A DNA stretch of 63,118 nucleotides, the filler included, from Octopus bimaculoides (lineage: Eukaryota), in NCBI RefSeq assembly GCF_001194135.2. It is 4 parts of 4 records of this genome, joined end to end, with 100 filler letters (N's around TTAATTAATTAA, not from the genome) between each part and the next. Parts side by side here need not be neighbours in the genome. Positions count along the whole stretch, not along the records: positions 34,679 to 58,244 come from NC_069010.1; 3 more parts are not named here. One strand, 5' to 3'. Positions 1 through 63,118 of this stretch are shown piece after piece. The stretch's first letter is position 1, and every line of letters begins with the position of its first letter. The notes beneath the pieces were generated by a model that did no database searches, was not told the DNA's origin, and saw nothing but the letters and a program-made list of their open reading frames with translations. The translations under genes were made by a program, and so were the position numbers.

Positions 1-139
1 GTGAACACGAGGGAACTAGGCCTCCTCCTAAAGCTCGTTTATAATAATGAATACTTAGATCACCACGACCTAACTAGATTCTGCCCCACCAGGTCAGGAC
101 GAGGTAGACCACATACGATCACATCAGCTGCTAGAAAAA

Positions 140-262
140 CCACCGATAGAATAAGCACTAGACTTACAAAGAATAAGTCCTGGGGTCAATTTGTTCAACT
201 AAAGGCAGTGCTCCAGCATGGCCACAGTCAAATGACTGAAACAAATAAAAAGAAAAGAGAAT
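140..262 (+). mobile_element. SINE 3' portion (octopus OR1-like tail)
   Basis: Contains ggcagtgctccagcatggccacagtcaaatgactgaaacaaataaaaga, a tail that recurs many times in the window (e.g. about 32520, 38185, 42130). The family name is from memory. Confidence 0.7.
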
Positions 263-776
263 AGATAGATAGATAGATAAGATTGACAGACAGACTATTA
301 GAATAGTTTTAACTGTCAAAAAAAGAGGGTAGACTTTCAGAATTTCTCCATATTGGTTGGGATTTTTTTTTTTTTTTTTTTTAGATTACATATTTCAAAA
401 TTTCAAGAAAATCCTCTTCTTAAAATCAATTCTATAACTCTTAAATGTTTATCGTCTTCCCTCCTCCGCATATCTTCATGAGAGCTATTACCATTAAAAA
501 TTCTGTTTACCCTCATGTTTATAGTATACCATATTCTCGAACACATATACATTGCATTTTATGAGGAAAACAATTAAACCAACCTACCTCTCGTTGTGCC
601 TTTGGAATAGCAGTCACTATTAAAATGATTTTTTTTTTCCCATTATTTTTCATCCTTTTATTGTATTCCACATTCTGAAACCCCTGTTCCTCGCATTTTT
701 TTTTTTTTCACACAAATTCTTAACATTGACATTTTATAAGATTTGGAGATCAACAACTACAAAGAGTGTGACAATA

Positions 777-1342
777 TCAAGTCATCCCATAAGTTCTGTC
801 CAAATTTTGAATAAAGAAAACAAGTGATCAAATGTTATACTTAATTGAAATTTAATCATCAATGTACTTTCCCTGATTATCTATGACTTCTTTCCATCTA
901 TTTACAAGCTTTTTAATCCCATCAATGTAAAACTCTTTTGGTTTCAAAGCAAAGAACTCTTTCCCATAAACTGAGTGTATGTTTCGAGTCGCTTCGGCTG
1001 CNNNNNNNNNNCCCATCAATGTAAAACTCTTTTGGTTTCAAAGCAAAGAACTCTTTCCCATAAACTGAGTGTATGTTTCGAGTCGCTTCGGCTGCAGAGT
1101 TTCCTTTTTTGTACTCATAAAGCATTATGTGCCTCAAATGCTCTTTGGATACTTCCATGTTAGAAAGGGTTTTAATCAAAGAAATGTTAATTCTATTATT
1201 CTGTAAAATAATACTTAATTAGTTTAAATGAACACAAATGCATAAAGATAATTTTTAATTTCATTAGACATTCTAAAATACTATTAAATTTCATTCAATT
1301 TTAAAAAAGGTAAAACCGGACAGAACTTATGGGATGACATCA
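777..1342 (-). mobile_element. Internally deleted mariner element
   Basis: Inverted ends tcaagtcatcccataagttctgtcc / ggacagaacttatgggatgacatca, flanked by TA. Minus strand carries the transposase N-terminus (MEVSKEHLRHIMLYEYKKGNSAAEATRNIHSVYGKE) and C-terminus (FYIDGIKKLVNRWKEVIDNQGKYIDD*). Confidence 0.9.
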
Positions 1343-2239
1343 TATATAGTGATAGGGATACAGGGAGAGAAGAAATGGGAGAAGAAGAGACAACGGTATA
1401 AAGGCAGAGTGGGCATGAAAAAGAAATACAACCCATATGGTCAATAATATAGAATAAGAAGGAAGAAGAGAAAACGATTCATAAAGGAGTGATGAATCAA
1501 GTGTAAAGATAAAAGGAAAAAAATGTGAAAGAGAGACAGAGTGGAAGAGAGAGAAATAGAAACTCTGTACACAGTCAATAATACAAACATATACGGAAGG
1601 AGAAGGCCAATGCACGAGAACACATAAACCTATACACACTTGCACATAAACGCACACAGTAACTCTCTTTCTATTTCACCCTTTTTCTTTTTATCACATA
1701 CACACCTACGCGCGCGCATACATTCCTATAGGCACTCAAAGAGCGTAAACACGTGTATGCTCATACAGATAAATACATAATATAGGGTTCACAAAGGCAA
1801 CATGTGCAAAAGATTAGAATCTCTTCGTAGTTGTTTGATCTGATCAGAATAGCAATTATCTTATTCTATGATCTTGAAAGCGACATTCGATAACGATTTA
1901 GTATCGTTGCGGCTTGAAGGTTGTTGGTCGATCTGCGGTAGTGACTGGTTGAACTGATGAATGAAAACGTGTTTCTTGGACTGTGTGTAGAAGTAACTGA
2001 ACCACACCTGCGAACATTTAACAGAAGATTTTGTTATCGTACTTAAAGACAAACTGCGTTGGTCTTTTACAAATAACAGCAATAGTTACATACTGAGAGA
2101 GATACTGCTTGGAGTCTACAGCAAGCTATTGATACGGCAACATGTACTTCGTCCCAACATAACTGGAAACAAATGTATAATATTCGTGGCGACAGAGGTT
2201 CCAGTCATCGGCGAAGGTAAAGAATACGCACATCTGGTG

Positions 2240-2271
2240 TTTAGGGTTAGCTTTAGGATTAGGGTTAAGGT
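2240..2271 (+). repeat. Degenerate telomere-like (TTAGGG) array
   Basis: ttagggttagctttaggattagggttaagg. Confidence 0.7.
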
Positions 2272-4960
2272 TTTTGTTACGTCGAAAACAGGTGGTGTGC
2301 TTATTCTTTACCTCTGCCTCATCTGTCTTAGCTCCTTCTTGGGTTGACATGTTGGTAAAGATGTGTGTTAAACAGTTTTTATAAGGGACCGGAAGTCAAA
2401 TCCTATTTCAGTTCACTCCCTACATTCCATCCTCTTCACCTCCCACTCTCTTTTCGAAATCTCACAAACTTACCAGCCCATTCACACTATTTAATCCTTG
2501 GACCCATTTCACTTATATACATTTCCCTGTAACTTGAGAATATCCCTCCTTGTCACATCTTCACTCTCTCCTTCTCTTTTTCCTCCTAAGGTAGCCATGT
2601 ATCTCCTACTTCTGTCCTACTCTAACCTCTCATATGGCACAAATCCACCTTCCTCAATATTACCCCACATCTGCTGAGGGGGTCTTTGCTTTGTAAATTA
2701 TTTAGTGACCTCATTGCTGCGGGTGCCACATCAAAAGCACCGATTACATTCTATAAAGTGATTGGTGTTAAGAACATCAGCCATAGAAACCATATCAATG
2801 CAGACGGTAGAAGATAGCACCAATGCTATCTTCTGACTTGCCAGATCCTATCACACCATCCAACTAATACCAGCATGAAAAATGGATGTAATATGAGGAT
2901 GATGACACACACGCACACGTGCATGCGGACACATACACACACGCACACGCACACATGAATGTGTGTATGTCTATATGAGTATAGATTCCATGCAAAAATC
3001 TGAGTTTTCTATTGTTTTCTTAGTGAAAACCGTGCAGGTGAAAAGATCAATAGGGGTGAAATTTCTGAGGTTTCCACCGCATCCCACCCCATTTTCCGGA
3101 CCCTAAAAAGGACTTTGTAGCATACTAGAAAGTCACCAAAATTCATTCAATGAAAAAAAAAATTTTCCAATGATTCCGGGTTGGTGGGGGTTCTCCTCCC
3201 CCCCCCCTTTTTTCTGAACAAAAATAAGGATAAGGAGTTCGCAGTATATTAGGAGGTCAGGGTACTTGATTCCACGCAAAAAACCTGAGATTATTTTTCT
3301 GAGCGAAAATCGTGTGGGTGAAAGGGTCAAAACTTACCCTTTCATATTGGTAATTATTTGATGGCAACGATTGGAGAGAGGAAGGTATAACTTGGCTGCC
3401 TCTATGAAGAACTTGTGCAACAGACTTTCTTCATGTTGAGAAGTTATAAATAAATATCTTGCAAGATATTGTTGCAGATATTTTGATTGAATTCCTGGCT
3501 TTTGGATTGATTCTTTTATGTCTCTCCAAAGTCTTTCAATGTTTTATGCGTATGTTTTTATGTGTGTGCTATCTTCAAAATTGTTAGAGCAAGGTATTTT
3601 CCCATCATTGTTTCAATGTGGGCATATCACTATGTTTGGTAATACTCTGTATGAACGAAGGAACTCAACTGATTTTTGATCGTTACAGTGAAAAGTGCTG
3701 ATGCATTCATAGGAATCAAAATTACAATTTTCAAAAGTATTGAAATTCTCCATTCTCCAGCACTAGTTTTCAAATGTGACCTTATGGAAAATGAAACGAA
3801 GGATAGATTTCAAGTAAACCTCTCCATGGCCTTTTTGAATGGCATAGATTACGATGATAAAAAAAAATGCATCTTATAAATTTTCCAACAGTCTTCTCCC
3901 CACCCCTTCGGAAAACATTTTCCCCACAAATTTCTTTATAATTGTAATCTATGCTGTTTAAGGTATTTCTGTAAAATTTCAATGCAGGGTTGCTAATTTA
4001 GCATATTTTATGCTAGATCCAACAATTTTTTCAGCATTTAGCAGAAAATTTTTGAATCTAGCATTTAGCGAGGAAAATAGCAGGTTTAAAATTTTGTTTA
4101 GCATTTTTTTAGCAATTTTTTCTGATCATGACATTTCCACAATAGTTGCCCTTTTTTCTTCTTTTTCCCCCCTTTTCTACTTTCATTAACGTATCTTACA
4201 GCCAAATTTTAGTACTATTGGCTATTGTTGAATTTTTATTTCACTTTCATGAAACTTTAAATGAAAAGGAAGTTTATTAAGTTATGAAATTTTCCAGCCT
4301 CCCTCCCCCCGTTTGGATTCAGAGGAGTGCTGGTGGGGGGAGGGGGAAAAGATAAAGCATGTCAGCAACTGAACTCCCTACACAATAATGTAAATATGTT
4401 GCACAGAATGAAAGCATGGAAATTCGTCCTAACAATGCTCTATTCTGTAGTGATGAGTTTTTATCATGACTGGTTGACTGATTTACTTTCAGTTTGACTG
4501 TTTTAAAATAGGCCTGTGTTTTTTCATGCTTGTTTTAGATTATATATCTTGTATAGAAGTACAGGGGTGGCAAAGTCTCCCCCTTTATATTTCCACTTTT
4601 TTTTTTCAAGTATTGTAGTTATATTTGTAGTTTTACCAATAGATATTAAATGTAAGATTGGAAGCGAAATATGATATTCCCAGGTTTATATCAGAACACA
4701 GTTTGGATCTTTCTGATTTGACGGGCAACACTTTTCATTAATGTTTTATGTAGTATTTTTGGTACCAAAACACTTTCAAACTTCGTATACTTGTATATTT
4801 TGTGTTATAGAACAGATAAAAATGTTTGTATTCGAAGTTATTTCATGTAAAAAATTGTTGTATTTCGGTAATTTCAACCAATCACTGACGTCTATTGAGG
4901 TTGTGGTGTTATGGAGGAAAAAAGACAACAAGAAGCAAAAGGACAGAATGAAACGTTGGA

Positions 4961-5099
4961 CCTTACCCTGTCGACTGCAGCGGAGTACACGATCGCTCCT
5001 GATCAGAACACGTCTTTCTCGTAACATCGCTGTTTTCTGACTGACCCCACGTGCTAGCCTTCGACCACGTGTCGCCGACTTCCGCTCTGACCCTTCCGG
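4961..5099 (-). promoter_or_regulatory. CpG-rich promoter-like segment with candidate first-exon donor
   Basis: Two CACGTG E-boxes (5048-5053, 5066-5071), ETS-like ACTTCCG (5078-5084) and CTTCCGG (5093-5099), high local CpG content, and a minus-strand donor CAGG|GTAAGG at 4967/4966. No downstream exon was established. Confidence 0.35.
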
Positions 5100-5305
5100 T
5101 CTGGCTTCACCTCTCTCCACCACAACACACAGCTCATCACAGCCCATAACACCACAGAGGTGAAAACAATTACTGCTGTGGAAAGTAAACAACGGTGTCA
5201 TGGGATCTTTTCCCTTGAATAAAATTAGTGCCGTTGTTTGTCAACAACAACTACCCGTGTTACTCTTATTTATGACATCGTTCGTGCGTTTGTACTGGTC
5301 TTAGC

Positions 5306-5492
5306 TTTAGGGTTAGGGTTTAGGTTTTAGAGTTAGGGTTAGTTTTAGGATTACGGTTAGGGTTATGATTATTTTTGCCATAACCTCACTCATAACCCTA
5401 ACCCTAACCCCCTATAACTCATAACCATAACCTTAACCCTAACCCCAACCCTAACTCTAAAACCTGAACCCTAACCCTAAAACCCTAAACCC
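5306..5492. repeat. Head-to-head degenerate TTAGGG / CCCTAA arrays
   Basis: 5306-5366 is TTAGGG-like and 5385-5492 is CCCTAA-like. The arms share the irregular variant tttagggttagggtt(t/c)aggttttagagttagggtt. Confidence 0.8.
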
Positions 5493-5998
5493 TTACTAGG
5501 GAATAATGATATAATTAAACAGGGAATAACACTCTTGACACCGGCAAAAATTATCGTTTACAAAAACAGCAGTAACTGTATTCAGCTGAATAGACGTCAG
5601 TGATTGGTTGAAATTACAGAAATACGACAACTTTAACATGAAATAACTTGCAATATATAAATTTTTGTTAAGAAAGCTAATAGAAAAAGATGTTTTATAT
5701 GACACATTCTACCAGTATCCCAAGTTTGAAAGTGTTTCATTAAGAAAACAAGTGTTGCCCATCAAATCAGAAAGATCCCACAGTTTTAGGATTTCTGCAG
5801 ATTTTACTTTTCCATTTATAAGTTGGCCACCCTGCATCCTGAATCAGTATTCTTCACCTCAAGAATTTGTAAGCAGCAAACATAAGAATTGTTAATGACG
5901 AATGAAAGAATTGTTAGCAGCAAACTGATAAGTTGTGTTTTCAATTTTAAATTTTTCTTAATCATTCAATTTATTTTCTTGCTTCCCACTACATTATA

Positions 5999-7342
5999 AT
6001 GAGCAAAGAAAAAAGTTGTACTAGCAAAAATTCCAAAAGGAATGGCTTAAGATGCCAGTGTTTACTAAGGTGTAATATATTGGCAAAATATTCTCTTTTA
6101 GTAAGCCACTGTGAAGCAAAGAAACATAAAGCATCAACTCCACACCAGATGATTCCTCTTACCAATTTTATTAAAACCAAAAATGATAAGACATCTATGC
6201 TTGTTCTTTGTTGTCGCCCATCATTTAATAGCTGGGATCACTTAATAGAGTTATGTAAGAATTATATGTCTGATGGTGATATTATATCCAAAGTGAAGCC
6301 GCATCATACAAAATGTGCAAATATTGTGAGAAATGTTCTAGTGCCATATTTTGATGGAGATTTGATTTCCGATATAGGAGATAGAAAATTGAGCCTGTTA
6401 TTAGATGAATCCAATGATATATAGATAAACAAGTTGTTAGGAATTGTTATCATATATTATATTGACACTCACAAAAAAGCGGTACATACATATCTCAGTA
6501 AGGTATCTTTAGAAACATGTGATGCAGATGGCATTGTAGACGCCTTAAAAACTGAATTAGTGAAAAAGAAATTAGATATAAAACATTTATTGGCTATAGG
6601 AACTGACAATGCTAGAGTAATGATAGGAGTCAACAATGGTGTTTTCCGGAAATTAAAAGAAGTTCCATCATTACTTCTATTTAGATGTGTATGTCATTCT
6701 TTACAGTTGGCAGTATCCCACATTTGTGCTGAATGCCAGCCCATAAATTAAAATTTTTTAGTATCTGAAACCTATAAATGGTTCCCTCATTCTTCAACAA
6801 AACAAAGTGCCTACAAACACCTTTACCTTGCTATCAATGGTAAAGAGACTTTGAAGATTGTGAATTCTTATACAGCTAGGTGGCTGTCAACAGAACCAGC
6901 TGTAGATAGAATTTTAAGCCAATGGTTTGAATTGCAAACTCACTTCCAAACTACAACTACAAAAGAAAAATGCTTTACAGCACAAATGTTACATGAAATG
7001 TTTTGTGATTCTAGGAATGAATTTTACCTTTTATTTTTGCAAACAATTTTAAAACATGTTCAGGAAGTGAATAAACTGTTTGAATCAAACACTGTTGACA
7101 AAACAAAATTACTTGAAGATCTTTCAAATTTGATCAAAGCTGTTGCTAATGTGATAGTCTTGCCAACATGTAGAATTGATCCTCTTGATCCTGATGCTTC
7201 TATTGAAAAATTTCTGGATCCTAAACCAAATTTAAGAAAGATAGCAGAAATGATTATCAAGAAGACTGTAACAGCCACCGAAGAAAATAATATTCGCAAA
7301 AGAGCACAACAACCCATTAATTTGAAGGCCGTGGTAACATAA
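5999..7342 (+). pseudogene. Decayed hAT-superfamily transposase
   Basis: Broken ORFs 5999-6424, 6434-6751 and 6851-7342 contain LSLLLDESND, GTDNARVMIG, RCVCHSLQLAV and RWLS, typical hAT DDE and C(2)H motifs. Multiple stops and frameshifts. Confidence 0.85.
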
Positions 7343-8679
7343 AAAAAAAACTAGAAAAATCCCCATCAAAACAGAGAAATTCCAACTTTTGTGGGCTTCC
7401 TGATCCAAAACTCCTCTCCCACACAATTGGAAAAAAATTTCCCTACAAATACCTTTATAATCATAATCTATGCTGCAGTTTGAAAGGTATTTATGTAAAA
7501 TTTCAATAAAAAATACCCATTTTCCAACTTGGAAAATTTTTTCCAATAAATACCTATATATCCTGAATGTACACCATCTATGTGGTATTAGTTGAAATTT
7601 TTGTTAAAAAGAATCCATTTTTCTGAAAGTTATGAGACAACAAAGTTGGGGGAGGAATACATCCATAAGAATGTCCAAATCTTTTACTTTTATTATGTTT
7701 TTGCTCGTCTTTTATCATTTTTATTTTAAACTTAAACTGAAAGCATTTAAATTACCAAAGAGTAACAGAAAATTCAACAAAATAATCCTCCCCGACCAAT
7801 CACAGCAATTAAAAAAGTTAGTAAGTTATAAAGATTATTTCAACACTTGCTACACTCATGATTTAGTTCTAATGCGAGTCTAGAAAGTAACATAACTTCC
7901 CCACCTGAATGGCAACAAAGTCAGAGAGTTCTGTATACATCTGTAGGAATGCCTAATATTTGTTCTACAAAATTTGGATTCATGTAAACGGCCACACAGA
8001 ATAACCTAGAAGTTCGCTGGTTCCCAACTCCTGTCTGAGATGTACCTGTCTATGTGCTACTGCATACATACCTAAAACAATTAGAGAACATAATCATACC
8101 AGCTTACAAGTCACAGCTGGCTGTACTACACTAAATCTATTTTAGCCAACATGAGGCTCATTACATGATAGAAAAACCAGCCAAATACACCTCAAATTTC
8201 AGTCTGTAGTCATAGTTGTATTTGCAATGTGTCTGATGGGGTTGGTGAGAGTTAATGACAGTTCAGGATATGATATAAGAAAGCTAACTTTGTAAGTCTT
8301 AATTGTATATTTTTAGATAAGCATAAGAAAAGTAATTATGAGGGCAGGTCGATATCATCCACCCCTCAATTGGTACTTTGCTTGATCAACACCCCCAAGG
8401 GGACCAAAGATAAAGTTGACCTCAGCAGGACTTCAACTTGAAACATAAAAATCAGAATACTGCAAAAGCATTTTCCTAATGCTTTAACACTCCTTATATG
8501 TCTTCATTGTGAAAGTGAGTCTTCAGATGTAATCAATAGATTATTATGTTTTTTAAATTAATTAAACTTTTATTGTTTCCGTAATGGGATGCAAGAAACC
8601 CTCAGAATTATGTGGAAAAATTCTAGTGTTTCATGACATAAGGTGTCTTTCCATAATATTTCCATTTTTATAAATGGGT

Positions 8680-11160
8680 GAGTGGTTAGCGATTTTGATT
8701 CACAACCATGTGGTTTCGGGTTCAGTCTGTCCCACTGTGCAGTACCAAGAGCAAGTGTTTTCTACACTAGACATGGGTTGACTTGCATGTGAAATTGGTA
8801 GATGGAAACTGCGCTGAAGCTTGTCATAAGCAAATGTATGTATGCATGCATATGTGTTTGTCTTCACAAACAATGTTTGTTTATGTGATAGTTGCATAGG
8901 GTTGCTCATTTGGTATCCTGATATGTATATAGAACTCTCAAAGGAAGTCTCATGCAACTATGTGGAAATCACGAGAAGAGAACACTACTAGGAACGGTAT
9001 AGCGTGGTTCTCAAAGAGTGAGCTGTGTAACTTGCAGTTATGAACATTCAACACTTGTCCTATAAGAGTGAAACACAACACATGGTAACAAGGATGAGAT
9101 CTGGAAAACATTTAAACTTGAACAACTTGGAAGAATTTAATGCCAGGCTGATACAGTTTGAAGCAAAAATTGAATGCGGTGACATTGAAGATGTCAAAAA
9201 GAAGCCAACATTTCTACCTGTGGAGTTGAAACCATAATGAAGTTAAAAGATTTTTTTTTTTTCCCAGTAAGCCTTCAGAATACAACATATCAATAAATAA
9301 TGAATGCGTTGCAAAAACTAATAAAACTGAAGAAGAGGCTGTTAATTGTGGACAGATTAAAATTATTGAAACTGAAGCAACTAGAAAATGAGTTAATCAA
9401 CAGCTTCCTTCTTAGGATTAATTCTTGTGCTTCACCTCTATATGAATTTCAAAAGAAGATTTGTCCCGGCATACGCTGAAAAAGTAGAACTATTCTTGTC
9501 AACTAGATCTACAGAATTTAAGTGAGGTAAAGAGCAAGGTAAGGCCTTCCGTATGCTTATCACTCATCTTTTGGAGACTCCAGTCTTGCAACCGTACTCA
9601 ATGGAGATGAGCACTCCCATTGTAGGTGCATCCTTGATTGCAGCAGCTGGGGTGTTAGGAAGGACAACCAATAGCATTCATAAGCCACACCTTTAGCCAG
9701 GCACAACAAAATTGGTTGAACATTGAGAGAGAGGCTTATGCAGTGGCATGGTGCGTGGATAGACTGTGGCATTTCCTTCTAGGAAAGCAGTTTTATTTGG
9801 AAACAGATCACCAGCTTTCAAAAACCCTGTTCGCAAAGGATTTAGATGTATTTCGATGTGCCTCACAAAAAATAGCCAGGTGAAGTTTGATCCTATCACA
9901 GTACGATTTTGTTGTTGTGTATGTTCTGGGTAAAAGTATTCCACACATCAATGCCCTCTCTCGATTGAAGTTGAGAATAACAATGGTGACATAATTTTCT
10001 TTGCTTCGCATTTAGACAAATGCAACAGTGCATGGCAGGACATCGACACCATAATAATGGAAGGCATCCGAAAACAACTAAATGTGAATGCATTATATAA
10101 CAAAATAAAAGAAAGAATTTTACAGCAAAATTGGAGATTGGCCTCAAATGCAGTTGTTAAAAATCGTCCATTTATTCCAGCACCTTATAGAGCCACATTA
10201 TTAGCTAAAATACATGACACACATGGGCATTCAACAAACAAACAAGAAGGCCTGAATTTATTGTATTAAAGAATTATTGTCATCACTAGGTTGCAAAAAC
10301 ATCAAGACACCTGCTTACAGTCCAGCATCTAACGGCACTGCTGAAAGGGCCATACAAACTGTGAAAGTTGCACTGGAGCATTTTGATCTGAAGACAAGGA
10401 ATTTTGGCAACTACTTGAACAAAATTCTGTTCAACCATCAGAGAGCCTTGGGTGGTCGTAAATTATCACTGGCCATAAAATCAAGACCATTGAGGGTTGC
10501 TGTAAACCTATTCTTTGAAATAGGTGAGGATGTGATACACAAAACCATGTTCAACAAGGTTACATCCAAAATAAAATATATGATACATGCCAGAAAGCAT
10601 ACTGCATGGATTAAGTAGGCGGGCCACCCACTGAAGTTAGTGACAGTTGAGCAACTGGCCCCACTGAACAGAATTGAACCAGAACCAGAATTGAGCACAA
10701 CACTATGCTGCATCTCCAAAGATGTCTAACAGTGACAATGCAACCATATCAAGTCCCTGGGCTAGGCATACACCAACGCTGGAGTCATAGAAGAAGTGGA
10801 GCAGCCTATTATTGACAATGCTAGCTGTTGAAGATCGAACACAAGAATTGCAGCAGGATATAAAAAGTCAATATGTTTTGAGGAGCAATAATGTGATAGT
10901 TGCATTGGGTTGCTGATTTGATACCCCAATATGTATATAGAACTCTCAAATGAAGTTTCATTCAACTACATGGAAATCACAGCATGGTTCTCGAAAAGTA
11001 AGCTGTGTAACTTGCAGTTACTAACATTCAACATTTGTTCTATAAAAGTGAAACACAACAGTCTATGTCTCTGTGACCAAGCATGTACAGCAAAAGGTAA
11101 TTGAGAGAATAAGTACCAGACTTAAAAATAAGAACAGGGCACTCCCAATGACTGAAACAA
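8680..11160 (+). mobile_element. tRNA-derived SINE split by the LTR element (8680-8883 and 11061-11160)
   Basis: Head caaccatgtggtttcgggttcagtc... at about 8700. The sequence resumes after the 3' LTR with gtctatgtctctgtgacc...gagaataagtaccagac. Confidence 0.6.
8884..11060 (+). mobile_element. Deleted Gypsy-type LTR retrotransposon
   Basis: Direct LTRs 8884-9080 and 10892-11060 (TG...CA), TSD gttta/gtcta, PBS-like tggtaac at 9083. RNase H remnant (IEREAYAVAWCVDRLWHFLLGKQFYLETDH, about 9700-9800) and integrase remnant (TPAYSPASNGTAERAIQTVK, about 10300-10370). Confidence 0.9.
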
Positions 11161-11233
11161 TTTCAAAATATTTAATGTTTGGTTATTTTATACATCAATT
11201 ATGTATTTCAAGTTACACAAACACACAAGCATA

Positions 11234-11446
11234 TGAGAGTGTGCTGAAAAGTTCCTGACTTTAAGGGTATCATGGAAGACCTGGGTTGGAGTTCCAACCT
11301 TCTGAGTTCTTTTATAGGGCTTACAAACATGAAGGACCACAGCAATAAGTGTGTGAATTTGAGAGGGGAATATGTTGAATAAAATAAGTAACTGATCTGT
11401 TGTATTTTCTTCTACCCAAAGCCAAGAACTCTTCAGTACCCCCTCG
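11234..11446. mobile_element. Tc1/mariner-type MITE
   Basis: TIRs tgagagtgtgctgaaaagttcc / gaactcttcagtaccccctcg with TA on both sides. Same family as 54583-54792. Confidence 0.75.
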
Positions 11447-11662
11447 TATAATTTGAAAATTGCAAGAATTCTTATTTCACTCAATGCCTCATCAATTATA
11501 TGGTGGTGTTTGTCTGTAAATATAGGGATGGGTACTGTAATATTTCAGGGAAAAATTGTATAGCAGTTCTATGAAAAAAATGTTTTGGAATCATTGCTAG
11601 AGATTTGTAGTAACATATGAGTATACTGGGCAAGTATTAAATTTGAATTCCATTAGAAATTA

Positions 11663-12968
11663 TCAGGTCGTCCCATAAGTTCTGTCCAATTTTACCTTTT
11701 TTTAAAATTGAATGAAATTTAATAGTATTTTAGAATGTCTAATGAAATTAAAAATTATCTTTATGCATTTGTGTTCATTTAAACTAATNNNNNNNNNNNN
11801 NNNNNNNNNNNNNNNNNNNNNNNNNNNNNNNNNNNNNNNNNNNNNNNNNNNNNNNNNNNNNNNNNNNNNNNNNNNNNNNNNNNNNNNNNNNNNNNNNNNN
11901 NNNNNNNNNNNNNNNNNNNNNNNNNNNNNNNNNNNNNNNNNNNNNNNNNNNNNNNNNNNNNNNNNNNNNNNNNNNNNNNNNNNNNNNNNNNNNNNNNNNN
12001 NNNNNNNNNNNNNNNNNNNNNNNNNNNNNNNNNNNNNNNNNNNNNNNNNNNNNNNNNNNNNNNNNNNNNNNNNNNNNNNNNNNNNNNNNNNNNNNNNNNN
12101 NNNNNNNNNNNNNNNNNNNNNNNNNNNNNNNNNNNNNNNNNNNNNNNNNNNNNNNNNNNNNNNNNNNNNNNNNNNNNNNNNNNNNNNNNNNNNNNNNNNN
12201 NNNNNNNNNNNNNNNNNNNNNNNNNNNNNNNNNNNNNNNNNNNNNNNNNNNNNNNNNNNNNNNNNNNNNNNNNNNNNNNNNNNNNNNNNNNNNNNNNNNN
12301 NNNNNNNNNNNNNNNNNNNNNNNNNNNNNNNNNNNNNNNNNNNNNNNNNNNNNNNNNNNNNNNNNNNNNNNNNNNNNNNNNNNNNNNNNNNNNNNNNNNN
12401 NNNNNNNNNNNNNNNNNNNNNNNNNNNNNNNNNNNNNNNNNNNNNNNNNNNNNNNNNNNNNNNNNNNNNNNNNNNNNNNNNNNNNNNNNNNNNNNNNNNN
12501 NNNNNNNNNNNNNNNNNNNNNNNNNNNNNNNNNNNNNNNNNNNNNNNNNNNNNNNNNNNNNNNNNNNNNNNNNNNNAAGGAGTGATGTTTAATCATGACA
12601 ATGCGCGACCCCACACTGCAAAGATCACATCACAGAAGATCAAAGAGCTTGGTTATGAAAAAATTCCTCATTCACCTTATTCTCCCGACCTTGCTCCTTC
12701 AGACTACCATTTGTTTCATAGCTTACAGAATCATTTGGGGGACATAACTTTCGCAAGCCAGGAGGAGGCCGAAACTGACATTTCAGAGTTCTTTGCTTTG
12801 AAACCAAAAGAGTTTTACATTGATGAGATTAAAAAGCTTGTAAATAGATGGAAGGAAGTCATAGATAATCAGGGAAAGTACATTGATGATTAAATTTCAA
12901 TTAAATATAACATTTGATCACTTGTTTTCTTTATTCAAAATTCGGACAGAACTTATGGGATGACCTGA
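11663..12968 (+). mobile_element. Full-length-sized mariner element, transposase mostly in an N gap
   Basis: TA-flanked TIRs tcaggtcgtcccataagttctgtcc / ggacagaacttatgggatgacctga, span 1306 bp. Visible C-terminus HDNARPHTA...HSPYSPDLAPSDYHLF...GKYIDD* is a mariner D,D34D signature. Confidence 0.92.
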
Positions 12969-40335: not shown

Positions 40336-42915
40336 GTCTCACACCCACCAGTTTCTGGCAATGATAGTTCAGGCCATGCATGACCTCCACAACTTCACAC
40401 TAATGTTACAAATAAATTAAAGTTTAATTTAAAAATTAAATCTGGAGTTAAACTGATTTTTATATGGGTGTTTTGTTGAGGGTTTTGTTTTTCTAGGGCT
40501 GTGGATTGAATACTCGTTTATGCATCCCATATAACCCCTCCTAACTTTTATATTTTGGGGTATTTTCAGAAAACACTTGCGAATTTGTGTTCTACACACA
40601 GGAATTCAAATGGTCATGAAAAATGGGTTTTTACAGGTGGCATTATGTCATGCATGTCATGAGACTTTTGCCATTATGTCATGCATGAGAAGAAGACCCA
40701 TCAAGCCAAGCAAAATCACAGTCATGGTAGATATAGGTGGCACATAAAAGCACCCCCCATGGCACATAAAAGCACCCATTACTCTAGATTTTGTTGTTAC
40801 AATTTTACAGGCATGGCTGTGTGGTAACAAGCTTGCTTCTCAGCCTCATAGTTCCGAGTTCAGTCCCACTGCATGACACCTTGGGCAAGTGTCTTTTACT
40901 ATAGCCTCAGGCCGACCAAAGCCTTGTGAGTGGATTTGGTAGACGGAAACTGAAAGAAGCCTGTCATGTATATATTTATATATATATATATATATATATC
41001 GCCTGACTGGCCTCATGCGGGTGGCACGTAAAAGCACCCACTACACTCTTGGAGTGGTTGGTGTTAGGAAGGGCATCCAGCTGTAGAAACTCTACCAAAT
41101 CAGGATTGGAGCCTGGTCTAGCCATCCGGTTTCACCAGTCCTCAGTCNNNNNNNNNNGTGAGTGGATTTGGTAGACGGAAACTGAAAGAAGCCTGTCATG
41201 TATATATTTATATATATATATATATATATATCGCCTGACTGGCCTCATGCGGGTGGCACGTAAAAGCACCCACTACACTCTTGGAGTGGTTGGTGTTAGG
41301 AAGGGCATCCAGCTGTAGAAACTCTACCAAATCAGGATTGGAGCCTGGTCTAGCCATCCGGTTTCACCAGTCCTCAGTCAAATCGTCTAACCCATGCTAG
41401 CATGGAAAGCGGACGTTAAACGATGATGATGATGATGTGTGTGTGTGGAAGTGCAATGGCCCAGTGGTTAGGGCAGCGGACTCATGGCCATAGGATTGCG
41501 ATTTTGATTTCCAGACCAATTGAACAACATGGGAATCAAAGGGGTCCATGGGTAAAAAATAGTTGGAAAACATTGTTCTAGAGCAGGGGGTCACCAAACT
41601 TTTTCCAGAGCGGGCCAGCTAAATAAGAGAATAACAAGCGCTGGCCGCATAGCCATTTTGTTCAATACAATACAGTAAATACACAAAAAATAAAGACAAC
41701 TAACATATTTATTTACCAAAAAGTTATTAAAGAACGCAATGTTAGCAATAAGATGGTTATATCACACCCAATGCATACATAGGTGCAGGAGTGGTTGTGT
41801 GGTAAGTAGCTTGTTTACCAACTGCATGGTTCCGGGTTCATTTCCACTGCATGACACCTTGGGCAAGTGTCTTCTACTATAGCCTCGGGCCGACCAAAGC
41901 CTTGTGAGTGGATTTGGTAGGCGGAAACTGAAAGAAGCCCGTCGTATATATGTATGTGTGTGTATATGCTTGTGTGTCTGTGTTTGTCCCCCCTCAACAT
42001 CGCTTGACAACCGATGCTGGTGTGTTTACGTCCCCGTAACTTAGCGGTTTGGGAAATGGGACCGATAGAATAAGTACTAGGCTTCCAAATAATAAGTCCT
42101 GGGGTCGATTTGCTCGACTAAAAAGGGCGGTGCTCCAGCATGGCTGCAGTCAAATGACTGAAACAAGTAAAAGAGTATATCCGAATTTCACTTTTAAGAG
42201 GAGGTGATAATTCAAAGGATATAGTGAAACAGATACAGGTGTTTTGTTGTAGAGGAAGTATAAGGTTACCCAGCCGGAGAGAGAAAGATCTGGAAGGAAG
42301 GCAGAAACAGGTGAGCTACTGCAAAGAAAATACATGGTTGCCTAACCCGAGGGAAGTGCAGGTTAGGCAACCCTGTATCGAGGTCGATAAATTAAGTACC
42401 AGTTACGTACTGGGGATCAATCTAATTGTCTGGCCCTCTCCCCCCAAATTTCGGTGAGTGGTTATATCCTCGTTACCTAGTGTTTCGGCAAAGAAGATAG
42501 ACAGAAAAAGTATCAGGCTTTAAAGAAAGAGAAGTACTGGCATACATTCGCTCGAGGAATTCTTCAAGGCGGTGCTCCAGCATGGCCGCAGTTTAACGAC
42601 TGAAACAAGTGGCTCCGATATATATGTATGCGATGGGCTTCTTTCAGTTTCTGTCTGAGACTATAGTAAAAGAAATTCGCCGAAGGTGCCACACAGTGAG
42701 ACTGAACCCGAAACCTCATGGTTAGGAAGCAATATTCTTGCCACACAGCCACGCATGCGCCTCACTATTGTTTGTTGTTCAAATCCGTTGATGTTTTGAT
42801 ATCGGAGACAAATTCGGATCGCTGATGGAAGGAAGGACAGAGGGACGGAGGCGAGGAGAGAAGGAAGGAAGAAAGGGAGGGAGGAAAGACTGATTAAAGA
42901 CTTACGATATAAAAT

Positions 42916-44260
42916 CCGGACTTTTGCTTAAAGAAAGACGATTAATGACTTCACCGGAATTTCAAATAAAGGACTAGACCAGATTGCGCACACGCATATA
43001 CACACAGAATTTTCAAAAATTTACGCTGGATGATTTATAGAAAGAAAGACTGTTTTTCGAAAATTAAATTTTATATGAGACGAAATATTGAAAAATATGT
43101 AAAGATTGTTCAAGACTGAAGTGTATATAGCAAGCTTTATTAATGATTAACCGAAGCCGGACTTTTTATACGAAGGGGAACGGTTAAAGACAGAACCGGG
43201 CTTTGACATAAAGGAATATGTTTAATGGCCAGAGCGAGCAAGGCCAAACTGGACTTCAGTGTAAAAGGAGGCGTTAGAGGCCATGCTGTAGTGGTCGAAA
43301 ATAGGACAAGGACAAGCTGGAGTTTTACATTAAAGGAAATCGGTTCCAGGCTAGAGAAAACTACGCCGGACAGGTCACTGATAAGAACAAAACAAGACCG
43401 GACAAGCTATAGACTTGGCCGGACTAGCTAAAAACTGGACAAGGCAGGGAGACGTTAGACATCAAAGAAGTACTGGCCGGACTGGTTACAGATCAGAACA
43501 AGATTTAAGCTGGAGTTTTACACTAAAGGAAGGCCGGTCAAGACCAAGCCGGACAAGCTATATACTAGGACAAAGCCAGGCCGGACAAGCTAAAGACCAG
43601 ATACAGCCAGTGACACGTTAGAAATTATAGAAGGCAAGGCCGGATGGCTTAAAGACCAGGCTGGAATCTTACATTAAAGGAAGCCGGTTCAAGAGGAGAG
43701 AAAACCGGGCCGAACAGGTTATTGACCAGGGGTAGGTCAGACTGGAGTTTTATGTGGAGGTAGTCTTTAAGGATCAAACAAGGACAGACCGGACTGGCTG
43801 AAAATCAAGTAGAGCCATACTGGACTTTTACATAAATAAAATTCACGTATGACCGGGTGAGACGAGGCCGGACTTCAGCATAAAGGAAAGTGGTTGACGA
43901 TCAGAAAAGACCAAACCGACCAGGACAAGACCAAGCCGGAGTTTCATGTAAAGGACAGCAGTTGAAAGACCAGGTAAAGCCAGGATGGAATTTTACGTTA
44001 AAGGAGGGCGATTCGAGTCCAGACTAAGTCAGAGCCAGACTGGACTTTTACATAAGTAAAATTCACGTATGACCGGGCGAGACGAGGCCGGACTTCAGCA
44101 TAAAGGAAAGTTGTTGACGATCAGAAAAAGACCAAACCGACCAGGACAAGACCAAGCCGGAGTTTCATGTAAAGGACGGTAGTTCAAAGGCCAGGCTGGA
44201 ATTTTACGTTGAAGGAGGGCGATTCGAGTCCAGACTAAGTCAGGGCCAGACTGGACTTTG
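42916..44260 (+). repeat. Non-coding array of about 19 degenerate CYGGANTTY..TAAAGGA motifs with a terminal about 220-bp tandem duplication
   Basis: Motif starts near 42916, 42954, 43157, 43196, 43249, 43317, 43510, 43661, 43742, 43820, 43868, 43936, 43985, 44040, 44088, 44157, 44196 and 44251. 43821-44040 is duplicated at 44041-44251. Confidence 0.85.
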
Positions 44261-44295
44261 GTCTTTTGTGAAGAAAGAGAGGATGCGAAGGAGAG

Positions 44296-45169
44296 ATGGA
44301 CTGCGACATCAAATCTGAAAACTATAGTATTAGCAATAACAACAACAACAACAACAACAGTAATAATAGCAATAATGGTAACATTGATATTATTATTAAT
44401 AAGAACGATGACGACGACGACGATAACAAACATGTTATTCACATTGAAGACGACTCTCCGACCGCGACCACCACAGTTAATTCCGTCGAAGACAACCTCG
44501 TCGATACCAAAGGCAGTGCAAACAACAGCAGCAGCAGTGCATCAAACGTCACAACAAACACCGCGACCAACAACAGCAGCAGCAGTGAGCTCCGCCGTCA
44601 ACACTATCTCCTCCAGGAGCAGCGTTATCGCCATCTACAGCAACAGAGACAACAACAGCGCCACGTGAACAGCCGCAGCATCAACATCACATCATCGTCG
44701 TCATCGTCACCATCGTTGTCATCATCGTTAAACTCGTCGTCGTCCTCGTCCACCACCACCGCCTCCTCCTCCTCCTCCTCCTCCAACACCACCACTTCCA
44801 CCACAAATACTATCACCACTACCACCCCCACCACTCACAACAACTACAGGAACAACAACAAACATGTCGATAAAACGTTCGGTTTGTTGAAGTGTGACTC
44901 CGAATGTGTGCCGCAAGAGAAGCTGGTGGAGTTTTTGGCCAGCAAGCCGAAATTCAACCAGGCTGTCATGATTAGGAAAGGCAGGCAAATTATGCGGAAA
45001 GATTTGGTAGGCATCGAAGAAGGACCCAACGGATTTCTTACAGATATATTCCATCCTGTGTTTGCAATCACGCCTTCCAGGAGGTGCATTGTCGTGAAAG
45101 AGGACCTCTTGTGCAACGGCGAAGGAAGCTGTCGACGAAAATGTGGCGGAATCGGGGACTGCATTATTG
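44296..45169 (+). CDS. Exon 1 of a 4-exon Cys/His-cluster (WRKY-GCM1/FAR1-like zinc finger) gene
   Basis: ATG 44296 with an in-frame stop upstream at 44236. Low-complexity N-terminus, then globular sequence ending CNGEGSCRRKCGGIGDCII. Donor G|GTAAGT at 45169/45170 (phase 1). An upstream exon using acceptor ttttgtgaag (44273) cannot be excluded. Confidence 0.85.
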
Positions 45170-45867
45170 GTAAGTCTCTCAGACCGTTCAATATCTTTCC
45201 TTGCACGTCATCATCATCATCATCATCATTTAATGTCTGTTGTTTTCTGTGCTGATATGGGTTGGACGGCTTGACAGGGACTGGCAAGGTCAGGCAGGGA
45301 CTACACCAGGTCCCATAGCCTGTTTTAGCTTGGTTTCTACAACTGGATGCCCTTCCTAATGCCAACCACTCCATATAGTGTACTGAGGGCGTTTTATGTG
45401 GCACCATTACCAATGCTTTTTACGTGGTACCAGTACCCACACCAATGCTTTTTATATGGAACCTTTTAGGATCACAATTCTGTTGAGGTGGGCCACTCTG
45501 TACACACACACATACACATGACAAACATATATACAACAGGCTTTTTTCAGTTTCTGTCTACCAAATTCATTCAACATGCTTTAGTCAGCCCAAGGCTATG
45601 TATGGTATAAGACACTTGTCCAACATGAAGTGGAACTGAACCCAGAACCATGTGGTTGGGAAGCTAACTTCTTAACCACCATCATCATCATCATTGTCAT
45701 CGTCAACATCCTCATCATCATCATCGTTGTTGTCATCATCATCGTCATCGTCACCACCATCGTCATCGTCACCACCATCGTCGTCATCATATGTTGTTTC
45801 TCTAGCAGGGATTGGACTATGTGTAATTCTATGTGTAATTCTTTTATTGTGTCCATTTTTTTTCCAG

Positions 45868-46037
45868 ATTGTCCAAAGAAGACCGAACGGGCCAAGATGG
45901 GCCACCGCTGCTCCTTCAAAGTTCTCCTCACTATGCATTCCGACCAGATAGGTATGTGGGAGGTGAAACTGATCGGAAGTCACATGGAGCCGGAATACGC
46001 GTGGGTGCCACCCATCAAGAAAGTAAAATGGAGAAAG
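45868..46037 (+). CDS. Exon 2 of the zinc-finger-like gene
   Basis: Acceptor ttttttttccag. Phase 1 gives DCPKKTERAKMGHRCSFKVLLTMHSDQIGMWEVKLIGSHMEPEYAWVPPIKKVKWRK. Donor AAG|GTATTG (phase 0). Confidence 0.88.
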
Positions 46038-46479
46038 GTATTGTTTTTTATTCTTTTACTCTTTTATTTGTCTCAGTCACTTGACCGTGGCCCTGATGGA
46101 GGCCTACTGCCTTGAAGGGTTTTAGTTGAACAAATCGACCCCAGGACTTTTAAAAGCCTAGTACTTTGGTCTCTATTGCTGAACCACTAAGTTACAGGGA
46201 GGAATTCCTCTCAACACATGGCTATGTTCCTCCACTACTTCTGCTCGTGATCAGAGATGCACATATCGTCAGCCACCAAGGGATATGCTCAACTGGTTAA
46301 GGTCAAGCAACTGACAAGTAAATCTGTGATATTCAGCAGAATATTTGCTGTAGCCCATCTTTTACACCCAGACAAAACAATGTACATGATAGCACTTCCA
46401 ATCAGTTAAGATGAGAAGTCATGAGAGCCACTGCCTGGTACCTGCATCAGGGCAATTATTATTATTATTATTATTATTA

Positions 46480-46640
46480 TTGCCTTTGCACAGCTTCTAA
46501 CGCTGGAGATGTACTACAGTGTCAGCTGTTCACTACCAGTGAACTAAGGTAACACCCCTTATTTTTCGAGCACCATCCGAAGTATTCAAGCAGTTCCAAG
46601 CAGTGCTGTTTTCTGCAAGTGCTCCACCCTTATTGCAGCC
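46480..46640 (-). mobile_element. R4/Dong LINE 3' end with (AAT)n tail
   Basis: Homologous to 31442-31575. Confidence 0.7.
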
Positions 46641-46873
46641 CCTATTATCATTATTATGTACTAGGTCAATACTTGTTGATGCACATAACTTTTCTTAGAT
46701 TGTTCAAAGTGTAAGTCTTATTTTTAGAGCCTGTGTTGCATTGTTTATATGTTGAGAGACACACAAGCAGCCAAAGAAAACGATGGCACATTGGTTAGAG
46801 TGCAGGTCTAACAATCATGAGGTAGTGGGTTCGATCTTTATATGGAACTAAGCACCATTTTTACCAATTTCAG

Positions 46874-47011
46874 GTCCATTCCCACACAAAGGCACTGAAA
46901 AAAGCTCTCCAACACCGAAAGAATTCAGTTCTGCAATTCGATTGGCCAGTGAAACCAAGTTTTGCAGCTGAAAAAAAAGAAACCACAGAATTCTTGATCC
47001 AGACAAATTCT
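46874..47011 (+). CDS. Exon 3 of the zinc-finger-like gene
   Basis: Acceptor aatttcag, 138 nt open in phase 0 (VHSHTKALKKALQHRKNSVLQFDWPVKPSFAAEKKETTEFLIQTNS), donor TCT|GTGAGT. Confidence 0.78.
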
Positions 47012-47288
47012 GTGAGTATGTTTCTTTCTAGCTTCATTTGCAATTATGTATGAGTTAATTAGTCTCCAGAAATTTTATTTATTTATTTATTTTTTTTTTA
47101 ATTGTTTCAGTCGTTTGACTGTGGCCATGCTGGAGCACCGCCTTTAGTCGAGCAAATCGACCTCCAGGACTTATTCTTTGTAACCCTAGTACTTATTCTA
47201 TCGGTCTCTTTTGCCAAACTGCTATGTTACAGGGACGTAGACACGCCACCATCGGTTGTCAAGTGATGGTGAGGGGACAAACGTACAT

Positions 47289-47327
<39 letters not shown>

Positions 47328-47660
47328 CGAAGGCTGTGTGGTTAGGAAGCTTGCTTCCCAGCTACATGGTTTCAGGTTCAGTCCCACTGCGTGGCACCTT
47401 GGGCAAGTGTCTTCTCCTATAGCCCCGGGCCGAACGAAGCTTTGTGATTGAATTTGGTAGGCGGAAGTTACTGCCGTGTGTGTATATGTCTGTGTATGTG
47501 CCTCTCCGAAAGAGAGAGAGAGAAGACACAGTTGGACTGTATATATATATATATATGTATGTATGTATGTATATGCATGTGTATTTATGTATAGATATGT
47601 ATACATGTACATGCAAACTGTGTATATAATTATCGATTACCTTTTCTTTTTAATTTCCAG

Positions 47661-48605
47661 TTTGAGAAGTCGACCCCGTTAGCCATGGAATCCAGCAACA
47701 TCTGCGGACTATCCTCTTCACAGCTGAGCCAGATTCAATCCCAGATGTTTGTCCAAAAAGAAGAGGCAGCCTTCGAAGAATTTCCGACCAACAACGACCA
47801 AATGGACAACTGCAACAGTAGCTCCTCAGGCCAACTGGCCGTATACTCCACTGCCGGCACCACTGCTGCCAATCAGAACTCTATGGTGTACCAGAAGGTC
47901 GAACTCTGCGATGACTACGATGACTATTATATAGATAGTGGCCATCAACATAGTGGTGGTGGCAGTGGCGGAGGAAGTGGTATTGGTGGTGGTGGTGGAG
48001 TTGTTGATGATGATGACGATGACAATAACGAAGATGATGACAATGCTGATGACGGTTACTCCAGCATCATTAATATGAATTTCAACGGCATCCGCAGCGC
48101 CAACATCAACAACAACAACAATAACAGTAACTTCTTTGTCAACAACAGCAACAGCAAGACCAACAGCAGCAACGCTGTGGCGTCTGCCGCTTCTTCCGCT
48201 GCCGCTGCTGCTGCGGCAGCTGGGATGGTCCGGCTGTTACCGCTGTCGTCCGCTTCCGCTGCATCCTCGGCAGCGGCGGCCGCTGCTGCTGCTTCCGCTG
48301 CTGCCACCGCGATGGACTTCTCGGAGGCGGCGGTCGGAAAAAGTGGCAGGATTGGGGCGGGTGGTGTTGGTGGCGGCGGTTTGGAAGAGGTGGTGGAGGA
48401 CACTCTTAGCTTTGAGGAACACCTCTTGGACTTCCATCGTGCCGAACACGAACAACGGATGGCGTTTATGTCGCAGGAACATCTTGCGAAGATGGAGGTG
48501 ATCGCTTTGGAGAAGGACATTGCTTTGTTGAAGAGACAGAAACTGGTCAACGAACTCGGCGCCAGTTTGAAGAAATGTGACAATATTCTCTTGACAGAGC
48601 AATGA
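47661..48605 (+). CDS. Exon 4 (terminal) of the zinc-finger-like gene
   Basis: Acceptor cttttctttttaatttccag in phase 0, in frame with ORF 47685-48605. Poly-G/D/N/A tracts and C-terminal EHEQRMAFMSQEHLAKMEVIALEKDIALLKRQKL coil. AATAAA near 49161. Confidence 0.88.
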   Translation, partial: FEKSTPLAMESSNICGLSSSQLSQIQSQMFVQKEEAAFEEFPTNNDQMDNCNSSSSGQLAVYSTAGTTAANQNSMVYQKVELCDDYDDYYIDSGHQHSGGGSGGGSGIGGGGGVVDDDDDDNNEDDDNADDGYSSIINMNFNGIRSANINNNNNNSNFFVNNSNSKTNSSNAVASAASSAAAAAAAAGMVRLLPLSSASAASSAAAAAAAASAAATAMDFSEAAVGKSGRIGAGGVGGGGLEEVVEDTLSFEEHLLDFHRAEHEQRMAFMSQEHLAKMEVIALEKDIALLKRQKLVNELGASLKKCDNILLTEQ

Positions 48606-48816
48606 CACGTACACATGTTCATACGTTCATACACATGGACAGTTATACACATACATACACACACACAAATATATACAACATATATATACATGTGTTTATA
48701 CAGATACTTAAGGTTTGTTCTACACATATATATAGATGCAAGTATTTATACATAGATACACCCTGATAGTTTTATATATACACACACACACGTGTATATA
48801 CACTCACACATACATG

Positions 48817-48875
<59 letters not shown>

Positions 48876-49989
48876 ATATATGTATATATATATATACACA
48901 TACATACATACATATATATACACATACATACTCACATATATCACACACAATCAGTTATACACATATGCAAACACACACAGACATGCATAGATACAAAGAG
49001 ACACACATACACACACACTCAAACATATCCAAACAGAGGGAGACAGGGTTACACACATACACATACAAATACAAATAAACAGACACATTCAGACATGGAC
49101 ACACACAAACACAAACATGCCCTCTCTCTCTTTCTCATAAAATTCTCAATTTGGCCAGTAAATAAATAAAAAAAAATAAACTGCAAAAAGTATTTAAAAA
49201 ATTATATAAATAACAATAATAATAATAATAATAACAACAATGTATTTTTGTTATTTCTTTTGTGTTGGTGTTGTTAATTGTGTTGCCCCATGATTCTTAT
49301 AGTGTTGTAGTCCACCTGGTTGTAAGTAGTTACCAGTTACCACAAGGTGGCATTATTTTCTTTCGTACTCAGACACAGGCTAGGTGGTGTGGTAAGAAGC
49401 TTGCATGGTACCTTGGGCAAGTGTTTTCTTCTATAGCAGTAGTTCCCAGACTGTTTTCTTTATTCATTCATGGGGCTGCATTTTTAGAATGAAAATTTCC
49501 TTTCGCCTCATCAAAGGACCAGAGAGAGATGCTTAAAGGGAGATAACCACGGGATAACTCCCTCCTCCAATTTGTGGACCCATTTTACTATATTCTCAAT
49601 ACTTAATATACAGTAAGCCCACTACTATCACGAGTGTTACATTCCAAAACCCAACACGAGAGGTGAAAATCCACGAAGTAGTACTGTATATTTTTACCCC
49701 CTGCCTTAGCGAAGGCAGGGGTATTGTTTTCAATCATACTTGTTCGTTTGTTTGTTTGTCCATGGACAAGATATCTCGAGAACCGCAGATTGGAGCCTGG
49801 TGTCGCATCCTGGTCCACCAGTCCCCAGTCAAATCGTCCAACCCATGCTAGCATGGAAGGCGGACGTTAAACGACGATGATGATGAATATAATTTGCAAG
49901 CTCCATTTGGTCCTAGTTGCTTTTCGATGGAAAGGTCACGGATGGAGAGGCGCTGAGTGTAGGTCCCACTGGATTGGGGTTGACCTGAG

Positions 49990-51440
49990 GCTGAAAGAAA
50001 CGACGACAACAACAAGAACAAGAACAAATGGTATTTTATTTTCATTAAAGCAGTGAAGTGGGGTGGAGGTCAATACATCCGTCATCTTCATTGTCACTGA
50101 CAACAAAGATGATGACGGGGAAGTTTCGTCATTGGTGGCGGTGATCTTGTCGTCGATGTCTGATGACGGCAATGAAGATGTTTATGATGACGGTGACGAC
50201 AAAGATGACATTAGAGGGAAAGGGGAGGTGATGTCGTAATTGTAACTGATGGTGTTTTGGTCAATGGCGATGATGACATTTACGACAACGACGACGACAA
50301 AGACAGTGATGANNNNNNNNNNNNNNNNNNNNNNNNNNNNNNNNNNNNNNNNNNNNNNNNNNNNNNNNNNNNGGAGGTGGTCGAGGCTCCTTGTCGCTGC
50401 CAACATTGCCATTAGCAACGGCGATGTGTTGTTCTTACAAATGACAATGACAAAAACGACAGTAGAGGGGAGGGCAAGGTGCCGTCGCCGTCATCATTGT
50501 CGATGTTTTTGACAGCGACAACAATGATGACGATGAGACAATGATAGGGTGGAGAGGTGAGGGTAGTTGAGGCTTCTTATTGTCATCGTCATCATTGTCA
50601 GTTGATGGTGTTCTGCTGTTGCTACCAATGGCGAAGATAAAAATGAAGATGGTGAAGAGGATGTCAATGATGATGACGGTGTTGACAATGACAATGAAGA
50701 TGGATGACGACGAAGACAACAGTGGAGGAAGGGAAAGTGGGTGTTGTCATCATTGCCATTGTCGATGTTTTGGTCAATGACAGTAACAGCGAAGGGGAGG
50801 GCGAGGTTCCGGGTGGTGGAGCATGGTGACTCAGGCTCCTCGTCATTGTTGTCATCATTGTTAGTGATGGTGTGTCATTGCTTCAAATGGCAACGATAAC
50901 ATTGAAGAAGACGAAGACGACGGTAAAGACGATGGCGACGACGATGATGATAATGCCAGCGTCAGCACTGTTATTGTTGTTAAACAATGACAAACGTCCA
51001 AGGAGACGAACATTATGATGAAGACTATGATGAGAGGATTACTATGTAAAGAAACGAAAACGAAAAAACAAACAAACAACACCAGCACAGCTAAACAAGT
51101 CTTTGTTAATTAGAAAACAGTTCGTTAAAACGAATTGAAAGGAAACACAAACGTGACAGATGTTTTTCTTGGTGGTGGCATTGGTGATAGTCGAGGTGTT
51201 GTAGTAATGGTGGTGGTGGTGGTGGTGGTGGAGGGAAAACATAAGACCCAAATAGGTTGTCGTCGTCATAGTGGTATAGTCAGTAGCGTGATGGTGGTGG
51301 TGGTGGTGGTGGTTATAGGACGATAGCGTAATCAGCAGTAATAATAGTAAAGTAATAGTAATGGTTGTTGTAGTAGTATTAATAGTAGTAGTAGTAGTAG
51401 TAATAGTAGTAGTAGTAGTAGTAATTCTTTGGTTGGTAAA
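49990..51440. repeat. Degenerate GAT/GAC/GGT/GTA triplet low-complexity region
   Basis: Seen directly. No single long ORF. Confidence 0.8.
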
Positions 51441-51821
51441 TTTAGCTGCATTTTTGCCACCAGGAAGCTGTGAAAGAAGAAGAAAAAAAGACATTAAAAT
51501 ATATCTAAAAACTGAAAGACAAATATGTAAAAAAAAAAAAAAGAAAAAAAAAGTCATGGAAAAAAGGCATTTATATCATCATCATCATCATCATCACCAC
51601 CACAGATGTGTGTGAAAATATGTGTGCGTGTGTGTCATCATCGTCGTTTAACGTTCGTTTTCCATGCTAGCATGGGTTGGACGATTTGACTGAGGACCGG
51701 TGAAACCGGATGGCTACACCAGGCCCCAATCTGATCTGGCAGAGTTTCTACAGCTGGATGTCCTTCCTAACGCCAACCACTCGGAGAGTGTAGTGGGTGC
51801 TTTTTACATGCCAAATGTATA

Positions 51822-52500
51822 CAGAGTCTTGCAGATAAATTGGGACCAATTCTAATCCTCTTCTTCATTTTTCAGGTAAATAGCAAACTAATTCGACAAC
51901 AGAAAAGTCATGGAACAACAGAAACGTTTCACCATTGTTACTTTGGCATGTGCCAGGCACGCTACCAATAAAATTGTTAAGCTGACGAAACTTCCAAAAG
52001 CAACAGTTTATTGTGTGTATGAACAATTCAAAGAGGGAAAGATTGATAGAAAAGAACACAAAACTCAAAGTGATTCCAAGTGCTTTCCAAAGTTTCCCAA
52101 TGGCCTCAAATGCTCGATTGGAGCCAACCCACCCACGTCAACTGTTGCAAAGAAACGCAATGTGTCCCTTTTTACGGTGTTCAGAGCTGTGTACAGGAAC
52201 CTTGGCATGACTAGCTATGTTTGATGACGCCATCATCTCCTAACAGCCGAGACCAAAGCAATCAGAGCTTCTGTCATTCATCAAGCATCAAGGTGCAGGA
52301 AACATTCACATGTTTGTGGATGAGAAGTTTACTGTGGATGCTGAGGTGAATCGCAGAAATTCTCGACTGATTGCATACAACCCTTCAGGTGTCCCCACTG
52401 CATTTGAGACCAAGAATCCTGTATCTGTGATGGTATTTGGAGTCGTGGAAAGTGATAGAAGTGTCATGGATCCACACTTCATTGAGTCTGGCTGCAATCA
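51822..52500 (+). mobile_element. Decayed, 3'-truncated Tc1/maT-like (probable D,D37D) transposon
   Basis: TA|cagagtcttgcagataaattgggacc end, HTH-like ORF 51910-52224, and FVDEKFTVDAEVNRRNSR...TKNPVSVMVFGVVESD catalytic-domain start. Confidence 0.8.

Positions 52501-63118: not shown

What the first reader, a model, noticed from the sequence alone, without database searches (positions are those of the whole stretch)
42916..44260. 1.35-kb array of about 19 oriented CYGGANTTY..TAAAGGA motifs directly upstream of a putative DNA-binding gene
Seen: a motif of about 20 nt recurs in one orientation, mostly at irregular 38-69-nt spacing with a few longer gaps. It is interspersed with a second motif (CCGGACAAGCTA-like, about 9 copies at 43376-43800) and ends in a 220/211-bp tandem duplication 36-45 bp before the ATG. 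Copies shift reading frame and stops intervene, so it is non-coding. CCGG density is striking for this AT-rich window. Established: transposases often bind subterminal repeat arrays. Inference: this may be a retained binding-site array for the adjacent zinc-finger protein (autoregulation or a domesticated-transposon relic), a methylation-sensitive regulatory array, or a multivalent RNA element in a long 5' UTR. The GGANTTY half resembles Rel/NF-kB sites but lacks the terminal CC.
Basis: partly seen in the sequence, partly recalled or inferred. Interest (0 to 1): 0.7.

Follow-up and report, generated by a model that had tools for sequence, protein, structure and literature searches.

The report
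Degenerate tandem repeat upstream of octopus gene
The motif array is real, but it looks like an ordinary, locally grown and decaying tandem repeat (complex minisatellite) just upstream of an uncharacterised Octopus bimaculoides gene, and nothing I could test shows that it has a function.

Summary
Observation confirmed. Window 42916-44260 (+) holds about 18-19 same-strand copies of CYGGANTTY..TAAAGGA. About 10 shorter CCGGAC-type copies lie among them, and the array ends in a 220/224-bp tandem duplication (95.5% identical) 36 bp before the ATG. CCGG occurs 21 times against 3.3 expected. The DNA is non-coding.

The window is Octopus bimaculoides chromosome CM046630.1. The gene is LOC106879828 (XP_014785019.2, 708 aa, four exons). 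Its Cys/His domain matches no Pfam family, but its predicted structure resembles WRKY DNA-binding domains, so "putative DNA-binding" is plausible.

The copies are related along their whole ~50-bp units and in higher-order blocks of 150-220 bp, old at the 5' end and young at the 3' end. The Y in CYGG is CpG-to-TpG decay. Mismatches between the two young copies fall inside and outside the motif alike.

A unit profile finds no copy in 158 kb of other cephalopod DNA, including the syntenic Argonauta hians orthologue and two paralogue loci. There are no terminal inverted repeats, no RNA family match and no significant RNA fold.

Best reading: a lineage-specific complex minisatellite. A role as a transcription-factor site cluster is not excluded. 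Close Octopus orthologues and the whole genome could not be searched.

The parts
42916..44260 (+). The whole array: about 18-19 type-A units (CYGGANTTY..TAAAGGA plus a spacer, about 38-69 nt each) and about 10 shorter type-B units (CCGGACAAGCTA-like), all in one orientation. The + strand is 62% purine.
42916..43306 (+). The oldest and most degenerate part. Units start at 42916, 42954, (43026, weak), 43157, 43196 and 43249, interrupted by about 130 nt of AT-rich sequence.
   Evidence: lowest profile scores; about 70-75% identity to later blocks
43307..43809 (+). The middle part: three higher-order blocks (43307-43499, 43500-43650, 43651-43809). Each holds one type-A unit, several type-B units and a shared ACGTTAGA segment. 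The blocks are about 73-80% identical outside the motif.
   Evidence: (families D1, D6, D8, D10, D11)
43807..44026 (+). Copy 1 of the youngest higher-order block (220 bp, four type-A units).
   Evidence: (D5, D9, D2)
44027..44250 (+). Copy 2 of the youngest block, 95.5% identical to copy 1 with one 10-bp deletion. It is followed by a truncated unit start at 44251-44260.
42827..42886 (+). A polypurine GGAA/GA-like tract directly 5' of the array. Argonauta has a 440-bp (AG)n tract ending 8 nt before its ATG. Whether the two tracts are homologous is uncertain.
44296..45169 (+). Coding exon 1 of LOC106879828 (XP_014785019.2). It encodes a low-complexity N-terminus and then the first half of the Cys/His domain, which starts at residue 190 (window 44863).
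   Evidence: (the exact 708-aa product is in the collection)
45868..46037 (+). Coding exon 2: the second half of the Cys/His domain (residues 292-348). It is conserved in Argonauta (74.5% at DNA level).
46874..47011 (+). Coding exon 3 (46 aa).
47661..48605 (+). Coding exon 4, including the stop codon. Its C-terminal motif LDFHR..EH...CDNI.LTE is also present in a spliced cephalopod transcript (L002).

Best explanation
The array is a lineage-specific complex minisatellite. An ancestral unit of about 50 bp, roughly (A/G)AG(A/G)CCA(A/G)G-CCGGA-N-TTTTACAT-AAAGGAA-..GGTTCAAGACCAG, was multiplied head to tail by unequal exchange or replication slippage. This happened first at the level of single units and later in blocks of 150-220 bp. 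The most recent block duplication lies next to the gene. The copies have since decayed by point mutation, mainly CpG transitions that turn CCGG into CTGG or CCAG, and by small indels that produce the irregular spacing. On this reading the 'motif' is the best-surviving stretch of the unit, and the second motif (CCGGACAAGCTA) is a shortened derivative sharing the CCGGAC head. Shown: repeat anatomy, common descent of whole units, an age gradient, the CpG-type variation, local uniqueness, and absence from the Argonauta orthologue and two paralogue loci. Inferred: neutral origin, and no sequence-specific function beyond any generic effect of a CpG-retaining, purine-rich repeat next to a start codon.
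For: Units align beyond the motif. The 61-nt consensus carries conserved spacer blocks (GGTTcAAGACCAG), and the unit tail resembles the next unit's head. Higher-order blocks align along their full length, including non-motif segments such as ACGTTAGA. There is an age gradient: 95.5% identity for the 3'-most pair, about 73-80% for the middle blocks, and the weakest profile scores at the 5' end. Of 32 anchors, 19 are CCGG, 11 CTGG, 1 ATGG and 1 CCGA, so 12 of 13 variants are CpG transitions. Between the two youngest copies, 3 mismatches lie in 84 motif columns and 7 in 126 non-motif columns (96% versus 94% identity, p = 0.74). All copies share one orientation, as tandem duplication predicts. The unit profile and a sensitive blastn find nothing in 158,514 bases of other cephalopod DNA. 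That set includes the rest of the piece, 12.7 kb further upstream, the syntenic Argonauta locus, and paralogue loci in O. bimaculoides (64 kb) and O. sinensis (31 kb). Synteny with Argonauta is secure: the ELMO1-like last exon lies upstream and exons 1-2 are conserved. No known transcription-factor consensus that I tried recurs in the array.
Against: Motif columns are a little better conserved than aligned non-motif columns in 14 of 15 block comparisons (typically about 0.87 versus 0.73; one comparison has p = 0.009). These comparisons are not independent, and the motif was defined after the fact as the best-conserved stretch. The array ends 36 bp from the start codon of a probable DNA-binding gene. 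It lies in a 3.8-kb stretch with CpG observed/expected of 0.72-1.03, against about 0.4 in neighbouring intergenic and intron DNA, which is what an unmethylated promoter region would show. Neutrality is inferred, not demonstrated. Argonauta is a distant relative, so absence there says only that the array is not ancient.
Confidence: 0.6

Rival explanations
1. The array is a homotypic cluster of transcription-factor binding sites, that is, a promoter-proximal regulatory module. Each type-A core would be a site for a sequence-specific factor. Candidates are the WRKY-like product of the adjacent gene (autoregulation) or one of the many octopus C2H2 zinc-finger proteins. The array would then set the expression level of LOC106879828.
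For: The array sits 36 bp from the ATG. The core is slightly better conserved than the spacers in 14 of 15 comparisons. CpG is retained, consistent with a germline-unmethylated regulatory region. The adjacent protein has eight invariant Cys/His ligands and a confident model (pLDDT 82.8) whose best PDB matches are WRKY DNA-binding domains.
Against: No copy exists at the Argonauta orthologue or at two paralogue loci. The youngest copies mutate inside the motif as often as outside it. No complete W-box, GCM, kappaB, ETS, D-box or Grainyhead consensus is enriched. Any word contained in a repeat unit is 'enriched' by construction, so enrichment alone is not evidence.
Confidence: 0.2
2. The array is a relic of a mobile element, either subterminal or internal tandem repeats of a DNA transposon or Helitron, or a member of a dispersed satellite family.
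For: Transposons often carry such arrays, and the window is full of SINE copies, one of them 150 bp upstream at 42618-42762.
Against: No terminal inverted repeats flank the array; the only inverted pair is a 15-nt match inside it. There is no transposase ORF. The array shows no similarity to the SINEs or to anything else in 158 kb of cephalopod DNA. The neighbouring gene is a syntenic, intron-containing host gene with orthologues in Argonauta and a spliced transcript in another cephalopod.
Confidence: 0.08
3. The array is transcribed and acts as a multivalent RNA element in a long 5' UTR, or as a non-coding RNA.
For: A TATAAAA lies at 42908-42914, just before the first unit. The array is strand-asymmetric, with 62% purine on the sense strand.
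Against: There is no Rfam match at E <= 1. The minimum free energy of 43300-44295 is not different from shuffles (z = -1.21). The + strand carries 16 upstream ATGs and 22-24 stops per frame. The homologous transcript from another cephalopod has a 373-nt AT-rich 5' UTR with no such repeat.
Confidence: 0.05
4. The array is an assembly artefact, with the duplication created by mis-assembly.
For: Two other 'perfect' tandem duplications in the piece (36029-36515 and 40926-41379) each flank a 10-N gap and look like scaffolding artefacts.
Against: The array contains no N. Its copies differ by 4.5% and by indels, and the older copies differ by 20-30%, so they are not collapsed or duplicated reads.
Confidence: 0.03

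Closest known systems
Complex or compound minisatellites (VNTR-type tandem repeats, including promoter-proximal ones such as MNS16A near hTERT, PMC3750000; general description in PMC8096271 and PMC10502081)
   Same: Head-to-tail units of tens of bp in a single orientation. Units are of more than one type and are organised in higher-order blocks. Copies are degenerate, with a young pair at one end. The location is non-coding and near a gene start.
   Different: Copy-number polymorphism, the defining population property of a VNTR, could not be tested. The units here are unusually irregular in length (16-69 nt). TRF did not report the array, not even the 220-bp pair.
Homotypic binding-site clusters in regulatory or insulator DNA, for example the 12 Su(Hw) sites of the gypsy insulator (from my own knowledge)
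   Same: Many oriented, degenerate copies of a motif of about 20 nt with variable spacers, in a short stretch near a transcription unit.
   Different: No binding factor is known. There is no conservation at the one orthologue available, and no extra constraint on the motif in the youngest copies.
Subterminal repeat arrays of DNA transposons (hAT, CACTA and Mutator types; from my own knowledge)
   Same: Short, oriented, repeated motifs that serve as transposase binding sites.
   Different: There are no terminal inverted repeats, no target-site duplication, no mirrored array at a second end, no transposase and no other copy.
WRKY-GCM1 zinc-finger superfamily (WRKY, GCM, FLYWCH, FAR1 and MULE DNA-binding domains; Babu et al. 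2006, from my own knowledge). This applies to the neighbouring gene only.
   Same: The predicted beta-sheet fold has Cys/His zinc ligands. The top Foldseek matches are WRKY DNA-binding domains (7z0u probability 0.97, TM-score 0.58 on the target). One family member gives a faint DBD_Tnp_Mut hit (E = 0.15).
   Different: There are eight conserved ligands (two zinc sites) and an extra N-terminal alpha/beta part. No sequence-profile match to any Pfam or PDB entry was found. The Foldseek E-value is only 0.06.

Membership tests
Minisatellite / complex tandem repeat | Units of about 10-100 bp arranged head to tail in one orientation | tested here: met
   18 profile hits, all on the + strand and contiguous over 42913-44262; anchor list
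Minisatellite / complex tandem repeat | Units are homologous over their whole length, not only at a short motif | tested here: met
   Unit alignment A1 has conserved spacer blocks. Block alignment A3 shows 68-80% identity in non-motif columns.
Minisatellite / complex tandem repeat | Evidence of ongoing or recent duplication | tested here: met
   A 220/224-bp pair at 95.5% identity
Minisatellite / complex tandem repeat | Copy number varies between individuals (VNTR) | not testable with these tools
   Only one assembly (GCA_001194135.2) was reachable. No Logan contig carries the exon-1 ORF.
Transposon subterminal-repeat array / dispersed satellite | Terminal inverted repeats or target-site duplication around the element | tested here: not met
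   The only inverted pair is a 15-nt match inside the array
Transposon subterminal-repeat array / dispersed satellite | Further copies elsewhere in the genome | tested here: inconclusive
   None in 158,514 bases of cephalopod DNA. This excludes only very abundant families, because the whole genome could not be searched.
Functional transcription-factor site cluster | Motif under stronger constraint than the spacer | tested here: inconclusive
   Motif identity exceeds non-motif identity in 14 of 15 block pairs, but the pairs are not independent and the motif was chosen after the fact. The youngest pair shows no difference (p = 0.74).
Functional transcription-factor site cluster | Presence at orthologous loci | tested here: not met
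   0 motif hits and no similarity at the syntenic Argonauta hians locus.
Functional transcription-factor site cluster | Bound by a factor, with an effect on expression | not testable with these tools
   Needs EMSA or DAP-seq, ATAC-seq and reporter assays
Rel/NF-kB site (GGGRNNYYCC) | Complete consensus, including the terminal CC | tested here: not met
   0 matches to GGGRNNYYCC or GGRNNYYCC on either strand of the array
Structured RNA family | Match to an Rfam model, or a fold more stable than shuffles | tested here: not met
   No Rfam hit in the array at E <= 1; z = -1.21
WRKY-GCM1 zinc finger (neighbouring gene) | Beta-sheet fold with Cys/His zinc ligands, similar to solved WRKY or GCM domains | tested here: met
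   Eight invariant or near-invariant ligands. Model pLDDT 82.8, pTM 0.76. Five of the top 15 Foldseek PDB hits are WRKY domains, the best with probability 0.97 and E = 0.06. This support is moderate, not strong.
WRKY-GCM1 zinc finger (neighbouring gene) | Sequence-profile membership in a described family | tested here: not met
   No Pfam hit; no PDB sequence hit

The most novel reading that the evidence does not exclude
The array is a young, Octopus-lineage-specific cis-regulatory module. It would consist of 18 or more oriented sites of about 20 nt that recruit a sequence-specific factor to the promoter of LOC106879828. That factor could be the WRKY-like product of the adjacent gene or one of the expanded octopus C2H2 zinc-finger proteins. 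Tandem duplication would then act as a tuner of expression.
Probability: 0.12. Interest if true: 0.55.

Novelty: new member of a known kind. Interest (0 to 1): 0.2.

Why it matters
As it stands, this is one more private minisatellite in a repeat-rich cephalopod genome, useful mainly as a caution. An oriented motif array next to a gene can arise purely by local tandem duplication, and the degenerate position in its consensus (the Y in CYGG) can be CpG decay rather than binding-site degeneracy. If the array proved to be bound and to act in a copy-number-dependent way, it would be a clean example of a promoter element born by tandem duplication. The neighbouring gene may be the more useful lead. 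It belongs to an undescribed, conserved mollusc and amphioxus family with a WRKY-like double-zinc domain and no Pfam model.

Tried and rejected
1) Finding the orthologous locus in close relatives (O. sinensis, O. vulgaris). No hit was longer than about 1.75 times the query (271, 81 and 569 aa at most), so full-length orthologues and full-length ELMO1 proteins never appeared. Cluster look-ups returned only O. bimaculoides members for the gene and its ELMO neighbour. No annotated gene lies within 10 kb downstream to serve as another anchor.

2) An exact look-up of the exon-1 ORF in Logan and other assemblies, hoping for an independent assembly or a polymorphic allele: nothing on record.

3) LOC115226066 of O. 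sinensis (L006) as a possible orthologue: rejected. It shows only 32% protein identity and shares only dispersed repeats with the window.

4) TRF did not report the array, not even the 220-bp pair. The repeat finder and pairwise alignment were needed instead.

5) Known transcription-factor consensus scans (kappaB, ETS, D-box, GCM, W-box, Grainyhead, CNRG-N6-CNRG). Only the low-information CNRG-N6-CNRG pattern is 'enriched' (18 observed against 1.4 expected). That follows automatically from its being part of the repeat unit, so I did not count it as evidence.

6) Literature searches for the locus name and for described octopus satellites or minisatellites found nothing specific.

7) Rfam scan, RNA folding, and Pfam and PDB sequence searches of the protein domain were all negative.

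Full report
SOURCE AND CONTEXT

The piece is 100% identical to Octopus bimaculoides chromosome record CM046630.1 of assembly GCA_001194135.2 (window coordinate = L003 coordinate + 22009). The last coding exon of an ELMO1-like gene lies upstream at 35605-35757.

The gene downstream of the array is LOC106879828. A four-exon model (44296-45169, 45868-46037, 46874-47011, 47661-48605) translates to exactly the 708-aa XP_014785019.2. The exon order is supported in two ways. A spliced transcript from another, unidentified cephalopod-like sample has the same structure and a 373-nt AT-rich 5' UTR (L002, SRR8281692). The syntenic locus of Argonauta hians has ELMO upstream and conserved exons 1 and 2 (L001).

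THE OBSERVATION

- The rigid pattern gives 13 hits in the array against 1.8 expected in the whole window.
- A profile of the units gives 18 hits, all on the + strand and confined to 42913-44262.
- The second motif gives 4 strict copies against 0.04 expected, and about 10 looser ones.
- Spacing is irregular, with no dominant period apart from the 211-221 lag of the terminal duplication.
- That duplication is 43807-44026 versus 44027-44250, 95.5% identical, and is followed by a truncated unit ending 36 bp before the ATG.
- CCGG occurs 21 times against 3.3 expected.
- Each + frame has 22-24 stops.

ANATOMY

Anchoring on CYGGA splits the region into 32 segments of 5-131 nt. The 17 clear type-A units align over about 60 nt to this consensus: nAAGnCCAnG CTGGAnTTTTACATnAAAGGAA nnnGnTTnAAGACCAG... 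The similarity therefore extends into the 'spacer', and the tail of one unit resembles the head of the next.

Type-B units share the CCGGAC head and an A-rich tail, and look like shortened derivatives.

The units are grouped into higher-order blocks of 150-220 bp that align along their full length, including non-motif segments such as ACGTTAGA. Identity rises from about 70-75% for the 5' block, through 73-80% for the middle blocks, to 95.5% for the 3' pair. The array therefore grew stepwise, most recently at the end nearest the gene.

WHAT THE DEGENERATE POSITIONS MEAN

Of the 32 anchors, 19 are CCGG, 11 CTGG, 1 ATGG and 1 CCGA. Twelve of the 13 departures from CCGG are thus CpG transitions. 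Decayed type-B units appear as CCAGAC or CCAGGAC.

CpG observed/expected is 0.85 in the array, 0.72 in the 1.5 kb upstream and 1.03 in exon 1. It is about 0.4 in nearby intergenic and intron DNA. Either the whole 41.4-45.2 kb stretch is little methylated in the germ line, or the array is young. I cannot separate these two readings.

IS THE MOTIF UNDER EXTRA CONSTRAINT?

Between the two youngest copies, 3 mismatches fall in 84 motif columns and 7 in 126 other columns (p = 0.74).

Among older blocks, motif columns are somewhat better conserved in 14 of 15 comparisons (typically 0.87 versus 0.73; one has p = 0.009). These comparisons share sequences, gapped alignment inflates identity, and the motif was chosen because it is the best-conserved part. 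I read this as a weak hint, not as evidence of selection.

IS IT ELSEWHERE?

A sensitive blastn and the unit profile find nothing in 158,514 bases of other cephalopod DNA. That set comprises:
- the remaining 22 kb of the piece;
- 12.7 kb further upstream;
- the syntenic Argonauta locus (27 kb);
- the locus of the O. bimaculoides paralogue LOC106869118 (64 kb);
- the locus of the O. sinensis paralogue LOC115226066 (31 kb);
- the transcript L002.

Pattern counts at these loci are at chance level.

In Argonauta the start codon of the exon-1 ORF (8765) follows a 440-bp (AG)n tract by 8 nt. In O. bimaculoides a 60-nt polypurine tract (42827-42886) lies just 5' of the array. One possible history is that the array expanded between such a tract and the ATG in the octopus lineage. 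This is inference only.

The whole O. bimaculoides genome and the orthologous loci of close Octopus species could not be searched. The array is therefore shown to be locally unique and not ancient, but not shown to be single-copy.

OTHER READINGS TESTED

- Transposon relic: no terminal inverted repeats, no second arm, no transposase and no similarity to the SINEs that fill the window.
- RNA element: no Rfam match, folding no better than shuffles (z = -1.21), and 16 upstream ATGs.
- Rel/NF-kB: no complete consensus. The same holds for ETS, GCM, W-box, D-box and Grainyhead sites.
- Assembly artefact: two other perfect duplications in the piece flank 10-N gaps and are suspect. The array has no gap, and its copies are diverged.

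THE NEIGHBOURING GENE

Residues 190-348 form a conserved domain with no Pfam or PDB sequence match. An exhaustive search found 62 cluster representatives. Those I looked up come from molluscs (Octopus paralogues, Pomacea, Elysia, Biomphalaria, Mya, Aplysia) and from amphioxus; two clusters, from Logan and ENA assemblies, carry no names.

Eight Cys/His positions are invariant or nearly so: C-x5-C-x3-C-x5-C-x3-C ... H-x-C ... H. The AlphaFold model is confident (pLDDT 82.8, pTM 0.76). Its best PDB matches are WRKY DNA-binding domains (7z0u probability 0.97, E = 0.06, TM-score 0.58 on the target).

'Putative DNA-binding' is therefore reasonable, at moderate confidence. Nothing links this domain to the array's motif.

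VERDICT

The most likely explanation (about 0.6) is a lineage-specific complex minisatellite that grew by local tandem duplication and is decaying, with no demonstrated function. A functional transcription-factor site cluster remains possible (about 0.2) and needs experiments or close-species comparison. The finding is of low general interest. The undescribed WRKY-like gene family next to it is the more promising by-product.

Noticed in passing
window 44863-46037 (residues 190-348 of XP_014785019.2); alignment A2: An undescribed, conserved Cys/His domain family with eight conserved zinc ligands. It has 62 representatives; those looked up come from molluscs and amphioxus, and at least two are octopus paralogues. 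It has no Pfam model. Its predicted fold resembles WRKY DNA-binding domains.
   Followed up: partly
window 36029-36515 and 40926-41379: Two near-perfect or perfect tandem duplications (248 bp x2 and 232 bp x2) each flank a 10-N gap (36267-36276, 41148-41157). They are probably scaffolding or gap artefacts of the assembly rather than biology.
   Followed up: partly
window 35605-35757; L003 1-13748: The ELMO1-like gene upstream is annotated as two separate models (546 aa and 81 aa) with N gaps between them. This is probably one gene split by assembly gaps.
   Followed up: no
window 34679-34863, 40808-40989, 41781-41980, 42618-42762, 47332-47466, 57748-57950: Many copies, 75-92% identical, of the same short interspersed element occur on both strands. 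One lies 150 bp upstream of the array. It is also present in the O. sinensis and Argonauta loci.
   Followed up: partly
L001 8320-8756 and 8765; window 42827-42886: In Argonauta hians a 440-bp (AG)n tract ends 8 nt before the start codon of the orthologous exon 1. O. bimaculoides has a 60-nt polypurine tract just 5' of the array. In both species the sense strand directly upstream of this gene is purine-rich repeat DNA.
   Followed up: partly
window 44296-44860 and 47900-48400 (protein residues 1-189 and about 430-620): The O. bimaculoides protein carries very long low-complexity runs (poly-N, S/T, D, A, G). These are absent from the roughly 386-aa homologue encoded by transcript L002 and differ in Argonauta. 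The trinucleotide-repeat coding sequence is evolving rapidly.
   Followed up: no
window 51910-52224 (+): A 104-aa ORF has a weak helix-turn-helix (HTH_23, E = 0.009) resemblance. It may be a remnant of a Tc1/mariner-type transposase.
   Followed up: no
window 42908-42914: A TATAAAA sits immediately before the first repeat unit. If it were a real TATA box, the whole array would be transcribed. In this AT-rich DNA it may well be chance.
   Followed up: no
tool behaviour: In all three homologous-protein searches no hit was longer than about 1.75 times the query length. Short domain queries therefore cannot retrieve long full-length relatives. This hid any full-length Octopus orthologues.
   Followed up: partly

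What the first reader, a model, noticed from the sequence alone, without database searches (positions are those of the whole stretch)
44296..48605. Complete about 708-aa gene with an unusual Cys/His cluster resembling transposase-derived WRKY-GCM1/FAR1 zinc fingers
Seen: four exons splice in consistent phase (1,0,0). The junction creates C-x5-C-x3-C-x5-C-x3-C-x10-H-x-C-x23-H (CNGEGSCRRKCGGIGDCIIDC...GHRCSFKVLL...WEVKLIGSH), followed by a basic KKVKWRK stretch. Established: C.F.V...W.V...G.H endings typify the WRKY-GCM1 fold found in MULE transposases, FAR1 and GCM. No DDE catalytic domain is encoded. Inference: a domesticated DNA-binding domain with an extra duplicated CxGxGxC module, acting as a lineage-specific transcription factor.
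Basis: partly seen in the sequence, partly recalled or inferred. Interest (0 to 1): 0.7.

Follow-up and report, generated by a model that had tools for sequence, protein, structure and literature searches.

The report
Octopus gene with WRKY-like zinc domain
This is a real, conserved octopus gene (already in RefSeq as an uncharacterized protein) whose core is an unnamed two-zinc domain that looks like the WRKY/GCM DNA-binding fold and sits at the front of Mutator-like transposases in other organisms, so it is most likely a transposon-related transcription factor.

Summary
Exons 44296-45169, 45868-46037, 46874-47011 and 47661-48605 (+) splice GT/AG in phases 1,0,0. The 708-aa product is identical to RefSeq XP_014785019.2 (uncharacterized LOC106879828, Octopus bimaculoides). 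The Cys/His pattern is exactly as described.

The eight ligands (C273, C279, C283, C289, C293, H304, C306, H330) are 96-100% conserved in a family of at least 74 clusters. Named members come from molluscs, echinoderms, a hemichordate, amphioxus and a chytrid. No Pfam model or PDB sequence matches.

A confident AlphaFold model (pLDDT 88) has WRKY DNA-binding domains as its top PDB matches (prob 0.94, TM 0.57-0.59, but E only 0.07). In at least four subfamilies the domain lies N-terminal to a MULE-like transposase. Profile comparisons with WRKY and GCM are not significant, and the C-terminal HxH/HxC dyad is reduced to one His.

The gene is not mobile. It has no DDE domain and no TIRs, its intron positions match Argonauta, ELMO is the upstream neighbour in both, and omega is at most about 0.13.

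Best reading: a divergent, insert-containing WRKY-GCM1-like domain with two zinc sites, acting as a DNA-binding regulator. The domain is not lineage-specific; only the cephalopod gene with its C-terminal helix is. DNA binding is inferred, not shown.

The parts
44296..45169 (+). Exon 1 (aa 1-291 plus first base of codon 292): low-complexity N-terminus (poly-N/S/T/D/Q), then the start of the conserved domain
   Evidence: ATG preceded by an in-frame stop; GTAAGT donor at 45170; identical to XP_014785019.2
44893..45084 (+). N-terminal alpha/beta subdomain of the conserved domain (aa 200-263; V.QE.L..FL.S.P.F..A.M.RKGR...K..V....G..GFL.D.F)
   Evidence: Profile positions 18-80 match many homologues; AF2 blocks at pLDDT 90-97 with beta-alpha-alpha-beta-beta-beta; weak wHTH-type Pfam hints only
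45085..45169 (+). First part of the Cys/His subdomain (aa 264-291): core strand IVVKEDLLC ending in C273, then C279, invariant R281, C283 and C289 (two CxGxGxC modules)
   Evidence: C273 100%, C279 100%, R281 100%, C283 98%, C289 98% conserved
45170..45867 (+). Intron 1 (phase 1), splitting codon D292 between C289 and C293; contains a (CAT)n/(GAT)n microsatellite and a SINE-like fragment
   Evidence: GT/AG; same position in Argonauta; many truncated models in other species end here; repeats
45868..46013 (+). Second part of the Cys/His subdomain (aa 292-340): C293, H304, C306, strands KVLLTMH and MWEVKLI, H330, W337-x-P-P
   Evidence: C293 96%, H304 98%, C306 100%, G328 96%, H330 98%, W322 69%, W337 84% conserved; strands E110-116 and E122-128 in the model
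46017..46037 (+). Basic stretch KKVKWRK (aa 342-348), a possible NLS or DNA-backbone contact, at the end of exon 2
   Evidence: Read from the sequence; basic but not sequence-conserved in homologues
46038..46873 (+). Intron 2 (phase 0)
   Evidence: GT/AG; same position in Argonauta
46874..47011 (+). Exon 3 (aa 349-394), a basic linker, weakly conserved
   Evidence: the Argonauta and cuttlefish products continue with a similar basic segment
47012..47660 (+). Intron 3 (phase 0), carrying dispersed SINE-like repeats and TA/CA microsatellites
   Evidence: GT/AG; repeat pairs D5 and I1
47661..48605 (+). Exon 4 (aa 395-708 plus stop): acidic, Gly, Asn and Ala low-complexity tracts, then the C-terminal module
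48390..48602 (+). Conserved C-terminal helical module (aa 638-708; LLDFHRxEHxxRMxxxxxEHxAxMEVIxLEKDIAxxKRQKL...CDNIxLTE), a probable oligomerisation helix
   Evidence: 60% identity to cuttlefish P0001 (E 8e-25) and 48% to the Argonauta exon at L005 19224-19367; no Pfam hit; no relatives outside cephalopods

Best explanation
LOC106879828 is a fixed, intron-containing host gene. It encodes a probable nuclear DNA-binding regulator.

Its structured core (aa about 200-340) belongs to an unnamed but widespread eukaryotic domain family. The family combines a small alpha/beta N-terminal extension with a WRKY/GCM-like beta-sheet. Between the two core cysteines of that sheet (C273 and C306) lies a 32-residue, Gly/Cys-rich, zinc-knuckle-like insert. 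Eight near-invariant ligands (six Cys and two His) are enough for two zinc ions, one holding the sheet and one holding the insert. This parallels GCM, where a zinc module sits in the same insert.

The same domain heads MULE-like transposases in other eukaryotes, at the position of the element's DNA-binding domain. The octopus gene is therefore best read as a transposase-related (probably domesticated) DNA-binding domain. It has been joined to long low-complexity regions and a cephalopod-specific C-terminal helix that probably mediates oligomerisation.

Shown here: the gene model, family-wide conservation of the ligands, the predicted fold and its best PDB matches, linkage to MULE-like transposases in relatives, purifying selection, conserved introns and synteny.

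Inferred: zinc binding and its stoichiometry, DNA binding, transcription-factor role, direction of the transposon-host transfer, and oligomerisation through the C-terminal helix.
For: - Gene model and identity to XP_014785019.2.
- Family of 74 clusters at E<=1e-3 in an exhaustive HMMER search. Named members come from Octopus paralogues, Aplysia, Mya, Biomphalaria, Pomacea, Elysia, Patella, Patiria, Amphiura, Ptychodera, Branchiostoma and the chytrid Nowakowskiella.
- Ligand positions 96-100% conserved, with R281 and G275 invariant.
- AF2 model with the 65-sequence alignment has pLDDT 88 and pTM 0.79.
- Foldseek against the PDB ranks AtWRKY18-DNA (7z0u_A, prob 0.94, TM 0.57), 7z0r_B (0.92, 0.59) and the RRS1 WRKY domain (5w3x_D, 0.77, 0.58) first, with AtWRKY1 (2ayd) further down. 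All other hits have prob below 0.15. The viral library gives only noise.
- The family fits the features Babu et al. 2006 give for the insert-containing WRKY-GCM1 family and for the origin of GCM1.
- P0079 has the domain at aa 3-90 and Pfam MULE at 194-266 (E 2.3e-8). Its post-domain region is homologous to P0090 (4e-16), the 29-member P0065 cluster (about 1e-12) and P0055 (1.7e-4).
- Host-gene status: no transposase in the product or the piece; no flanking TIRs; intron positions shared with Argonauta; ELMO upstream in both; dN 0.24 against saturated dS, so omega is at most about 0.13.
- The architecture (DBD-like core, basic stretch, low-complexity tracts, conserved terminal helix) is typical of transcription factors (inference).
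Against: - No sequence-level link to any WRKY-GCM1 family. Pfam gives nothing at E up to 10 for the octopus core. One member reaches DBD_Tnp_Mut only at E 0.099. Nothing appears after removing the insert in silico. hhalign gives 1.4% against WRKY and 2.4% against GCM.
- Foldseek E-values are weak (0.07-0.45; no match at E<=0.001). GCM, Aft2 and FLYWCH structures are not among the top 50 hits.
- The superfamily's C-terminal HxH/HxC dyad is a single His here.
- The strand that aligns with WRKYGQK is acidic (L-[DST]-D-x-F), so the DNA-contact mode, if there is one, cannot be copied from WRKY.
- Only 4 of 74 clusters are transposase-linked. More of them (15 of the 44 longer relatives scanned) are fused to a MogA-like MoCF_biosynth domain, which does not obviously suggest DNA binding.
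Confidence: 0.6

Rival explanations
1. An independent (convergent) zinc domain, not homologous to WRKY-GCM1. On this view the family is a new superfamily whose small beta-sheet only resembles WRKY, and which was recruited separately by MULE-like transposases, MogA-fusion proteins and cephalopod regulators. It may still bind DNA.
For: All profile tests against WRKY, GCM and the Pfam WRKY-GCM1 families fail. Foldseek E-values are at least 0.07. The ligand set is C6H2 with one terminal His instead of C2H2/C2HC. The strand equivalent to WRKYGQK is acidic.
Against: The only coherent set of PDB matches is WRKY, with prob up to 0.94 and TM above 0.5 on the WRKY length. The register agrees with hhalign's best path. 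The positions of the core Cys, the insert, the conserved W in the last strand and the His after it match the published description of the insert-containing family. So does the N-terminal position in MULE-like transposases.
Confidence: 0.2
2. A zinc-stabilised module that binds RNA or protein rather than DNA. The knuckle-like insert (C-x3-C-x5-C-x3-C) and the basic residues would contact RNA or a partner protein, and the gene would be a scaffold or RNA regulator.
For: The insert weakly resembles the CCHC knuckle of TUT4/TUT7 (E 0.056-0.76). Many relatives are fused to a MogA-like domain or sit in very large proteins rather than typical transcription-factor architectures.
Against: The knuckle similarity is not significant and the spacing and ligands differ from CCHC. 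The domain occupies the DNA-binding position of MULE-like transposases. The best structural matches are DNA-bound WRKY domains.
Confidence: 0.12
3. A metal-, redox- or cofactor-sensing module. The six Cys and two His would bind an Fe-S cluster or another metal, or act as a redox switch, and couple cofactor status to regulation. In the long relatives this would work together with the molybdopterin-binding-type domain.
For: The ligand density is unusually high and Gly-rich loops are invariant. The domain is recurrently fused to MoCF_biosynth in several phyla. From established knowledge, yeast Aft1/Aft2, which Babu et al. place in the WRKY-GCM1 superfamily (abstract), are iron-responsive regulators.
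Against: There is no significant match to any Fe-S family; only noise-level hits in single members. The octopus gene has no MoCF domain. Nothing here tests metal identity.
Confidence: 0.06
4. A decaying transposon fragment or annotation artefact with no function.
For: The domain is shared with MULE-like elements. The octopus protein is half low-complexity sequence.
Against: The ORF is intact with canonical splice sites. Orthologues exist in cuttlefish and Argonauta with 65-76% identity in the core. Transcripts are seen in 59 runs. Introns and synteny are conserved. dN is far below dS. There are no TIRs and no transposase remnant.
Confidence: 0.02

Closest known systems
[quoted passage not shown]
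   Same: A small beta-sheet metal-binding domain. The two core Cys are separated by an insert. There is a conserved W in the last strand followed by G-x-H. The domain sits at the N-terminus of MULE-type transposases, and transposase-free copies exist in animals and fungi. WRKY domains are the best PDB matches to the model.
   Different: No detectable sequence-profile similarity. There is a single C-terminal His instead of HxH/HxC. The insert is itself a conserved metal-binding module with four extra Cys and one His. An additional conserved N-terminal alpha/beta extension is present. The strand equivalent to the DNA-contacting one is acidic.
GCM (glial cells missing) DNA-binding domain, PDB 1odh
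   Same: A WRKY-GCM1-type sheet carrying a second zinc-binding module inside the insert between the core Cys, as Babu et al. describe for the origin of GCM1. It is animal-specific and acts as a transcription factor without a transposase.
   Different: hhalign probability is 2.4%. 1odh is not among the top 50 Foldseek hits. The inserts have different sequence and ligand spacing: a Zn ribbon in GCM against a CxGxGxC-x3-CGGxGxC-x3-C knuckle-like loop here.
Classical WRKY domain (e.g. AtWRKY18 7z0u, AtWRKY4 1wj2)
   Same: Best structural matches (prob 0.94, TM 0.57-0.59 normalised to the WRKY length). hhalign's best path gives the same strand register.
   Different: No WRKYGQK motif and no C-x4-5-C or HxH. 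There is a 32-residue insert. hhalign probability is 1.4%. WRKY is mainly a plant family.
CCHC zinc knuckle (e.g. TUT4/TUT7 C-terminal knuckle)
   Same: The local pattern C-x-R-x-C-G-x-x-G-x-C-x3-C-P-K aligns with C-R-x-C-G-K-x-G-H-x4-C-P-K.
   Different: Not significant (E 0.056-0.76). The ligands are Cys at different spacing, and the motif is embedded in a larger domain.

Membership tests
WRKY-GCM1 superfamily (insert-containing family) | Four-stranded antiparallel beta-sheet core shared by WRKY and GCM1 | tested here: inconclusive
   The AF2 model (pLDDT 88) has the expected strands. The top PDB matches are WRKY domains (prob 0.94/0.92/0.77, TM 0.57-0.59 on target length), but E is 0.07-0.45 and no GCM, Aft2 or FLYWCH structure is in the top 50.
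WRKY-GCM1 superfamily (insert-containing family) | Two N-terminal metal-chelating Cys with an insert between them | tested here: met
   C273 (end of strand IVVKEDLLC) and C306 (start of strand SFKVLL) are both 100% conserved and separated by a 32-residue insert.
WRKY-GCM1 superfamily (insert-containing family) | C-terminal metal-chelating dyad HxH or HxC after the last strand | tested here: not met
   Only H330 is conserved (98%). Position +2 is variable (E in octopus; the family consensus is G-x-H-V-P). A fourth ligand must come from elsewhere, with H304 or an insert Cys as candidates.
WRKY-GCM1 superfamily (insert-containing family) | [quoted passage not shown] 2006, section 10) | tested here: met
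   W322 in strand MWEVKLI is W in 69% of members and otherwise V or M.
WRKY-GCM1 superfamily (insert-containing family) | Significant sequence-profile match to WRKY, FAR1, DBD_Tnp_Mut, FLYWCH or GCM models | tested here: not met
   Pfam at E up to 10 gives none for the octopus core. One of 65 members reaches DBD_Tnp_Mut at E 0.099. None appears after deleting the insert. hhalign gives 1.4% (WRKY) and 2.4% (GCM).
WRKY-GCM1 superfamily (insert-containing family) | Occurrence at the N-terminus of MULE transposases | tested here: met
   This holds in relatives, not in the octopus gene. P0079 has the domain at aa 3-90 and Pfam MULE at 194-266 (E 2.3e-8). P0090, P0055 and the P0065 cluster share that post-domain region.
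WRKY-GCM1 superfamily (insert-containing family) | Zinc-dependent sequence-specific DNA binding | not testable with these tools
   Needs metal analysis and DNA-binding assays.
Autonomous MULE/Mutator-like transposon | DDE/RNase H-like MULE catalytic domain | tested here: not met
   No Pfam transposase domain in the 708-aa product. tblastn of three MULE-like regions against the whole piece gives E above 0.6.
Autonomous MULE/Mutator-like transposon | Terminal inverted repeats flanking the coding unit; variable genomic position | tested here: not met
   No TIR pair brackets the gene, and the long repeat pairs are dispersed SINE-like copies with one arm in an intron. Introns and the ELMO neighbour are conserved with Argonauta.
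CCHC zinc knuckle | C-x2-C-x4-H-x4-C | tested here: not met
   The spacing here is C-x3-C-x5-C-x3-C with no His. The profile hit to TUT4 has E 0.056.

The most novel reading that the evidence does not exclude
The C6H2 domain is an undescribed, ancient (opisthokont-wide) metal- or cofactor-sensing DNA-binding module. Its Cys-rich insert would bind something other than structural zinc (an Fe-S cluster, or a redox-labile or Mo-related metal). In marine invertebrates it would be coupled to a MogA-like molybdopterin-binding domain to make cofactor-responsive regulators. Cephalopods would have kept a stand-alone version as a lineage-specific transcription factor.
Probability: 0.08. Interest if true: 0.8.

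Novelty: new variant of a known kind. Interest (0 to 1): 0.5.

Why it matters
The gene is already annotated, but only as "uncharacterized". Its core domain has no Pfam model and no solved relative detectable by sequence.

This work defines a conserved C6H2 domain family with a clear signature: L-x-C-x-G-x-G-N-C-x-R-x-C-G-G-x-G-x-C-x3-C ... H-x-C-S ... W-x-V ... G-x-H ... W-x-P-P. The family spans lophotrochozoans, ambulacrarians, amphioxus and a chytrid. The work also gives a confident structural model and ties the family, at fold and context level, to the WRKY-GCM1/MULE world.

If the reading is confirmed, it would add:
- another case of a DNA-binding domain shared between transposases and host regulators in animals;
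- a parallel to GCM, with a second metal module inserted at the same place;
- candidate regulators specific to cephalopods (three octopus paralogues);
- an unexplained MogA-like fusion architecture in marine invertebrates.

For genome annotation, a profile built from alignment A3 would let dozens of "hypothetical" proteins be named.

Tried and rejected
- Pfam on the whole product, the core and the C-terminal helix gave nothing relevant. The one hit, DUF2207_C at E 0.058, falls in a low-complexity region and was rejected.
- PDB sequence search with the core gave nothing. With the family profile it gave only a non-significant TUT4/7 knuckle match.
- The first AF2 run, with a 3-sequence alignment, had pLDDT 35 and was discarded.
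- The search for homologous proteins with the 65-sequence profile returned only 4 proteins. With the C-terminal helix it returned none. These are limits of the word index and are not informative about biology.
- Deleting the Cys-rich insert in silico and rescanning Pfam gave no WRKY, FAR1, FLYWCH or MuDR hit.
- hhalign against five verified PDB WRKY domains and against mouse GCM (1odh) was not significant.
- Foldseek against viral predicted structures gave noise.
- dN/dS for Octopus against Argonauta: dS is saturated, so only an upper bound on omega is available.
- The bacterial promoter/terminator scan of the upstream region is irrelevant for a eukaryote and found nothing.
- A literature search for LOC106879828 found no papers.
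- A heptad count on the C-terminal helix showed no clean coiled-coil register (best 11 of 21 a/d positions hydrophobic). I therefore call it a conserved helix with probable oligomerisation, not an established coiled coil.
- A winged-helix assignment for the N-terminal subdomain was considered. Only weak Pfam hints support it (E 0.003-0.03 in 5-7 members), and the model's order of elements is not a canonical wHTH, so it is left open.

Full report
**1. The observation**

I read 44000-48900 and rebuilt the spliced product independently. Four exons (44296-45169, 45868-46037, 46874-47011, 47661-48605, + strand) join through GT...AG introns in phases 1, 0 and 0. The result is a 2127-nt CDS of 708 codons plus stop, with an in-frame stop upstream of the ATG.

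The exact sequence is in NCBI as XP_014785019.2, "uncharacterized protein LOC106879828 [Octopus bimaculoides]". Earlier models were 595 and 484 aa.

The Cys/His pattern is exactly as stated: C273-x5-C279-x3-C283-x5-C289-x3-C293-x10-H304-x-C306-x23-H330. Intron 1 splits codon 292. KKVKWRK lies at aa 342-348. The two CxGxGxC modules are CNGEGSC and CGGIGDC.

**2. Is the gene real and used?**

A first homology search found a cuttlefish-type protein (P0001, 384 aa; its cluster includes Acanthosepion pharaonis CAE1305157.1) and an Argonauta hians partial protein (P0002).

P0001 is encoded as one uninterrupted ORF on short contigs from 59 sequencing runs. These contigs share a 5' end and have long AT-rich 3' regions, so they are transcripts. 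The ORF aligns across all three junction positions of the octopus gene.

The Argonauta genomic locus (L005) has introns at the same two positions flanking exon 2. It also has a C-terminal exon that its annotation misses. Its upstream neighbour is ELMO, and window 35599-35748 encodes the last ELMO exon at 90% identity. Synteny is therefore conserved.

No inverted repeats bracket the gene. The long repeats are dispersed SINE-like copies shared between the flanks and the introns. No MULE-like coding remnant exists anywhere in the piece.

Between Octopus and Argonauta the core has dN 0.24 with saturated dS (1.8 or undefined), so omega is at most about 0.13.

Two modules are conserved among cephalopods:
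- the core (aa about 188-350), 65-76% identical;
- a C-terminal helix (aa 638-708), 48-60% identical.

Everything else is low-complexity sequence. It is greatly expanded in octopus, whose protein is 708 aa against 384 aa in cuttlefish.

**3. What the core is**

Pfam (24,736 models) and PDB sequences give nothing for the core. An exhaustive HMMER search of 1.84 billion representatives with the three-sequence profile found 74 clusters at E<=1e-3.

Named members are:
- two further octopus paralogues (LOC106869118 and the LOC115226066 group);
- Aplysia, Mya, Biomphalaria, Pomacea, Elysia and Patella;
- the starfish Patiria and the brittle star Amphiura;
- the hemichordate Ptychodera;
- Branchiostoma;
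- the chytrid Nowakowskiella.

All are annotated as uncharacterized or hypothetical, or carry names from an unrelated fused domain. Other members come from unnamed environmental eukaryotes.

The aligned family shows two parts:
- an N-terminal subdomain: V.QE.L..FL.S.P.F..A.M.RKGR..K..V...G..GFL.D.F, often followed by LTE.G;
- the Cys/His part: L.C.G.GNC.R.CGG.G.C...C ... H.CS..V.L ... W.V...G.H.P....W.PP.

All eight ligand positions are 96-100% conserved, R281 and G275 are invariant, and the octopus-only C264 and H315 are not conserved. Six Cys and two His are what two tetrahedral zinc sites need. That zinc is the bound metal is inference.

Many gene models in other species end just after CGG.G.C..G, which is at the octopus intron-1 position. 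This suggests the intron is old.

**4. Fold**

With three sequences AlphaFold failed (pLDDT 35). With the 65-sequence alignment it gave a confident model of aa 200-345 (pLDDT 88, pTM 0.79). The order of elements is:
- strand, two short helices, then four strands, the last being IVVKEDLLC ending in C273;
- a 35-residue loop carrying the Cys cluster (pLDDT 72-87);
- two final strands, KVLLTMH and MWEVKLI, followed by H330.

Foldseek against 350,542 PDB chains ranked WRKY DNA-binding domains first:
- 7z0u_A, AtWRKY18 bound to W-box DNA: prob 0.94, TM 0.57 on the WRKY length;
- 7z0r_B: prob 0.92, TM 0.59;
- 5w3x_D, the RRS1 WRKY domain: prob 0.77, TM 0.58.

Other WRKY entries (7z0r_A, 8iex, 2ayd) follow further down the list. 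Every non-WRKY hit had prob below 0.15. The E-values are weak, however (0.07-0.45). The viral structure library gave only incoherent noise, which serves as a negative control.

**5. Comparison with the WRKY-GCM1 superfamily**

Babu et al. 2006 (PMC1702500) define an insert-containing family. [quoted passage not shown] It is mostly the N-terminal DNA-binding domain of MULE transposases, and transposase-free copies in animals and fungi may be recruited transcription factors. They suggest GCM1 arose when a Zn ribbon entered that insert.

The present family has the following:
- the two core Cys with an insert (met);
- the W in the last strand (69% W, met);
- a metal-binding module inside the insert (parallel to GCM);
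- a link to MULE-like transposases. P0079 has the domain at aa 3-90 followed by Pfam MULE at 194-266 (E 2.3e-8). Its post-domain region is homologous to P0090 (4e-16), the 29-member P0065 cluster (about 1e-12) and P0055 (1.7e-4).

Against membership:
- The C-terminal HxH/HxC dyad is a single His.
- Pfam WRKY, FAR1, FLYWCH, GCM and MuDR-DBD models do not match. One member reaches DBD_Tnp_Mut at E 0.099, and nothing matches after removing the insert.
- hhalign against five verified PDB WRKY domains gives 1.4%, and against mouse GCM 2.4%.
- hhalign's best path and the Foldseek match imply the same register: FLTDIF on WRKYGQK, and GSHMEP on GKHNHD. But that strand is acidic here, so a WRKY-like DNA contact cannot simply be assumed.

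I therefore treat the family as WRKY-GCM1-like in fold and context. It is probably a very divergent insert-containing member, but not a demonstrated one.

**6. Other architectures**

Fifteen of the 44 longer relatives scanned have an N-terminal MoCF_biosynth (MogA/gephyrin-G-like) domain, about 450 residues with no assignment, and then this domain. Examples are Amphiura P0038 (MoCF 10-155, domain 770-846), Patiria, Ptychodera, Patella, Mya and Aplysia.

A Biomphalaria model joins the domain to PUS3, which may be a gene-model fusion. A decapodiform-type transcript (P0021) has two tandem copies of the domain. The octopus paralogue P0107 and P0021 end in a different leucine-rich helix.

The C-terminal helix of the window gene has no relatives outside cephalopods and no Pfam match.

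**7. Mechanism proposed**

Shown: a conserved, selected, expressed host gene; a conserved eight-ligand domain; a WRKY-like predicted fold; and the transposase context of relatives.

Inferred: the domain binds two zinc ions, one at the sheet (C273, C306, H330 and one more ligand) and one in the insert. It binds DNA, perhaps through the R-K-G-R motif (aa 227-230), the invariant R281 and the basic tail. The low-complexity tracts act as regulatory or activation regions. The C-terminal helix oligomerises the protein.

I put 0.6 on this reading. The rivals are:
- a convergent, non-homologous zinc domain (0.2), which concerns origin rather than function;
- an RNA- or protein-binding module (0.12);
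- a metal, redox or cofactor sensor (0.06);
- a dead transposon fragment (0.02).

**8. Novelty and verdict**

The gene is known only as an uncharacterized locus. The domain family appears unnamed: there is no Pfam model in a 2025 copy, no match to PDB sequences, and no paper on the locus.

It is best classed as a new variant of a known kind, namely a transposase-associated zinc DNA-binding domain of the WRKY/GCM type. Its distinguishing features are a C6H2 signature, an extra N-terminal subdomain and an unexpected MogA-like fusion partner in marine invertebrates.

Interest is moderate (0.5).

Noticed in passing
window 35599-35757 (+): This is the last coding exon of an ELMO (engulfment and cell motility) gene, 90% identical at protein level to the Argonauta hians ELMO C-terminus. 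ELMO is the upstream neighbour of this gene in both octopods.
   Followed up: yes
window 43100-44270 (+), directly upstream of the ATG: An array of degenerate repeats of about 60-70 bp with the core CCGGACTTTTACATAAAGGA, plus a tandem duplication of about 220 bp (43811-43974 vs 44031-44195, 94-96% identical). It lies in the presumed promoter or 5'UTR. Function is unknown.
   Followed up: partly
window 40926-41379: A 232-bp unit repeated 2.0 times at 100% identity, spanning a short N gap (41148-41157). It is probably an assembly artefact rather than biology.
   Followed up: no
window 41282-42102, 45319-45373, 47164-47466, 49806-49886: Dispersed SINE-like repeat copies (81-91% identical, direct and inverted) are shared between the 5' flank, introns 1 and 3, and the 3' flank. 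They are not TIRs of the gene.
   Followed up: partly
window 44330-44830 and 47940-48320 (exons 1 and 4): Coding microsatellites (poly-N, poly-S/T, poly-D, poly-G, poly-A) make the octopus protein 708 aa, against 384 aa for the cuttlefish orthologue. Intron 1 also has a (CAT)n tract at 45680-45790.
   Followed up: partly
window 51910-52224 (+): A 104-aa ORF with a weak homeodomain-like HTH_23 match (E 0.009). It is probably a Tc1/mariner-type transposase remnant and is unrelated to the finding.
   Followed up: no
relatives P0038, P0041, P0042, P0054 and others (no window coordinates): An undescribed architecture in starfish, brittle star, hemichordate, limpet, clam and Aplysia: an N-terminal MoCF_biosynth (MogA-like) domain, about 450 residues with no assignment, then the same C6H2 domain.
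   Followed up: partly
L005 19224-19367 (Argonauta hians BAAFZT010000072.1): The Argonauta annotation (GAB1608891.1, partial, 271 aa) misses the N-terminal extension (tblastn match from L005 9869) and the conserved C-terminal helix exon. The gene is longer than annotated.
   Followed up: partly
relative P0021 (Logan transcript contigs): A cephalopod-type paralogue carries two complete tandem copies of the domain (aa 99-236 and 298-429) and a leucine-rich C-terminal helix shared with octopus LOC106869118.
   Followed up: no
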